The position numbers were made by a program, and so were the translations under genes. Shown here piece by piece: positions 1 through 64,000 of a stretch of 64,000 nt of DNA. The DNA comes from an uncultured Paenibacillaceae bacterium (GTDB lineage: Bacteria > Bacillota > Clostridia > Lachnospirales > Lachnospiraceae), in contig CAURBV010000021.1 in the NCBI GenBank assembly GCA_963523055.1, positions 8,556-72,555 of the forward strand, written 5' to 3'. Numbering within the stretch: the stretch's first letter is position 1; each line of letters begins with the position of its first letter. The notes beneath the pieces are model-generated. The model saw only the letters and a program-made list of their open reading frames with translations, searched no databases and was not told the origin of the DNA.

Positions 1-3000
1 GACAATGTTGATGGGGGGATCATTGCGGGGAAAGATTTTCAGGTAAATGGTTCCTTTCGCGTACCAGTCGTGGGGGATGGCCTTTCATCTGATGAATGCG
101 TTGTAACAGGTGATGAAGCGGTATTTAATTTAGATACGAATATTAATATCATAGTTCCGGCTTCAAAGCAGCTGTATCTGACCTACCAGGGAGAGCAGGT
201 AGGAACACTTTATTTTGAAAGCGGCAGAATTAGAATTGTGTTTGACGGGGAGGTCCTGAACGAAGATGGGGTAGGAAATGTGGTCTGTAAATTTGCAGCG
301 ACCATGAAATATACAGGCACGGATGTGGAAGAAGGAAGTCCTAATGATAAAGTCTTTATTATAGATAAGGAATATACCGTCAAGGCTCCGGAGATTCCGG
401 TTACACAGACCCAGGTAAAATCGGGCGAACTGTCTGCTGATAAGACGAAAATCAATTGGAAAGTAGTAGTAAATGCATCGAAAGGCAGTAATGGCGTTTC
501 TTTAAAGGATTATGCATTTCAGGATAATTTAGAAAGTGCAGGCACTTACATTCCGGATTCATTTAAAATTGGCGATAATAATATCAGCGATGAGAATGTG
601 TATGACCCTGCTGATAAAACACTTTCATATACGTTTGACACAGATGTCATTGGAGAACAGACCATTACTTTCACAACAGAGATTCCACCTGATACTCTGA
701 TCAAAGGTGGTACAATCAAAAACACTGCCCAGTTTGGAAAAGGCGGTACACTTGTAAATACCAATCAGGTTTCAATCCAGATTGCAAAAAAAACGCTCAT
801 TAATAAAACCGGTTCTGCTGGAGGCGGCATGTCGGGAGGTACATACGATCCAACTAACCGTACCATCACCTGGACGATTACCGTAAACCAGGACAAAATT
901 CCATTAGAAGATGTGACTGTAACAGATACGCTTCCCGGTAATCTGATTTGGAAGTCGGCAGAGTGGAGCTGGAACGATGATTCTGAAACGGACTCTGGAA
1001 TCCCATTACCCATAACCATCAGTACTGAGCCAGCGAATCATCAATACACCCTAAGTGGTACGATTACCAAAACAGTGAAATTGACCATTGAAAGTGAAGT
1101 TCCTGTAGAGAATTATGTAGGTACCACAACCTACTATAAAAATAGGGCAACTTTAACCTGGAATGGAATGCCTGGCGGGACGTGGTATGATGAGACAGGA
1201 AATATTGGCATTGGAATTGACGGAATCACAAAGCAGGCAGTTGGAACGCCTGATTATGTAAATCGCCAGATCCAATGGAAGGCAACCGTTGACTTAAAAA
1301 ATCAGACCGGATTCACCGATGTGAATCAGATTAAGGTGTACGATCTGCTGATTTATGGGGATTCTGTGGCGCTTGAGGATACCAATTTAAGTGCGATAAT
1401 AGGAACGGACTATAAAAAACTAAATGCAAAATTCGGACAAAGTTATGTTCCCGGCAGTTTTAACGGATCAGGTTCTTTAACAGAAGAGATACAGGAAGTG
1501 ACTGCTGGAGGAGTCGTTGTTGGTGAGTTACTGGCGGTCAGTGGATTCAATATAGATAAAGCCTATAGTTTTATGTTTAAAACCCAGGTATTGGATCCAG
1601 ATATCTTTGCTGCAAACAAAAGCAAAACCGTTTATAATACGGCATCTCTGTATTATGACGGAACATATTTAGATAATGGTGATGCTCAAACCACTTACAA
1701 CAGCAATATTTTAAGCAAGCAGGTACTGAAAGCTGGAACGAATATGGCTGGTACCAGTGCAAACGGTTTTAATCCGGAAGATAAAACGGCTGTTTTCCGC
1801 CTGAATATCAATTCGGAAGGTTATGACCTGACTGGAGCAAAGACGAAAAACGGAACGCTTGGAAATGTGACCGTAACGGATGTGCTGCCTGATAACTGGA
1901 CATTTGTTGATCTTTTATCCGATGCAAAATATCAGCTTTATGATGGGAGTAATAACCTGGTCATGGACACATCTGATATCTTAGAAGGTGATCCTGTAAT
2001 TTCTGGTAAGACAGCTGAATTTGTGTTTAAAAAGCTGAATAAGGCTTATTACATTCTGGTAAAAGCACAGCTCTCTGAGGAAGGGTATTTGAAATACATA
2101 GAAAGCGCTTATTCCAGCGGAAAATCTGATTCCTATCAGAACGCTACCAACACAGTCAGAATTACCGCAGATAGTGATGCCAGCTGGGTGGCTGAAAAGT
2201 CAGAGACAGTCCAGGTACCTACAGCATTTCTGGTAAAAACCGTGAACAGCGGCAAAAATCCGGTGGAGTGGACAATTAAATTTAATCCATATGACCTTCC
2301 GGCCTTTAAAAATGTAAAGATTACGGATCAGATTCCGGACGGGCTTGAGTTTTCATTGAAACAGAACGGTTCTCTTGATCTTACCACTTTTAAGGTCACA
2401 GAATATGACAGGCAGATAAACGGAGCATTTCCTTCCTCAGGAGGGAATGAACTGAATGAAGAGCAGCTTCAAAGTATGATTTCCTACGAGAAAGCTTCAC
2501 GTATTCTGACCTTTACTCCGGCAGAGGGAAAACTGTATCAAATCGTCTATGAGACCGAAGTGACCGGCAATATCAGTGCAAAACTGAAGAATCAGGTAAC
2601 GGTATCGGGCAGCGCCATTGATGGCACCGGCACCAACTCCTCTTATACAGTTCAGGATTCACATGCAAGTGCTACCCTGGAACGCAATGGTTATCTGGAT
2701 ATATCCAAGGTTAATGAGTTGAGCCAGAAGCTTTCCGGTGCCGTGTTCACGTTGTATTCAGATCGGGAACTCCAAAATCCTGTTTGTAACAGCTCTGTGC
2801 GTGCAGATGGTACACTGCGGATTGTTCCGATTCCTGCACCTCGAAATTTTGGGGACCCTGAATTTACTTATTATTTAAAGGAAACAACAGTTCCACCCGG
2901 TTATGAATCAGATAATATGGTTTATACTGTGACTGTCAGAAGGGGTTCTGATAGTAAAGCGGTCACTACAGTTTCTGGAAAAACGCCGGGAGCGATTCTC

Positions 3001-4443
3001 ACCGTTATGAATTACCCAATTAACAGTGTCACCAGACTGTCAATTGACAAGACAGTAAAAGGCAATGGGGCAAGTACCTCAGATGTGTTTGATTTCACCA
3101 TTGATTTCACTGGAGGAAGTGTTGACGGCATCTATAATTACATCGGTTCCGGAGGCAGGGAAAACGGCCAGCTGACAATCAGCGGCAACCGTGGGACGTT
3201 CCAGCTTAAGGACAAAGAAGGGATTTCCATAACTGGACTTCCGGACGGTGCTTCCTACCAGATTAGTGAAGCAGATTCCGGTAACGGATATGTGACTTCC
3301 AGCACAGGAGAATCCGGTTCCATCAAAGTCGGACAGACCATGACAGCTTCCTTTATCAATACAAAGTGGCTGCCCGGAAGTCTGACCATTAAAAAAACAG
3401 TTGCCGGTAATGCAGAGAAAAATATAAAGTTTGATTTCACTGTAACGTTTGCAAAACCGGATGGTACGCCGGATAACGGCGTGTACGAATATTCCGGGTC
3501 AGGTGAGAGCGGAATGATTAGCAGTGGCGGTCAGATATCCCTCGCCCATGGCCAAAGCATCACCATAACAGGGCTGCCAAAGGATACTGTTTACACAGTA
3601 ACTGAAAATAATGATTCCCAGAACGGCTATGTGATGAACTCCGATCATGAGACCGGCACGATAATCACAAATGAAAATCAGACTGCCTCCTTTGTGAACA
3701 CGAAATGGCTGCCTGGAAGCCTGACTGTCAGCAAAACGGTTGCAGGAAGCGGAGGCGATATAAAAAAGAAGTTTGATTTCACCGTGACTTTCACGGCAGA
3801 GGGTTCCTATCCCTACACAGGAAATGGCGTTAGTGGAGGGACAATTCAGAGCGGAGATAAAATTTCTCTTGCTGACGGGGAAAGCATCACTATCACAGGA
3901 CTACCGGACGGCACGAAATATCAGGTGACAGAAGCTGATTATAGGTTGCAAAGGTATACCGCCGCCTCCACAGGAGGAAGCGGAACAGTGGACACTCTTA
4001 CCACATCAGTGGCTGTGTTTACCAACACTTACATCAATGAATCCAAAAGCGGTGGCGGTGGAAGCAGTGGTGGAGGTCCAAAAGTATCCCCGCCGAAGCC
4101 CACGGATCCGGCACAATCAGAGGTAACAGTCGTCAATACGCCAAAAACCAGAGAAGAAATGACCCCTCAGGAGTTGTATGACATATACGGGGAGGTACCT
4201 CTCGGCTACATGGTTGGCCCGGACAATCATGTTTATACCCCTCAGCAGTTATACGAAATCTGGGGGCAGGTGCCGCTTGGCTATATGGCAGGCTCTGACG
4301 CACAGCAGCATCCTGGGAGATTGCCCAAAACCGATGATCGCAGATCTGTAAATAAGATTGCATTATGGCTGTTTACCATCTCAGCACTTTCAGGTATAGT
4401 AGTCATACGTATGAATTTAAAGAGAAAGCACGTTGCTGAATAA
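1..4443 (+). CDS. Large sortase-anchored surface adhesin (Cna/isopeptide Ig-like repeats), 5'-partial
   Basis: Frame is open from base 1. Repeated K...W.I.VN...V.D.LP...Y...N modules, a SpaA-like domain (LSGAVFTLY...YYLKETTVPPGY), three ~113-aa C-terminal repeats, then LPKTDD, a TM helix and a basic tail. Confidence 0.85.
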   Translation, partial: DNVDGGIIAGKDFQVNGSFRVPVVGDGLSSDECVVTGDEAVFNLDTNINIIVPASKQLYLTYQGEQVGTLYFESGRIRIVFDGEVLNEDGVGNVVCKFAATMKYTGTDVEEGSPNDKVFIIDKEYTVKAPEIPVTQTQVKSGELSADKTKINWKVVVNASKGSNGVSLKDYAFQDNLESAGTYIPDSFKIGDNNISDENVYDPADKTLSYTFDTDVIGEQTITFTTEIPPDTLIKGGTIKNTAQFGKGGTLVNTNQVSIQIAKKTLINKTGSAGGGMSGGTYDPTNRTITWTITVNQDKIPLEDVTVTDTLPGNLIWKSAEWSWNDDSETDSGIPLPITISTEPANHQYTLSGTITKTVKLTIESEVPVENYVGTTTYYKNRATLTWNGMPGGTWYDETGNIGIGIDGITKQAVGTPDYVNRQIQWKATVDLKNQTGFTDVNQIKVYDLLIYGDSVALEDTNLSAIIGTDYKKLNAKFGQSYVPGSFNGSGSLTEEIQEVTAGGVVVGELLAVSGFNIDKAYSFMFKTQVLDPDIFAANKSKTVYNTASLYYDGTYLDNGDAQTTYNSNILSKQVLKAGTNMAGTSANGFNPEDKTAVFRLNINSEGYDLTGAKTKNGTLGNVTVTDVLPDNWTFVDLLSDAKYQLYDGSNNLVMDTSDILEGDPVISGKTAEFVFKKLNKAYYILVKAQLSEEGYLKYIESAYSSGKSDSYQNATNTVRITADSDASWVAEKSETVQVPTAFLVKTVNSGKNPVEWTIKFNPYDLPAFKNVKITDQIPDGLEFSLKQNGSLDLTTFKVTEYDRQINGAFPSSGGNELNEEQLQSMISYEKASRILTFTPAEGKLYQIVYETEVTGNISAKLKNQVTVSGSAIDGTGTNSSYTVQDSHASATLERNGYLDISKVNELSQKLSGAVFTLYSDRELQNPVCNSSVRADGTLRIVPIPAPRNFGDPEFTYYLKETTVPPGYESDNMVYTVTVRRGSDSKAVTTVSGKTPGAILTVMNYPINSVTRLSIDKTVKGNGASTSDVFDFTIDFTGGSVDGIYNYIGSGGRENGQLTISGNRGTFQLKDKEGISITGLPDGASYQISEADSGNGYVTSSTGESGSIKVGQTMTASFINTKWLPGSLTIKKTVAGNAEKNIKFDFTVTFAKPDGTPDNGVYEYSGSGESGMISSGGQISLAHGQSITITGLPKDTVYTVTENNDSQNGYVMNSDHETGTIITNENQTASFVNTKWLPGSLTVSKTVAGSGGDIKKKFDFTVTFTAEGSYPYTGNGVSGGTIQSGDKISLADGESITITGLPDGTKYQVTEADYRLQRYTAASTGGSGTVDTLTTSVAVFTNTYINESKSGGGGSSGGGPKVSPPKPTDPAQSEVTVVNTPKTREEMTPQELYDIYGEVPLGYMVGPDNHVYTPQQLYEIWGQVPLGYMAGSDAQQHPGRLPKTDDRRSVNKIALWLFTISALSGIVVIRMNLKRKHVAE
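3028..4032 (+). repeat. Three intragenic ~339-nt domain repeats in the adhesin
   Basis: KWLPGSLT.KTVAG...FDFTVTF...ITITGLP recurs; KWLPG begins at 3364 and 3703. The first copy is more diverged. Confidence 0.8.
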
Positions 4444-4455
4444 ATTATGACAAAT

Positions 4456-4511
4456 GGGAGCTGTTGCTCCATAAGTGAGATATCATTTATGGAGCAGCGG
4501 CTTCCTTTTTT
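4456..4511 (+). terminator. Intrinsic terminator after the adhesin
   Basis: GGAGCTGTTGCTCCATAA / TTATGGAGCAGCGGCTTCC stem followed by a T-run. Confidence 0.85.
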
Positions 4512-4524
4512 ATTAAAATCCGCC

Positions 4525-4552
4525 TTGACATTTAAAAGGAGAGTGTTATAAT
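4525..4552 (+). promoter_or_regulatory. SigA promoter of the zinc operon
   Basis: TTGACA-16 nt-TATAAT with extended TGn. A weak Fur/Zur-box-like TGAAAATGATTTCTG follows. Confidence 0.8.
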
Positions 4553-4584
4553 ATGAAAATGATTTCTGATTTCGAAAATAGGGG

Positions 4585-4998
4585 ATGAATATGGCAGAAC
4601 GTGGAAGATACCGGACAAGGCAGCAGGAAATAATTGTCAGCTGCTTAAAAAAACAAAAAGAGATATTCTGTACCGTGGAAGAATTTATGGAAAGTCTGCG
4701 CAGAGATGGAATTCATGTAGGACAGACTACTGTATACCGGGCCCTGGAGCGTTTGTGTGAGGATGGCGTGGTTGTAAAGATTCCATCCGTTGACGGATCC
4801 AAGGCTCAGTTTCGATATATTGGTGAGGAGATAAACCGGAATGTGGGGAAGCTGGTCTGCTTAAAATGCGGATCCATGATTCCCTTAGAATGTTCCAGGC
4901 TGGATGAATTCTACCACCACATCCATGATGATCATGGATTTAAGCTTGATCAAAAGCACATGGTGCTTTACGGCTATTGCAGCAGCTGTCAGCAGTAA
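4585..4998 (+). CDS. Fur-family regulator, probably Zur
   Basis: TTVYRALERL helix, CLKC and CSSC zinc motifs; heads a Znu operon. Confidence 0.85.
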   Translation: MNMAERGRYRTRQQEIIVSCLKKQKEIFCTVEEFMESLRRDGIHVGQTTVYRALERLCEDGVVVKIPSVDGSKAQFRYIGEEINRNVGKLVCLKCGSMIPLECSRLDEFYHHIHDDHGFKLDQKHMVLYGYCSSCQQ

Positions 4999-5024
4999 GT
5001 GACAGATAAAAGAAAGGATTTATT

Positions 5025-5336
5025 ATGAAAGGCAGATTAAATCCCAGACAATGGGCAGCCCTTTTGACAGCTTTGATTCTCACTGTGGTTTTTCTGGGTT
5101 CATCGATATTTGTATTCACTCATCTTTCCCATAACTGCACAGGCAGACATTGCAGAGTCTGTCAGGAGATAGAAGTATGTATTTCGGCGCTCAGTGTAAT
5201 TTTTGAAGCGATTGGAACAGCTGCAGTAATCGCTGTTTCCTTACCAATTATAAAGTATTCCATGCTTCCTTATCTGGCAGGGCTGTTTCTCAGTCCGGTT
5301 TCTCTTGTAGATTTAAAGATCCGTATGAATAATTGA
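5025..5336 (+). CDS. Small membrane protein with HxxHxCxxxHCxxC motif (DUF2946-like layout, possible regulatory leader)
   Basis: RBS AGAAAGGA, TM helix, HLSHNCTGRHCRVC, second hydrophobic stretch, C-terminus SLVDLKIRMNN. Confidence 0.7.
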   Translation: MKGRLNPRQWAALLTALILTVVFLGSSIFVFTHLSHNCTGRHCRVCQEIEVCISALSVIFEAIGTAAVIAVSLPIIKYSMLPYLAGLFLSPVSLVDLKIRMNN

Positions 5337-5392
5337 ATCGGTTGATCCATACGGGAATTTAAAGGAAACAGAAAAATCGGAGGATTTTATTC

Positions 5393-6325
5393 ATGAATAA
5401 AGGAACGAAAGTAATTCTGTTAGCAGCGGCAGCTTCTGCATTGCTGTTATCAGGATGTGGTCAGAAGGAAGAAGTAAATGACAGCGGAAAGCTGAATGTA
5501 ATGGCAAGTTTTTATCCCATGTATGATTTTGCCGTTAAGATCGGCGGCGATAAAGTAGACGTTAAAAATATGGTGCCAGCAGGAACAGAGCCTCACGACT
5601 GGGAGCCGGCGACAAAGGATATTACCGGTCTGGAAAAAGCAGATGTATTTGTATATAGCGGAGCTGGAATTGAGCACTGGGTGGATGATGTGTTAAAGAG
5701 CCTTAAAAACAACAATCTGACTGTGACAGAGGCATCTTCCGGAATCTCTTTGCTGAAGGGGGAAGAACAGGAAGAGGCACAAAGTGAGGATCATGAGCAT
5801 GGAGAATTCGATCCTCATGTGTGGTTAAGCCCAGTGAATGCAAAGAAAGAGATGGAGAATATTAAGGATGCCTTTGTTAAGGCAGATCCAGCTAATGAAG
5901 CATATTATCAGGCTAATTTTGATACCTATGCCAGCAAATTTGATGAGCTGGACAAGAAATATAAAGATACATTGTCTCCGTTGCCCAATAAGTCGGTAGT
6001 CGTTGCCCATGAGGCATTTGGGTATCTTTGCAATGCCTATGGACTGACCCAGATGGGCATTGAGGGATTGACACCGGATTCTGAACCGGATCCGGCAAGA
6101 ATGGCAGAAGTGATAGACTTTGTAAAAGAAAATAAAGTAAAAACCATATTCTTTGAAGATCTGGTCAGCCCCAAAGTGGCGGAGACCATTGCAAAAGAAA
6201 CAGGCGCAAAAACAGAGGTGTTAAATCCTTTAGAAGGACTGACTGATGAGCAGTTAAAAAATGGGGATGATTATTTTTCTGTTATGGAGAAGAATCTGAC
6301 TGTTTTAAAAGAAGCGCTGGAATAA
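5393..6325 (+). CDS. znuA: Zinc ABC transporter substrate-binding lipoprotein
   Basis: Lipobox LSGC; EPHDWEP, His/Glu loop, DPHVWLSP, HEAFGYL. Confidence 0.92.
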   Translation: MNKGTKVILLAAAASALLLSGCGQKEEVNDSGKLNVMASFYPMYDFAVKIGGDKVDVKNMVPAGTEPHDWEPATKDITGLEKADVFVYSGAGIEHWVDDVLKSLKNNNLTVTEASSGISLLKGEEQEEAQSEDHEHGEFDPHVWLSPVNAKKEMENIKDAFVKADPANEAYYQANFDTYASKFDELDKKYKDTLSPLPNKSVVVAHEAFGYLCNAYGLTQMGIEGLTPDSEPDPARMAEVIDFVKENKVKTIFFEDLVSPKVAETIAKETGAKTEVLNPLEGLTDEQLKNGDDYFSVMEKNLTVLKEALE

Positions 6326-6344
6326 AAAGAACAGGAGTAAGAAT

Positions 6345-7052
6345 GTGAACGCGATTGAAATGAAAGGACTGACATTTTCCTACGGTGGAACAGGGGTTTT
6401 AAACGGAGTGGATTTAACCGTTCCCCAAGGCGGTTTTGCCGCCCTCACCGGTGATAACGGAGCTGGAAAAAGTACACTGATCCGAATCCTGTTAGGCGAG
6501 TTGTCTTTAACCGGAGAAGCAGGAAGTTTTAAACTGCTGGGAAAGGATATCCGCCAGTTTAGTGACTGGAAGGACGTGGGATACGTTCCCCAAAATGGAA
6601 TGGATACTTACAAGGACTTTCCGGCTTCTGTTGAGGAGATTATTCAGGCGAATTTATACAGCCAGATCGGGCTGTTTCGTTTTCCTGGAAAAAAAGAGAA
6701 GGAAAAAGTGACGGAAGCTCTTTGTGAGGTGGGAATGGAACCATACAGAAAACGCCTGATCGGGAAGCTGTCAGGCGGTCAGCAGCAACGGGTATTGCTG
6801 GCAAGAGCCCTGGTTAACAAGCCACGTCTATTAATTCTTGACGAGCCCACCACCGGTGTGGATGAAAAGAATACGGAAGAATTTTACCGGCTGATCCAAA
6901 ACTTCAATCGCAATGATCACATGACTGTTTTTATGGTAACACACGACAGGAAGCGGCTGGCCGGACTGGCAGATACTATCTTTCGGCTGGAAAACGGCGT
7001 GATGCGACAAATAACAATCCCGGGGGAGGCTGACTGTGATGGAGATATTTAA
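6345..7052 (+). CDS. znuC: Zinc ABC transporter ATPase
   Basis: GDNGAGKST, LSGGQQQR, LILDEP. Confidence 0.9.
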   Translation: MNAIEMKGLTFSYGGTGVLNGVDLTVPQGGFAALTGDNGAGKSTLIRILLGELSLTGEAGSFKLLGKDIRQFSDWKDVGYVPQNGMDTYKDFPASVEEIIQANLYSQIGLFRFPGKKEKEKVTEALCEVGMEPYRKRLIGKLSGGQQQRVLLARALVNKPRLLILDEPTTGVDEKNTEEFYRLIQNFNRNDHMTVFMVTHDRKRLAGLADTIFRLENGVMRQITIPGEADCDGDI

Positions 7053-7845
7053 TTATGCCTTTATGCAGAAGGCCTTTGTAGTGGGAATCCTGCTTGCCAT
7101 GGTGATTCCCTGTATCGGTGTGGTAATTGTATTAAAAAGGCTTTCCATGATCGGAGATGCCCTTTCCCATACTTCTCTGGCAGGAGTTGCTTTCGGCCTC
7201 ATTATAGGTATTAATCCGGTTGCCGGAGCAGTTGCTGCCTGTATTATGGCCGCTCTTGGAATCGAGGCAATACGAAGAAAACTGCCCCGCTATTCCGAAA
7301 TGTCCATTGCCATTATTATGTCTGCCGGAATCGGTCTGGCAGGTGTACTGTCTGGTTTTGTGAAGAATTCTGCCAATTTTAACAGTTTTCTCTTTGGCAG
7401 TATTGTGGCAATCAGCGACATGGAGATGTTTCTGGTTATCGGAGTATCGCTAACGGTGCTTTTGCTGTTTGTACTTCTTTATAAAGAACTGTTTTACATT
7501 GCTCTTGATGAGAGGAGTGCAAGACTTGCCGGCGTTCCTGTCAAAATAGTGAATTTTATATTTACCGTATTGACGGCAGTTACGGTCTCCATTGCGGCAA
7601 GAACCGTAGGAGCCTTAATTGTTTCGTCCATGATGGTGATTCCGACCGCCTGTTCCATGCAGTTTTCCAAAAATTACAGGCAGACGGTTCTTTATGCCAT
7701 TGGTTTTGATGTGGCATTTATGATAATTGGTCTTTTTGCTGCCTATTATCTGGGATTAAAGCCGGGAGGAACCATTGTTTTAGTGGGTGTGGTTTTCCTT
7801 CTGTTCATATTTATTGGAAAAAAGCTGCTTGGAGTGAAAGGTTAG
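7036..7845 (+). CDS. znuB: Zinc ABC transporter permease
   Basis: DALSHTSLAG, FLFGSI, multiple TM helices. Confidence 0.9.
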   Translation: MMEIFNYAFMQKAFVVGILLAMVIPCIGVVIVLKRLSMIGDALSHTSLAGVAFGLIIGINPVAGAVAACIMAALGIEAIRRKLPRYSEMSIAIIMSAGIGLAGVLSGFVKNSANFNSFLFGSIVAISDMEMFLVIGVSLTVLLLFVLLYKELFYIALDERSARLAGVPVKIVNFIFTVLTAVTVSIAARTVGALIVSSMMVIPTACSMQFSKNYRQTVLYAIGFDVAFMIIGLFAAYYLGLKPGGTIVLVGVVFLLFIFIGKKLLGVKG

Positions 7846-7866
7846 GTCACGATAAGGAGTAGATCA

Positions 7867-8829
7867 ATGACAGACTTATATATCATATCCGGATTTCTTG
7901 GGGCAGGCAAGACCACACTTATACAGACTATGGTCCCTGCCGTTTTTGAAAACCGGAAGGTTGTGGTGATAGAAAATGATTTCGGTGATGCCGGAATTGA
8001 TGAAGAACTTTTAAAAGGTGACAGTTTAACTGTGACCAGTTTAAACTCGGGGTGTATCTGCTGCAGTCTGACCGGAGATTTTAACAGATCCCTGGAACAG
8101 ATTGTAAAGGAGTATGCACCGGATGTGATTTTAGTGGAGCCTTCTGGAGCAGGGAGACTTTCTGATATTATTAAGGCCTGTATGAACCAAAAAGATCTGG
8201 TGAAAATCTGCCGTTGCATTACTGTGGTGGATGTGATGAATTTTGATAAATACAGGGAAAACTTTGGAGAAGTATTTATCAATCAGATTCAATTCGGTGA
8301 CTTAATTCTATTAAGCCATTTAAGCGGGGAAACAGGAGAGATCCGGGATACCATGGAAAAAATCCGGAAACTGAATCCTGAGGCCAGAATAGAAGCGGAT
8401 TTTTGGGATGGGATTCCTGCAGATGTATTTCGTCAGGGAGACAGGGTATCTCTTACTGAGTCTTTGATGGAAGAACTGAAAACCCCCGTAACCCTTAACC
8501 GGAAGATCCGTTCCGGCGGCAAGGGAGAATGCGCGGTGCGGCCTTTGTTTCGTTTTACCAGAGAGATCTTTTTATCCGTAAGTTTTGATTGTGACGAAGT
8601 CCTTACAGAGGCGGAACTGAAGGAGAAAATAAACAGAGTGACCAGTCAGGCTGATGGAATGATTCTTAGAGGAAAAGGGATCGTGAAAGGTCCCGCGGGA
8701 AGCATTTCTTTTCATTACATACCTGGAATACTTAAGATACAAAGCTTTCGGGGAGAAGGAAACAGTGTGTGTTTTATTGGGACGGGAATAAAGGAAGATC
8801 AGATTATATCATTGTTTAAAGGAGAATGA
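7867..8829 (+). CDS. CobW/COG0523-family metallochaperone GTPase
   Basis: GFLGAGKTT, ENDFG, GCICC, VEPSG, LRGKG in the C-terminal domain. Confidence 0.9.
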   Translation: MTDLYIISGFLGAGKTTLIQTMVPAVFENRKVVVIENDFGDAGIDEELLKGDSLTVTSLNSGCICCSLTGDFNRSLEQIVKEYAPDVILVEPSGAGRLSDIIKACMNQKDLVKICRCITVVDVMNFDKYRENFGEVFINQIQFGDLILLSHLSGETGEIRDTMEKIRKLNPEARIEADFWDGIPADVFRQGDRVSLTESLMEELKTPVTLNRKIRSGGKGECAVRPLFRFTREIFLSVSFDCDEVLTEAELKEKINRVTSQADGMILRGKGIVKGPAGSISFHYIPGILKIQSFRGEGNSVCFIGTGIKEDQIISLFKGE

Positions 8830-8833
8830 CACC

Positions 8834-10372
8834 ATGGTAACACCTGCGTGGGTAGTCACAGGATTTCTTGATTCCGGGAAAACAACGCTGATAAACCGGT
8901 TAATCCGGGAAGAGCTTTCTGAACAGGAAGTCCTGGTGATTCAATTTGAGCGGGGAGACACACCCCTTGCCGAAGGGGAAGGAGTGCGCTCCCTTTATTA
9001 TTCTAAGGCGGAAATAGAGGAATCACCATATGCTGTGGCTGATTCCATTTGTGAAGAGATCCAGAAGGATCCGGCAGAGTTAATCTTAATTGAGTGGAAT
9101 GGGATGGAGCATTTTCATCGATTTGAGGAGATGTTTCTTCAGTTTCACTTAAAGTCGGTCATCCATGTGGAAAAGGTTATTTATGTAGGAGATGAAAAAG
9201 AGCTGAAGCACAAAATTGCAGATTCCGGATTGATTTCCATGTCCCAGATTGCTGCAGGAAATCTGGCGTATTTAAGGGAGGAGAATGCAGAACTAAGTGC
9301 ACGGGAGCTTTTTCAGATTAATCCTGACATTCATGTATTTACAGAAGGAAAATGGGATCGTTTTAAGAAAAAAATGTTTCAGTATGAGGTAAAATCCCAG
9401 ATATGGCTGCTATTGGCCGCTGCTGCAGCCATTTTTTATCTGACAGCCAGTTCATTTTTAGGATCATTTATTACTTTGTTTCTGGGAGTATTTTTACAGG
9501 CGCTGCCCTTTCTTGTGATTGGGGTTTTACTTTCCTCTGCCATACAGGTCTATGTATCTGCGGACTGGATACGGAGTAAATTTCCAAAGAATGTGGTTTT
9601 AGGGCAGCTTTTTGCTATTGTGGCAGGTTTCTTCCTTCCTGTTTGCGACTGTGCCTCCATACCAGTGTTTAAAGGTCTGGTAAAAAAAGGAGTTCCGCTC
9701 TCAGCTTCAGTAACCTTTATGCTGGTTTCCCCTGTGATAAATCCGGTTGTGATTTTATCTACCTGGTATGCATTTAATGGAAACTTAAAGATTATTGCGG
9801 CCAGGTGCGGTCTGGGAATCTTATGTGCCGTGCTGACTGGTCTGACTTATCTGGTACATCCGCCTGAAACGGTTCTGTTAACGGATCCGGTAATGCAGGG
9901 AGGAGAAACCTACGGAGATTATGAGATAAAGGCACTGAAAGACACCAGGATGTCACGGTTTTATCAGATGATGGGTCATGCCCAGAATGAATTTTTCAAA
10001 GTTGGTACATATCTGCTTACTGGTATTTTTGTATCTACAGTACTGCAGGAAGTCTGGCCTTCCATGACCCGCTCCGGAGCAGGAATTCCCATCTTAGCTT
10101 CCGTGGCATTTATGATGGCTATGGCATTTATACTGTCCTTGTGCTCATCCTCCGATGCAGTTGTGGCAAGAACCATGGCAGGTGTATTCCCGGCAGGGGC
10201 ACTGATGGGATTTTTAGTGTTTGGCCCCATGATTGATTTGAAAAACGGAGCCATGCTACTTGGCGGATTTGAAAAGAAGTTTATTGTCCGCCTTTTTGTT
10301 ACAACATTCCTGATCTGCTTTGGTGCAGTCGGTGTGTTTGCATTGCTTGGAAGCGGAGGGATCCGCATATGA
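8834..10372 (+). CDS. Fusion of a degenerate CobW-like P-loop domain and a DUF318/YcgR-type permease
   Basis: N-terminal GFLDSGKTT...IEWNG; C-terminal multi-TM region with LPVCDCASIP, SPVINP, SLCSSSDA, FGPMID. Confidence 0.8.
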   Translation: MVTPAWVVTGFLDSGKTTLINRLIREELSEQEVLVIQFERGDTPLAEGEGVRSLYYSKAEIEESPYAVADSICEEIQKDPAELILIEWNGMEHFHRFEEMFLQFHLKSVIHVEKVIYVGDEKELKHKIADSGLISMSQIAAGNLAYLREENAELSARELFQINPDIHVFTEGKWDRFKKKMFQYEVKSQIWLLLAAAAAIFYLTASSFLGSFITLFLGVFLQALPFLVIGVLLSSAIQVYVSADWIRSKFPKNVVLGQLFAIVAGFFLPVCDCASIPVFKGLVKKGVPLSASVTFMLVSPVINPVVILSTWYAFNGNLKIIAARCGLGILCAVLTGLTYLVHPPETVLLTDPVMQGGETYGDYEIKALKDTRMSRFYQMMGHAQNEFFKVGTYLLTGIFVSTVLQEVWPSMTRSGAGIPILASVAFMMAMAFILSLCSSSDAVVARTMAGVFPAGALMGFLVFGPMIDLKNGAMLLGGFEKKFIVRLFVTTFLICFGAVGVFALLGSGGIRI

Positions 10373-11274
10373 AACTGAGAGGAAAGGGAATTAATATTCA
10401 GGCATTGACCGAGACTGCCTGTTATCTTATTTTTGGTATACTGCTGTTCCGGCTGACTGTGACCGGCGGATATCTCTCCTATGTGACACCGAGAATGAAG
10501 CCCTATTTATATGGCTTATCTGCTATTATGGTTCTATGGGCAGCAATGGGGGCAGGAAGAATTTTCAGCCCCAAATACAGATGTCGCCTGTTTCATTGTC
10601 TGGTTCTTGGAATTCCGATTCTTATATTGGCAGTTCCGCCAGCTCCACCAGAGGGCAGTGCTGCAGTTAAGAATTATTCAAACGCCAGTATTCCAGGTTC
10701 TTCCCAGGAAAGGGACGGGAGCGGTTATGACAGCTTCAGTGCTCAGGAATCTACAGGGTATGATTATTATGATAATGAAACAGTGGAGGAACAACCAGAT
10801 TACGGTGCTGGTTATGATGGGGAAACAGAGGACGGGCAGCAGGCACAAATTCAGCAGGATCAAAATCAGCAGCCGGAGCTCTTAAAAGGAGCCGGATTAA
10901 ACGGTATTGATGAAAAAGCGAAAACCATCAATATCGCAGATAACGATTATTATGCATGGATGACAGAGCTGGGAGCTCATGCAGACAAATACCAGGGGTA
11001 TACTGTTACCATGAAGGGTTTTGTATTTCTTGATCTGGAAAACCGGCAGGAAAATGAATTTGCCCTGGTCCGTCTGTCTATGTGGTGCTGTTCTGCTGAT
11101 ATGTCACCTATGGGCCTGATGGCGGATGACTTAAATGGACTTGGTTTTAAAGAGAATGACTGGGTTACGGTTACGGGTAAACTGCTGGTAAAAGACGGGT
11201 ATCCCACCATAGAAGCAGAAACCATTGTGGCAGCGGAAAAACCGGAGCAGGAGTATGTCTATCCTTATTACTGA
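10369..11274 (+). CDS. TIGR03943/YcgQ-like (DUF1980) permease partner
   Basis: 3 N-terminal TMs with YVTPR, acidic linker, RLSMWCCSAD, WVTVTG, P..EYVYP; start overlaps the permease stop. Confidence 0.82.
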   Translation: MKLRGKGINIQALTETACYLIFGILLFRLTVTGGYLSYVTPRMKPYLYGLSAIMVLWAAMGAGRIFSPKYRCRLFHCLVLGIPILILAVPPAPPEGSAAVKNYSNASIPGSSQERDGSGYDSFSAQESTGYDYYDNETVEEQPDYGAGYDGETEDGQQAQIQQDQNQQPELLKGAGLNGIDEKAKTINIADNDYYAWMTELGAHADKYQGYTVTMKGFVFLDLENRQENEFALVRLSMWCCSADMSPMGLMADDLNGLGFKENDWVTVTGKLLVKDGYPTIEAETIVAAEKPEQEYVYPYY

Positions 11275-11317
11275 TAAAGCAGGAGAAAGGTGTGTAATGC
11301 ATTTTTCTCCTGTTTTA
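11275..11317 (+). terminator. Terminator of the zinc operon
   Basis: TAAAGCAGGAGAAAG / TTTTTCTCCTGTTTTA inverted repeat. Confidence 0.75.
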
Positions 11318-11318
11318 T

Positions 11319-11333
11319 TGATATTTAATCTCA
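11319..11333. promoter_or_regulatory. Putative Fur box
   Basis: TGATATT-T-AATCTCA versus the 7-1-7 consensus TGATAAT-N-ATTATCA, upstream of an iron ABC operon. Confidence 0.5.
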
Positions 11334-11390
11334 GTTGTCTTATGTTGACAGATGGTGGATCCAATGATAGACTGTACAAGTATTTTTAAG

Positions 11391-11408
11391 AGTTAGCATA
11401 AACTAACT
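11391..11408. promoter_or_regulatory. Palindromic operator, DtxR/MntR-like
   Basis: Perfect AGTTAG-N6-CTAACT upstream of the siderophore-binding gene. Confidence 0.5.
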
Positions 11409-11449
11409 AATGAGAAAATAAATCAATAAGAACAAAGGAGTGTATAAGA

Positions 11450-12418
11450 GTGAAGCTTATAAAACTTTTTTCCGGATTTATGGTACTTACAGTTCTCTTA
11501 ACTGGATGCGGGCCATCCGGGCAGAGTGAGGAGAGTACGAAAACAGAAGCCGTAACTGCCAAGACAACGGAAGGGGAGTCTGCCAGAGTCATTGAACATG
11601 CCATGGGAACAACGGAGATAAAAGGAACGCCTCTCAGAGTTGTAACACTGTTTCAGGGAGCAACGGACAGTGCCCTCCTTCTTGGCGTAACCCCTCTTGG
11701 TGCAGTAGAATCCTGGGCAGAAAAGCCGGTTTACGAATACTTAAGGGGTCAGATGGATGGTGTGGTGAATTTAGGAATAGAAACCCAGCCGAATCTGGAA
11801 GAAATTATTGCGTTAAAGCCAGACTTAATTATTGCTTCTAAAGTCCGCCACGAAAAAATATATTCCCAGCTCAATGAAATTGCACCAACTGTTATGGTAA
11901 ATGAGGTGTATCAGTGGAAGGATACTTTGAATATCTGTGCAAAAGCCCTGAACAAAGAAGAAAAGGCAGGAGAATTTTTTGCAAAGTGGGATGAAAAAAC
12001 TGCATATTTTAAAGAGAAGGCAGCAGATAAAATCAAGGATACCAAGGTGGCTGTCATTGATTTCAGAGCGGATCATGCGCGGATTGTCTATACAGGCTTT
12101 GCTGCTACGGTATTAGATGACATGGGAATTGAACGTCCGGAAAGTCATAAGAAAGAGGAGTGGGGTGTTATGCTGCAGTCTGAGGAGGCAATTCCCCAGA
12201 TGGAGGCGGATCTGATTTTTGACCAGACCAACTTAAATGAGGCAGAAAATGTGACAAACCGGGATAAATGGACCTCCAATCCATTGTGGTCCAATCTGAC
12301 CGCAGTAAAAAACAATCAGGTATATCCGGTTAATTCTGTATTCTGGAACAGCGGAGGCGGCCCTCAGGCAGCCATGCATATGCTTGAGGAAGTATATGCA
12401 TTTTACGGAGTAGAATAA
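11450..12418 (+). CDS. Iron-siderophore ABC substrate-binding lipoprotein
   Basis: Lipobox LTGC; HAMGTT, QPNLEEIIALKPDLII, IAPTV, WSNLTAVKNNQVY. Confidence 0.9.
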   Translation: MKLIKLFSGFMVLTVLLTGCGPSGQSEESTKTEAVTAKTTEGESARVIEHAMGTTEIKGTPLRVVTLFQGATDSALLLGVTPLGAVESWAEKPVYEYLRGQMDGVVNLGIETQPNLEEIIALKPDLIIASKVRHEKIYSQLNEIAPTVMVNEVYQWKDTLNICAKALNKEEKAGEFFAKWDEKTAYFKEKAADKIKDTKVAVIDFRADHARIVYTGFAATVLDDMGIERPESHKKEEWGVMLQSEEAIPQMEADLIFDQTNLNEAENVTNRDKWTSNPLWSNLTAVKNNQVYPVNSVFWNSGGGPQAAMHMLEEVYAFYGVE

Positions 12419-12437
12419 GAGAAAAGGAGAAAGGCAT

Positions 12438-13451
12438 ATGGCTTGGCTGCGGACCACAACACAAAAAACAGCAGTATTAACTGGACTTCTTGCAGGAATG
12501 GTGCTCTGCTTTGGAGCCAGCGTATCTCTTGGTACTTATTCCATTGCTCTTCATGAGGTAGTTCAGGCGTTTATTCATTTTGATCCTGGTTTAACGGAGC
12601 ATATTCTGGTGATACATACAAGACTTCCAAGAGCAGTCACAGCCATGCTGGTGGGTGGGAGTTTAGGGGTTTCCGGCGTGCTGACACAGGCACTGACCAG
12701 AAATCCCCTGGCTTCCCCCAGCATCCTGGGGATAAATTCAGGCGCTGTATTTTTTGCAGTACTTGCTTCCTCCTTTGCAGGGAATCTGCCGGCGGAAGGT
12801 GTTTTATGGGCAGCTTTTGCAGGCGCGGCTCTTTCTGCCGTTTGTGTATACGTTCTGGGGTCGGTAGGGAGGGATGGACTTACGCCTGTTAAGATTGTGC
12901 TGGCCGGATCTGCCATTACTGCACTTTTTTCTTCTTTTACCCAGGGAATTCTGGTTTTAAGCGAATCGGGGATCCGCAACACCTTATCCTGGCTGGCAGG
13001 AGGAATTGCAGGCCGTGATATGAAGCAGCAGATGATGGTGATCCCTTATATGGCAGCAGGTATGCTTCTGGCCCTGCTGCTTTCGGTTCCTGTGAATATT
13101 TTATCTTCAGGAGATGACGTTGCAAAAGGACTGGGACAGCGTACGCTGCTGGTCAAAATAATGATGGGAGTTTCCATTATATTATTAGCAGGCAGTTCCG
13201 TGGCAGCAGCAGGCTCCATCAGCTTTGTGGGTCTGGTTGTTCCCCATTTATCCAGAAATCTTGTGGGGCAGGATCACAGATGGATTATTCCTTACAGTGC
13301 AGTACTGGGAGCAGCCCTTTTATTAATTGCTGATGTACTGGCCCGATTTATTGTCATGCCTTCCGAAGCACCGGTAGGAGTCATGACAGCTCTCATTGGT
13401 GCACCATTTTTCATCTATATCGCAAGAAAAGGAGGGAAAGGCAGACAATGA
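12438..13451 (+). CDS. Iron-siderophore ABC permease (FecCD family)
   Basis: RLPRA, TRNPLASPSILGINSGA, FVGLVVPH, GAPFF. Confidence 0.92.
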   Translation: MAWLRTTTQKTAVLTGLLAGMVLCFGASVSLGTYSIALHEVVQAFIHFDPGLTEHILVIHTRLPRAVTAMLVGGSLGVSGVLTQALTRNPLASPSILGINSGAVFFAVLASSFAGNLPAEGVLWAAFAGAALSAVCVYVLGSVGRDGLTPVKIVLAGSAITALFSSFTQGILVLSESGIRNTLSWLAGGIAGRDMKQQMMVIPYMAAGMLLALLLSVPVNILSSGDDVAKGLGQRTLLVKIMMGVSIILLAGSSVAAAGSISFVGLVVPHLSRNLVGQDHRWIIPYSAVLGAALLLIADVLARFIVMPSEAPVGVMTALIGAPFFIYIARKGGKGRQ

Positions 13452-14473
13452 AATTACGATCTAAAACTGCAGCTGCAAAAGGTGCATCAGCCCCAAAAAG
13501 AAAGCTTCTGGCACTTTCCATATTACTGGCTGCTTCCTATGCGGCCTGCGTCTGCGCCGGATCTTTGATTCTTTCTCCAGATACTGTTCTTCTTGGAATT
13601 CTCGGAAAGTCTGACAGTCAGGTGAAAATGATTCTGGAGACCGTCCGGCTTCCCCGTGCCACAACTGCGGTTCTTGCAGGAGCAGCACTAGGTGTTTCCG
13701 GAACTCTGCTTCAGGGCACCATAAGAAATCCGTTAGCCGCTCCCAATGTAATTGGTATCACCGGAGGAGGCAGTCTTTTTGCCGTTCTGTTCCTCAATTA
13801 TTTTCCGGATGGTGGAACGGTTTTCCTTTCCCTAGCATCGTTTCTGGGAGCACTTGCAGCAGCCCTGGTTGTCTACGTGCTGGCATTTAAGAAAGGAGTA
13901 ACCCCCATACGGCTGATTCTGGTCGGGATTGGTGTTTCATCTGTAACAAGCGCACTGACCACCCTGCTGCTTTCTAAAAGTAAAAATGCGGCAGTGGATA
14001 AGGCTTATTTATGGATGGTGGGCAGTGTGTATGGTGCGGACTGGAATGATGTGCGCCTTCTTCTGGCCTGGTTTTCCATTTGCTTTTTATTTTCAATGGT
14101 ATACTCCCGTCATATCGATGTGCAGGGGTTGGGAGATGAAGTGGCAGCAGGTCTGGGAGCTCAAATACAGAGACACAGAGCAGTCATCATTTTACTCAGC
14201 GCTGCTTTATCAGGAGGTGCGGCAGCGGTGGTAGGAGCCATTGGATTTATCGGTCTCATCGCACCTCATATGGCCCGCCGTCTGGTGGGGACAGAGCATA
14301 TCTTTCTGCTGCCGGCCTCGGCACTGATCGGTGCTTTGATCCTGCTGGTTTCTGATACGGTTGCCAGAACGGTATTCCTGCCGGTTGATGTGCCTGCAGG
14401 AGTGTTTACTGCCGCCATTGGAGCCCCGTTTTTCATTTACCAGCTTTACCGCAGCCGCAATCAGTCCAATTGA
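13448..14473 (+). CDS. Iron-siderophore ABC permease (FecCD family)
   Basis: RLPRA, RNPLAAP, FIGLIAPH, GAPFF. Confidence 0.92.
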   Translation: MKLRSKTAAAKGASAPKRKLLALSILLAASYAACVCAGSLILSPDTVLLGILGKSDSQVKMILETVRLPRATTAVLAGAALGVSGTLLQGTIRNPLAAPNVIGITGGGSLFAVLFLNYFPDGGTVFLSLASFLGALAAALVVYVLAFKKGVTPIRLILVGIGVSSVTSALTTLLLSKSKNAAVDKAYLWMVGSVYGADWNDVRLLLAWFSICFLFSMVYSRHIDVQGLGDEVAAGLGAQIQRHRAVIILLSAALSGGAAAVVGAIGFIGLIAPHMARRLVGTEHIFLLPASALIGALILLVSDTVARTVFLPVDVPAGVFTAAIGAPFFIYQLYRSRNQSN

Positions 14474-14486
14474 CAGGAGAAAACAT

Positions 14487-15296
14487 ATGAATGAATTATT
14501 GACCAATCAATTATCTCTGTCCTACGGAGACCAGCTTATTATCGAACGATTAAATCTTCACATTCCAAAAGGAAAGATCACCATACTGGTGGGAAGCAAC
14601 GGGTGCGGGAAATCAACACTGCTAAAATCACTCTGCCGCCTGTTAAGACCAAGCAAAGGAAACGTGGTTCTGGACGGACAGGATATTTTTAAAATGTCAA
14701 CAAAGGCTGTGGCGAGAAAACTGGCGGTATTGCCTCAGGGTCCGACGGCGCCAGAGGGGCTGACCGTTTCCCAGTTAGTAAGACAGGGCAGATACCCTCA
14801 TCAGAATTTTATGGGGCAATGGACCAGACAGGATGAGGAAATGGTGCAAAAAGCCATGAAAGATACCAATGTCTCAGGTATCGCTGACAGAACTGTGGAT
14901 TCTCTCTCCGGCGGCCAGCGGCAGCGTGCCTGGATTGCCATGACTCTTGCACAGGGAACGGAATACCTGCTTTTAGACGAACCGACTACATATCTGGATC
15001 TTGCCCATCAGATTGAGGTGCTGGATTTGCTTTATGACTTAAATGCCAGAGAAGGACGCACCATCGTTATGGTGCTTCATGATTTAAATCTTTCCTGCCG
15101 CTACGGTCATCACATGGTCGCGTTAAGCAATCGCAGGGTGTATGCAGAGGGAGCTCCGGAAGAGGTTATGACTGCAGAGACAGTCAGAAAAGTCTTTCAT
15201 CTGGAGTGTGAGATCTCAACAGACCCATTATTTGGAACACCTTTACTCATTCCCCATGGCAGAGGAAGGAGCATGGGCCCAGTCCATTCTGGTTGA
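14487..15296 (+). CDS. Iron-siderophore ABC ATPase (FhuC/FecE-like)
   Basis: Start moved to ATG 14487 after AGGAG; GSNGCGKST, LSGGQRQRAWIAM, DEPTTYLD. Confidence 0.92.
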   Translation: MNELLTNQLSLSYGDQLIIERLNLHIPKGKITILVGSNGCGKSTLLKSLCRLLRPSKGNVVLDGQDIFKMSTKAVARKLAVLPQGPTAPEGLTVSQLVRQGRYPHQNFMGQWTRQDEEMVQKAMKDTNVSGIADRTVDSLSGGQRQRAWIAMTLAQGTEYLLLDEPTTYLDLAHQIEVLDLLYDLNAREGRTIVMVLHDLNLSCRYGHHMVALSNRRVYAEGAPEEVMTAETVRKVFHLECEISTDPLFGTPLLIPHGRGRSMGPVHSG

Positions 15297-15321
15297 CAGA
15301 CATCCCTGGCTGATTTAAAAT
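15293..15321 (+). promoter_or_regulatory. SigA promoter for the HD-GYP gene
   Basis: TTGACA-17 nt-TAAAAT. Confidence 0.65.
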
Positions 15322-15389
15322 AAACTTATACAGAATTTACCAGTAGACAGGTAATCTGCTGGTTTGGATAAGGAAGGAGCCCATACGAT

Positions 15390-16601
15390 ATGCAATTCAG
15401 CTTAAATGATTTTTTAATCGCTGTCTCCTTTGCATTGGACTTTATGGAGAAGGACCGGCTGGGAATGCAGTCCAATCATGGAAAGAGAACGGCTTATTTA
15501 ACCGTATGTATAGCCAGGAGGATGAATTTATCAGAGGAAGAGATTTATGATGCAGCTGCGCTTTCCATCTTACATGATAACGGTTTAAGTGAATCAAGCC
15601 TTTATGAAGATCTTGCCGGGGAATGGGATCATGCAGTAACCAGATTCGAAGGCTCCAGAGGCCATTGCATGATTGGAGAAAAAAATATAAAAGACTACCC
15701 GTTTCTGACAAAACCGCAGGATGTAATTCTCTATCATCATGAGCGTTATGACGGAAATGGGTATTTTGAGTTAAAAGGAGATGATATACCGCTCATCTCT
15801 CAGATTATTGCTGCGGCTGACAGTTTTGAAAACTATTTTAAGTTTGCAGACGGAGATTATTCTCATGGAGAGGTGCTGAAATGGCTGGCTATCTGTGAGT
15901 CTGGCATGGTTTGTCCAGAGCTTGCAAAAGTTATTCATCAGATGGTGGAAGATCAGTCAGTCTGGGATAATCTAAGCAATGACAGGATTGAACAGGCACT
16001 TGATGAAGTGATTCCGTCTTTTGAGATGGAGGTACCTCTGGATAAAATTCGTCAGGTTACCGGCGTATTCTCCAGAATTGTCGACTGTAAATCCAGCTTT
16101 ACCAGACGCCATTCCATGGGCTTGGCAGAAAAAGCGGCCCGAATGGCTGAATATTATAATAAGGATCAGGAGGAGACGGCCAGACTGATTATTGCAGCTG
16201 ATTTGCATGATTTAGGAAAGCTGGCTGTGCCGAACAGTATTCTTGACGTTCCTCGTGCCCTGACACCGGAGGAATTTGAGACAGTAAAAAAACATGTGTA
16301 TTATACAAGAGTTGCACTTGAGAAAATCAGGGGTTTTGAAGACATCACAGAATGGGCGGCCAACCACCATGAAAAGCTGAACGGCAGGGGATATCCCTTT
16401 GGTAAAACAGGGGCTGAACTGGATTTTAATTCGCGTATGATGGCATGTCTTGATGTGTACCAGGCACTTACGGAGGATCGTCCTTACCGGACTGGAATGT
16501 CCCATAGTCAGGCTGTTAAGGTACTTTCTGATATGGCAGACAGTGGTTTTGTGGATTCCGGTATTACAAAGGATATAGAACAGGCTTTTGGTTCTGTTTA
16601 A
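15390..16601 (+). CDS. Tandem HD/HD-GYP phosphohydrolase
   Basis: Two HD motifs (LHDNG, LHDLGK); HHERYDGNGY and HHEKLNGRGYP; RPYR. Confidence 0.88.
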   Translation: MQFSLNDFLIAVSFALDFMEKDRLGMQSNHGKRTAYLTVCIARRMNLSEEEIYDAAALSILHDNGLSESSLYEDLAGEWDHAVTRFEGSRGHCMIGEKNIKDYPFLTKPQDVILYHHERYDGNGYFELKGDDIPLISQIIAAADSFENYFKFADGDYSHGEVLKWLAICESGMVCPELAKVIHQMVEDQSVWDNLSNDRIEQALDEVIPSFEMEVPLDKIRQVTGVFSRIVDCKSSFTRRHSMGLAEKAARMAEYYNKDQEETARLIIAADLHDLGKLAVPNSILDVPRALTPEEFETVKKHVYYTRVALEKIRGFEDITEWAANHHEKLNGRGYPFGKTGAELDFNSRMMACLDVYQALTEDRPYRTGMSHSQAVKVLSDMADSGFVDSGITKDIEQAFGSV

Positions 16602-16613
16602 CGGGGGGAGTTT

Positions 16614-17801
16614 ATGAAGTATGAAAAAGTAGCATTATCAATTATTCTGGTTTCACTGCCATGCCTGGTTTTTGACTTTTTACTGCCTGCCTATACCACA
16701 GAGCTGGGCTACACCGTGTTTCAGTTAAGCATTCTGTATTCCGTTTATTCATTTTCATCGTTGGTAATGAGATTACTGATTGGGAAGATTTCAGACCGTT
16801 ACAGTCGGTTTCTGGTGCTGTGTTGTGCCATGCTTCTGTATGGGATCGCTTATTTTTTATTTTCCCAGACGAGAGGTCTGGGATACTTACTGGCCGCAAG
16901 AATAGTACAGGGAGCTGCAGGAATTCTCTTAACAATTTCAGCCATCAGCCTGATTACAGCTGAGAAAACAAGTTTTGCAAAGGGTCTTGGAAGGTATAGC
17001 GGAAATCGGCAGCTGGGCGGAATCATAGGAATCGGTCTGACATTTTATGTGCTAAACCGCACTGATTTTTTAGAGGGCTGGAGCCAGATCTTTTTAATCA
17101 GTTCTGCTTTTGCATTTGTTTCGCTGGTACTTCTATTTATAAAGAAACCTTCTCATACAAGTGAACCGGCTTTCCATACTGGGAAAGTGGTCTATACTCC
17201 CCTGGAACAGAAGATCTGGATGTTGAATCTTTTATATTGTATACCAGCCAGCCTGGTGGGAGTTTTAGTGATTCCATATATGATGGAGACATATCATGTG
17301 GGTATGCAGGCGATTGGATTAGTCTTTATGTTGCCGGTAATACTTACTGCCTTTTTAAGTCCAAGAATCGGACAGATTGGAGATAAGCTGGGCTATAAGA
17401 AAACAATTTTTTCCGCTACTCTGATTGCTGCTGCTTTCATGGTTTGGCTGGTTTTCAGCCCCAATCTGAAAATATTTGCCATTGTCTGGACCTTGTATCA
17501 GATAGCCCTTACGGCCCAGGACTATTCTTTAGATGCACTTTTTGTGCAGGGAGTTCCGGAACAGGTAATGGGAGATTTTTATGGAAAGTATATGCTTGGC
17601 ACCAGTCTGGGCGGAATCATTGGTCCTTTTATTGGAGGAAGTATTTTTTTTCTTGCTGGGGGAAGGGCGCCCTATTTTCTCTGTGCTGTTTTCCTGGCTG
17701 CTATCAGTATAATTGTGTGGAAACTGATCCCGGCAGGAGGAAAGTCCGATAGAGCTGTGGCTGGGTTGACAGAAAAACAAGATAGTGATATAGTCATTTA
17801 A
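16614..17801 (+). CDS. MFS transporter
   Basis: About 12 TMs; GKISDRYSR and GQIGDKLGYK motif A; ARIVQG. Confidence 0.88.
   Translation: MKYEKVALSIILVSLPCLVFDFLLPAYTTELGYTVFQLSILYSVYSFSSLVMRLLIGKISDRYSRFLVLCCAMLLYGIAYFLFSQTRGLGYLLAARIVQGAAGILLTISAISLITAEKTSFAKGLGRYSGNRQLGGIIGIGLTFYVLNRTDFLEGWSQIFLISSAFAFVSLVLLFIKKPSHTSEPAFHTGKVVYTPLEQKIWMLNLLYCIPASLVGVLVIPYMMETYHVGMQAIGLVFMLPVILTAFLSPRIGQIGDKLGYKKTIFSATLIAAAFMVWLVFSPNLKIFAIVWTLYQIALTAQDYSLDALFVQGVPEQVMGDFYGKYMLGTSLGGIIGPFIGGSIFFLAGGRAPYFLCAVFLAAISIIVWKLIPAGGKSDRAVAGLTEKQDSDIVI
17766..17794 (+). promoter_or_regulatory. SigA promoter inside the MFS 3' end, driving the ABC-F leader
   Basis: TTGACA-17 nt-TATAGT with extended TGn. Confidence 0.7.
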
Positions 17802-17822
17802 TCAAGAGTAAGGAGAGCAGAT

Positions 17823-17915
17823 ATGAATTTTTTTATTAGCGATCAATTGACAAGACGAATGAGCTCTGTACAAATCAACCCGGTGAAACATTGTACAGAG
17901 TATGGCGGTTACTGA
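17823..17915 (+). CDS. Putative 30-aa leader peptide MNFFISDQLTRRMSSVQINPVKHCTEYGGY
   Basis: RBS AAGGAGAG just downstream of the promoter; too short for the ORF track; followed by hairpins. Confidence 0.55.
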   Translation: MNFFISDQLTRRMSSVQINPVKHCTEYGGY

Positions 17916-17934
17916 TACGCTTATAAGATTCATC

Positions 17935-18112
17935 GGGAAACAGTGCAGCAATAAGAACAGCGTTACAGGCTGTTTCTTCTTTTGATGCCTGTTTTCCCTG
18001 CTTCTTTTTGCGGTGAAGGGTCATGGACAATGTTTTATTTGTTCATGGCCTTTTGTTGTATGAAGTAAAAACAGAAGGCTGAGGAGTTATAATCCAGGTC
18101 TTCTGTTTTTTA
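17935..18112 (+). promoter_or_regulatory. Attenuator-like region with three terminator-like hairpins
   Basis: Stems at 17935-17998, 18016-18054 and 18066-18112, each followed by U-rich sequence. Confidence 0.6.
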
Positions 18113-18198
18113 ATTTAAATTTAGCAGAGAGGATATTAGGATTAAAGGAGAAAAACGGTCTGTATTTGAAATGAACACAGGAAAGAAGGAAGTAAAAC

Positions 18199-19731
18199 GT
18201 GAGTTTATTGGAGATTACAGGCTTATCTCACTCATTTGGAGATAATCAGTTATTTTATGAAACAGATTTAGTTCTTAATAAAGGAGAACATATTGGAATT
18301 ACAGGGCAGAATGGTACAGGAAAAAGTACCCTGATTAAGATTTGTACAGACCAGATCATACCGGATCAGGGCAGAGTGGTGTGGTATCCCGGGACAAAAG
18401 TGGGTTATCTGGATCAATATGCCAGCATGAATAATGAGCTGACAATGAAAGCATTTTTAAAAACAGCATTTGAGGAACTTTATACTCTGGAGAAAAGGAT
18501 GAATGAGCTGTATGACCGTGCAGCCAGAGGGCAGGATGGAGCGCTTAAGGCGGCTGCAGTCTGCCAGGAACAATTGGAGCATCGTGATTTTTACCGGATC
18601 GATTCACAGATTGATCTGGTTTGTCAGGGGCTGGGACTCTCTTCCCTTGGGTTTAACCGTCCCATTGGAGAGATGAGCGGTGGTCAGAGGGCAAAAGTCA
18701 TTATGGCGAAGCTTTTGATTGAAAAGCCAGATGTTTTGCTTTTAGATGAGCCCACTAATTTTTTGGATCATGATCATATAGTCTGGCTTCAGGATTATTT
18801 AAGCGGAATCGAACAGGCATTTATGGTGATCTCTCATGACGAGGGATTTCTGACCAAAACTACAAACTGGATTTGTGATATTGATCAAAAAAGAGTAGTG
18901 AAATATTTTGGCTCTTACGGAGAATTTTTAAAAAAGAAGGCCCAGCTTAGGGAAAATTATACAAGGCAATACTGTGCCCAGCAAAAAGAGATTAAAAAGA
19001 CAGAAGAATTTATCCGTAAAAATATAGCAGGAAGAAAATCAAAAATGGCAAGAGGAAGGCAAAAGCAGCTTGACCATTTGGAACGAATGGAGGCACTGGA
19101 TCAAAAAGAAATCAGACCTTTTTTCCGGTTTGATCAGGGCGCGCTTCCTTCGGCAGGAAAACTGAAGGTATCAAATCTGACGGTAGGATACGGTTCACCT
19201 GTTTTGTCCTGTGTGAACTTTTCCATGAGAGAGGGGGAAAAGGTGGTGATAACGGGATTTAATGGAGCGGGTAAATCGACACTGTTAAAAACTCTGATGA
19301 ATCAGATTCCCGCCATAGGCGGTAATTATTGTTTTTCTGCAAAGGCAGTCATCGGGTATTATGAGCAGGATCAGGTATGGGAAAATGACAGTCTGACACC
19401 CTTAGAGATCGTATCGGATCATTTCCCATTGCTGGAGAGAATGGAAGTGAGAAAAAAACTGGCTCAAAACGGGGTATCAAAAAAACATGCGCTGCAGCCT
19501 GTGGGGACCTTAAGCGGAGGGGAACAGGCAAAAGTTAAGCTATGTCTGCTGACAGGAAGAACTTATAATTTTTTAATACTGGATGAGCCAACCAATCATC
19601 TGGATGTACAGGCAAAACTGGCACTTAAAGAGGCACTAAGGGAATTTTCCGGCACTGTTTTGCTGGTTTCCCACGAAAATTCCTTTTACAGGGACTGGGT
19701 GGACAGAGTGATCGATATCGGATCTTATTGA
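18199..19731 (+). CDS. ABC-F family ribosome-associated ATPase (YfmM-like)
   Basis: Two ABC domains (GQNGTGKST, GFNGAGKST; MSGGQ, LSGGE; DEPTN), no TM, short linker. Confidence 0.9.
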   Translation: MSLLEITGLSHSFGDNQLFYETDLVLNKGEHIGITGQNGTGKSTLIKICTDQIIPDQGRVVWYPGTKVGYLDQYASMNNELTMKAFLKTAFEELYTLEKRMNELYDRAARGQDGALKAAAVCQEQLEHRDFYRIDSQIDLVCQGLGLSSLGFNRPIGEMSGGQRAKVIMAKLLIEKPDVLLLDEPTNFLDHDHIVWLQDYLSGIEQAFMVISHDEGFLTKTTNWICDIDQKRVVKYFGSYGEFLKKKAQLRENYTRQYCAQQKEIKKTEEFIRKNIAGRKSKMARGRQKQLDHLERMEALDQKEIRPFFRFDQGALPSAGKLKVSNLTVGYGSPVLSCVNFSMREGEKVVITGFNGAGKSTLLKTLMNQIPAIGGNYCFSAKAVIGYYEQDQVWENDSLTPLEIVSDHFPLLERMEVRKKLAQNGVSKKHALQPVGTLSGGEQAKVKLCLLTGRTYNFLILDEPTNHLDVQAKLALKEALREFSGTVLLVSHENSFYRDWVDRVIDIGSY

Positions 19732-19885
19732 TAATTAATTTTGCTAAATATAATTTATTAAAACTATATTGACTTACGTAGAATAATATGGTAGTATTTT
19801 ACTATAATAATTGTTACATGAATAAAACACGTGAGAAGTGAGATGATTCTCATAGTGGTTTCATATAAAATAAGGAGGAACAAAC

Positions 19886-20461
19886 ATGATGTCATTTATT
19901 CAAAGCCTTGAGAAGAGAAGAACCTATTATAATATCAACCGTGAGCTTCCTGTGTCAGAAGAGGAAGTACTGGATATTATCAGAAAGGTAACAGAAGCAA
20001 CACCAGATGCGTTCAATATGAAGAGTGCCAGAGTTGTGGTCGCACTTGGAGAGAAGCAGGATCAGCTGTGGGACAGTGCTTATGATGCATTTGGCGGGCA
20101 GGTGGATAAAAGTAAGACTGATTCCTTTAAAAACGGGTATGGAACCATTCTTTATTTTATCGATGAAGAACTTGTAAAGTCATATCAGGAACAGTACGCC
20201 CTCTATGCAGATAACTTCCCGGTCTGGGCGAATCAGTCCAACGGTATGCTTCAGTCCAATATCTGGACTGCATTGCGGGAAGTGGGTGTGGGAGCATCTC
20301 TTCAGCATTATAATCCGGTTATCAATCAGGCGGTTGCCACATTGTTTGACATTCCGGCTGGCTGGAAGCTGATCGGGCAGATGCCATTTGGAGGCATCGG
20401 TGCAGAACCAGATGGGAAAGAGAAAGAAGATATTGATAAGAGAGTTCTTGTAAAGAATTAA
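19886..20461 (+). CDS. Nitroreductase family protein (Frm2/Hbn1-like)
   Basis: RRTYY, TPDAFN, GYGTILYF, GASLQHYNP, QMPFG. Confidence 0.85.
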   Translation: MMSFIQSLEKRRTYYNINRELPVSEEEVLDIIRKVTEATPDAFNMKSARVVVALGEKQDQLWDSAYDAFGGQVDKSKTDSFKNGYGTILYFIDEELVKSYQEQYALYADNFPVWANQSNGMLQSNIWTALREVGVGASLQHYNPVINQAVATLFDIPAGWKLIGQMPFGGIGAEPDGKEKEDIDKRVLVKN

Positions 20462-20470
20462 TAAAAGTTT

Positions 20471-20508
20471 AAAAGCTGTCCGGCACATCTGTTCGCCGGG
20501 CAGCTTTT
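20471..20508. terminator. Bidirectional terminator
   Basis: AAAAGCTGTCCGGC / GCCGGGCAGCTTTT between convergent genes. Confidence 0.85.
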
Positions 20509-20525
20509 CTCTTTCTCTGGTAATA

Positions 20526-21434
20526 TTATGTGAAGTCTTTTACTATTTTAATATATTCATTTGCATGATAATTCAAATACGATCCTTTTCGGTAGGCAGC
20601 GACAAAGTCCACCATGGTATTTGGCGTGCCAAAGGAAAAGCATATCAGCTTATCGAGGAAATTCATATGCTTTAAATGGGTGTCTGTGACAAAGGTAACT
20701 CCATAATTTCTGGAAGCCAGCTCTGCTCCTGCCCGGATATTGCTTGTAATTAGCATTTTATCAGGCTGGAAGCCAACCTGCTGAAAGACACGTTCAATTG
20801 TCTGACGGGAACGCTGATCGGTCTCCTGAAGAATTAATATTTCATCCTGCAGAAGGCTTAAGTCAAACCATTGGTGATTGCAATCCTCTCTTGTTATTCC
20901 CTGATCTGCCAGCGGATGTCTTTTTGACATAACAAGTAGCATTTCTTCATGGCTGATGACCTCATAATCAACCTCAGGACTTTTCACCGGTTTGTTGAAA
21001 AAGGCCAGATCTGTCTCACCGGAGAGGATCATGCTTTCCAGAGTGGTTGAAGCAGACTCCTTAATATTTATAATGACATTTGGATACAGACTCTTGAAGA
21101 TAGGAAGAGTACAGGGGAGCATATAAGTTCCGCGCATAACTGGAAATGCAATATTTAATACCCCAATATTGCTCTTAATAATATCGGACAGTTCATTGTC
21201 CAATTCTTTTTTCAGCTGGAGGATTTCTCCGGCTTTTTTTACGTATCGTTCCCCCGCATAGGTCAGTATGAAACGGTTTCCAATTTTTTTAAACAGCTTT
21301 TGTCCAAGGCTGCTTTCCAGACTTTGCAGAAACTTGGTAAGCGTAGGCTGGGAAATATAGAGCGAATTGGCAGCTTTTGTTATATTCTGAAACCTGGCAA
21401 CCGCTAAAACATAACTCAAATCTTTAAAATCCAT
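20526..21434 (-). CDS. LysR-family regulator
   Basis: NITKAANSLYISQPTLTK HTH, LTYAG; divergent from the catabolic operon. Confidence 0.93.
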   Translation of the reverse strand: MDFKDLSYVLAVARFQNITKAANSLYISQPTLTKFLQSLESSLGQKLFKKIGNRFILTYAGERYVKKAGEILQLKKELDNELSDIIKSNIGVLNIAFPVMRGTYMLPCTLPIFKSLYPNVIINIKESASTTLESMILSGETDLAFFNKPVKSPEVDYEVISHEEMLLVMSKRHPLADQGITREDCNHQWFDLSLLQDEILILQETDQRSRQTIERVFQQVGFQPDKMLITSNIRAGAELASRNYGVTFVTDTHLKHMNFLDKLICFSFGTPNTMVDFVAAYRKGSYLNYHANEYIKIVKDFT

Positions 21435-21487
21435 GGTATCACCTCTTTATCCATTTTACCTGAAGTTAATCAAAAAAACAAGAAAAT

Positions 21488-21554
21488 TATAGTCATAAAC
21501 TATACTTTATATGAAAAACATGAATTAGACATATAGTTAAGAACATGTTATATT
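21488..21554 (+). promoter_or_regulatory. LysR binding site and SigA promoter of the carboxylate operon
   Basis: Palindrome TATAGT-N5-ACTATA (T-N11-A) at 21488-21504; TAGACA-17 nt-TATATT at 21526-21554. Confidence 0.6.
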
Positions 21555-21626
21555 TACCATATCGATCGAATTATAATTCAGAGATGGTAACCGTTAGATA
21601 AAATTTAATAATGAGGTGGAACAGAC

Positions 21627-22901
21627 ATGAACTACATAGATATTATAGCTATTATATTCTTATTTGTAGTGGTGGCAATTGGGTTTATAAAAAAGTGCAA
21701 TATTGGTGTTCTGGCAATCGGATCAGCGTTGATTCTTGCCAGATTGGGGGGCTTAAGTGACAGCAAGGTACTGGCCGGTTTTGATGCAAAATTGTTTATA
21801 ACATTGGTTGGAGTTTCATTTTTATTCAGCGTTGCCCAGGTTAATGGCACGCTGGAGCTTGTTGCAAAAAAGGGAATCGCACTTGCAGGAAAGAGAACCT
21901 ATCTGGTTCCGATCATCATTTTCCTTGTAGCTGGACTTCTGACGATTATCGGACCTGGCAATATTCCGGTAGGAAACTTAATGACAGTTGTTGCAGTTAC
22001 AGTTGCAGTCAGCATGGGAGAAAATCCGCTGTTGTTTGCACTGGCAGCCAAGGTGGCAGCCAATGGGTTTACGCTGTCCCCATTAACGCCTCCGGGAGTA
22101 TTGATGGAGAAGCTGGGAACCGAAGCTGGTTTCACCGGATTTGAAATCCCGGTTATGTGGAACTGCATTTTGTGGGCAACAATCCTGATGATAGGTTTCT
22201 CAATTTACTATAAGATCTGGAAGATAAAACCTGCAGATAAAAATATCGCATCACTGGAAGTAAAAGAGCATCTCAATAAACAGCAGTGGATTACAATCAC
22301 TGGTGTACTGGCTATGGTAGTTATGGTTGTTGGTCTGAATATTAACGTAGGTCTGGCTTCGTTTTTAGTAGCCGCAGCATTGGTGATTTTAGGCGTGACC
22401 GATGAAAAGAAAGCGTTAGTAAAGGTACCATGGGGAACACTCATTTTAATCTGCGGTGTAGGCGTGCTGATGAACGTTGTTATAGAGCTGGGCGGACTGG
22501 ATCTGGTGTCTAAAGGACTTTTATCTATCATGACGCCAAAGACAGCGGCTCCAATCATTGGAATCAGTGCTTCTATATTATCATTCTTCAGTTCCACCAC
22601 AGGTGTGGTAATGCCTTCCATGATCCCCACACTTGGACCGATTGTACAGTCATTAGGAACTGGTAATGCTGGTTTTGTTGAGCTTGCCAGTGTTGTAATT
22701 ACTTCTTCTTTATCAGCAGCATTCAGCCCGGCATCAACCGGAGGCGGACTGATCCTGGCCGCATATATGACAGCGTCAAACGCTGAGGACAAAGATCAGG
22801 AGCAGAATAAACTGTTCGGCCGTTTGTTTTTAATCGCATTTGTTTGCGTAATCGCAAATGCAATTTTAGCAACAATCGGAATTTATGGAATTATTCGATA
22901 A
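21627..22901 (+). CDS. Di/tricarboxylate transporter (SLC13/ion-transporter superfamily)
   Basis: Many TMs; VPWGTLILICGVGVL, SFFSSTTGVVMP, SPASTGG. Confidence 0.75.
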   Translation: MNYIDIIAIIFLFVVVAIGFIKKCNIGVLAIGSALILARLGGLSDSKVLAGFDAKLFITLVGVSFLFSVAQVNGTLELVAKKGIALAGKRTYLVPIIIFLVAGLLTIIGPGNIPVGNLMTVVAVTVAVSMGENPLLFALAAKVAANGFTLSPLTPPGVLMEKLGTEAGFTGFEIPVMWNCILWATILMIGFSIYYKIWKIKPADKNIASLEVKEHLNKQQWITITGVLAMVVMVVGLNINVGLASFLVAAALVILGVTDEKKALVKVPWGTLILICGVGVLMNVVIELGGLDLVSKGLLSIMTPKTAAPIIGISASILSFFSSTTGVVMPSMIPTLGPIVQSLGTGNAGFVELASVVITSSLSAAFSPASTGGGLILAAYMTASNAEDKDQEQNKLFGRLFLIAFVCVIANAILATIGIYGIIR

Positions 22902-22915
22902 TTGGAGGAACCATC

Positions 22916-24058
22916 ATGTTAGATAGGCAAAGAAGAAGAATTCCCTGTTCTATTATGCGGGGAGGTACCAGTAAAGGTGTGTACATACTGGAGAATTATC
23001 TTCCTTCTGAGGAGCAGGCAAGGGATGAGATTCTCATGAAAATCATGGGAAGTCCTGATATCAAGCAGATTAATGGTCTGGGCGGTGCAGCTTCTGTTAC
23101 AAGTAAGGTTGCAATTATAGGGGTATCCAGCCGTGAGGATGCAGACGTGGATTATACCTTTGCACAGGTATCAGTAGATAAACCCCTTGTAAGCTATAAA
23201 GGAAACTGCGGCAATATTTCTTCCGGAGTGGGACCTTTTGCGGTTGAACAGGGACTTGTTAAAATAACCGAGCCTGTCACAATTGTTAAAGTGTTTAATA
23301 CTAATACAGGGAAAATTATTGAAGAAGAGGTACAGGTAAAAGACGGAGCAGTCAAATACGATGGTGATTTTGCAATTGCGGGAGTCCCGGGAACTGGTGC
23401 ACCGGTTAAAATGAAGTTTCTTGATCCTGCCGGAAGTGTTTCCGGAAAGCTTCTTCCCACCGGAAATGCGGTGGATCTACTGGAAGTTCCTGGCATTGGA
23501 CAGGTAGAAGTATCCATTGTTGATGCAGCCAATCCACTGGTATTTGTAAAGGCTTCTGATCTGGGATTGACGGGAAAAGAACTTCCAAAAGATCTGGATT
23601 CAGACCAGGAAAAACTGGATCTTTTAGAGACTGTCAGAGGACTTGCAGCTGTTAAAATGGGATTAATTACCGACTATAAGAAATCAGCATGGGAAATGCC
23701 CGGAATCCCTAAAATGACTTTTGTGGCAGAACCAGGTGAGTATGTGACCAACTCAGGCAGTACCATAGAAGGGGATAACATTGATCTGTTATCCCGCATG
23801 ATGTCAATGCAAAAGACCCATCCCACCTACGCCATGACTGGTGCCATGTGTACAGCTGCTGCTGCCATTATTCCAGGCAGTGTGGTAAATCAGGTTTTAA
23901 GACCGGAAGCAGATACAAAGTTTATCCGTATCGGCCATGCAGGCGGTATTTTGGAAGCAGGTGTTGATTTCCATGTGGAAGGAAATGAAACAATCGTGGA
24001 AGATACATTTGGGTTCAGAACCGCAAATCTGATACTGGAAGGATTTACATATTGTTGA
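22916..24058 (+). CDS. PrpF-family isomerase (aconitate/3-methylitaconate isomerase-like)
   Basis: Start at ATG after GGAGG; MRGGTSKG, MGSPD..QI.GLGG, TSKVAII, GNCGNI, H....MTG. Confidence 0.92.
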   Translation: MLDRQRRRIPCSIMRGGTSKGVYILENYLPSEEQARDEILMKIMGSPDIKQINGLGGAASVTSKVAIIGVSSREDADVDYTFAQVSVDKPLVSYKGNCGNISSGVGPFAVEQGLVKITEPVTIVKVFNTNTGKIIEEEVQVKDGAVKYDGDFAIAGVPGTGAPVKMKFLDPAGSVSGKLLPTGNAVDLLEVPGIGQVEVSIVDAANPLVFVKASDLGLTGKELPKDLDSDQEKLDLLETVRGLAAVKMGLITDYKKSAWEMPGIPKMTFVAEPGEYVTNSGSTIEGDNIDLLSRMMSMQKTHPTYAMTGAMCTAAAAIIPGSVVNQVLRPEADTKFIRIGHAGGILEAGVDFHVEGNETIVEDTFGFRTANLILEGFTYC

Positions 24059-24107
24059 TTGGGAATGATGAAACAACTTAATTGTTAGAATGCAGGAGGA
24101 TTTAGAC

Positions 24108-26393
24108 GTGGTAAAACTTTATGACAGCGGCGTGTATCTGATTCATGGTCAGGAAATTGTTTCTGAGGAAGATTACCTTAAATCAGGAACTTTGACAGAT
24201 TCAGAGAAAGAAGAAGCAAAAAAAGGGACAATCTCTTATCATATTTTAAAGAACCATAACACTTCTGAAGATATGTCTCATTTGAAAATTAAATTTGATG
24301 CCATGACCTCCCATGATCTCACATTTGTAGGAGTTATCCAGACCGCCAAAGCATCTGGTATGGATAAATTCCCCATTCCTTATGTACTGACCAACTGCCA
24401 CAATTCTTTGTGTGCAGTTGGCGGTACGATAAATGAAGACGATCATGTTTTTGGTTTGTCTGCGGCACAAAAGTATGGGGGCATCTATGTTCCTCCTCAT
24501 ATTGCAGTCATTCATCAGTATATGAGGGAAATGCATGCAGGCGGCGGTCAGATGATTTTAGGTTCTGATTCCCATACCCGTTATGGTGCATTGGGAACCA
24601 TGGCAGTTGGTGAAGGTGGCGGTGAGCTGGTAAAACAGCTTCTTTGCGATACTTATGATCTGGCTTACCCGGATATTATTGCAGTCTATCTGACTGGAAA
24701 ACCAAATCCCGGAGTCGGTCCACAGGATATTGCCCTGGCAATTATCGGTGCAGTTTTTAAAAATGGTTATGTAAAAAATAAGGTTATGGAATTCGTGGGA
24801 CCAGGAATTGAATTTATGAGCACGGACTTCCGCAATGGAATTGATGTAATGACAACGGAAACAACCTGTTTAAGCTCCATATGGAGTACGGATGCGGATA
24901 CAAAAAATTACTTATCCGTTCATGGAAGAGAGGCAGATTACCAGGAATTAAAACCTGCAGCAAGGGCTTATTATGATGGCTGTGTATATGTGGATTTAAG
25001 CACAGTTAAGCCTATGATTGCACTTCCATTCCACCCAAGCAATACCTATGAAATTGATGAGTTGAATGAAAATCTGGTTGATATTCTGCGCCAGGTAGAA
25101 AAAGAGGCAGAGAAAGTAAGCAAGGGACGGGCTCCATTTACTCTGACCGATAAAATTATTAATGGTAAACTTCAGGTTCAGCAGGGTATTATTGCCGGAT
25201 GTGCCGGAGGCAATTATACCAATGTAATAGAAGCTGCCAATGCTTTAAAAGGAAGAGACTGCGGCTATGGGGAATTCTCCCTTTCCGTTTATCCTTCTTC
25301 ACAGCCTGTTTACATGGATCTGGTGAAGAAAGGTGCTGTAACAGACTTAATGGAAGCAGGAGCCGTGTTAAAAACTGCATTCTGCGGACCGTGTTTTGGT
25401 GCCGGTGATACCCCTGCTCACAATGGGCTGAGTATCCGTCACACCACCAGAAACTTCCCCAACCGGGAAGGTTCCAAGCCTGGAAATGGTCAGATGGCAG
25501 CCGTTGCACTGATGGATGCCCGCTCTATTGCAGCAACTGCAGCCAACGGAGGCGTGCTTACTTCTGCAGAAGCGTTTGACTGCTGGGAAAACATACCGGA
25601 TTATCAGTTTGACAGCACTGTATATAAGAAGAGAATATACCAGGGATTTAATCATGAACAAAAAGAGAAAGAACTGGTATGCGGCCCCAATATTAAAGAC
25701 TGGCCGGAGATGAGCGCTTTGACAGAAAACATTCTTTTAAAAGTCTGCTCTAAGATTATGGATGAGGTTACAACCACAGATGAGTTGATTCCTTCCGGCG
25801 AAACTGCTTCTTACCGATCCAATCCATTGGGACTTGCTGAATTTACCTTATCCAGAAGAGATCCCGCGTATGTGGAAAGAAGTAAAAGCGTTGACCGTCT
25901 GGAAAAAACAAGAACTGCAGGAAAATCTCCGGCAGAATTAGATCCCGAGCTTACAAAGATCTATGATACAGTCAAAAAAATACCTGGAATGGAAACTCTT
26001 GAAATATCTGATACAGAAATTGGAAGTATGATTTATGCAATCAAACCGGGAGATGGTTCAGCCAGAGAACAGGCAGCCAGCTGTCAGAGAGTGATTGGCG
26101 GACTTGCCAACATAACCAGAGAATATGCGACAAAACGCTATCGTTCCAATGTAATGAACTGGGGAATGCTTCCATTTCAGATGAAAGATGAACCGGAATT
26201 TGAGACAGGCGATTATATATTTGTCCCTGGAGTACGCACCGCATTGGAAAGCGGAAATATGTCAGATATCACAGCCTATGTGATAAAAGAAGATAAAACC
26301 AAAGAAATTCATTTATATATCACGGACATGACTCAGGAAGAACGTGAGATTGTTAAAGCAGGAAGCTTAATCAATTACAACAGAAAAAGGTAA
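24108..26393 (+). CDS. Aconitase-family hydratase (YbhJ-like)
   Basis: GTG start after [65 protein letters not shown]. Confidence 0.9.
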
Positions 26394-26409
26394 TAAGAGG
26401 AGGAACAAT

Positions 26410-26709
26410 ATGGAAATCGTGCAGCCGGCAATGGCCGGAACACTGGAATCCAGCGACTGCCAGGTTACGGTAGAACCTGGTAATAATGGCATAGAATTTA
26501 ACCTGGAAAGTGTGGTTATCAATCAGTTTGGTAATCAGATTAAAAAGGTTGTGATGGATACTCTTAAGAATTTGGAAGTCAGTCAGGTGAAAATCTCTAT
26601 CGTAGACAAAGGAGCACTGGATTGTACAATAAAAGCGCGTGTAGAAGGAGCATTGTTCCGTTCTGTCGGGCAATTTGATCATCTTCCATGGGGAGGAGCT
26701 GTTCGATGA
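26410..26709 (+). CDS. citD: Citrate lyase acyl carrier protein (gamma subunit)
   Basis: AGTLESSD, QFG.QI, DKGALDCTI.ARV. Confidence 0.93.
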   Translation: MEIVQPAMAGTLESSDCQVTVEPGNNGIEFNLESVVINQFGNQIKKVVMDTLKNLEVSQVKISIVDKGALDCTIKARVEGALFRSVGQFDHLPWGGAVR

Positions 26710-27608
26710 TGAATCCGGAAAAGAAACGATTAAGAAGAACCATGATGTTTTTAAATGCCCAGAAACCGGGGTTAATCAAAGATCCCTACATTTATAAGCC
26801 AGATTCCATTATGCTGGATTTAGAGGATGCAGTGGCCGAAAACCAAAAGGATGCTGCACGTTTTTCCCTTTATCATGCACTGAAAGAAATCAATTACCAT
26901 GGATGTGAACGGGTAGTCCGGATTAATGCCCTGGATACCCCTTATTGGAAGGAAGACATCCGCTGTGCAGTAGCAGGCGGATGCGATTCCATACGAATTC
27001 CAAAAACAGAGCGGGCAGAGGATGTGAAGCTGGTTGAGGAAGCGGTTGCTGCAGCAGAAAAAGAGTTTGATATTCCAGAAGGAAGAACCCTTATTATGGC
27101 AGCCATTGAATCCGCCAGAGGAGTCATGAAGGTTCTTGAAATCTGTGAATCCTCAGAACGGCTTTTTGGTATAGCCCTTTCCGGAGGAGATTACACCAAA
27201 GATTTACAGACACGCATTACCGGAACCGGAGTGGAGCTCATGGGTGCAAGGCAGCATATGATCATAGCAGCCAGAGCGGCCGGCGTTCAGTGCTTTGATA
27301 CCGTTTATACGAATTTAGATGACATGGAAGGCTTCCGAAACGAGGTTGAATCCATTCATCTAATGGGATTTGACGGAAAATCAATTATAAATCCAAGACA
27401 GATCAATATTGTACATGAAATATTTACACCAACAATGAAAGACATTATCTTTGCAGAAAAGGTAGTCAAGGAAATCGATGATAAGAAGGCAAAGGGAATC
27501 GGTGTATTTACCGTTGATGGAAAGATGATTGATATCGCATTTTATGATGGTGCGATACGTACCATTTATATGGCGAAAGCATCGGGTGTATATAAGGGGG
27601 ATTTGTAA
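26706..27608 (+). CDS. citE: Citrate lyase beta subunit (citryl-ACP lyase)
   Basis: RRTMMF, DLEDAV, VVRIN, AIESARG, GFDGKSIINPRQI, DGKMID. Confidence 0.9.
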   Translation: MMNPEKKRLRRTMMFLNAQKPGLIKDPYIYKPDSIMLDLEDAVAENQKDAARFSLYHALKEINYHGCERVVRINALDTPYWKEDIRCAVAGGCDSIRIPKTERAEDVKLVEEAVAAAEKEFDIPEGRTLIMAAIESARGVMKVLEICESSERLFGIALSGGDYTKDLQTRITGTGVELMGARQHMIIAARAAGVQCFDTVYTNLDDMEGFRNEVESIHLMGFDGKSIINPRQINIVHEIFTPTMKDIIFAEKVVKEIDDKKAKGIGVFTVDGKMIDIAFYDGAIRTIYMAKASGVYKGDL

Positions 27609-27609
27609 A

Positions 27610-29172
27610 ATGATAAATGCAGTTGGAAGAGATATCCCGGATGAGATCTTGAAAGCCACTGGAAAAGAAGTGTTCCAGGGAATTCACTACAGAGACGGAT
27701 ATACTTATAAAAAAGATGGCCCGGTAACCAGATGTGTGAGTGATAATACGAAGAGTAAATTAGTAGACAGTATTCATGATGCACTGATTAGATGCAACAT
27801 AAAAGATGGTATGACTCTTGGCTTCCATCATCACTTTCGGGAAGGTGACTATATAGTCAATATGGTAATGGAAGAAGTACACCGGCTGGGCATTAAAAAT
27901 ATCACCATTTGCGCCAGTTCCCTTGGTAAGGCTCACGATCCAATTGTTCCATACATTGAAGATGGAACCATAACCAATATCCAGTCCTCCGGTGTCAGAG
28001 GAAAAATCGGACAGGCTATTTCCGCCGGAAAGTTAAAAGGATTGGCCATCATGCGTTCTCATGGAGGACGGGTTCGTGCCATTGAAAGCGGAGAAACCAG
28101 AATCGACATCGCATTTATCGGTGCACCAACCTGTGACGATTATGGCAACTGCCGTGGAATCGGAGGCAAGAGTAACTGCGGTGTTCTTTCCTATGCTCTT
28201 GCAGATGGAGATTATGCCGACCAGGTCGTTGCAATTACAGACTGTCTGGTTCCTTTCCCCAATTTTCCTGCACACATCAGCATGACAAAGGTGGATTATG
28301 TAGTCGTGGTAGATGCCATCGGAAATCCAGATAAGATTGCCACAGGTGCTGCAAAACCCACCACTGATATGAGAAAGCTGATGATGGCTGATTACTGTAC
28401 CCAGTTTGTTGTTAATACTCCTTATTTTAAAGATGGATTTTCTTATCAGACCGGCGTGGGAGGGGCATCCATCGCTTCTACTATTTCACTTTCTAAAATT
28501 ATGAAGGAACGCAATATCCGCATGCGTTTTGGTGTAGGCGGCCTGACAAAACCCATGTGTGATCTGTTGGCAAATGATCAGGTAGACTGTCTGCTGGATA
28601 CCCAGGATTTCGATCTTGATGCAGTCGAGTCAGTAAAAGATCTAAAACACTTCCGTATTTCCGCCGGAGAGTATGCAAATCCGTTTAATAAAGGCGCGGT
28701 GGTGAATAAACTGGATTTTGTCATTCTGGCTGCTCTTGAAGTGGATATTAATTTCAACTGTAACGTGGTGGTTGGCTCAGACGGAGAGATAACCGGAGCC
28801 CAGGGAGGCCATCCCGATACAGCAGCCGGTGCCAAATGTGCAATCGTCATCGTTCCACTATTACAGGGAAGAATTCCCGCGGTCTGTACGGAAGTCACTG
28901 CAGTGACCACTCCGGGAGAAAGCATTGATGTAGTAGTGACTGATTATGGAATTGCCATCAATCCAAAACGACAGGATTTAATTGACTGCATGAAAGGGGT
29001 AGACCTTCCATTTAAAACAATTGAAGAACTTCGGGACATTGCCTATTCCATGGTTGGAGAGCCGGAGAAAGTGGTTTTTGATGATAAGGTTGTAGGAATT
29101 ATCGAAAGCCGGGATGGAACCATATTAGATGTCGTGCGCAAGGTGAAAGAATATACTTTCTCAGATAATTAG
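27610..29172 (+). CDS. citF: Citrate lyase alpha subunit (ACP transferase)
   Basis: FHHHFREGD, RSHGGR, DTQDFD, GGHPDTA, TPGESIDVVVTDYGIAINP, RDGTILD. Confidence 0.93.
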   Translation: MINAVGRDIPDEILKATGKEVFQGIHYRDGYTYKKDGPVTRCVSDNTKSKLVDSIHDALIRCNIKDGMTLGFHHHFREGDYIVNMVMEEVHRLGIKNITICASSLGKAHDPIVPYIEDGTITNIQSSGVRGKIGQAISAGKLKGLAIMRSHGGRVRAIESGETRIDIAFIGAPTCDDYGNCRGIGGKSNCGVLSYALADGDYADQVVAITDCLVPFPNFPAHISMTKVDYVVVVDAIGNPDKIATGAAKPTTDMRKLMMADYCTQFVVNTPYFKDGFSYQTGVGGASIASTISLSKIMKERNIRMRFGVGGLTKPMCDLLANDQVDCLLDTQDFDLDAVESVKDLKHFRISAGEYANPFNKGAVVNKLDFVILAALEVDINFNCNVVVGSDGEITGAQGGHPDTAAGAKCAIVIVPLLQGRIPAVCTEVTAVTTPGESIDVVVTDYGIAINPKRQDLIDCMKGVDLPFKTIEELRDIAYSMVGEPEKVVFDDKVVGIIESRDGTILDVVRKVKEYTFSDN

Positions 29173-30063
29173 ATGATAGATACAGATAAGAAGAACTATG
29201 ATACTTATGCCCACTGGATTGGAAACATGGCAGGATCAGCATTGCTGGAGGAAGTTTATACGGCACCAAAGCCCGGGCTTGTGGATCCGCTCAGTAATGG
29301 AGCCCACCGGGATATGAATCTGCTTACATTTAAAAGAAGCACAGATGCTTTGGTGCCTTATTTTTGTAAATTTGCGGAAACAGGAATTCATATGTCTGAA
29401 AAACCAGAAGGCTGCTTTTTAAAGATCCGTCAGATTGGAATTCAGGCAGAAAATGCGATGTATGAAGCAACCGGACAGGTTAATACCCATAAAGGGGCTG
29501 TGTTTACTATGGGTATCTTATGTGCGGCTGCCGGAAGCTGTTTTAAAAAGTATGGTCAGGTGTCCATTAGCAGTCTGATTATGCAGGAACAAAAAATGGT
29601 TCGGAATATTTTATTAAATGAACTTGACTCCATACAGTTTAAGAACAGTAAAGATACCCATGGCCAAAAGAATTTATGTACTTATGGTTCCAGAGGAATC
29701 AGGGGAGAGGCGGCAGATGGTTATCCTTCCGTCATAAACCTGGCATTACCGGTTATCAGACAGGGAAAAAAAGAGGGACGCTATTGGAATCTGGTGAAAA
29801 TCCAGACGCTGTTTACCCTGATGAGTCAGGTGGAAGATGGAAACATCCTGTCCAGGTGCAGGCGTGAGGGGCTTAAGGAAGTACAGAAACTGTCTCAGGA
29901 ATTTCTGCTTACAGGGGGTGCCTATTCCCAAGGTGCGATTGAGGAGTTAATAAAACTTGACACCTATTTTATTCATAAAAACTATAGCAGCGGCGGGTGT
30001 GCCGATTTGCTGGCGGCCTCTATCTTTTTATCTGAGATTGAGGATGCGTGGGCAGGAAAGTGA
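29173..30063 (+). CDS. citG: Triphosphoribosyl-dephospho-CoA synthase
   Basis: PKPGLVD...GAH.DM, NTHKGA, GIRGEA, GG.ADLL. Confidence 0.92.
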   Translation: MIDTDKKNYDTYAHWIGNMAGSALLEEVYTAPKPGLVDPLSNGAHRDMNLLTFKRSTDALVPYFCKFAETGIHMSEKPEGCFLKIRQIGIQAENAMYEATGQVNTHKGAVFTMGILCAAAGSCFKKYGQVSISSLIMQEQKMVRNILLNELDSIQFKNSKDTHGQKNLCTYGSRGIRGEAADGYPSVINLALPVIRQGKKEGRYWNLVKIQTLFTLMSQVEDGNILSRCRREGLKEVQKLSQEFLLTGGAYSQGAIEELIKLDTYFIHKNYSSGGCADLLAASIFLSEIEDAWAGK

Positions 30064-30071
30064 GCAGGTGA

Positions 30072-31070
30072 ATGATGCTGGAGGGAAGACCATTAGAGGG
30101 CCGTGCACTGGAGGAATTAAAAATATTTTTAGCCAGTCAGGATCTTAACTATGATGAGGGGATTGAATATAGTGCATGTATACTTGACGATGATTACAAA
30201 ATCATTGCAGCAGGTTCTGTGGAAGAGAATGTGTTAAAGTGCATTGCAGTGGATCCTCATCATCTTGGAGAAGGATTATCCGGCAGTGTGGTATCCCAGC
30301 TGATTCAGTATGAGTTTGAGCATGGAAGAAGCAGGCTTGTCCTATATACAAAACCAAAGAATGAGGAACTGTTTAAGAGTTTAGGATTTTATACCGTGTT
30401 CCAGACAAAATCTGTATTGTTTATGGAGAATGAGAAACAGGGATTTGAAAAATTTATCCGGGCAATACAGGAAATAACACCAATCGATGCCAAAGATTAT
30501 GGGAGAATAGTTGGTGCAATCGTAGCCAACTGTAATCCGTTTACACTGGGACACCGGTATTTAATAGAAGAAGCTTTGAAACAGTGTGACTATCTGCATG
30601 TGTTTGTATTATCGGATAAGCGGACCTTTTATGGCGCAGAAGACCGTTATCAGATGGTTTTAAAGGGAACGGAAGATTTAAATCGGGTCATAGTTCATCA
30701 GGCTTCTGATTATATGGTTTCTGCCGCCACTTTTCCCACCTACTATCTGAAAGAAAGGACGTTTGCAAATAAAGCCAATTGTGAATTTGATTTGGAACTG
30801 TTTGCAGAAATAATTGCCCCTCCCCTTAAGATAACCAGACGGTTCGTAGGAACAGAACCTATATGCAGAGTAACTGGTTCTTATAATACAGCAATGAAAC
30901 AGATTCTCCCTGAATATGGAATTGAAGTCATAGAGATTGAACGAAAAATACAGGGAGAGGAAGTGATCAGCGCTTCCAGAGTCAGAGAAGCTGTTAAAAA
31001 AGGCAGGTTTCAGGATGCAGAAAGACTGGTACCGGAAACGACATGGAACTATTTAACACAAAAAACATAA
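30072..31070 (+). CDS. citC: [Citrate (pro-3S)-lyase] ligase
   Basis: GNAT-like N-terminus (LKCIAV), NCNPFTLGHRYL, SAATFPTY, RFVGTEP, ISASRVR. Confidence 0.93.
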   Translation: MMLEGRPLEGRALEELKIFLASQDLNYDEGIEYSACILDDDYKIIAAGSVEENVLKCIAVDPHHLGEGLSGSVVSQLIQYEFEHGRSRLVLYTKPKNEELFKSLGFYTVFQTKSVLFMENEKQGFEKFIRAIQEITPIDAKDYGRIVGAIVANCNPFTLGHRYLIEEALKQCDYLHVFVLSDKRTFYGAEDRYQMVLKGTEDLNRVIVHQASDYMVSAATFPTYYLKERTFANKANCEFDLELFAEIIAPPLKITRRFVGTEPICRVTGSYNTAMKQILPEYGIEVIEIERKIQGEEVISASRVREAVKKGRFQDAERLVPETTWNYLTQKT

Positions 31071-31094
31071 GTATAAAGGCAATTTAAAGTAGGA

Positions 31095-31134
31095 AACAAA
31101 GACCATCGGCTTACTTTGTCGGTGGTCTTTTGTT
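31095..31134. terminator. Terminator of the cit operon, probably bidirectional
   Basis: AACAAAGACCATCGGC / GTCGGTGGTCTTTTGTT. Confidence 0.8.
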
Positions 31135-31173
31135 ACCCCTATAAAGGCTTATTGCTGACAAAACAAGGCAGTC

Positions 31174-32736
31174 TTATACCAATTCTGTGACTTTGAGGAT
31201 AATCAGGGAGAGCCTGACTCTTATAATAATATCAATCTTGTTTAAATCAAGGCCGGTGATATCTTTAATCTTTTGAATGCGGTATTTTAGTGTATTAAAA
31301 TGAATGTGCAGACAATCCGAAGCAGTGTGCAGATCCAGCTGATGCTCCAGGTAGCAGGTCAGTGATTCCATTAAGGAGGTACTATGAAGCCTGTCATATT
31401 CAATCAGATCATGAATACCAGGCTCAACTATGTGAACAGGCGGGTTTTGTAGCAGATAGGTTTCTGCCAGATCTTCTAAAATATAATCTTCATAATAAAA
31501 CAATTGTCCCAGGCCTTTCTTTTGTCTTGAAAAATCAAAGGCTTTTTTTGCCTGCTCTAAGGCATGGCCTGCCTGTGAAAGGTCTAAAAAGCCGCGGCTT
31601 ACTCCTGCAAACAAATGATTTGCACTTAGTATCTGCAGAAAATTCTGCAGACGGTCATCATCAAGAGGAGACTTCGTGCATTGATCAGAATCCAAAAGAA
31701 TCACTATTTTACCTTCGAACATCTGAGTCAGTCCCCCGATAAAAAATTTATTCAGCAGTGTACAAATATAAACCATTTTTTCTCTGGAGTCAAAAAGGTC
31801 ATTGTCTGTAATATAGAGTAAGTATATGTATTTTTTAAAATGGAGTCCGGATTTCTTCATTAACTGCCTGATCTTTTCCGGATTGGGCTGCTGGGTTTTT
31901 AAAACATAAAGAAGTATCTCCGATATTGGGGAATCGTAGGAGCAGTAAAAATGCGCATCATTACATAGCCGGATTCCCGCAAAATGGGTGAAGATCTGTA
32001 ATATTTCACTGGAAAAATCCGTAAAGGGGTGGTTGTATTCCAGTTCGCTGACAAAAGCGATATTCATATGACTCTGTCTGATGCGAAGAATACGCTGGCG
32101 GTGTTTATAAATATCCGGGTAATTCATAATATATGGCGTCGGGGAATTGATCATATGACGTTGAAATGCGTAATCAGCGTTGCAGATATCGTTGTATTTT
32201 TGAGAGAAAGTCCGATTCTCCCTATATTCCATCCACTGAGGCTCATCCAACTGTTCTTCACCCCAGCAGGAGACCACCGGATTGTGGGCGGAATCGATCA
32301 CTCTTAACGGATTACCAACATATTGAAAGGTCACTTCCAGCATTTTCTTCATGGCATCGGGATCGTCTAATGCCTGGATCATCTCTTCCTTGTACTGGTA
32401 CAGGGTCAGTTCCTCGAAAAAGAATTCCTCCGTCAGGTTAATTAATTTTGGCAATGTCACCAGACTGGGATCACAGACAATCCAGTTGATTTTATTTTCC
32501 ATGCCATAGGAGCGGGGGAGTTCCTTATCTCCAATGAGCAAAAGATTGACAGCTTCTGAAAGCGGGAGAGAGTCAGGCAGGTCGGATACATGTGCGATGT
32601 AAACCATATCGGAACAGAATGCCTTAAGTAAGCCATCCAGACAACGGCATGATCTGATGGTCAAATCATTACTAATATGACAATGACAGCTGTAATTCTT
32701 TAAAAACTCCGCCAGATTTTTCATGTGCTTTGCCAT
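31174..32736 (-). CDS. PucR/CdaR-family regulator
   Basis: C-terminal L..YL......AS..LHIHFNTLKYRI.KI..I.G.DL. Confidence 0.88.
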   Translation of the reverse strand: MAKHMKNLAEFLKNYSCHCHISNDLTIRSCRCLDGLLKAFCSDMVYIAHVSDLPDSLPLSEAVNLLLIGDKELPRSYGMENKINWIVCDPSLVTLPKLINLTEEFFFEELTLYQYKEEMIQALDDPDAMKKMLEVTFQYVGNPLRVIDSAHNPVVSCWGEEQLDEPQWMEYRENRTFSQKYNDICNADYAFQRHMINSPTPYIMNYPDIYKHRQRILRIRQSHMNIAFVSELEYNHPFTDFSSEILQIFTHFAGIRLCNDAHFYCSYDSPISEILLYVLKTQQPNPEKIRQLMKKSGLHFKKYIYLLYITDNDLFDSREKMVYICTLLNKFFIGGLTQMFEGKIVILLDSDQCTKSPLDDDRLQNFLQILSANHLFAGVSRGFLDLSQAGHALEQAKKAFDFSRQKKGLGQLFYYEDYILEDLAETYLLQNPPVHIVEPGIHDLIEYDRLHSTSLMESLTCYLEHQLDLHTASDCLHIHFNTLKYRIQKIKDITGLDLNKIDIIIRVRLSLIILKVTELV

Positions 32737-32981
32737 AAACGTCCTCTTTTCATATGAATTTATGAGTCATTATGGAAAATATTATATCACTGTTTTTATG
32801 TGGATTCCAGAATGGATTGTTAAAAATAATTAAAAAATGACGATTAAATTGTTTGATTTAACAAAAGACATCTTAGTAAAACCAATAAGAAACTGGTAAA
32901 AGTTTATAGATTCAGACATACCCTTTTCCTTTTGTATTTGATACTATTTTTTCATAGCAACAATAAAAGGAGAGGACAAAT

Positions 32982-34976
32982 ATGCAGAACAAATACGAAA
33001 AGCTTTTTGAACCGGTTAAAATCGGCAATGTAACATTGAAAAACCGTTTTGTTATGGCACCCATGGGCCCTCAGGGTCTGGGAGACTCCGTGGGAGGCTT
33101 TAATCAGAGAGGGATTGATTATTATGTGGAGCGGGCCAAGGGCGGAACAGGGCTTATTATCACAGGAGTATGTTTCGTTGATAATGAAGCAGAGCATCAC
33201 TCCATGCCAAGTACTCCCTGTCCCACCATTAATCCCGTGCATTTTACCCGGACTGCAAGAGAAATGACAGAACGGATTCATGCTTATGATGCCAAAGTAT
33301 TTCTCCAGTTAAGTGCTGGCTTTGGCCGGGTTGCACCTCCTGTTGATCCGGATTTAAAGCCGGTATCTGCGTCAGAGATTATGAACCGCTGGGTAGATAT
33401 CCCTTGCAGAGCTTTGACAAAAGAGGAAATCCATCGGATTGTGAAACGGTTTGGGGAAGGAGCAGCAATTGCTAAAAATGCGGGATTTGATGGAATTCAG
33501 ATTCATGCGGTTCATGAGGGTTACCTGCTTGACCAGTTTGCGATCTCATTTTTTAATAACAGAACGGATGAATACGGCGGGAGCCTGGAAAACCGCCTTC
33601 GCTTTGCAAGAGAAATTGTGGAGGAAATAAAGAAGACCTGCGGGGATGATTTCACAGTTACGCTTCGTTACAGTCCCAAATCATTTATAAAAGACTGGCG
33701 TGTCGGTGCTCTTCCTGGTGAAGTATTTGAAGAAAAGGGCCGTGACCTGCCCGAGGGGATTGAAGCAGCGCAGTTGTTGGAACAGTACGGGTATGATTCC
33801 CTTGACGTGGATGTGGGCTGCTATGATGCGTGGTTTTGGAATCATCCGCCAATGTATCAGAAGAAAGGACTTTACATACCTTATGCAAAAGCAATAAAAG
33901 AGGCAGTAAATGGTCCTGTTATCTGTGCTGGCCGTATGGATAACCCGGATCTGGCTCTTTCTGCCATTGAAGACGGAAGCTGCGATTTAATCGGACTTGG
34001 ACGTCCTCTTCTGGCAGACCCCGATTATGTAAATAAACTGCGTTTCGGCCAGACGGAACTGATTCGTCCGTGCCTTTCCTGTCATGAGGGATGCCTCGGC
34101 CGGATGGTTCATTATGGATGGCTGAACTGTGCTGTCAACCCTGCCTGCGCAAGAGAACGGATTACAGAATTAAAGCCAGTTCTGAAAAAGAAAAAGGTAA
34201 TGATTATTGGCGGAGGAGTGGCTGGATGCGAAGCTGCCAGGGTGTTAAGTTTAAGAGGTCATCAGCCAGTGATCTATGAAAAAACAGACCGTTTGGGAGG
34301 AAATTTAATTCCAGGAGGAACACCGGATTTTAAAGAAGATGATCATGCACTGGCAAAGTGGTATGAGAACACATTAAAAGACTTGTCAGTGCCGGTTTAT
34401 TATAATACAGAGGTGACTCCTGAAATGGTTGGCAAAGCCAGACCAGATACGGTCATTGTTGCAACCGGTTCAAGGCCTAAGGTATTCGGTCTTGGAGATG
34501 ACAGTAAGGTATTCACAGCCGAAGAGGTTCTTCTCGGAATCAGAGATCCGGGCAGTCGTGTTGTGGTTTTAGGGGGAGGTCTGGTTGGTTGTGAACTGGC
34601 TTTGTGGCTTAGGAATAACGGAAAAGAAGTTTCCATTGTGGAAGCCCAGGACGGTTTGTTAAAACTAAATGGTCCGCTGTGTTTTGCCAATATCAGTATG
34701 CTTTTATCCTTGATTGAAAGCAAAGGAGTATCTGTTTATACAGGTTCCAAAGCAATTCGTACCACGGAACAGGGAGTTCTGATTGAGACTGGAGCTGGAG
34801 AAGAGGAATTAAACGCGGATTCTGTAGTGCTTGCAGTTGGTTATGATTCCGAAAACAGACTTTATGATAAATTAAAATATGATGTCAGGGATCTTTACAT
34901 ATTAGGAGATGCAAGAAAGGTTTCCAATATTATGTACGCGATCTGGGATGCATTTGAGGTGGCATCAAATATCTGA
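32982..34976 (+). CDS. 2-enoate reductase-like flavin/Fe-S oxidoreductase (OYE family)
   Basis: KNRFVMAPMG, YYVERAKGGTGLIITG, HAVHEGYLLDQF, CLSCHEGC...CAVNP, GGGVAG and GGGLVG Rossmann motifs. Confidence 0.88.
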   Translation: MQNKYEKLFEPVKIGNVTLKNRFVMAPMGPQGLGDSVGGFNQRGIDYYVERAKGGTGLIITGVCFVDNEAEHHSMPSTPCPTINPVHFTRTAREMTERIHAYDAKVFLQLSAGFGRVAPPVDPDLKPVSASEIMNRWVDIPCRALTKEEIHRIVKRFGEGAAIAKNAGFDGIQIHAVHEGYLLDQFAISFFNNRTDEYGGSLENRLRFAREIVEEIKKTCGDDFTVTLRYSPKSFIKDWRVGALPGEVFEEKGRDLPEGIEAAQLLEQYGYDSLDVDVGCYDAWFWNHPPMYQKKGLYIPYAKAIKEAVNGPVICAGRMDNPDLALSAIEDGSCDLIGLGRPLLADPDYVNKLRFGQTELIRPCLSCHEGCLGRMVHYGWLNCAVNPACARERITELKPVLKKKKVMIIGGGVAGCEAARVLSLRGHQPVIYEKTDRLGGNLIPGGTPDFKEDDHALAKWYENTLKDLSVPVYYNTEVTPEMVGKARPDTVIVATGSRPKVFGLGDDSKVFTAEEVLLGIRDPGSRVVVLGGGLVGCELALWLRNNGKEVSIVEAQDGLLKLNGPLCFANISMLLSLIESKGVSVYTGSKAIRTTEQGVLIETGAGEEELNADSVVLAVGYDSENRLYDKLKYDVRDLYILGDARKVSNIMYAIWDAFEVASNI

Positions 34977-35048
34977 TTTTAGATCAGATGAGTTTCAAAC
35001 CCGTATGCCGCACAGAAAATAACACCATTTTGTGCCAAAGATTATGGG

Positions 35049-35085
35049 AAAACAGTTGGCGCTGTTGCTGCCAACTGTTTTTTTT
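35049..35085. terminator. Intrinsic terminator
   Basis: AAAACAGTTGGC / GCCAACTGTTTT plus T-run. Confidence 0.85.
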
Positions 35086-35131
35086 CGGCGATATAATACA
35101 CTTAAGTGTAAACAGATTTCTGCTTTTACTG

Positions 35132-35521
35132 CTATATTATTAGTTCTTTGTCATTTTTTATTATATTTTTCTTATTGATTCCATCAGGTACCATTCTGTA
35201 AACGAGGAACCTGACATCCTGTTCCGAATCATTTTCCAGTGTATGAATTGAATTTTTCACTCTGACGATTGAATTTTGTGAAACAATCCGGCATTCTGTC
35301 TGATTCTCTTCTTTCCATAAAATTTTTAATTCTCCGGAAATTACGAATATAACTTCCTCAATTTTGTGATGCTTGTGCCATTCCTGAATGGCATGAGGAG
35401 GAAGAGTGTTGAGATGAATTTCATATTCATCAAAAATGAAATAATTGACTTTTGTCTGATTCTCTTTTTCTATGTAGATTGAGTCTGCAGTATCATAAAT
35501 TTCTAGATTCATAATAAACAC
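35132..35521 (-). CDS. Cupin-domain protein
   Basis: WHKH...EEVIFVISG and HTLEN motifs; likely start is one of the first Mets after AGGAG. Confidence 0.8.
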   Translation of the reverse strand: MFIMNLEIYDTADSIYIEKENQTKVNYFIFDEYEIHLNTLPPHAIQEWHKHHKIEEVIFVISGELKILWKEENQTECRIVSQNSIVRVKNSIHTLENDSEQDVRFLVYRMVPDGINKKNIIKNDKELII

Positions 35522-35667
35522 TCCTTTTTTTCTTTAGTATAAGCCTGTATTTTGTGATTTACAAGTAGAAGCAGTACACGTTATGTTTAATTTAATTGCA
35601 CTTTTCATATTTGGCTGATAAGATGGATTAGGTAAATTATGGAAAAAGTCAAAGGGGGGGTCAATGA

Positions 35668-36462
35668 TTGAACAAGAAAGAATTTAAACTGAGGGAAAAA
35701 CGCTACGGCTGGGTGGATTTTTTTGCGATTCCATTTGCCTGTGACTCGCAGGCTGCTGCGGCACTGGGAGTCCAGAAACTGCTGACGGCACTCTCTGCTG
35801 TATTTCAGGTAGCAGTTCTGGCCAGATTTCTGGATTCTGCCGACCTTGCGTTAAAGAGTAACGGGCAGTGGAGCAGTGTGTTTGTGTGGTTTGCTATTCT
35901 GGCAGTTTGCGTGGGGTGGAGAAGAATTTCCTTTCGGGTGGGAGTGGTTTTTACAGAGCGTATCAGAATATGTGCTGCAGCCCAAATGAACAGGGCTCTC
36001 ACAGAAAAACGCTCCAGACTTTCCTATTATCTGGTGGAGAATGAAGAAAGCTGGAATCTAATTAATCGGGTGAGTAAGCAGCCGGAACGGCAGATCACCA
36101 TGATGCTCCAACGTTCTTACAATCTGATTCTGTATGTAATCCGGATATTTGGTGTATTGTATATTGTTTTTACACAAGTATGGTGGATTGGTATTCTTAC
36201 TGCAGTTCTTTGTATTCCTTTAATTATCCTGTCACTAAAAACCGGAGAGAAGAATTATAATGCAAAGAAACTGGTTGCAGATCATGAACGACGCTATCAG
36301 TATCTGGCTAATGTGCTTTCCGGCCGTGAGGCTGTCAATGAGCGGACGCTGTTTGGTTATTCTGAAAAGCTGAACGGAGACTGGTATGAGCAATATGAGG
36401 AAGCCCGGCTCATAAAATGGAGAGCTAACTTAAAGTTAGCCTGCAGTGTGAGGGGAGGTTGA
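35668..36462 (+). pseudogene. Truncated ABC exporter (part of the TM domain only)
   Basis: ABC-exporter TM-like sequence (RRYQYL..VLS.RE...ERTLF) stops at 264 aa; no ATPase domain or continuation downstream. Confidence 0.65.
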
Positions 36463-36493
36463 CGCACAGGCACAGTGGTATCAGTAACACTAG

Positions 36494-36538
36494 AAAGGAA
36501 CTGCAGCCCGGAAGTTTTTTCAGGGCTGCAGTTCCTTT
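36494..36538. terminator. Bidirectional terminator
   Basis: AAAGGAACTGCAGCCC / GGGCTGCAGTTCCTTT perfect stem. Confidence 0.88.
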
Positions 36539-36549
36539 TGAACATATGT

Positions 36550-37209
36550 TTAACCAAATATCTCTTTCAATTCTTTCCGGCTTCCCTCATCGGTTAAAGC
36601 CAGAATATCATCCCCCACCAGGATTTGGGAATCCCCTTTTGGAATGACTAAGGCATCGTCTCTGGTAATGGCGATCAGTACTGTCTTTTTCGGTATGGAC
36701 AGGTCTTTCAGTAACTGGTTAGCTGCCCTGGCAGACTCTGCAACTTTCATCTGGATAATGGAATAATCGCCCCGTTTTAATTTTAATATGGTGAACATAT
36801 CCTCCAAATCCATTTCTTCTACTACAAAGTGAGCCATTAAATCGGCCTGATTGACACCCACATCTACGCCCATACTGCTGTTATAAAGCCAGGCATTTTT
36901 GGGATTGTTCACCCTGGCAACCACCTTTGGAACACCAAATTCCATTTTAGCCAGAGTGGATACGACCAGATTGATTTCATCGGCATCGGTTACTGCTGCG
37001 ATAACATCGGCAGAGTCGATCCCTGCCTGTTCCAGTACAGCAGGGTCTGATCCAAAGCCGTTAATTAATACTTCCGAAGGCAGTTCTTTTAATAGTTTGT
37101 TAAAATTTTTATTCCGATGTTCAATTACTTTTATTTCATGTCCGTTGGATAATAACAGGGAAGCAAGATAGGTTCCGACCTGGCCCCCTCCTACAATAAT
37201 CACTTTCAT
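36550..37209 (-). CDS. TrkA/RCK-family protein
   Basis: MKVIIVGGGQVG, LEQAGI..AD, DEINL, RCK_C domain (IPKGD..I..GD). Confidence 0.9.
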   Translation of the reverse strand: MKVIIVGGGQVGTYLASLLLSNGHEIKVIEHRNKNFNKLLKELPSEVLINGFGSDPAVLEQAGIDSADVIAAVTDADEINLVVSTLAKMEFGVPKVVARVNNPKNAWLYNSSMGVDVGVNQADLMAHFVVEEMDLEDMFTILKLKRGDYSIIQMKVAESARAANQLLKDLSIPKKTVLIAITRDDALVIPKGDSQILVGDDILALTDEGSRKELKEIFG

Positions 37210-37259
37210 AGCTTTCGTGGCATCCTTTCTTTCCATTTTCTCACAGTTCGCCTTGTTAT

Positions 37260-37910
37260 CTATAACAGATCCAGCATGGATTTCAACTTATCTGTTGCAG
37301 CTATAATAACTGAAATGTACAGGATATCCTCAGCCTCCAGAATTGTACCAAGAGTCGGTAAAAAAGTTTTATTATTCCGGCTGATGGAAATAACCTGTAT
37401 TTCACCCAGCACTGTGATCTCATTTACCTGATGACCGACCAAAAGAGAGGGAACCTCTATGCGGACCAGATTCACAGTTCCATTTCCAATGTCATAGACA
37501 CTGTCCAGCTGATGATAGGTCAAAAACTGGGTTGCCCGTTCAATACCCCAGGAAGTGGTGGATATTGTCTGAATGCCAAGTCTGTGATAGATTTCTGCCT
37601 TTTTCGTATCATACAGTCTGGCAACTACATGAGGGACACGGTAAATCGTTCGGGCAATTCTGGCGATTACGGCATTAATCTCATCACTTTCTGTACAGGA
37701 TACCACAGCATCAACTTTGTCTATCCTGGCTTTGCTTAACACGTCCCGGTCAAACCCAAATCCCAGAACCTTAATTCCTGCGAAATCGCTTCCCAGGCTG
37801 TCTAAAACTTCCGGATTTGAATCAATGACTGTTACCTGGTGTCCTTTTTTAATTAAATTATTGGATAAGCCGATTCCCATTTTTCCTAAGCCAACTACAA
37901 TCACTTTCAT
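37260..37910 (-). CDS. TrkA/RCK-family protein
   Basis: MKVIVVGLGKMG, GFGFDRDVL, VVARLYD, RCK_C domain; RBS GAGGTG. Confidence 0.9.
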   Translation of the reverse strand: MKVIVVGLGKMGIGLSNNLIKKGHQVTVIDSNPEVLDSLGSDFAGIKVLGFGFDRDVLSKARIDKVDAVVSCTESDEINAVIARIARTIYRVPHVVARLYDTKKAEIYHRLGIQTISTTSWGIERATQFLTYHQLDSVYDIGNGTVNLVRIEVPSLLVGHQVNEITVLGEIQVISISRNNKTFLPTLGTILEAEDILYISVIIAATDKLKSMLDLL

Positions 37911-37915
37911 TACGA

Positions 37916-40738
37916 TCACCTCTCTATGATTTTAATTTCCTGCCGTTCTTTCTTACGTAGCCAAAATTTCCTTCCCTCTTCAAGCAGCAATACCAGCGGC
38001 GGCCAGATGCATAACAGCAGCCAGTCGGAAAGCAGAAGAGGAGCCGTATGGAATACGGATTGTAATGGCGGCAGATAAACTAAGGCAAAGATTAATATAA
38101 TCTCGATCAGGATTCCTACGTTAACCTGTTTATTTTTAAACAATCCGACTTGAAAAGCAGACTGTTTTTCAGTACGGCAGTTAAACACAGCTCCGATCTG
38201 GCTGAATACAATGGCTGCCAGTGCCATGGTAGTAGCCCTGAAATAAACCGGATTATTTCCGCTGGCTAACGGCATATCCGGCCAGCCGTTCTGTATATTG
38301 ACAAAGAAATACGAAAAGGCAGAGGCCAGTGAACCCAGCATTCCATACCATAAGAACGCTTTTATGATCAGCGGTCTGTTTAACAAAGTCTCTTTTGGAT
38401 TACGGGGCGGCTGATCCATAATTCCTTTTTCCGGTTTCTCAGTCCCTAATCCCAGAGCAGGCATCATATCCGTCCCCAAGTCGATGGTGAGAATCTGCAT
38501 GACAGTCAGTGGAAGAGGAATTGCACCCCTGGAAAACAGGAACAATGCGGAGGGTACGGCCTCCGGCATATTGGAGTTTAAAATATACAGTAAGAACTTA
38601 CGGATATTACTGTAAACAGCCCGGCCTTCTTCAATGGCATGGACGATGGAAGCAAAGTTATCATCCGTTAAAATCATATCAGCCGCCTCTTTTGCCACAT
38701 CGGTTCCAGCAATTCCCATAGCTACTCCGATATCGGCTTTTTTCAGGGCAGGAGAATCATTTACACCATCTCCGGTTACTGCAACAATCTCACCCAGATC
38801 CTGTAAATTCGTTACGACCCTGAGTTTTTGCTCCGGTGCCACCCGGGCAAAGATTATTTCATCCTTTAAATATTCCTTTAACTGCTCATCAGACATCTCT
38901 TCCAGTTCCAGCCCTGATACAACCCTTGGATTTGAACCTTTTACAATACCAATTCGTTTAGCAATGCTTTCTGCCGTTAATCCGTAGTCACCTGTTATCA
39001 TAATAATGCGGATACCAGCGTGCCGGCATTCTTCAACGGCTGCAGCTACTTCGGGTCTGGGCGGATCTGCCATGACTACCAACCCGACAAAAGTCAGATC
39101 TTGTTCTATCAGATCTGGTGTATAGGCGCTCATGGCTGTTGGAATCTTATCTTCTTTTTTCAGCAGGCGGTATGCCACAGCCAGAACACGTAATCCCTGC
39201 CTGGCGTAATTGTCATTGGCATCCATAATTTCCCTTCGCATCTCTTCTTCCATGGGAGTGACAGTCCCGTTTCTGCGAATGGTATTACTTAGTTTCATGA
39301 TTTCTTTTGGAGCACCTTTTACGTAGGCAATCAGTCTGGTGCCTTCTATGGTTCTTTGAAGGCGATGCACGGTTGTCATTCGTTTCCGGCGGGATTCAAA
39401 TGGCAGCTCTCTTAATCTTGGTGTCAGTTCCGCCTGTTTTGCCACGTTAATCCCTGCTTTTTCTGCAACTACGCCAAGACATGCCTCGGTAGGATCACCA
39501 AGCACTGTATAACGGGCGGATTCTTCTCCTGGGGGAAGCAACCTTGCATTGCTGCATAGTGCAGCGCCAGTCAGCAGAAGATTCATGTCCTCATCCTCAC
39601 TGGCTTTTACTGTTTTTCCGCCTGTCATGATCTCGCCTTTGGGGCTGTAACCAACACCCGTTACCTCGTATTCCCGGTCGGCAAGCCATAGATGGTTTAC
39701 TGTCATTTCATTCTGGGTTAAGGTTCCTGTTTTATCCGTACAGATTACGGTAGTACTTCCAAGTGCCTCCACAGAAGAAAGCTTTTTCACCAGAGCATTC
39801 CGCTTTGACATTCTTTGGACTGCCATGGCAAGAGATAACGTAACAGTAGGAAGAAGACCTTCCGGGATAAAAGCGACGATCATTCCAAGTGCAAAGATAA
39901 AGGAGGAGGCCATTGGTTCCTTTACCAGTAACAAAGCTGCCACAAAGAAGAATACGCCAAATGAGATGGCAATAACAGAAATTTGTTTTGTTAAACGGTT
40001 CAGTTCCTTCTGCAGGGGACTTTGGACTTCTTTCATATTCTGTGTTAATCCTGCAATTTTACCAAATTCCGTACGCATCCCAATTTCCGTTACAACGGCT
40101 TTTCCGTTGCCCTCGGCTACGTTGGTGCCTGCAAATATCAGATTTGGAGTTTCCGCTTTTGTCAGGTCATCTTTTAATACAGCATCCTTGATTTTTCGCA
40201 CCGGGTTGGATTCTCCGGTTAAAGTGGACTGATCCACCTGTAAATCACTGCTTTCTATTAATCTGGCATCAGCGGAGATCTTGTCCCCTTCCTCCAACAG
40301 TATAATATCGCCGATAATCAGATCTTCTGCCAGTATTTTCTGCTCTTCCCCATCACGGATGACGCGTGCGTAGGAAGGCAGCATGTTTCTTAATGCATCT
40401 GTGGCTTTACCGGCCCTGTGTTCCTGCCAGAAGCTGAAAACACCGTTAATGACGTTTACCAGCCAGACAGCCACTCCAAGTTGTGGCATCCCTGCAAGAA
40501 ATGCCACAGCACCGCCAATCCAGAGCAGAATCGCCATAAGATGGATAAAGTTTCCCAGAAAGATAAGTATTACAGATTTTTTCTTTTTTTCTTCAATTAG
40601 ATTTTTGCCAAGTTTTTTTTGCAGCTCTGCCACCTGTGACTGATTCAGTCCACGGACATTGCTTCCCAGTGCAGCATAGACCTGATCCGCAGGCAGCTTC
40701 GCAATATTCTCTTCCTTACCCTCTTTTTCTGTAACCAT
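37916..40738 (-). CDS. Type II cation-transporting P-type ATPase (Na,K-ATPase-like motifs)
   Basis: LTGES, FIPEGLLPTVT, DKTGT, KGAPK, TGD, TGDGVNDSPALKKADIG, SNMPE, IDLGTDM. Confidence 0.92.
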   Translation of the reverse strand: MVTEKEGKEENIAKLPADQVYAALGSNVRGLNQSQVAELQKKLGKNLIEEKKKKSVILIFLGNFIHLMAILLWIGGAVAFLAGMPQLGVAVWLVNVINGVFSFWQEHRAGKATDALRNMLPSYARVIRDGEEQKILAEDLIIGDIILLEEGDKISADARLIESSDLQVDQSTLTGESNPVRKIKDAVLKDDLTKAETPNLIFAGTNVAEGNGKAVVTEIGMRTEFGKIAGLTQNMKEVQSPLQKELNRLTKQISVIAISFGVFFFVAALLLVKEPMASSFIFALGMIVAFIPEGLLPTVTLSLAMAVQRMSKRNALVKKLSSVEALGSTTVICTDKTGTLTQNEMTVNHLWLADREYEVTGVGYSPKGEIMTGGKTVKASEDEDMNLLLTGAALCSNARLLPPGEESARYTVLGDPTEACLGVVAEKAGINVAKQAELTPRLRELPFESRRKRMTTVHRLQRTIEGTRLIAYVKGAPKEIMKLSNTIRRNGTVTPMEEEMRREIMDANDNYARQGLRVLAVAYRLLKKEDKIPTAMSAYTPDLIEQDLTFVGLVVMADPPRPEVAAAVEECRHAGIRIIMITGDYGLTAESIAKRIGIVKGSNPRVVSGLELEEMSDEQLKEYLKDEIIFARVAPEQKLRVVTNLQDLGEIVAVTGDGVNDSPALKKADIGVAMGIAGTDVAKEAADMILTDDNFASIVHAIEEGRAVYSNIRKFLLYILNSNMPEAVPSALFLFSRGAIPLPLTVMQILTIDLGTDMMPALGLGTEKPEKGIMDQPPRNPKETLLNRPLIIKAFLWYGMLGSLASAFSYFFVNIQNGWPDMPLASGNNPVYFRATTMALAAIVFSQIGAVFNCRTEKQSAFQVGLFKNKQVNVGILIEIILIFALVYLPPLQSVFHTAPLLLSDWLLLCIWPPLVLLLEEGRKFWLRKKERQEIKIIER

Positions 40739-40995
40739 TGTGTTATAACCTTCTTTCTCTTAAAAAATGATTTCGAAGACTTTTTAACTAAATCGTTTCT
40801 GAGAAAATAATTGTATACCCTGTAAGATTGCCGCTCAATAATATTAACAGAATCTATATACGTCCATATATTTCCTTAATATTATCTTTAAACTGGTCAT
40901 CTGTTTCACAACTGGTATCTGAAATTACCAATATATTACTATGATTTATTACAGAAACTATGCGCATAACGAATTACGTCTGGAAGGAATGGTAT

Positions 40996-41038
40996 AAAAA
41001 ATAGACAGGTAAAAGGAATCTCAACTTTTACCTGTCTA
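40996..41038 (-). terminator. Terminator of the RpiR-like gene
   Basis: TAGACAGGTAAAAG / CTTTTACCTGTCTA stem with a T-run on the minus strand. Confidence 0.8.
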
Positions 41039-41867
41039 ATATATATTTTTGTACATAACGGTTGAAGAGCAAATCAAAGAAGTAGTTAATTCCATACCGG
41101 GTATAAACGTTTTGCATTCCGTTGGAAATGTAATCGCAGGATTGAAACTTGTCACTCAGGAAAATGATGGTGTCATAATATTCCTCAAACTGTTTAGCGT
41201 GGTTTAATGTGATTAGAAATTTACGTGCCTTCACATCTTTTACGTCATCCTTGGTCGCAATGGCATAATTTCCAGATGCAGAGCATGTAATCAGCAGATC
41301 ATCTTCCGTAAGAGCAGGAAGAATTCCAGTATTGCCGGAAATATTGGTGACAAGCTTAATCAGCCTGCCAAGAGAAGTCATCTCCAGCTGAAATTCCTTG
41401 GCAGAAGAGCTTGAGGTGTCATAATTCAAAATAACAACATTACGGCTGTTTTTAATCAGATCCACAAGCAGTTCGATATTTTGCTGGTCGATGGTATCAT
41501 TAATATCTGTCAGCATGTCAACCATGGAAGTCATGATGTAATCATGAAAAGAGGACTGGTTGACGAAGTCAATAAATGCTCTGGAATGAACCCGCATATG
41601 TCTGATGTTATCTTTCATGTGTGTAAAGCTTTCAAAGCCGATGCTTTTTACGAATCTGTGAATTGTACTCCTTGATACATAACAGTAATCGATCACATCA
41701 TAAATGCTGATTTTATCCAGAATATCAATGCGTTCCAACAGATAATTTGCTAAAACGTAGTTAATATCGTCTTCGTTGGAATTATTAATGATAGCAAGCA
41801 GGGAAGAGGTAATACTAAAGCCCTTGAGACTAAATGCATTTTGCTGTTTTTTATTATTTTCATCCAT
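41028..41867 (-). CDS. MurR/RpiR-family regulator
   Basis: CYVSRSTIHRFVKSIGFESF HTH plus SIS-like domain (SASG); start uncertain (41867 or 41900). Confidence 0.8.
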   Translation of the reverse strand: MDENNKKQQNAFSLKGFSITSSLLAIINNSNEDDINYVLANYLLERIDILDKISIYDVIDYCYVSRSTIHRFVKSIGFESFTHMKDNIRHMRVHSRAFIDFVNQSSFHDYIMTSMVDMLTDINDTIDQQNIELLVDLIKNSRNVVILNYDTSSSSAKEFQLEMTSLGRLIKLVTNISGNTGILPALTEDDLLITCSASGNYAIATKDDVKDVKARKFLITLNHAKQFEEYYDTIIFLSDKFQSCDYISNGMQNVYTRYGINYFFDLLFNRYVQKYILDR

Positions 41868-41938
41868 GCCCAGATTATATATCAAAAATAATAGAGACAC
41901 AATATAAATTCAGGGTAAAATAATTAAAATTCAGATTT

Positions 41939-41957
41939 GGTTTCATATTCTGAAACC
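41939..41957. promoter_or_regulatory. Palindromic operator between the regulator and the PTS gene
   Basis: Perfect GGTTTCA-N5-TGAAACC. Confidence 0.55.
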
Positions 41958-42082
41958 CGGGGTTTTGTCGAAATCTGATATAATCTGGCTATGGAAATAC
42001 ATAAGGCGCGCTGGTGTAAATCCAATGGAACAACGAGGGTATGGTGAAACAAAAAGCAGACTATAAGAAGAGGGGAAAAATC

Positions 42083-43477
42083 ATGGCAAAAAAAGATTAT
42101 GTACAAATATGTGCAGATATAATCAATACTTGCGGAGGCGAATCAAACATTGCTAATGTTACACACTGTATGACCCGTCTGCGCATTCAGCTGCATGATG
42201 AGACAAAACTGAATAAAGATGAGGCGAAAAAGATCCCGGGCATTCTTAACCTGATTGTACAGAGCGGAGAGTACCAGTTTGTGATCGGACAGGATGTACC
42301 GGCACTTTTTGCAGAATTTAAGAAGCGGGACGGTATTAAAACAGGTGGTGAAGTTCGGAATTCAGATGCAGTTAAGCAGGATGGGAAAGCTGGCAGAGGA
42401 AATGTTTTTGCAGGTATTATGGCATTTATCGGAGGCACATTTTCTCCGGTTATTCCCGTACTGATCGCTGGTGGTCTTACGGGGGCAGTGTTAACGCTTC
42501 TTACCACACTCTTTGGTGTGTCTTCTGAAGATGGAGCATACAAAATTTTCTATGCTGTAAACCAGGCGGCTTTTTATTCCCTGCCGGTATTTATCGGTTT
42601 TTCAGCAGCAAACAAATTAAAATCCAACGGATACCTTGGAGCGTTTCTTGGAGCAATCCTGTTATATTCCACCATCAATAATGCAGAAGCACTTGACTTC
42701 TTCGGCATTAAGGTTGCACAGATTGCATATAACTCAACGGTGTTTCCTGTAATCCTTGGCGTTTTATTCATGTCCGTCATTTATAAATATTTACAGAAGA
42801 TCATACCAGTCTACTTGAGGACGATTTTTGTACCCCTTATTACCATGCTGGTTACGGTACCGGTCACACTCATTGTACTGGGGCCCGTGGGTAATCTTGC
42901 AGGAACCTGGCTGGCAGACGGCGTACTGACTGTATACAGAGTAGCTCCGGCAATCGCGGTTATGATCATTGGTATTACGACTCCCCTTATGGTGTTCTTT
43001 GGTATGAACAATGCAACGTATCCGGTAGTTTTCTTATTAATAGCTGAAATCGGTTCTGACCCGTTAATCTGTACCGGAATGGCTCCGGCTAATGTAGCTG
43101 TCGGCGGTGCCTGTCTGGCTGCAGCATTAATTGCAAAGAATGCAGAATCCCGCAGTATCGCAACAGGAGCCGGTATTACTGCACTGTGCGGCATTACAGA
43201 GCCAGGTGTATACGGTGTATTATTTGTAAAAAAATATCCCCTTCTGGGTGCAATGATCGGCGGTGGTCTTGGCGGCCTTATAGCTGGGTTATTCGGAATG
43301 ACCCAGTACGTAGTATCAACCCCCGGATTTATCTCAATTCCTGCTTATATCAACCCGGATGGAACAGGTAAAAACCTGATTGTCTCATTGGTTGTTATGG
43401 TGACTGCAGTTACAGTTTCATTTGTAATTACCTTAGTGCTGGGAAAAAGAGCGGAAAAGAAAGCGGGGGCCAACTAA
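42083..43477 (+). CDS. PTS beta-glucoside-type EIIBC
   Basis: HCMTRLR, QFVIGQDV, GITEPGVYG; no EIIA domain. Confidence 0.9.
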   Translation: MAKKDYVQICADIINTCGGESNIANVTHCMTRLRIQLHDETKLNKDEAKKIPGILNLIVQSGEYQFVIGQDVPALFAEFKKRDGIKTGGEVRNSDAVKQDGKAGRGNVFAGIMAFIGGTFSPVIPVLIAGGLTGAVLTLLTTLFGVSSEDGAYKIFYAVNQAAFYSLPVFIGFSAANKLKSNGYLGAFLGAILLYSTINNAEALDFFGIKVAQIAYNSTVFPVILGVLFMSVIYKYLQKIIPVYLRTIFVPLITMLVTVPVTLIVLGPVGNLAGTWLADGVLTVYRVAPAIAVMIIGITTPLMVFFGMNNATYPVVFLLIAEIGSDPLICTGMAPANVAVGGACLAAALIAKNAESRSIATGAGITALCGITEPGVYGVLFVKKYPLLGAMIGGGLGGLIAGLFGMTQYVVSTPGFISIPAYINPDGTGKNLIVSLVVMVTAVTVSFVITLVLGKRAEKKAGAN

Positions 43478-43518
43478 GAAACTTATGACAAATTGTATGA
43501 AAAAACTGGAGGTGCAAC

Positions 43519-44988
43519 ATGTATTATAAAGAAGATCCTAAATTCCCCGAAAACTTTATGTGGGGTGCTTCAAGCGCTGCATGGCAGGTAGAAGGCGGAG
43601 TTGCAGAGGGCGGAAGAACGCCGGCCATGATCGATATAAACAGCACGAAAAAGAAACCATATGCGGATAATTCAATCGCAGCGGATCATTTTCATAGATA
43701 TAAAGAAGATGTGGTACTTATGGCAGAATGCGGGTTCAGCTCCTATCGTTTTTCCCTTTCCTGGTCAAGAATTATTCCTCATTCAGACGGAAAAGTCAAC
43801 CCGGAAGGAATCAAATTCTACAACGACCTGATTGATGAGCTCATTAAAAATAACATTACTCCTATTGTGACCATATACCATTATGACCTTCCTGTATGGG
43901 TATATGAGGAATTAGGCGGCTGGAGAAGCAGAAAGACCATTGATGCATTTGAACATCTCTGTAAAGTTTGTTTTGAAAATTTTGGTGACAGAGTGAAATA
44001 CTGGTTGTCTCTCAATGAGCAGAATATGCAGATCTGCTATGGCCACTGGCTGGGCACAAGTGTGGGCTGTACAGACTGGGAAAGAGAGAAGTGGGATATT
44101 AACCATATCATGAATCTCTGCCATGCAAAAGCAGTCATTCACTGTCATGAAATGGTAGAGGGCGGAAAAATCGGACCTGTTCCAGGTTATGTTCCGATTT
44201 ATCCAAAGACCTGTAATCCCGGCGACCAGATCGCTGCCATGAATGCAGAAGAATTAACCCAGAAGATCTGGAATGACACGTATGTATATGGGGAATACAG
44301 TAATTTTGTAAAAAAATACTGGGAAACCCACGACATTCATCCAGATATTCGTCCAGAAGACTTAGAGCTGATGAAGAAGGCTAAAATCGACTTCATATCT
44401 GTAAACTGCTATAGAAGCAACACTGCATATGAATCAAAAATTGACAGTGAGAGACAGGAGTATGGACTGAATAAGTTTGGTATCAAAGGTCAGATGCAGT
44501 GGCCCAATGTCCCCGGTGAATATGCGTTATGTACCAACCCCTATGTGGAATATACGGACTGGGATTGGGAAATCGATCCCCAGGCAATGCGATATTCTCT
44601 CCGTTATCTTTGGAATCACTACAGACTTCCAATGATGATTACAGAAAATGGATTTGGAGCAAACGAGACCAAGGGTGCAGACGGACAGGTGCATGATACA
44701 GCAAGAATTGATTTCCTGAGAGATCAGATCTATCAAGTGGGTCTTGCCATTGAGGATGGCTGTGAAGTAATTGCATACAACCCATGGTCATTCACGGATT
44801 TATTATCAACTGGTAATGGAATTAAGAAGCGTTATGGGTTGGTTTACATTGATACTACAGATGAGGAACTGGTTAACTGCGAGGATGTATCGGAACTTAG
44901 CATGAAACGCATTAAAAAAGATTCCTTCCATTGGTACTCAAAACTGATTAAATCCAATGGGAAAGAGTGGGGCAAAAACATGAAATAA
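43519..44988 (+). CDS. GH1 6-phospho-beta-glucosidase
   Basis: WGASSAAWQVEGG, YRFSLSWSRI, LNEQ, ITENG, KRYG. Confidence 0.92.
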   Translation: MYYKEDPKFPENFMWGASSAAWQVEGGVAEGGRTPAMIDINSTKKKPYADNSIAADHFHRYKEDVVLMAECGFSSYRFSLSWSRIIPHSDGKVNPEGIKFYNDLIDELIKNNITPIVTIYHYDLPVWVYEELGGWRSRKTIDAFEHLCKVCFENFGDRVKYWLSLNEQNMQICYGHWLGTSVGCTDWEREKWDINHIMNLCHAKAVIHCHEMVEGGKIGPVPGYVPIYPKTCNPGDQIAAMNAEELTQKIWNDTYVYGEYSNFVKKYWETHDIHPDIRPEDLELMKKAKIDFISVNCYRSNTAYESKIDSERQEYGLNKFGIKGQMQWPNVPGEYALCTNPYVEYTDWDWEIDPQAMRYSLRYLWNHYRLPMMITENGFGANETKGADGQVHDTARIDFLRDQIYQVGLAIEDGCEVIAYNPWSFTDLLSTGNGIKKRYGLVYIDTTDEELVNCEDVSELSMKRIKKDSFHWYSKLIKSNGKEWGKNMK

Positions 44989-45009
44989 GAATTGCCCGCA
45001 GATGGAGGA

Positions 45010-45154
45010 ATGATTGTGGGGTTTTTTAAGAAGAAAATTGTTTTCCCTGTGAGCCGGGCAATCTGTACTCAATTACAGACGGTATGATCTGGAGTATGCA
45101 AAAGAAGGAGACGTAACCGTAGAAAACGGTGAGATTTCCTATCAGTGTGAATAA
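45010..45154 (+). pseudogene. Remnant of a PTS EIIA gene (internal deletion, frameshifts)
   Basis: RBS GGAGG; GFFKKKIVFPVS, then in shifted frames GNLYSITD and YDLEYAKEGDVTVENGEISYQCE*. Confidence 0.5.
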
Positions 45155-45166
45155 TGAATACCATAC

Positions 45167-45200
45167 AAAAATACCATAGTTGAAAAACTGTGGTGTTTTT
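45167..45200 (+). terminator. Terminator of the PTS operon
   Basis: AAAAATACCATAGTT / AACTGTGGTGTTTTT. Confidence 0.7.
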
Positions 45201-45271
45201 GTATTGACTGTACAACGATTGCAGACTTTATGATATACTAAAATAAATAAAGTAAAGGATGCAATTGATTT

Positions 45272-46603
45272 ATGGAAAAGAATTTAACTACAGGAAGTGT
45301 ATTTAAAACCGTTGTATATTTCTCCTTACCGTACCTGCTGTCGTATTTTCTTCAGACATTGTATGGGATGGCAGATCTGTTTATTGTCAGTCAATTTAAC
45401 GGAGTGGACAGCATTACAGCAGTTTCCATTGCAAGTCAGGTTATGCACATGATAACGGTTATGATTGTCGGTCTGGCAATGGGAGCCACCGTTTTGATTG
45501 GACGGGCTGTGGGGGCAGGAAAGCATAAGGAGGTATCTTCTGTTATCGGAAATACAATTACTTTATTTATGGCTTTGTCCGTCATAATTATGATTGTACT
45601 GCTCATGGTGGTGAAGCCAATCGCTGTCGTTATGTTAACACCTCCGGAAGCTTTTGGTGAGACAGTTACCTACCTTACCATCTGTATGATTGGGATCCCA
45701 TTTATTACCGGATATAACATTATCAGTTCGATTTTACGTGGAATGGGCGATTCCAAGAGCCCGATGTATTTTATTGGTATAGCCTGTGTGGCCAACATCG
45801 TTTTAGATTATGTTTTTATCGGTGTGTTTAAACTTGGGGCAGCAGGTGCTGCACTTGGTACAATTTTATCACAGTCAATCAGCGTAATTATTTCTCTGAA
45901 CTTTATCCGGAGGCGAAAAATGGGAATCAGTCTTTCCCTAAAGGATCTTAAACCGAAAGCAGCAGTGATTCTTAATCTGCTTAAAGTTGGCATTCCAGTG
46001 GCGTTGCAGGATGGATTTATTCAGATCTCTTTTCTTATAATAACAATAATTGCAAATAACAGAGGATTAAATGATGCAGCAGCAGTGGGCATTGTGGAAA
46101 AGATAATCGGCATCTTATTTTTGGTTCCGTCCTCCATGCTGTCTGCCGTCTCTGTACTTTCCGCACAAAATGCAGGTGCAGGGAAACATGATCGTGCACG
46201 TCAGACTCTTTGGATTGGAATTCTGATTACGGTAGTATTCGGTATAGTATCAGCGGTTATCATGCAGTTTTCTGCTGGATCAGTAATTGGTTTTTTTACA
46301 GATGATTCAAAAGTAATTTTGCTTGGCAGACAGTATATGAGCAGCTATGTCTGGGATTGCATTTTTGCAGGAATTCATTTTTGTTTCAGTGGGTATTTCT
46401 GTGCATATGGTTTGTCTGGAATATCCTTTATCCATAATTCCATATCCATTATCTGCGCCCGCATTCCCCTTGCCTACCTGGCATCAGTATACTTTGCAGA
46501 CACACTTTTTCCCATGGGAATTGCAGCCCCCGTGGGGTCAATTCTGTCAGTTGTTATATGTATCAGTGCCTTTATCTGGCTGAGTAAGCGCGGCGAAGCA
46601 TAA
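45272..46603 (+). CDS. MATE efflux transporter
   Basis: LQTLYGMAD, RGMGDSKSP, NIVLD...GAAGAA.GT, about 12 TMs. Confidence 0.92.
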   Translation: MEKNLTTGSVFKTVVYFSLPYLLSYFLQTLYGMADLFIVSQFNGVDSITAVSIASQVMHMITVMIVGLAMGATVLIGRAVGAGKHKEVSSVIGNTITLFMALSVIIMIVLLMVVKPIAVVMLTPPEAFGETVTYLTICMIGIPFITGYNIISSILRGMGDSKSPMYFIGIACVANIVLDYVFIGVFKLGAAGAALGTILSQSISVIISLNFIRRRKMGISLSLKDLKPKAAVILNLLKVGIPVALQDGFIQISFLIITIIANNRGLNDAAAVGIVEKIIGILFLVPSSMLSAVSVLSAQNAGAGKHDRARQTLWIGILITVVFGIVSAVIMQFSAGSVIGFFTDDSKVILLGRQYMSSYVWDCIFAGIHFCFSGYFCAYGLSGISFIHNSISIICARIPLAYLASVYFADTLFPMGIAAPVGSILSVVICISAFIWLSKRGEA

Positions 46604-47175
46604 TCATGAGTATCCAGTTGGGAACGATCATTCCATTCTTTATTTAATATTGAAAAAATATAGTCGTCATAAAATTTTTCTTCCAATTCATGATGATTTC
46701 TTAAAATTCCATCTCTCTGAAAGCCCATCTTGTCCAATAAATGAATGGATTCTATATTAAAGCTGCCAGTCTGTGCATATATTTTATTTAACTCCATATT
46801 TTTGAACAAAGTATCTAACAGACTTGTAAGTGCTTCTTTCATATATCCGTATTTTCTGTATGTGGGAATCATATAATATCCTAACTCCATACTTCTGTTT
46901 CTCGGATTGTAATCGTTAAAGGATACTTTACCCAATAATTTCTTATCCTGTTTTCTCCATATGGAAAATATAAGGTTATTTTCTTTTTTAATAATATGAT
47001 TATAAAATTCAACTAACTCAATTCCTTCCCTTTTTATGATAGGCCGGCAAGTCATTTTATATGTTTCGTCATAATTTGTTTCAGCTCTGATCAACATTAA
47101 TTCATCTGCAGTAATCTTTTTAATACATAATCTTTCAGTTATGATTGGAAAATTTATATAATTATTATCTATCAT
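46474..47175 (-). CDS. RimJ/RimL-type GNAT acetyltransferase
   Basis: ITERL, ELGY......GYMKEAL, N..SI.LL.K.GF..DG.LR; C-terminal tail overlaps the MATE gene. Confidence 0.85.
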   Translation of the reverse strand: MIDNNYINFPIITERLCIKKITADELMLIRAETNYDETYKMTCRPIIKREGIELVEFYNHIIKKENNLIFSIWRKQDKKLLGKVSFNDYNPRNRSMELGYYMIPTYRKYGYMKEALTSLLDTLFKNMELNKIYAQTGSFNIESIHLLDKMGFQRDGILRNHHELEEKFYDDYIFSILNKEWNDRSQLDTHDYASPRLLSQIKALIHITTDRIDPTGAAIPMGKSVSAKYTDAR

Positions 47176-47300
47176 AATTTATTATCCCTTTCGCTTTGTT
47201 TGATCCCTTAAGTTTTTTCGAAAATATCTTTGCATAAAAAAGGAAAACTTTATCTTATTAACTTTATTGTATCATATTTGATGTTTATCTAATGTATTCA

Positions 47301-47328
47301 TTGACAACCTTCTAATTGATGTTATAAT
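47301..47328 (+). promoter_or_regulatory. SigA promoter of the ArsR-peptidase-opp locus
   Basis: TTGACA-16 nt-TATAAT with TGn. Confidence 0.7.
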
Positions 47329-47388
47329 TATAAAAATTGAACTGTATTTCGGCATCAAGTTGACAATTTAAAGTGATGAGGTCTTGGG

Positions 47389-48501
47389 ATGAGCATAGAG
47401 TGTACGGTTATAAAAGAAATTGATTACTATATGGAGAGTATAGAATTATTATTTCGAATTATCAATAAAAAATCTTATCTGAACTTAAAAATGGATCTGT
47501 TGAAGCGGACAGATGAAAAGAAAAAGGCTGTTATCTCTTATCAATTAGATCAATTATCGTTTATTCAGGAAGAGATTGAACAAAAAACGGATGTAAACAA
47601 TCCTCTTATTAAATTCTACTTTACCTCATTTATATCAGAAAATATTTGTATTGCAAAAATATTATATCAATGTGTGAGACATTCCACTTTTTCCGGCAAT
47701 AAAAGTGAAGTGATACACTTTATTAACAGATATCTAAGTACCATAAAGGATGACAATACCTTAGAACTATCATTTGATGATGTCGATCTAAGAACTACCG
47801 GTTATGAAAACAATAAGACAGTATCATTTACAGACAGGATTAATAATCTGGAATGTGAACCAGCACAAAAGTGGCAATTATTGGAATTAATAGAACATTC
47901 CAGCAAACATGCGGAAATTCTTTACGAAATTCTTGAAAAGACAGTTTCAGAATTAAAGAAACAAGAAATAATATTGTTGGAATTAAAAGAAACAGCTACG
48001 GAATATTGGATGGAATATTTCAAACAACATAGTTTCTATAAGTTGATGAATAGCTTTTATAATATAAAAGAAGACAGTTATCCCAGCAAGCCCACATTTA
48101 TACGAACACAGATTATGGCTTGCAACCGGGTTATTTTTTATGGTAATGATGAAAACGTGGGGGATTATCATATATTGGATGTGGGCATACTATTTGACTG
48201 TAATTATAAAGTATCGAAAAGACAATTGAGTAATCAGGAATTGAGCAATGGACTAAAGTTATTGTCCGATCCCAGTAAATTTGAAATATTGTGTTTTATT
48301 CGGAATAAAAAGGCTTACGGGCAGGAAATTGCGGCAGAACTAAAGCTAACGACTGCTACCATTTCCCATCATATGAATACACTTATGAAGCTGGGGCTTA
48401 TCAATATAGAGAAGTCAGATAATAAAGTTTATTATCAAATGAATAAGGAAGCAGTCAATTATTTATTGGAAGCAACGAAAAATAAATTGTTGGAGGATTA
48501 A
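47389..48501 (+). CDS. ArsR/SmtB-type regulator with long N-terminal domain
   Basis: C-terminal LKLLSDPSKFEIL...YGQEIA..L.LT.ATISHHM..L. Confidence 0.82.
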   Translation: MSIECTVIKEIDYYMESIELLFRIINKKSYLNLKMDLLKRTDEKKKAVISYQLDQLSFIQEEIEQKTDVNNPLIKFYFTSFISENICIAKILYQCVRHSTFSGNKSEVIHFINRYLSTIKDDNTLELSFDDVDLRTTGYENNKTVSFTDRINNLECEPAQKWQLLELIEHSSKHAEILYEILEKTVSELKKQEIILLELKETATEYWMEYFKQHSFYKLMNSFYNIKEDSYPSKPTFIRTQIMACNRVIFYGNDENVGDYHILDVGILFDCNYKVSKRQLSNQELSNGLKLLSDPSKFEILCFIRNKKAYGQEIAAELKLTTATISHHMNTLMKLGLINIEKSDNKVYYQMNKEAVNYLLEATKNKLLED

Positions 48502-48502
48502 A

Positions 48503-50176
48503 ATGAAATTTAAAGATATGCCATATCAAAGAGTAGATTTAGAAGAAAAAAAGCTTCGGTTTGAAGAAATTATGAAGGATTTCGCCGCTGCAGCCAGTGG
48601 AGAAGCCCAGTTTGAGATTCATAAAAGATATTATGAGTTCAAAGATGAAATCGATACCATGGTCATAATTGCAAGTATCAGACACGATATCGATACGACA
48701 GATGAATTCTATGAAAAAGAACGGAATTATTATGATGAAATAGAGCCGGAACTGATTGATATGTACGTAAGATATGCGCGGCAGATGTATGAATCTCCCT
48801 ATCGGAATTATCTGGAAGAAAAGATAGGAACCGTTGCATTTAAGAACATTCAGCTGAATATCAGGTCATTTGATAAAAAACTGATTCCACTTAAGCAGGA
48901 AGAGAATGCGCTGACAACTGAATACGATAAATTAATTGCCAGTGCAGAAATTGATTGGGAGGGGGAAACTCTGAACCTCTCCTTATTAAGAAAGTATTTA
49001 ACCCATAAAGACAGGGAAGTACGCCGGAAAGCTTATGTAAAATACAGTTCCTTTTTCGAAGAAAACGGAGATAAACTTGATTCTATTTACGACAAGCTGG
49101 TAAAAAATCGTACAAAACAGGCGGAAGAATTAGGCTATGATAATTTCGTAGGGTTAGGTTATGACCGGGTACGGAGAAATTGTTATGACAAAGCTATGGT
49201 AGAAAATTTCAGAAAACAGGTAAAGGAATATTTCGTACCATTTGCTGAAAAGCTTCATGAAAAAAGAAGAAACAGAATAGGAATTGAAAAATTATCCTGT
49301 ATCGATGAAGGTGTTTTCTTTGAAACTGGCAATCCGGAACCAGTCGGTACGCCGGAAGAGATTATGGCCAGTGCACAAGACATGTATGGAGAACTTTCCA
49401 AAGAAACAAAGGAATTTTTTGATTTCATGTCTGAGAATGAATTGTTTGATGTGCTGGGCAGAAAGAAAAAACGGGCAGGGGGATATATGACTTACCTTCC
49501 TGTTTATAATGCGCCTTTCATTTTTGCCAATTTCAACGGAACCAGTGGTGACATCAACGTGATTACTCATGAATGCGGCCATGCGTTCCAGGGGTATCTG
49601 TCAGGAAAAGATCCCATCAAAGAACATGCGGATATCACCATGGAAACAGCAGAGATTCACTCCATGTCCATGGAATTTTTCACAGCTCCCTTTATGAACC
49701 AATTCTTTGGCAGCCGGACGGAAGATTATAGTTCCATGCACTTAGAGGATGCTGCCATATTTATTCCCTATGGCTGTATGGTAGACGAATTTCAACACAT
49801 TGTCTACGAAAATCCTCAGATGACTCCTGCGCAAAGGCACCAGGCGTGGATTCAGCTTGAAAAGGAATATCGGCCACATTTGGATTATACCGGATATCCA
49901 TATTTTGAAAAAGGAGGATTCTGGCAGAAGCAGCCTCATATCTATGACGATCCTTTCTATTATATTGATTACTGTATTGCTCAGATTTGTGCTTTTCAGT
50001 ACAAAATAAGAATGGATGAAAATTATCAGGAAGCCTGGGACAGCTACTTGAAACTTTGTAATTTATCAGCCAGTGATTTCTTTACTAATATGCTGAAAGA
50101 GGTTGGGTTAGACAGCCCGTTTGAAGATGGCTGTGTGAAAAGAATTGTTGAGAAACTGGAAACATTATGTCTTTAA
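48503..50176 (+). CDS. M3-family oligoendopeptidase
   Basis: THECGHAFQ zinc motif, AEIHSMSME, DEFQH, HIY..PFYYIDY. Confidence 0.92.
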   Translation: MKFKDMPYQRVDLEEKKLRFEEIMKDFAAAASGEAQFEIHKRYYEFKDEIDTMVIIASIRHDIDTTDEFYEKERNYYDEIEPELIDMYVRYARQMYESPYRNYLEEKIGTVAFKNIQLNIRSFDKKLIPLKQEENALTTEYDKLIASAEIDWEGETLNLSLLRKYLTHKDREVRRKAYVKYSSFFEENGDKLDSIYDKLVKNRTKQAEELGYDNFVGLGYDRVRRNCYDKAMVENFRKQVKEYFVPFAEKLHEKRRNRIGIEKLSCIDEGVFFETGNPEPVGTPEEIMASAQDMYGELSKETKEFFDFMSENELFDVLGRKKKRAGGYMTYLPVYNAPFIFANFNGTSGDINVITHECGHAFQGYLSGKDPIKEHADITMETAEIHSMSMEFFTAPFMNQFFGSRTEDYSSMHLEDAAIFIPYGCMVDEFQHIVYENPQMTPAQRHQAWIQLEKEYRPHLDYTGYPYFEKGGFWQKQPHIYDDPFYYIDYCIAQICAFQYKIRMDENYQEAWDSYLKLCNLSASDFFTNMLKEVGLDSPFEDGCVKRIVEKLETLCL

Positions 50177-50358
50177 ATATCTGTATAGTATTCGAATAGC
50201 AGTCAGCTGATCGTTTGATCTATAAAAATTTTTAAGGAGGGTTGGTATGAAAAAGATTAATAGAGATGATCCAATCCCATAGATGTCGAAAGGCAATATG
50301 GGAGTACATAAACGTATCATCAAATATTATAAAAGTGAAACGAAAGGGATGAATATTA

Positions 50359-52101
50359 ATGAAATCAAAAAAAATTTTAAGTATGTTAATTGTATCAGGT
50401 CTGGTTGTCTCCAGTCTGGCTGGCTGCGGCGGCTCATCTGGTAAAACCACAGGCGGGAACACTGCAGAAACTCAAAAAACAGCACAAAATGATAAAAAAG
50501 GACCCAATGGTGAGACACTGGCCTCCGAACAGGTTGCACATGGTCAGCAATTTAATGTGATTACTTTTGATACGGCACAGGTAGGAGATGCGGAGTCAGG
50601 TTCATTTTTCTTAGCAACCTGTGAAGGCTTATTCCGAGAGAATAAAGGTGTGATTGAAAATGCAGGCTGTGAAAAATATGAGGTTTCAGATGATGGTCTT
50701 ACCTATACATTTCATTTAAGAAAAAACAAATGGTCAGACGGGGTAGAAGTAGTTGCCAGCCAGTATAAAGATGCGGTAGAACGAGTGCTGAATGCTGATT
50801 TGGCATGTGCCTATTCATTCTTTGCATTTCCAATTAAAAATGCAGAGAAATTCTACAACAAAGAATGTGGCTTTGACCAGGTCGGTGTAGAGGTTGTAGA
50901 TGATTACACTTTAAAATTTACGCTTGAAGCACCAGAACCTTATTTTGTTGACAAATTATCTTACACCGTGTTTTATCCGATCCGCGTAGATAATATTGAA
51001 AAATATGGTGATACATATGGTACCGATGCAATGCAGACCTTATCCTGCGGCCCTTATATGGTACAGGAATATACAGCGAATCAGAGCACTGTTCTGGTAA
51101 AAAATCCGGAGTATTGGGATGCAGAACATGTTTACTTAGATCAGGTTGATCTGCAGCAGGTTGATGAAACCGCGACCCAGTTCCAGTTATTTGAAGCAGG
51201 CCAGTTAGATTATGTATCAGCTTCCGGTGACTATTTGAAAAAATGGGATCAGGCAGCAAGTGAAGGCAAATGTCAGCTTTATACAGACGGAGATGTTGCT
51301 TCCCAATATTTTGCATTTAATACACAGGAATCATGTCCAAGTGGTTTAATGCAGAATACAAAAATAAGAAAAGCAGTTGCTTATACATTTGACAGCCAGA
51401 CATTTATTGATTCTGTTTACAACAGCAGATATACAGCTGCTTATGGGCTTGTAACACCGAATATTAAAGTCGGAGACAAAGAATATCGTTCGGAAGTGAC
51501 AGAACCGATTAAAGAAGAATATAGTGAATATGCGAATAATCCGGAGAAGTTAAAAGCATTATTCCATGAAGGATTAAAGGAACTTGGAAAAGACACCGAT
51601 GATTTAAGCACCATCACTCTTCAATTCTTAGGTTATGGCGAAACAACCATTGAAAAAGACATAGAACAATATGTAGTTCAGCGGATTCAGGATAATTTAG
51701 GTGTGAAAGTAAACTTAAATATTGTGGGTGACTTTGGTCTTGCACATGCTGCGCAGGTTGCTGGTGAGTTTGACTTATGTATGCAGGTATGGGGAGCAGA
51801 TTACAATGATCCCATGACATTTATTGATATCTTCAGAACTGGCGGAAGCAGTAACTACGGTAAATACTCAAGTGAGAAATACGATCAGGTTCTGGATCAG
51901 TTATCAAAAGAGCAGGACAATGATAAACGTATCAAACTGTATGGAGATGCAGAAAGCATTCTGATCAAGGATGATGCAGCAATTAAACCTCTTCTATATC
52001 GCGACAAACACAGTTATATAAACAATCGTCTTCATGGTTTCCAATACCCTGTTTTCGGTGGAAAGCATGAATTCAAATATGCTTACATTGTGGAAGAATA
52101 A
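50359..52101 (+). CDS. oppA: Oligopeptide ABC substrate-binding lipoprotein
   Basis: Lipobox LAGC, DGLTYTFHLR..KWSDG, GPY, KNPEYWD, WGADYNDP. Confidence 0.9.
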   Translation: MKSKKILSMLIVSGLVVSSLAGCGGSSGKTTGGNTAETQKTAQNDKKGPNGETLASEQVAHGQQFNVITFDTAQVGDAESGSFFLATCEGLFRENKGVIENAGCEKYEVSDDGLTYTFHLRKNKWSDGVEVVASQYKDAVERVLNADLACAYSFFAFPIKNAEKFYNKECGFDQVGVEVVDDYTLKFTLEAPEPYFVDKLSYTVFYPIRVDNIEKYGDTYGTDAMQTLSCGPYMVQEYTANQSTVLVKNPEYWDAEHVYLDQVDLQQVDETATQFQLFEAGQLDYVSASGDYLKKWDQAASEGKCQLYTDGDVASQYFAFNTQESCPSGLMQNTKIRKAVAYTFDSQTFIDSVYNSRYTAAYGLVTPNIKVGDKEYRSEVTEPIKEEYSEYANNPEKLKALFHEGLKELGKDTDDLSTITLQFLGYGETTIEKDIEQYVVQRIQDNLGVKVNLNIVGDFGLAHAAQVAGEFDLCMQVWGADYNDPMTFIDIFRTGGSSNYGKYSSEKYDQVLDQLSKEQDNDKRIKLYGDAESILIKDDAAIKPLLYRDKHSYINNRLHGFQYPVFGGKHEFKYAYIVEE

Positions 52102-52116
52102 ATAGATTTAAAGGTC

Positions 52117-52160
52117 ATACCACATGGCGCATCACTGTACGGGGGTGTGCTGTGTGGTAT
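52117..52160 (+). other. Intercistronic stem-loop after oppA
   Basis: ATACCACATGGCGCA / TGTGCTGTGTGGTAT; likely mRNA stabiliser or partial terminator. Confidence 0.6.
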
Positions 52161-52178
52161 ACTTTATAGATTAGGAGA

Positions 52179-53144
52179 ATGAAAATGGTCAAATACATCA
52201 TCCGAAGAGTATTGGAAATGCTGATTACCCTGTTTTTAATCGTGACAGCTACTTTCTTCTTACTGTCCGCAATTCCTGGAAATGCGCTGACTTCCAAAAT
52301 CGCCAAATTGCCAAAGACGGTGCAGACTAAGATTATAGAAAAATATGGATATGATAAACCAGTTGCAGAGCGTTATGTAATTACCATGAAAGGGCTGCTG
52401 ATCAATGGCGATTTCGGAGAATCCATTATCAGACCAGGCGAAACATTTGCCAAGAATTTAAAGCTTAAACTTCCGGTAACAATCAGGCTCAGTGTTCAGC
52501 AGATTCTATTAGGTGTGACGTTAGGTATATTATTGGGAATTATCGCAGCTATGAAGAGGGGAACTTTCTGGGACAAGCTGATCTTAGTGGGAGCCATGAT
52601 TTTAGTATCCATGCCTTCGCTGGTTATCTCACTTTTACTTCAAAAATATTGTGCAAACGGATCGTTCCTGAAATTGCCGATTATTGGCTGGCCGAAAGGA
52701 AAAGAATTATGGTTCGGAGGCTGGAAATACACAATCCTTCCAACCATTGCCGGTTCCTGCAGTTTTATTGCCTATTATTCAAGGCTTACCAAAACCAGTA
52801 TGCTGGAAAGCATCAATCAGGAATATACCCTTACAGCCAGATCAAAAGGTCTTTCTGAACTGCAGATTGTAAAAAATCATGTGATACGTAATTCATTTAT
52901 TCCAATTATTACTGTACTGCCCACTACGGTAGCAGGTATTTTAACTGGTTCTCTGTTTATTGAACGCGTTTTCTCCATTCCGGGTATGGGACGATACTAT
53001 ATAGAAGCTGTTCAGGGAAGAGATATTCCCATTGTCCTGGCAGGAACAACATTTTATGCCATTATTACGGTTATAACAATGCTGGTAACAGATATTTTAT
53101 ATGTTATTGTGGATCCCCGTATTAAAATCGGTGTTTCGAAATAA
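52179..53144 (+). CDS. oppB: Oligopeptide ABC permease
   Basis: GDFGES, TARSKGLS, HVIRNS, ERVFSIPGMG, DPRI. Confidence 0.92.
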   Translation: MKMVKYIIRRVLEMLITLFLIVTATFFLLSAIPGNALTSKIAKLPKTVQTKIIEKYGYDKPVAERYVITMKGLLINGDFGESIIRPGETFAKNLKLKLPVTIRLSVQQILLGVTLGILLGIIAAMKRGTFWDKLILVGAMILVSMPSLVISLLLQKYCANGSFLKLPIIGWPKGKELWFGGWKYTILPTIAGSCSFIAYYSRLTKTSMLESINQEYTLTARSKGLSELQIVKNHVIRNSFIPIITVLPTTVAGILTGSLFIERVFSIPGMGRYYIEAVQGRDIPIVLAGTTFYAIITVITMLVTDILYVIVDPRIKIGVSK

Positions 53145-53161
53145 CGGAAAGGAGAAATAAA

Positions 53162-54079
53162 ATGAATTCAATGATAGATAAAAGATTTGAACTCGCCGAC
53201 CAGTCCAAGTTTGATGCTGACGAGGTCGTAAGACCGAATATCAGTTACTGGCAGGATGCGTGGCGAAGATTAAAGAAGAATAAATTAGCCATGTTATCCA
53301 TGGGCGTACTCCTCATTCTTTTTGTTATGTCTGTAATTGGTCCTGGCATAAGTGGTCAGAATTATACAACATTAATGCCGGAAATTAAAAATTTACCGCC
53401 TGACAGTACCTATTGGCTGGGAACTGATTATTTAGGAAGAGACCTTTTTTCCCGTTTGTGGAAAGGTTTAAGATTTTCCATTATTGTTGCTGTGGTTGCA
53501 GCAAGCCTTAAGGTTCTGATCGGTTGTATTTATGGAGCTGTTATGGCATACCTGGGCGGTCTTGTAGATGATATTATGATGCGTATTGTAGAGGTATTAA
53601 ACAGCATCCCTTATCTTATCGTTACTTTAATTATTTTAGTCGTACTGGGAAATGGTTATTTACCTTTATTATTTGCATTATGTATCACAAACTGGACAAG
53701 TACAGCCCGTATGGTAAGAGGCCAGATTTTAAAGCTTCGGGAAAGCGAATACATCATGGCTTCCGCAGCTTTGGGAGCATCGTCAGGAAGAGTAATTATC
53801 AGACATTTAATTCCAAATACACTGAGTTTGTTAATTCTGGATCTGGCGACATCCATTCCTTATATTATTTTTGACGAGACTGTGCTTTCGTTCCTGGGAA
53901 TCGGTCTTCAGCCCCCTGCATTCAGTTTAGGAACACTGCTTTCAGCAGGCCAGGAGGCCATGGCTTTTTATCCCACCCATTTATTATATCCTAGTATACT
54001 TTTATGTTTACTTGTATTGTCATTTAATATTTTAGGCGACGGTTTAAGGGATGCACTTGATCCACAGCTTAGAGACTAG
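53162..54079 (+). CDS. oppC: Oligopeptide ABC permease
   Basis: DAWRRLKKNK, LGTDYLGRD, ARMVRGQ, GDGLRDALDP. Confidence 0.92.
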   Translation: MNSMIDKRFELADQSKFDADEVVRPNISYWQDAWRRLKKNKLAMLSMGVLLILFVMSVIGPGISGQNYTTLMPEIKNLPPDSTYWLGTDYLGRDLFSRLWKGLRFSIIVAVVAASLKVLIGCIYGAVMAYLGGLVDDIMMRIVEVLNSIPYLIVTLIILVVLGNGYLPLLFALCITNWTSTARMVRGQILKLRESEYIMASAALGASSGRVIIRHLIPNTLSLLILDLATSIPYIIFDETVLSFLGIGLQPPAFSLGTLLSAGQEAMAFYPTHLLYPSILLCLLVLSFNILGDGLRDALDPQLRD

Positions 54080-54091
54080 GAGGAAATCAGG

Positions 54092-55162
54092 ATGAGTCAG
54101 GAACCCTTATTAAAAGTGGAAGATTTAAAAGTTTCTTTTCATACCTATGCAGGAGAAGTGCAGGCGGTAAGAGGCGTATCCTTTGATGTAAAAGCAGGAG
54201 AAGTATTAGCTATCATAGGAGAATCAGGCTGTGGTAAAAGTGTTACCTCCAGAGCGATCATGTCTCTTGTCAGAGGTCCTCAGGGGGAAATTAAAAAGGG
54301 AAGTAAAATTCTCTATGAAGGAAATAACATATTAGAAATGAATGAAAAGGAGCAAAGAGCCTTTCGTGGCGGTGAATGCTCCATGATTTTTCAGGATGCC
54401 TTAGTTTCGTTAAATCCAACCATGAAAATCGGAAAACAGATTATTGAAAATATAGTACAGCATAAAAAGATAAGCAAAAAAGAAGCCAGACAGGAAGCCA
54501 TTCAGTTATTAGAAGCAGTGGGTATTCCCAATCCTGAAAAGAGAATTGACCAGTATCCATTTGAATTTTCTGGCGGTATGCGGCAAAGGGCTATGATTGC
54601 CATTGCGATTGCCTGTAACCCTAAGATTTTAATTGCAGATGAGCCTACCACAGCTCTTGATGTGACAATTCAGGCACAGATTATGGAGCTGATTAAAAGT
54701 CTGAAGGAGAAACGAAATACGGCAGTGATTCTAATTACCCATGATTTTGGAGTTGTGGCAGGTTCTGCCAATAAAGTTGCCGTTATGTATGCGGGACAGG
54801 TGATTGAAAGCGGTTCAAGAAATGAGATTTTCTACAATCCACAGCATCCATACACCTTAGCGCTTCTTGGCAGTGTGCCAAAATTGGAGTGGGCGAATAA
54901 ACAGCTGTTACAGACAATTAAAGGAACGCCTCCAGATCTTATTTCTCCGCCAAAAGGCTGTGCATTTGCAAAGCGCTGCAATTACTGTATGAATGTCTGC
55001 CTGGAAGAGATGCCTGGGACAACTGATTTTGAAGCTGGTCATTATACACGTTGCTGGCTGCATGATGAGGAAGTACCAGAGTCTGTTAAAAAAATGTTCT
55101 ACGATGACAGAAAGATCATAACTGATAACGAAAATGGTGTTGCAGCAGTTGAGGGTGAATAA
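54092..55162 (+). CDS. oppD: Oligopeptide ABC ATPase
   Basis: GESGCGKS, FSGGMRQR, ADEPTTALDVT, HPYT, C-terminal Cys cluster. Confidence 0.93.
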   Translation: MSQEPLLKVEDLKVSFHTYAGEVQAVRGVSFDVKAGEVLAIIGESGCGKSVTSRAIMSLVRGPQGEIKKGSKILYEGNNILEMNEKEQRAFRGGECSMIFQDALVSLNPTMKIGKQIIENIVQHKKISKKEARQEAIQLLEAVGIPNPEKRIDQYPFEFSGGMRQRAMIAIAIACNPKILIADEPTTALDVTIQAQIMELIKSLKEKRNTAVILITHDFGVVAGSANKVAVMYAGQVIESGSRNEIFYNPQHPYTLALLGSVPKLEWANKQLLQTIKGTPPDLISPPKGCAFAKRCNYCMNVCLEEMPGTTDFEAGHYTRCWLHDEEVPESVKKMFYDDRKIITDNENGVAAVEGE

Positions 55163-55163
55163 A

Positions 55164-56129
55164 ATGGGTAGTCACGATATTTTAGAAGTAAAACATTTAA
55201 AGAAATATTTTAATGTTGGAAAGCATGATCTTTTAAAGGCGGTAGATGATGTTTCTTTCACCATAAAAGAAGGTGAGACATTAGGCCTTGTGGGTGAATC
55301 CGGCTGTGGTAAGACAACCTGCGGCCGTACGGTAGTTGGAATGTACCGCGCAACAGATGGAGAAGTATACTATAAGGGACAAAATGTACATAAATTAAAA
55401 GGAAAAGACAAAAAGGCCTTTAACAAAGAAGTCCAGATCATTTTTCAGGACCCTTATGCGTCTTTAGATCCCAGAATGACCGTTGCAGAAATCATTGGGG
55501 AAGGAATTGAAATCCATGAACTGGCTAAAACAAAGCAGGAAAAAGACGAAAAGATCGCTCATCTGCTGGAATTAGTGGGTTTGAACAAAGAACATGCCAA
55601 CCGGTTTATCCATGAATTTTCAGGTGGTCAGAGGCAAAGAATCGGAATTGCAAGAGCACTTGCTGTTGAACCTAAATTTATTATGTGTGACGAGCCTATT
55701 TCAGCATTGGATGTATCCATACAAGCACAGATTGCCAATATGCTGATTAAATTTCAACAGGAAATGAAGCTGACTTATCTGTTCATTGCTCATGATCTGG
55801 CAATGGTAAAGCATATTTCAGACCGTATCGCCGTGATGTATCTGGGCTCGATTGTGGAGCTGGCAGATTCGGAAGTTCTTTATCATCACCCCTTCCATCC
55901 TTATACGGAAGCATTAATGTCGGCGATACCCATTGCTGATCCTAAAATTGAAGATTCCAGACAGAGAATTATGTTAGAGGGTGATGTACCAAGCCCAATT
56001 AACACACCGCCAGGCTGTAAGTTCCAGGGCAGATGCCGGAAAGCGACTGAACAGTGTAAATGTGATGCACCGAAATTAACCGAAGTAGAACCGGGACATT
56101 TTGTCGCCTGTCACTTATATAATAAATAG
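55164..56129 (+). CDS. oppF: Oligopeptide ABC ATPase
   Basis: Start at ATG 55164; [34 protein letters not shown]. Confidence 0.93.
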
Positions 56130-56136
56130 GTTGAAT

Positions 56137-56493
56137 ATGATGGAACGTTTAAAGACAGTGGGATCGGATTTTTATAAATGCCTGAAGTACAGCAGTATTA
56201 TTAGCGGCATCTTAGTGGTGGTAACAGGTGTAATCAGTTTTGTAATCTCAAAAGGAAATTTGATCGCTTCTTTAGAAAGCATGAAAGCAATTTTATTTGC
56301 AGCCGGAAGTATGGGACTCATAATGGGAGCAGTGTCTATTTTAAGAAAAGACCGGGAAAATGAAAAAGACTGGTTCGAGTGGAAAAAGAGATTTAAAATA
56401 TTTTCTTACAGGGTAACCATTAGTGTTATGAGTATTATTATTTTGTTATATGGATGCATAATAGATGAGCTATTATTTATGTTAAATCATTAA
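56137..56493 (+). CDS. Small 3-TM membrane protein at the end of the opp operon
   Basis: Three hydrophobic segments; immediately after oppF and before the terminator. Confidence 0.65.
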   Translation: MMERLKTVGSDFYKCLKYSSIISGILVVVTGVISFVISKGNLIASLESMKAILFAAGSMGLIMGAVSILRKDRENEKDWFEWKKRFKIFSYRVTISVMSIIILLYGCIIDELLFMLNH

Positions 56494-56503
56494 TTAGGGA
56501 TTG

Positions 56504-56548
56504 AAAAGGCGCTTTGCGGTATTTTTTAAATGCTGCAAAGCGCCTTTT
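56504..56548. terminator. Bidirectional terminator
   Basis: AAAAGGCGCTTTGCGGTATT / AATGCTGCAAAGCGCCTTTT. Confidence 0.88.
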
Positions 56549-56565
56549 GCTAATTTATCCAATTG

Positions 56566-57927
56566 TCAGTAGTTTATGTCGGATACCCATTTTACCCTTA
56601 ATATGAGGATTGTGGTAATAAAGGCTGCCATGTAATTGGAAAACAGGTTCCCCCAGAATACCGAATAAAAGCCCAGAACATGTTCGGTTGCCAATATAAA
56701 TATGTAACGCAGAAGCCATACCCGCAGCAGGCTGATAAAGAGCGTGATCCGGGTTTTTCCCAGACCGATAAAAGCACCCTGCTGAACCATACAGATACCA
56801 AAGCCGATTACGGAATAGGTATAAATATGTAGCGCCTGATTTGCTACAGCCAGAACAGATGCATCTCTGGTAAACAGTACCGTAAGTTTCGATGACAATG
56901 GAACCACCAGAGCGATTAAAAGTGCAGCAGTAATGGCACTTATAATACATCCGTCGAAACAGGCTTTTTTTGCCTTCTCCGGCTGCTTGGCTCCGATATT
57001 CATGCTGACCATGGTAGTGACTGCAGAACCGAAAGAGGAGGGCAGTATGAAGCATATGGAGGTTATGTTATTAGCAATTCCCTGCCCGTTTAATACAACT
57101 GCCCCGTATTTCTCCACTTCATTGTTGATCAGGAAGAAGCCCAGGTTGAGCATCAGACTGGAAAGCATGGCGGGAAAACCGATTCGCAGCAAGGTGTGAA
57201 TGATGGACCAGTCAAACCGGAAGCCGGACAGGACAAAACGTTCTCCATTCTTTTTGATAAACAATTCATAATACATCCATCCCGTAATTAAAAAGTTGGA
57301 TGCCAGGGAAGCCATGACTGAGCCTACAAGACCCCAGCGGAAAACTGCAATAAAGAGGGCGTTGAAAATAATTTTTAAAATCAGCATGATCACCATCCGG
57401 ACAAATGTATCCTCCGGCTTGCCATTGGCATTTTTTATGGAGTTATAGATTGATTCCATAAAGGAAAACGGTGTCACACAGGCGTTCAATGCAAGATAAA
57501 GAAAGACATTGCGGGAAATTTCTTTATTTACATGGGCGGATATGGGAAATGCAAGGGCAACTAAAATAGGTGCAAGGAAAAAGCCCAGTAAAAAAGTAAA
57601 TACAATGATCTGAGTGGAAATCTTCCGGCTGTTTTTAAAGTCTCCGTTTCCATTGGACTGGCCGATAATGGCCATTCCGGCCACGCTCACTCCCTGCGCC
57701 AGAGCAGAGACCATGTTTACAATTGGGGTGCAGTAGGTGACGGCACTTGCCGCACTGGTTCCTACCAGATTGTTAAGAAACAAGCCATCGATAACTGGTA
57801 TTGCGGATTGGATAAGACCCATCATCAGGGTGGGAATGGAAAGAAATAAAATGGTTCCAAAGACGGAGCCGTTGAGAATGAGATCCCGCCGCTGCTCGGT
57901 GCTTTGCTTTAAAAAGTTTGAATTCAT
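56566..57927 (-). CDS. MATE efflux transporter
   Basis: LSIP...IDGLF, IGQSNG, SMNIGA, about 12 TMs. Confidence 0.88.
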   Translation of the reverse strand: MNSNFLKQSTEQRRDLILNGSVFGTILFLSIPTLMMGLIQSAIPVIDGLFLNNLVGTSAASAVTYCTPIVNMVSALAQGVSVAGMAIIGQSNGNGDFKNSRKISTQIIVFTFLLGFFLAPILVALAFPISAHVNKEISRNVFLYLALNACVTPFSFMESIYNSIKNANGKPEDTFVRMVIMLILKIIFNALFIAVFRWGLVGSVMASLASNFLITGWMYYELFIKKNGERFVLSGFRFDWSIIHTLLRIGFPAMLSSLMLNLGFFLINNEVEKYGAVVLNGQGIANNITSICFILPSSFGSAVTTMVSMNIGAKQPEKAKKACFDGCIISAITAALLIALVVPLSSKLTVLFTRDASVLAVANQALHIYTYSVIGFGICMVQQGAFIGLGKTRITLFISLLRVWLLRYIFILATEHVLGFYSVFWGNLFSNYMAAFITTILILRVKWVSDINY

Positions 57928-58107
57928 GTCGGTTCACCTGATTTAGTAGATTTGCGGTAGAGTTTTCAGTCAGTACCGTACAAAAATAAAATATACTCTT
58001 GGGTGATAGGAAAGTCAAACAAAAACTAATACTTTTATCTAAATTATATTTGAAAATATCCTCCCCCATCTGGGTTACATTTGCTCTTTTATCCATTTAT
58101 GGTATCT

Positions 58108-58342
58108 AATGAGGCATTAATAGTTCATTTTCACCCCTATGCCTCATTTCTTAGATTTTTAGATCATCTCAAATACGATTCGGGGTATTTTCAGCAACGG
58201 ATCTTTATTTACTCCTCGCCGCATTCAATTTGCGTGGCGTAGATAAAATTTTTTCACCCCTCTGCCCCGTTCCTTTGATTTTATAATTCTTTCTATATCA
58301 TTTGAGGCATAGCAGCAGATAGGTCTTTGCCTATGCCCCCAA
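58108..58342. repeat. Degenerate ~123-bp tandem repeat made of palindromic units
   Basis: TTTCACCCCT(A/C)TGCC at about 58128 and 58251; inverted repeats AATGAGGCAT/ATGCCTCATT and TTGAGGCATAG/CTATGCCCCCAA. Confidence 0.65.
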
Positions 58343-58441
58343 TAAAAATATTCCCTGATAAAACATATAATACAAGTCTTGTTTTTAATATCGGCTCAAA
58401 GTATAATAAGATTAAAATAAAACGTGAGAGGGGGCAAAGTA

Positions 58442-58603
58442 ATGGCAAAATCTAATCAGGTAAAAGTATCTGAAAAAGTAAATTACACAGGGACTGAAAC
58501 AATACAGGCATTAAGGTCAGAACTGGAAAAAGGAGTTGAAAGTATGGAGCGTGGTTCCGTGTATACACTTGAAGAAGCATGGAAAGAAATTGACGCGATT
58601 TAG
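58442..58603 (+). CDS. 53-aa antitoxin-like protein
   Basis: G-rich RBS; MAKSNQ...ELEKGVESMERGSVYTLEEAWKEIDAI resembles type II antitoxin C-termini. Confidence 0.5.
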   Translation: MAKSNQVKVSEKVNYTGTETIQALRSELEKGVESMERGSVYTLEEAWKEIDAI

Positions 58604-58653
58604 GAGAGCGTATGGAAAAATCATTAAATTGGATTGAACAATAAAAGATACTG

Positions 58654-59475
58654 CTATTTTTTTGACACAACCATAAAATGTGGACTCATTCCCATAATTT
58701 CGTCTTCATTTTCTGTATGCCTTACAACATTTAACAATCGTTCTCTGCTTTTCTTATCTTCCCATTTTTCATCTAAACAGGGTGTAAACCAAATAACTCC
58801 TTCTATTGCTTGTTTTTGAATTGTTTCAAAACCTACTGATTCAATTTCTCTCTGTAATTCTAACGGAGTATGAAAGTATGCTTGTGCAATAAAATGTGGA
58901 TATTCTTTTGGTCTGATATGAATACCTGAAGAAATTTCATTATCAATCATATTATTAAAAACATCATCATCTAAAAAGTTATTATCCTTCCCATAGGTTG
59001 ACAATGCCCATGTTGTAGAACTAAACTTTGATATTCCAATTGAAAACAGGAACCCATTTTTCTTTAAAATTCTTTTTGCTCCATTTAGAACTCGTAATCG
59101 GTCATCTTTATTCTGTAAATGATATAGCGGTCCCATAAGCAAAACAATATCTGCACTTTCATCATCCCTATTAATATTTCTTGCATCACAAACTTCTGCA
59201 ATAAAAGTATTATTTTCATTCTGATTTTTAATTGCATATTCAACTGCCCATGGTGCTAGTTCTAAAAGATGTACTTCATTATTCATCCGTGAAAGCCAAG
59301 AAGAATAAATCCCAATACCTCCTCCAATGTCATAAATTTTATTATTCGAATTAGTAATATATTTTTTCAATATTTCTTTTGTTCTATAAAATTCAACTTT
59401 TCCAAGTCCTCGTTCTAATCTGCCTTTTTCAGCACCACTATTATAAAATTCAAACACTTCATCTATCTTTTCCAT
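58654..59475 (-). CDS. Class I SAM-dependent methyltransferase
   Basis: IYDIGGGIGIYS motif I, DARN, DIVLLMGPLYHL; AT-rich. Confidence 0.88.
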   Translation of the reverse strand: MEKIDEVFEFYNSGAEKGRLERGLGKVEFYRTKEILKKYITNSNNKIYDIGGGIGIYSSWLSRMNNEVHLLELAPWAVEYAIKNQNENNTFIAEVCDARNINRDDESADIVLLMGPLYHLQNKDDRLRVLNGAKRILKKNGFLFSIGISKFSSTTWALSTYGKDNNFLDDDVFNNMIDNEISSGIHIRPKEYPHFIAQAYFHTPLELQREIESVGFETIQKQAIEGVIWFTPCLDEKWEDKKSRERLLNVVRHTENEDEIMGMSPHFMVVSKK

Positions 59476-59638
59476 TGTAACTCCTTAGAAAATTTACTAT
59501 TGTTCATTAAATGATTGCTTATAATAATAGTACATATTATAGCATAATTTAAAAAATATCACAAAATTTAACAATGGAGTAAAACCCTGTAATAAATAGG
59601 ATTTACAATTAATCAAATTATAGAATCTTAAAACGATA

Positions 59639-59667
59639 TTGACATTATCACTAATTAGTGATATATT
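59639..59667 (+). promoter_or_regulatory. SigA promoter with an 18-bp perfect palindromic operator
   Basis: TTGACA-17 nt-TATATT; TATCACTAATTAGTGATA at 59646-59663 fills the spacer. Confidence 0.85.
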
Positions 59668-59673
59668 AAAACT

Positions 59674-60153
59674 ATGAAAAAGAACACTATATCTTATGGA
59701 AAAGAAAACGATTCCAATTTAAAAGCATTTATTGGACTTAGCAGAACAACCCAGGCACTTCACAGAAGAGCAGGTGCCATTTTTAGCCAGGGCGGCCTTA
59801 CATCAGCGCAGTTTGCTGTGCTTGAGGCATTGTACCACAAAGGCGATTTAACAATTAACGAGATTATTGACAGTATACTTTCTACCTCTGGAAATATGAC
59901 GGTGGTAGTTAACAATCTGGAAAAAGATGCCATGATAGAAAGACATCCCAATCCAAATGATAAAAGGTCCAGTATTATTGCAATCACGCAAAAGGGGAGA
60001 GAAAAAATTGAAGAGATCTTCCCCAGGCATGTGGAAGATTTAGCAGAGAGTTTTACCGGACTGAATGAAGAGGAAAAGGAAATGTTAGTGCATCTGTTAA
60101 AAAAAATAAACACAAGGAGTGAATCAAATGAGCAAAAAAATAAAAGCAATTGA
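59674..60153 (+). CDS. MarR-family regulator (MhqR-like)
   Basis: GLTSAQFAVLEALYHKG, SGNMTVVVNNLEK, DKRS..I.IT.KG. Confidence 0.9.
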   Translation: MKKNTISYGKENDSNLKAFIGLSRTTQALHRRAGAIFSQGGLTSAQFAVLEALYHKGDLTINEIIDSILSTSGNMTVVVNNLEKDAMIERHPNPNDKRSSIIAITQKGREKIEEIFPRHVEDLAESFTGLNEEEKEMLVHLLKKINTRSESNEQKNKSN

Positions 60154-61144
60154 AAAAATAGGATTTCAATGGGGAATGGATAGTCCGTTTCTGGCATGTA
60201 TGCATCACAAGGATCAGTTCCCGGCAGGGAATGAAGTGCAGGGACCTGCGGTTTCGTTAGCAGGAAGAAATATGGGCAATGATTTTTCCGGAAAAGACGG
60301 CTTTAGTATGTATCATGGAGAGAAGGTTCCGGGATTTCCAGTTCACCCTCACCGTGGTTTTGAGACTGTTACTGTAGTACTGGAAGGAATTGTTGACCAC
60401 TTTGATTCCAAGGGAGCAGAAGGACGTTATGGAAATGGTGACGTCCAGTGGCTGACTACCGGAGCAGGATGCCAGCATGTGGAGATGTTCCCACTGATTC
60501 ATCAGGATCAGGAAAATCCCCTGGAGCTATTTCAGATCTGGCTGAATTTACCGGCGAAGAGTAAATTTGCAGACCCGGATTATAAGATGCTCTGGGCAGA
60601 AGAGATCCCCGTGATCAAACATACTAATGAAAAGGGAAAGACAGCAACCATCCGATTAATTGCCGGAAAATATGAAGACAAAAAGAGCCTGGAGCCAACG
60701 AAAAATTCATGGGCTGCAAAGGAAGAAAATCATGTGGGAATCCAGCTTGTTATACTGGAGCCTGAGGCAGAGTTTCAAATCGCTGCAGGTTCTAAGACCT
60801 TAAACCGCAACTTATATTTCTATCAGGGATCAGGTTTCATTACCATAGATGGTCAAAATATTGCTCCTTCCTCCCGGATTAGGCTTTCAGGAGAAGATTC
60901 AATTACAGTGGTAAACGGAGATGAAACCAGCTATATGTTACTATTAGAGGGAGAACCAATCAATGAGCCGGTCGCACAATATGGACCATTTGTAATGAAT
61001 ACCGAACAGGAAATACAAAATGCATATAAGGATTATAGGAATACGCAGTTTGGAGGCTGGCCATGGCATGATGATGAGCCGGTTCATGAAAGGGAGATGG
61101 GAAGATTTGCCCGCTATCCGGATGGAACTGTGGTAAAAAGGTAA
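60128..61144 (+). CDS. Pirin-family protein
   Basis: HPHRGFETVT, DVQWLTTGAGCQHVEM, QIWLNLP, GPFVMNT. Confidence 0.92.
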   Translation: MSKKIKAIEKIGFQWGMDSPFLACMHHKDQFPAGNEVQGPAVSLAGRNMGNDFSGKDGFSMYHGEKVPGFPVHPHRGFETVTVVLEGIVDHFDSKGAEGRYGNGDVQWLTTGAGCQHVEMFPLIHQDQENPLELFQIWLNLPAKSKFADPDYKMLWAEEIPVIKHTNEKGKTATIRLIAGKYEDKKSLEPTKNSWAAKEENHVGIQLVILEPEAEFQIAAGSKTLNRNLYFYQGSGFITIDGQNIAPSSRIRLSGEDSITVVNGDETSYMLLLEGEPINEPVAQYGPFVMNTEQEIQNAYKDYRNTQFGGWPWHDDEPVHEREMGRFARYPDGTVVKR

Positions 61145-61198
61145 TATAAACGGCTGTTACAATATGAGACAATAACCCCCATTAGTTAGCCCCCAAAA

Positions 61199-61439
61199 TG
61201 ATATGTACCCAGTTTTCTGGACACATTATTTTTCAACTGGATGATTAGGCACTCTTGTTGGATGTCTTCCTGTATATTACAGGAGGCATCCATTTTGTTT
61301 TTGATTGAATTCTAGTGTTATTATAATAATCTATATATTCATCTATTGGTTTCTTAAATTCCTCGAAGGATTTAAAATCCTTTACATGACCATAAAATAT
61401 TCAGGTCTTTAGTTTTTCGAAAAAAGTCTCCATAATACT
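61199..61439 (-). mobile_element. IS3-family remnant: transposase C-terminus and right inverted repeat
   Basis: Minus strand reads SIMETFFEKLKT*IFYGH...IDEYIDYYNNTRIQSKTKWMPPVIYR (in-frame TGA); end sequence TGATATGTACCCAGTTTTCTGGACAC. Confidence 0.85.
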
Positions 61440-61652
61440 CCATGCTTATAAGTAACAATCAGTTTTTGCTCTAACTCATCACCCCTAATCCATCATTCTT
61501 TATAGATAGTAGCAATCTGATAATTTTGTTTTTTACTTTTGTATTTTTGTGATTGGGTGATTGGTTTTCTTTATTAAACTATCAAATATTCGGAAATTAT
61601 ATTGAATTTTATAAAAATGCAAAAAAGTGGGGAAATTGTCGAACGAAAGAGT

Positions 61653-61681
61653 TTGAACAGACATTTTATTTATGTTACAAT
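61653..61681 (+). promoter_or_regulatory. Putative SigA promoter of the radical SAM cluster
   Basis: TTGAAC-17 nt-TACAAT with TGn. Confidence 0.55.
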
Positions 61682-61918
61682 GTCTTTATATTAAATAATA
61701 TTATGCAAGTGAAAAGACAAATGAAAAAATATCGAGAAAATAGGAATAGTGTGAGAGAAGTAAAACTCCGTGATTAAACGAGATACACCTTCACATAATG
61801 AGCAAGAAGGCGAGTGTCTGTTGCTGTAGTCGGACTGCATTAATTTTTGTCTATTATTACACGAAAATTTTAAGGTAGAAACTTTTCATAACTATTTGTT
61901 TAATCGCTTGTTTATGGA

Positions 61919-63358
61919 ATGGAGAATAATATGAACAAGGACAAACCATATATTCATATGTTTAAAAATTCTTTGGGATATTATTTATTTGATGTCAATA
62001 CCGTTAAGATATTGAATATCCCAGAGTATTTTTATAATGATTATTTAAATAATTCTACAGAAATTCAAGATTGCAGTAAAGATTCTATTGCATATTATGA
62101 AAAATTGAAAAAAGAAGGTTATTTAAGCAATCGGCGTGTTAAAGAATCAGAACACCCCCTTACGGAATTTCTAGAAGATTTAACAAATAATAAAATATCA
62201 CATATTACATTGCAAGTTACGCAAAACTGTAACTTAAGATGCGAATATTGCATATATTCAGGCGAATATAAAAACAGACAACACAGCAATGAACGCATGG
62301 ATGAAAACACAATGAGAAACTCTGTTGATTATCTAATAAATCATTCAAGCGATGCGGGCAAGATAGCAGTTAGTTTTTACGGAGGAGAACCCTTATTAGA
62401 ATTTGATTTAATAAAAAAATGTGTGGAATATGTTAATTTGCAGGCAGAAGGAAGAATAGTGATTTTTAATTTTACTACAAATGGTACATTACTGACAAAA
62501 GACAAGCTTGACTTTCTTGTACAACATGATTTTAGGATTACTATTAGTTTAGATGGCCCCCTGGTAATACATGACAGACATAGGAAATTTGCATATACAG
62601 CATTAGGAACGTTCAATAAAATTATAAAAAATTTGGAATATATTTTTGTTACATATCCAGAATTTTATAGAAGTAACATACAGTTTAATACGGTTTTAGA
62701 TCCTCTAAACCATTTCGATATCATAAATAATTATATCCTTAGTAGTGAGCTTTTAAATCAATCTACATTTACGTCAACACTTATTGATGATACATATGCT
62801 AAAAATGAGATATCTCATAATGAAAGTTTTGATGAAGAATTCCAATATGAGCTGTTTAAAACATTTTTATGGAAGTTAGGTTGGTTAGAAAAAGAAGATA
62901 CATCTCCATTGCTTACTTCTTACTATGGAAGTTTAAAAAAGTTAGCAAAAATGATTGAAACAATAAAAAGAGATCATATTCCTGAAAAATTTCACAGAGG
63001 AGGACCTTGTGTACCAGGTGTCCAGCGGCTTTTTATTACAACAAAAGGTGAACTGTATCCATGTGAAAGAGTCAGTGAGACATCATCGGTAGCAAAGATA
63101 GGAGATATTCATAATGGAATTAACATTGAAAAAGCAGAACGAATTCTCAATGTGGAACGAGAGACATCTGAAATGTGTAGAAATTGTTGGGCTTATTATT
63201 TTTGTACTGCTTGTATTTCTAAACTGGATGATGGAACTCAGATCTCAGTTTCAAAATTGAAAGAACGATGTAATGATATGAGGAATTCGGCAGAAAGCGA
63301 ACTATCTGACTACATTGTTATGAAAGAACTAGGATATCAATTTGATTTAGATTCGTGA
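61919..63358 (+). CDS. Radical SAM/SPASM peptide maturase, CcpM-like
   Basis: N-terminal YYLFDVN, CNLRCEYC, FYGGEPLL, TTNGTL, SLDG, SPASM CVPG...YPCE...CRNCWAYYFCTAC; start could be 61931. Confidence 0.85.
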   Translation: MENNMNKDKPYIHMFKNSLGYYLFDVNTVKILNIPEYFYNDYLNNSTEIQDCSKDSIAYYEKLKKEGYLSNRRVKESEHPLTEFLEDLTNNKISHITLQVTQNCNLRCEYCIYSGEYKNRQHSNERMDENTMRNSVDYLINHSSDAGKIAVSFYGGEPLLEFDLIKKCVEYVNLQAEGRIVIFNFTTNGTLLTKDKLDFLVQHDFRITISLDGPLVIHDRHRKFAYTALGTFNKIIKNLEYIFVTYPEFYRSNIQFNTVLDPLNHFDIINNYILSSELLNQSTFTSTLIDDTYAKNEISHNESFDEEFQYELFKTFLWKLGWLEKEDTSPLLTSYYGSLKKLAKMIETIKRDHIPEKFHRGGPCVPGVQRLFITTKGELYPCERVSETSSVAKIGDIHNGINIEKAERILNVERETSEMCRNCWAYYFCTACISKLDDGTQISVSKLKERCNDMRNSAESELSDYIVMKELGYQFDLDS

Positions 63359-63369
63359 GGGATGAAATA

Positions 63370-64000
63370 ATGGAAAAAGTATTAGTGTATCCTTATAGTA
63401 AATCATATCAGCCATATGTTTGGACTGGAAAAATAGATGAGAATAAAATAATTCAATCTCTTGTTTCTCCCAATGGTTGGGGTTTAGAAGGAAAGGAAGT
63501 TAAATACAATAAAGGAAAATATGTAATAAATAGTGATTACTCAAGTGAATTAAAAAAATGTTCAACAGTTTGGTTTGTGGAAGATGATATCCATCCTTTA
63601 CCGGAAGATTTATTGTTAAGTAAGGTCATTGAGGCAATTAAGAACAAAAAGGATATTATTTATACAAGATACAAAGACAAGCTAATGTATGATAAAGTTA
63701 TGAATTTATTACCGAACTTAAAAAAGGATTCCATAAGTCCGAATAGAAAGAATATGAATGAATTAGTTAACAATTATTGCTACAGTATAAAGGTTCCTGT
63801 GGTGGCGATATTAGGAATAGAAGAAAATGTTCAAAAATTTGATGTACAGGTAGCTCTGTGGAGAATGTTTAGAGAATTGGATTATAATGTTGAGGCAATA
63901 TCAACCAGATTAGATAGTGAGATAATTGGTATAAATTCCATTCCTAAATTCATGCTTGAAACAGATATGAGTGATACTGAGAAAATAATTCAATATAATC
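63370..64000 (+). CDS. TIGR04066-like peptide maturation system protein, 3'-partial
   Basis: RBS GAGG; MEKVLVYPY...LVSPNGWGLEGK...PVVAILG...KFDVQ...SIPKFM; open to the window end. Confidence 0.75.
   Translation, partial: MEKVLVYPYSKSYQPYVWTGKIDENKIIQSLVSPNGWGLEGKEVKYNKGKYVINSDYSSELKKCSTVWFVEDDIHPLPEDLLLSKVIEAIKNKKDIIYTRYKDKLMYDKVMNLLPNLKKDSISPNRKNMNELVNNYCYSIKVPVVAILGIEENVQKFDVQVALWRMFRELDYNVEAISTRLDSEIIGINSIPKFMLETDMSDTEKIIQYN

Follow-up and report, generated by a model that had tools for sequence, protein, structure and literature searches.

The window, that is, the whole 64,000-nucleotide stretch of DNA that was analysed, carries a lysR gene that diverges from matC, a prpF-family gene, a hydratase gene and citDEFGC. 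These genes and the signals around them lie as follows.

20471..20508, both strands: hairpin that folds in both directions in the space separating lysR from the nitroreductase gene upstream, likely terminator both ways (z -5.3 on the plus and -5.0 on the minus strand versus shuffles)
20526..21434, minus strand: lysR, LysR-type regulator (Pfam HTH_1 and LysR_substrate)
21488..21526, plus strand: predicted LysR operator (TAT-N11-ATA palindrome with a downstream ATGAATT box)
21526..21554, plus strand: candidate promoter of the sigma-70 type, directly next to the operator, with an extended -10 (10 of 12 consensus positions matched; consensus match only)
21627..22901, plus strand: predicted MatC/CitMHS-like carboxylate importer of the ion transporter superfamily (PF07158 and PF03600 above cut-off)
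22916..24058, plus strand: PrpF-family isomerase, probable aconitate delta-isomerase (PF04303, 451 bits; K64/C98)
24108..26393, plus strand: YbhJ/PRK11413-type Fe-S hydratase, probable aconitase (NF008503 above cut-off; GTG start after AGGAGG)
26410..26709, plus strand: citD, acyl carrier protein (TIGR01608 above cut-off)
26706..27608, plus strand: citE, citryl-ACP lyase (TIGR01588, 351 bits, below the 443 cut-off)
27610..29172, plus strand: citF, acetyl-ACP:citrate ACP transferase (TIGR01584 above cut-off)
29173..30063, plus strand: citG, triphosphoribosyl-dephospho-CoA synthase (TIGR03125 above cut-off)
30072..31070, plus strand: citC, citrate lyase ligase (TIGR00124 above cut-off)
31092..31137, plus strand: operon-ending hairpin, likely intrinsic terminator (-23.8 kcal/mol; z -5.1; none of 200 shuffles reached this stability)

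As the preliminary description had it, all nine genes were intact and in this order, those from matC to citC were tightly packed (gaps of 14, 49, 16, -4, 1, 0 and 8 bp), and a single 3' hairpin, at 31092-31137, followed citC. This hairpin was absent from the list of a simple terminator scan, and the gap between prpF and the hydratase gene (24055-24110) held no significant hairpin (z -0.63). The LysR site that had been claimed was also recovered, at 21488-21526, and was kept in relatives. Its pattern, which had been derived by eye from the sequences later used for counting, occurred in 50 of 67 upstream regions and in 19 of 32 after dereplication (mean 0.12 and maximum 1 in shuffles); the strict form occurs once in the host genome. 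A single promoter for the whole unit appears plausible from the sequence; promoter-like sites in the region were at chance level (37 versus 32.3 +/- 6.3 in shuffles), and a consensus scan gave internal candidates within the operon as well. Downstream genes for a PucR protein and an old yellow enzyme were rejected as operon members, as they adjoin the operon in some relatives only. Two sequencing runs, the first of RNA and the second of unknown type, contained small shares (0.08 and 0.24), with short, shallow contigs. A LysR at least 42% identical adjoins the isomerase gene in 22 of 25 metagenomic groups and, on comparative grounds, this LysR subfamily is the cognate regulator that travels with the isomerase. 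The protein would bind the palindrome at 21488 and activate the operon with aconitate as effector.

Two routes had been put forward for the unit, one from trans-aconitate through cis-aconitate and citrate to acetate and oxaloacetate, the other from itaconate through citraconate and citramalate to acetate and pyruvate. The first gained four independent comparative lines of evidence, each of them indirect (hydratase, lyase, isomerase residues and synteny with Acidaminococcus), and the second lost ground on stereochemistry and on the distance of CitE from methylaspartate-linked citramalate lyases.

In the lyase part of the operon, citD, citF, citG and citC scored above the cut-offs of the citrate (pro-3S)-lyase complex families. 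CitE reached 351 bits against 443.4 for TIGR01588, a cut-off that misses the CitE subfamily of the host, since the canonical copy on contig C4 of the same Lacrimispora-like genome fails it too (347.6). Operon CitE was 83% identical to this canonical copy, 83-87% to CitE from clusters with citX, a sensor kinase, CitMHS and, in some, oxaloacetate decarboxylase genes, 41% to E. coli CitE, and 32-40% to methylaspartate-linked CitE. In the CitE tree, a check proposed in the preliminary description (a quick IQ-TREE search; we claim no event order or donor from trees), it grouped with citrate-context and Acidaminococcus lyases, outside the clade of the methylaspartate-linked citramalate lyases, and a search of the host genome gave no match to methylaspartate ammonia-lyase (TIGR01502). 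Thirty-eight CitE columns that differ between citrate-context and methylaspartate-linked lyases were rejected as proof of specificity; they track lineage instead, since at 17 of them E. coli CitE carries the residue of the methylaspartate-linked group. Like a canonical citCDEFXG cluster, the operon has citD, citF, citG and citC, but it is without citX (whose single genome copy is on contig C4), a two-component system and a CitMHS/CitS/CitT carrier, and isomerase and hydratase genes precede its lyase genes. CitDEF, activated by CitC and the prosthetic group (CitG and the C4-encoded CitX), would split citrate into acetate and oxaloacetate.

The separate clade and low identity to methylaspartate-linked lyases speak against the route from itaconate. 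Aconitase-family enzymes hydrate citraconate to (R)-citramalate. The operon hydratase would yield this (R) form, whereas known CitE-type lyases cleave (S) (PMC4682846, PMC12290011). Citramalate lyases are homologous to citrate lyase, but the E. coli citrate lyase is inactive on citramalate (PMC4682846).

The hydratase (residues numbered from the ATG at 24090) belongs to the YbhJ/PRK11413 family, with 1395.5 bits against the 641 cut-off of NF008503, and fell under every cut-off of the AcnA, AcnB, mitochondrial-type and PRK07229 aconitase equivalogs. The aconitase hallmarks C371, C432, C435, H104, D160-S161-H162, E257, R454, R459, S657 and R659 were nevertheless invariant in 44 sequences and matched those of mitochondrial aconitase in the alignment, and the model adopts the same single-chain four-domain fold (Foldseek TM 0.74). 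Cys103 stands at the position of Asp100 of the mitochondrial enzyme and His75 at that of Gln72, two differences that weigh against the aconitase reading. R576, likewise invariant, lines up with an Arg in a PRK07229 aconitase; by its spacing it may correspond to Arg580, the gamma-carboxylate arginine, in a loop of low pLDDT in the model, and three PDB searches gave no alignment of the Arg580 loop to mitochondrial aconitase. The presence of R576 would be a further point against citraconate as the hydratase substrate.

A second copy in the host genome (71% identical) lies directly behind citrate synthase. The operon hydratase interleaved with citrate-synthase-linked copies and E. coli YbhJ in one clade (47 of 58 rows, FastTree), and all of these are the same at 28 hand-picked putative active-site positions. 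In the host genome, PF00330 found the two YbhJ-type copies, two LeuC/HacA-type large subunits and no other aconitase-family gene, in a search that covered AcnB and mitochondrial-type aconitases for this genome. Across the genus of the host, the YbhJ-type family was present in 48 of 49 genomes, PRK07229 aconitase in 11 and AcnA in one. Among 80 hydratase loci, 14 adjoin citrate synthase and 19 adjoin cit genes. The YbhJ-type family is thus likely the housekeeping aconitase of this genus, and the operon hydratase is probably an aconitase outside the known aconitase equivalog families. Judging from paralogy with the housekeeping copy, the YbhJ-type [4Fe-4S] enzyme would add water to cis-aconitate to give citrate.

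The likeness to E. coli ybhD-ybhH-ybhI-ybhJ that had been pointed out was only partly borne out. Both units combine a LysR, a PrpF-family isomerase, a carboxylate carrier and a YbhJ hydratase, the latter 70% identical, but the E. coli isomerase is 40% identical and falls in another clade, the LysR proteins share 27% over 167 residues, the carrier gave no match to YbhI, and the E. coli unit contains no lyase; orthology thus concerned the hydratase only among the four genes. E. coli YbhD appears to act as a repressor (PMC9068703).

The isomerase, the only PrpF-family protein encoded in the host genome, matched the PrpF/Mii/LigU family over its full length (PF04303), with the catalytic Lys and Cys present: K64 and C98 correspond in the alignment to K73 and C107 of the aconitate-isomerising Shewanella PrpF. 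It also has K266, S297 and H302; the first two of these match K281 and S312 of that protein, where Mii has Met and Phe, residues that the operon isomerase does not have. LigU and YbhH share the Lys at the K266 position. Residues of the K281/S312 type presumably bind the third carboxylate; the text of the Shewanella PrpF paper does not name them. The closest solved relative was Mii (386 bits; about 49% identity by hand count on the alignment), followed by PrpF (289 bits). A reading as part of the 2-methylcitrate cycle was rejected on the lack of prpB, prpC and acnD neighbours in the operon context and on a score under the cut-off for the 2-methylaconitate isomerase PrpF (TIGR02334, 333.5 versus 440.55 bits). 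A plasmid search for characterised isomerases gave none usable as reference, all being below 47% among the 40 matches listed of 509. The enzyme is probably an aconitate delta-isomerase, which would turn trans-aconitate into cis-aconitate by the allylic rearrangement known for the family, with K64 and C98.

Members of the isomerase clade (isomerase tree by FastTree only) had citDEF as neighbours in 4 of 25 metagenomic groups and aconitase, citrate synthase and isocitrate dehydrogenase genes in one of 25; elsewhere they occur with LysR and a carrier alone. Lyase linkage was in the minority (13 of 76 metagenomic loci, many on short contigs). That the clade is often without a dedicated hydratase or lyase fits a central metabolite as product and disfavours itaconate as substrate. 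The MatC family is described as dicarboxylate carriers, which would suit itaconate; the MatC-type carrier of the operon would import trans-aconitate. Mii acts on methylitaconate and itaconate (PMC4720413), but it is without the equivalents of K266 and S297. The same isomerase-hydratase-lyase logic is found in Mii/DmdAB/Dml of nicotinate fermentation (Eubacterium barkeri) and with the citramalate lyase of the methylaspartate pathway, from which the host differs by its lack of methylaspartate ammonia-lyase and its distant CitE. Itaconate or citraconate fermentation is, on the whole of this evidence, highly unlikely. As of 2025, no itaconate-fermenting bacteria were known (PMC12290011), and we give very little credence to the operon being the first such pathway, with an isomerase like Mii, a YbhJ-type hydratase acting on citraconate and an acyl-carrier-type lyase switched to (R)-citramalate; if it were, an anaerobe could use itaconate, a host immunometabolite, for growth.

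Several tricarboxylates are substrates of PrpF-family enzymes (PMC5690661), and the same architecture might thus serve another acid of plant or microbial origin (for instance a methyl- or homo-aconitate, or mainly cis-aconitate or isocitrate), yielding citrate or a substituted citrate for CitDEF. Cys103 and His75 of the hydratase are unusual, isomerase-free lysR-hydratase-citDEF modules are common, and related modules contain lactonases, 2-hydroxycarboxylate carriers and extra dehydrogenases. These extra genes, however, accompany isomerases from other clades and divergent hydratases changed at residues 74-75, whereas in the operon the hydratase and lyase are unchanged with respect to the housekeeping and canonical copies and there are no prpBC-like genes. 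We thus regard this alternative as unlikely.

A synteny survey, also suggested in the preliminary description, recovered a lysR-prpF-matC-hydratase module that is common in Acidaminococcus, as at locus L019 of an Acidaminococcus sp., for whose hydratase an exact look-up gave no match. The orthologous proteins were 53-57% (LysR), 59-66% (PrpF), 41-43% (MatC) and 68-70% (hydratase) identical, and 15 of the 17 genomes from this genus encoded a CitE at 74-76%. In Acidaminococcus, the module and the lyase genes lie at separate loci, and a dehydrogenase gene is inserted in the module at 2 of 9 loci examined, whereas the host has all steps to oxaloacetate in one operon, with the lyase duplicated. Acidaminococcus fermentans ferments trans-aconitate (biochemistry by Hartel and Buckel, 1996, cited in PMC3035267), and the same route via citrate, oxaloacetate and pyruvate has been proposed for it (PMC3035267). 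The sections of its genome paper available to us report adjacent MatC and aconitate hydratase genes, with no isomerase gene assigned and no gene-level test (PMC3035267).

Another comparable system is TarR-TarA-TarB of Bacillus velezensis FZB42, which likewise has a LysR, a PrpF-family isomerase and an importer around a shared divergent promoter (PMC11495376), the arrangement also seen where the isomerase clade occurs with LysR and a carrier alone. It is aerobic and feeds the TCA cycle, without hydratase or lyase (PMC11495376), and has the MFS importer TarB and a TTATAA operator instead of the MatC/CitMHS-like carrier and TAT-N11-ATA/ATGAATT operator of the host. In Table S6 of that study, tarA homologues are assigned to four Lacrimispora and six Acidaminococcus species; the table does not fix the substrate, because it stems from a screen at >30% identity that includes Eubacterium barkeri (PMC11495376).

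We thus read the operon of this anaerobic bacterium of gut/soil type, with a probability of about 0.75, as an inducible anaerobic catabolic unit that would gain energy by converting the plant acid trans-aconitate through cis-aconitate and citrate into acetate and oxaloacetate. The host genome also contains oadA/oadB, and the Na+-pumping decarboxylase encoded on contig C6 would convert oxaloacetate into pyruvate. The genome has, in addition, a complete canonical citrate cluster equipped with a carrier and a two-component system of its own; the need for another lyase copy probably arises because the membrane sensor kinase of that cluster would not see intracellular citrate.

The operon could instead be mainly a second unit for citrate use, induced by citrate, or one that protects aconitase by removing trans-aconitate, with little energy gain. 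Aconitase is inhibited by trans-aconitate (PMC11495376), and in some relatives lysR-prpF adjoins the housekeeping aconitase, citrate synthase and isocitrate dehydrogenase genes. One relative (G034, locus L256) retains lysR (87%), matC (92%) and citDEF but neither the isomerase nor the hydratase gene, so that citrate may be another compound to which regulator and carrier respond. Isomerase and hydratase were, however, kept in the operon in 10 of 10 close relatives examined, the dedicated importer and full lyase set point to catabolism, and the canonical cluster already provides for citrate, which makes this explanation quite improbable. Among cultured relatives, Lacrimispora xylanisolvens DSM 3808 (locus L002) carries the operon; other members of the genus are without it.

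The proposed fermentation of trans-aconitate is known chemistry and not new: it is known from enzyme work on Acidaminococcus, and our searches of the open-access literature turned up no link to tested genes, no paper that describes this operon or an activity of YbhJ, and no assayed enzyme of these isomerase, hydratase and lyase subfamilies. We consider the finding satisfying and useful rather than startling, because annotated families make up all its parts and the chemistry has a precedent. If the trans-aconitate reading is true, the operon would be a single-operon genetic blueprint for this anaerobic fermentation, and a marker for trans-aconitate fermenters in rumen, gut and soil would be useful because grasses and maize are rich in this acid (PMC11495376). 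The function of the so far unassigned YbhJ/PRK11413 family would become directly testable: comparative evidence says that many Lachnospiraceae have in it their ordinary aconitase, missed by aconitase models, with a Cys replacing the otherwise conserved Asp100, and that a third aconitase would be present in E. coli as YbhJ.

All nine genes of the operon were intact and lay at the positions and in the order proposed in the preliminary description, with the following elements:

20526-21434, minus strand: lysR, divergent from the carrier gene
21488-21526: predicted LysR operator
21526-21554: candidate promoter, abutting the predicted operator
plus strand, in order: MatC/CitMHS-like carrier, PrpF-family isomerase, YbhJ-type hydratase, citD, citE, citF, citG, citC
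31092-31137: closing hairpin (z -5.1)

The gaps from the carrier gene to citC were 14, 49, 16, -4, 1, 0 and 8 bp, and citX was absent from the window cluster. The closing hairpin agrees with the terminator proposed earlier; a further hairpin was found 3' of lysR. The LysR site, also proposed, was recovered as a prediction when the intergenic DNA next to lysR was footprinted phylogenetically: a TAT-N11-ATA palindrome is conserved there, with an ATGAATT box downstream of it. This pattern occurred in 50/67 regions upstream of cognate lysR genes (19/32 after dereplication) with a shuffle mean of 0.12, a control that overstates the signal because the pattern was taken by eye from the sequences in which it was counted. 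Promoter-like sites were not enriched in the region relative to shuffles. We consider the operon real and well built. The window also encodes an ABC-F family ATPase (18199-19731) whose score of 368.9 is slightly below the cut-off of 380 for the ribosomal-protection model. At 31174-34976, genes for a PucR-type regulator and a BaiCD/bilirubin-reductase-like flavoenzyme are divergently oriented; this pair adjoins the operon in some relatives only and has a similar counterpart on contig C4.

The operon probably serves a route, at odds of roughly three in four, from trans-aconitate via cis-aconitate and citrate to acetate and oxaloacetate, then pyruvate. Trans-aconitate would be imported, isomerised to cis-aconitate and hydrated to citrate, whose cleavage would give acetate and oxaloacetate, the latter being decarboxylated to pyruvate outside the operon. 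Oxaloacetate decarboxylase alpha and beta genes and an isocitrate dehydrogenase-like gene were found in the genome.

The isomerase is the sole PrpF-family gene of the genome, and its nearest solved structure was Mii (386 bits; identity about 49%, counted by hand), followed by PrpF (289) and YbhH (235). As Mii also acts on itaconate (PMC4720413), this closeness is the strongest point in favor of the itaconate route offered as an alternative in the preliminary description. However, Lys266 and Ser297 of the window protein align with Lys281 and Ser312 of Shewanella PrpF, where Mii has Met and Phe; these positions were conserved in 57/57 and 55/57 rows of the isomerase set, and the Lys equivalent is also present in LigU and YbhH. 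The two residues presumably hold the third carboxylate. Stereochemistry also argues against itaconate, as aconitase-type hydration of citraconate, with the carboxymethyl arm pro-R, would yield (R)-citramalate, whereas CitE-type lyases cleave off the pro-S arm. Known routes run via (S)-citramalate (PMC4682846; PMC12290011) and, according to the available text of the latter, no bacterium fermenting itaconate is known. We regard this route as very improbable. PrpF isomerises trans-aconitate to cis-aconitate (PMC5690661). Use of a different tricarboxylate is unlikely.

The hydratase scored well over the NF008503 YbhJ equivalog cut-off (1395 vs 641 bits). The cluster cysteines, His104, the DSH motif, Glu257, Arg454, Arg459, Ser657 and Arg659 were invariant in 44 sequences and align with mitochondrial aconitase, in which roles of Ser642, His101 and the cysteines are described (PMC8184944). 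Mitochondrial aconitase was also the best match of the AlphaFold model (pLDDT 86.8; TM 0.74). Arg576, likewise invariant, aligns with an Arg of PRK07229 aconitase and is, we assume, the gamma-carboxylate-binding Arg580 of aconitase. In yeast, an arginine of this kind determines aconitate use (PMC3556520). The replacement of Asp100 by Cys103 and of Gln72 by His75 relative to mitochondrial aconitase weakens a plain aconitase assignment.

Among the 49 genus genomes, 48 carry YbhJ-type genes, 11 PRK07229 aconitase and one AcnA, with neither of the latter two in 37. A search of the source genome with PF00330 returned, besides the window copy and a second YbhJ-type hydratase (71% to the window copy) directly 3' of citrate synthase on contig C16, just two LeuC/HacA-type large subunits on contig C19. 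The latter belong to two tandem LeuD/LeuC-like (HacA/HacB-type) pairs (L247:2635-6157), both below the LeuC/LeuD equivalog cut-offs. Of the best 80 hydratase loci, 14 adjoin citrate synthase and 19 cit genes, none both; citrate-synthase-, lyase- and isomerase-linked hydratases and E. coli YbhJ were intermixed in a single clade (47/58 rows). The window protein, the citrate-synthase-linked copies and YbhJ were identical at 28 hand-picked active-site positions, and residues 74-75 were altered in divergent clades (~50%). The simplest reading is that the YbhJ-type family would be an aconitase of a type unnamed by current models. E. coli (L084) and Klebsiella YbhJ nested among clostridial sequences, next to the window protein (FastTree), possibly through transfer.

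Other PrpF clades (39-49%) occur with divergent YbhJ-type hydratases (~50%) having VY or SP at residues 74-75, beside lactonase, 2-hydroxycarboxylate carrier or dehydrogenase genes (L135-L142, L161, L162, L077, L030, L046), and probably represent several more tricarboxylate pathways. A larger module around the hydratase (L011, L017, L049, L075), not complete at every locus, comprises PRK07229 aconitase, an isocitrate/isopropylmalate dehydrogenase-like gene (385 aa), two LysRs, a 7-bladed lactonase, MatC, citDEF, YbhJ-type hydratase and citG; given the lactonase, the substrate may be a tricarboxylic acid lactone. In two groups (L167, L168, L186, L197), the isomerase module has in its vicinity an RraA/LigK-like gene of the aldolase/oxaloacetate decarboxylase family.

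A canonical second citrate cluster was found on C4 (citX-citD-E-F-G-C, response regulator, sensor kinase with weak Cache-domain matches, CitMHS carrier), containing the sole citX of the genome; the CitE and CitF copies were 83% and 85% identical to those of the window. More widely, the window CitE was 83-87% identical to copies whose clusters also carry citX, a sensor kinase and CitMHS; three of these adjoin oxaloacetate decarboxylase genes. It was 74-76% identical to a CitE in 15/17 Acidaminococcus-genus genomes, the sole CitE match in 7 of these 15, and 32-40% identical to CitE of glutamate mutase/methylaspartate clusters, considered citramalate lyases (PMC4682846). No methylaspartate ammonia-lyase was found in the genome. 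In a quick-search tree (53 rows from 99 sequences after dereplication), the window CitE grouped with the canonical and Acidaminococcus-genus copies in a clade of 33 rows that was shallow (support 94), apart from the 11 methylaspartate-linked rows in a distinct 13-row clade (support 97). It deviated at 2/170 columns invariant across 13 canonical and Acidaminococcus-genus sequences, was only 41% identical to E. coli CitE and, like the C4 copy, missed the TIGR01588 cut-off. Orphan citDEF sets (CitF ~54%) with LysR, some with citC, and without carrier (L265-L271) made up a separate CitE clade. A private lyase copy would be sensible if the canonical cluster senses external citrate alone.

The hydratase was 96% identical to those of Lacrimispora xylanisolvens (L002) and Lacrimispora sp. 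(L012), which places the host among Lacrimispora-like Lachnospiraceae. The isomerase was present at at least 92% in 12/49 genus genomes (source genome counted), all with two or more citF matches, so that the operon lyase is always an additional copy. The order lysR, matC, prpF, hydratase, citE, citF, citG, citC was recovered in 9 of the 10 relatives examined (of 11); one locus is cut short by the end of its contig, and G065 (89% complete) has its hydratase split in four pieces. A natural short form in G034 (L256) has lysR (87%), matC (92%) and citDEF (88-96%), then an old-yellow-enzyme gene, without isomerase, hydratase, citG or citC at the locus; its retention of lysR-matC-citDEF favors a role in citrate use or detoxification, which we nevertheless consider improbable. 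Units of lysR, hydratase and citDEF(GC) that lack both isomerase and carrier are common (L003, L008, L016, L258, L259) and are candidates for cis-aconitate or isocitrate use.

The isomerase subfamily occurred in 5/400 other family genomes, in two of them linked to hydratase and citD-citE in different orders. It was found at at least 60% in 76/80 metagenomic loci, forming 25 groups at 90%. The cognate LysR accompanied it in 22 of these groups, MatC in 19 and the hydratase in 14; four groups had citDEF, and one had aconitase-citrate synthase-IDH. As many contigs are short, missing neighbors mean little. In the isomerase tree, the lyase-linked cases are spread over different branches, and the coupling is thus recurrent, though a minority.

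In Acidaminococcus, the isomerase was present at at least 58% in 10/17 genomes and fell in the clade of the window (33 rows, support 99). Acidaminococcus sp. LBK-2 (L019) has lysR (53%), prpF (64%), matC (42%) and hydratase (68%) in one unit; nine further loci comprised seven full modules (two with an inserted dehydrogenase), one without hydratase and one cut at a contig end, and several shared the predicted operator. Fermentation of trans-aconitate by the proposed route via citrate, oxaloacetate and pyruvate is known biochemically from A. fermentans (cited in PMC3035267). From gene order, the adjacent MatC and aconitate hydratase genes listed for A. fermentans would be orthologues of the module. 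TarRAB of Bacillus velezensis follows the same logic as far as cis-aconitate but is aerobic, with an MFS importer and without hydratase or lyase, and its homology screen includes four Lacrimispora species and E. barkeri (as far as described in PMC11495376). The likeness to E. coli ybhDHIJ noted earlier held for the hydratase, the sole true orthologue, but not for the remaining genes; the function of that set is left open in the available text of PMC9068703. We found no description of the operon or of a YbhJ activity in the accessible literature, where PMC12492653, PMC7308503 and PMC13188880 gave background only. The operon makes both the genetics of anaerobic trans-aconitate use and the YbhJ family directly testable.
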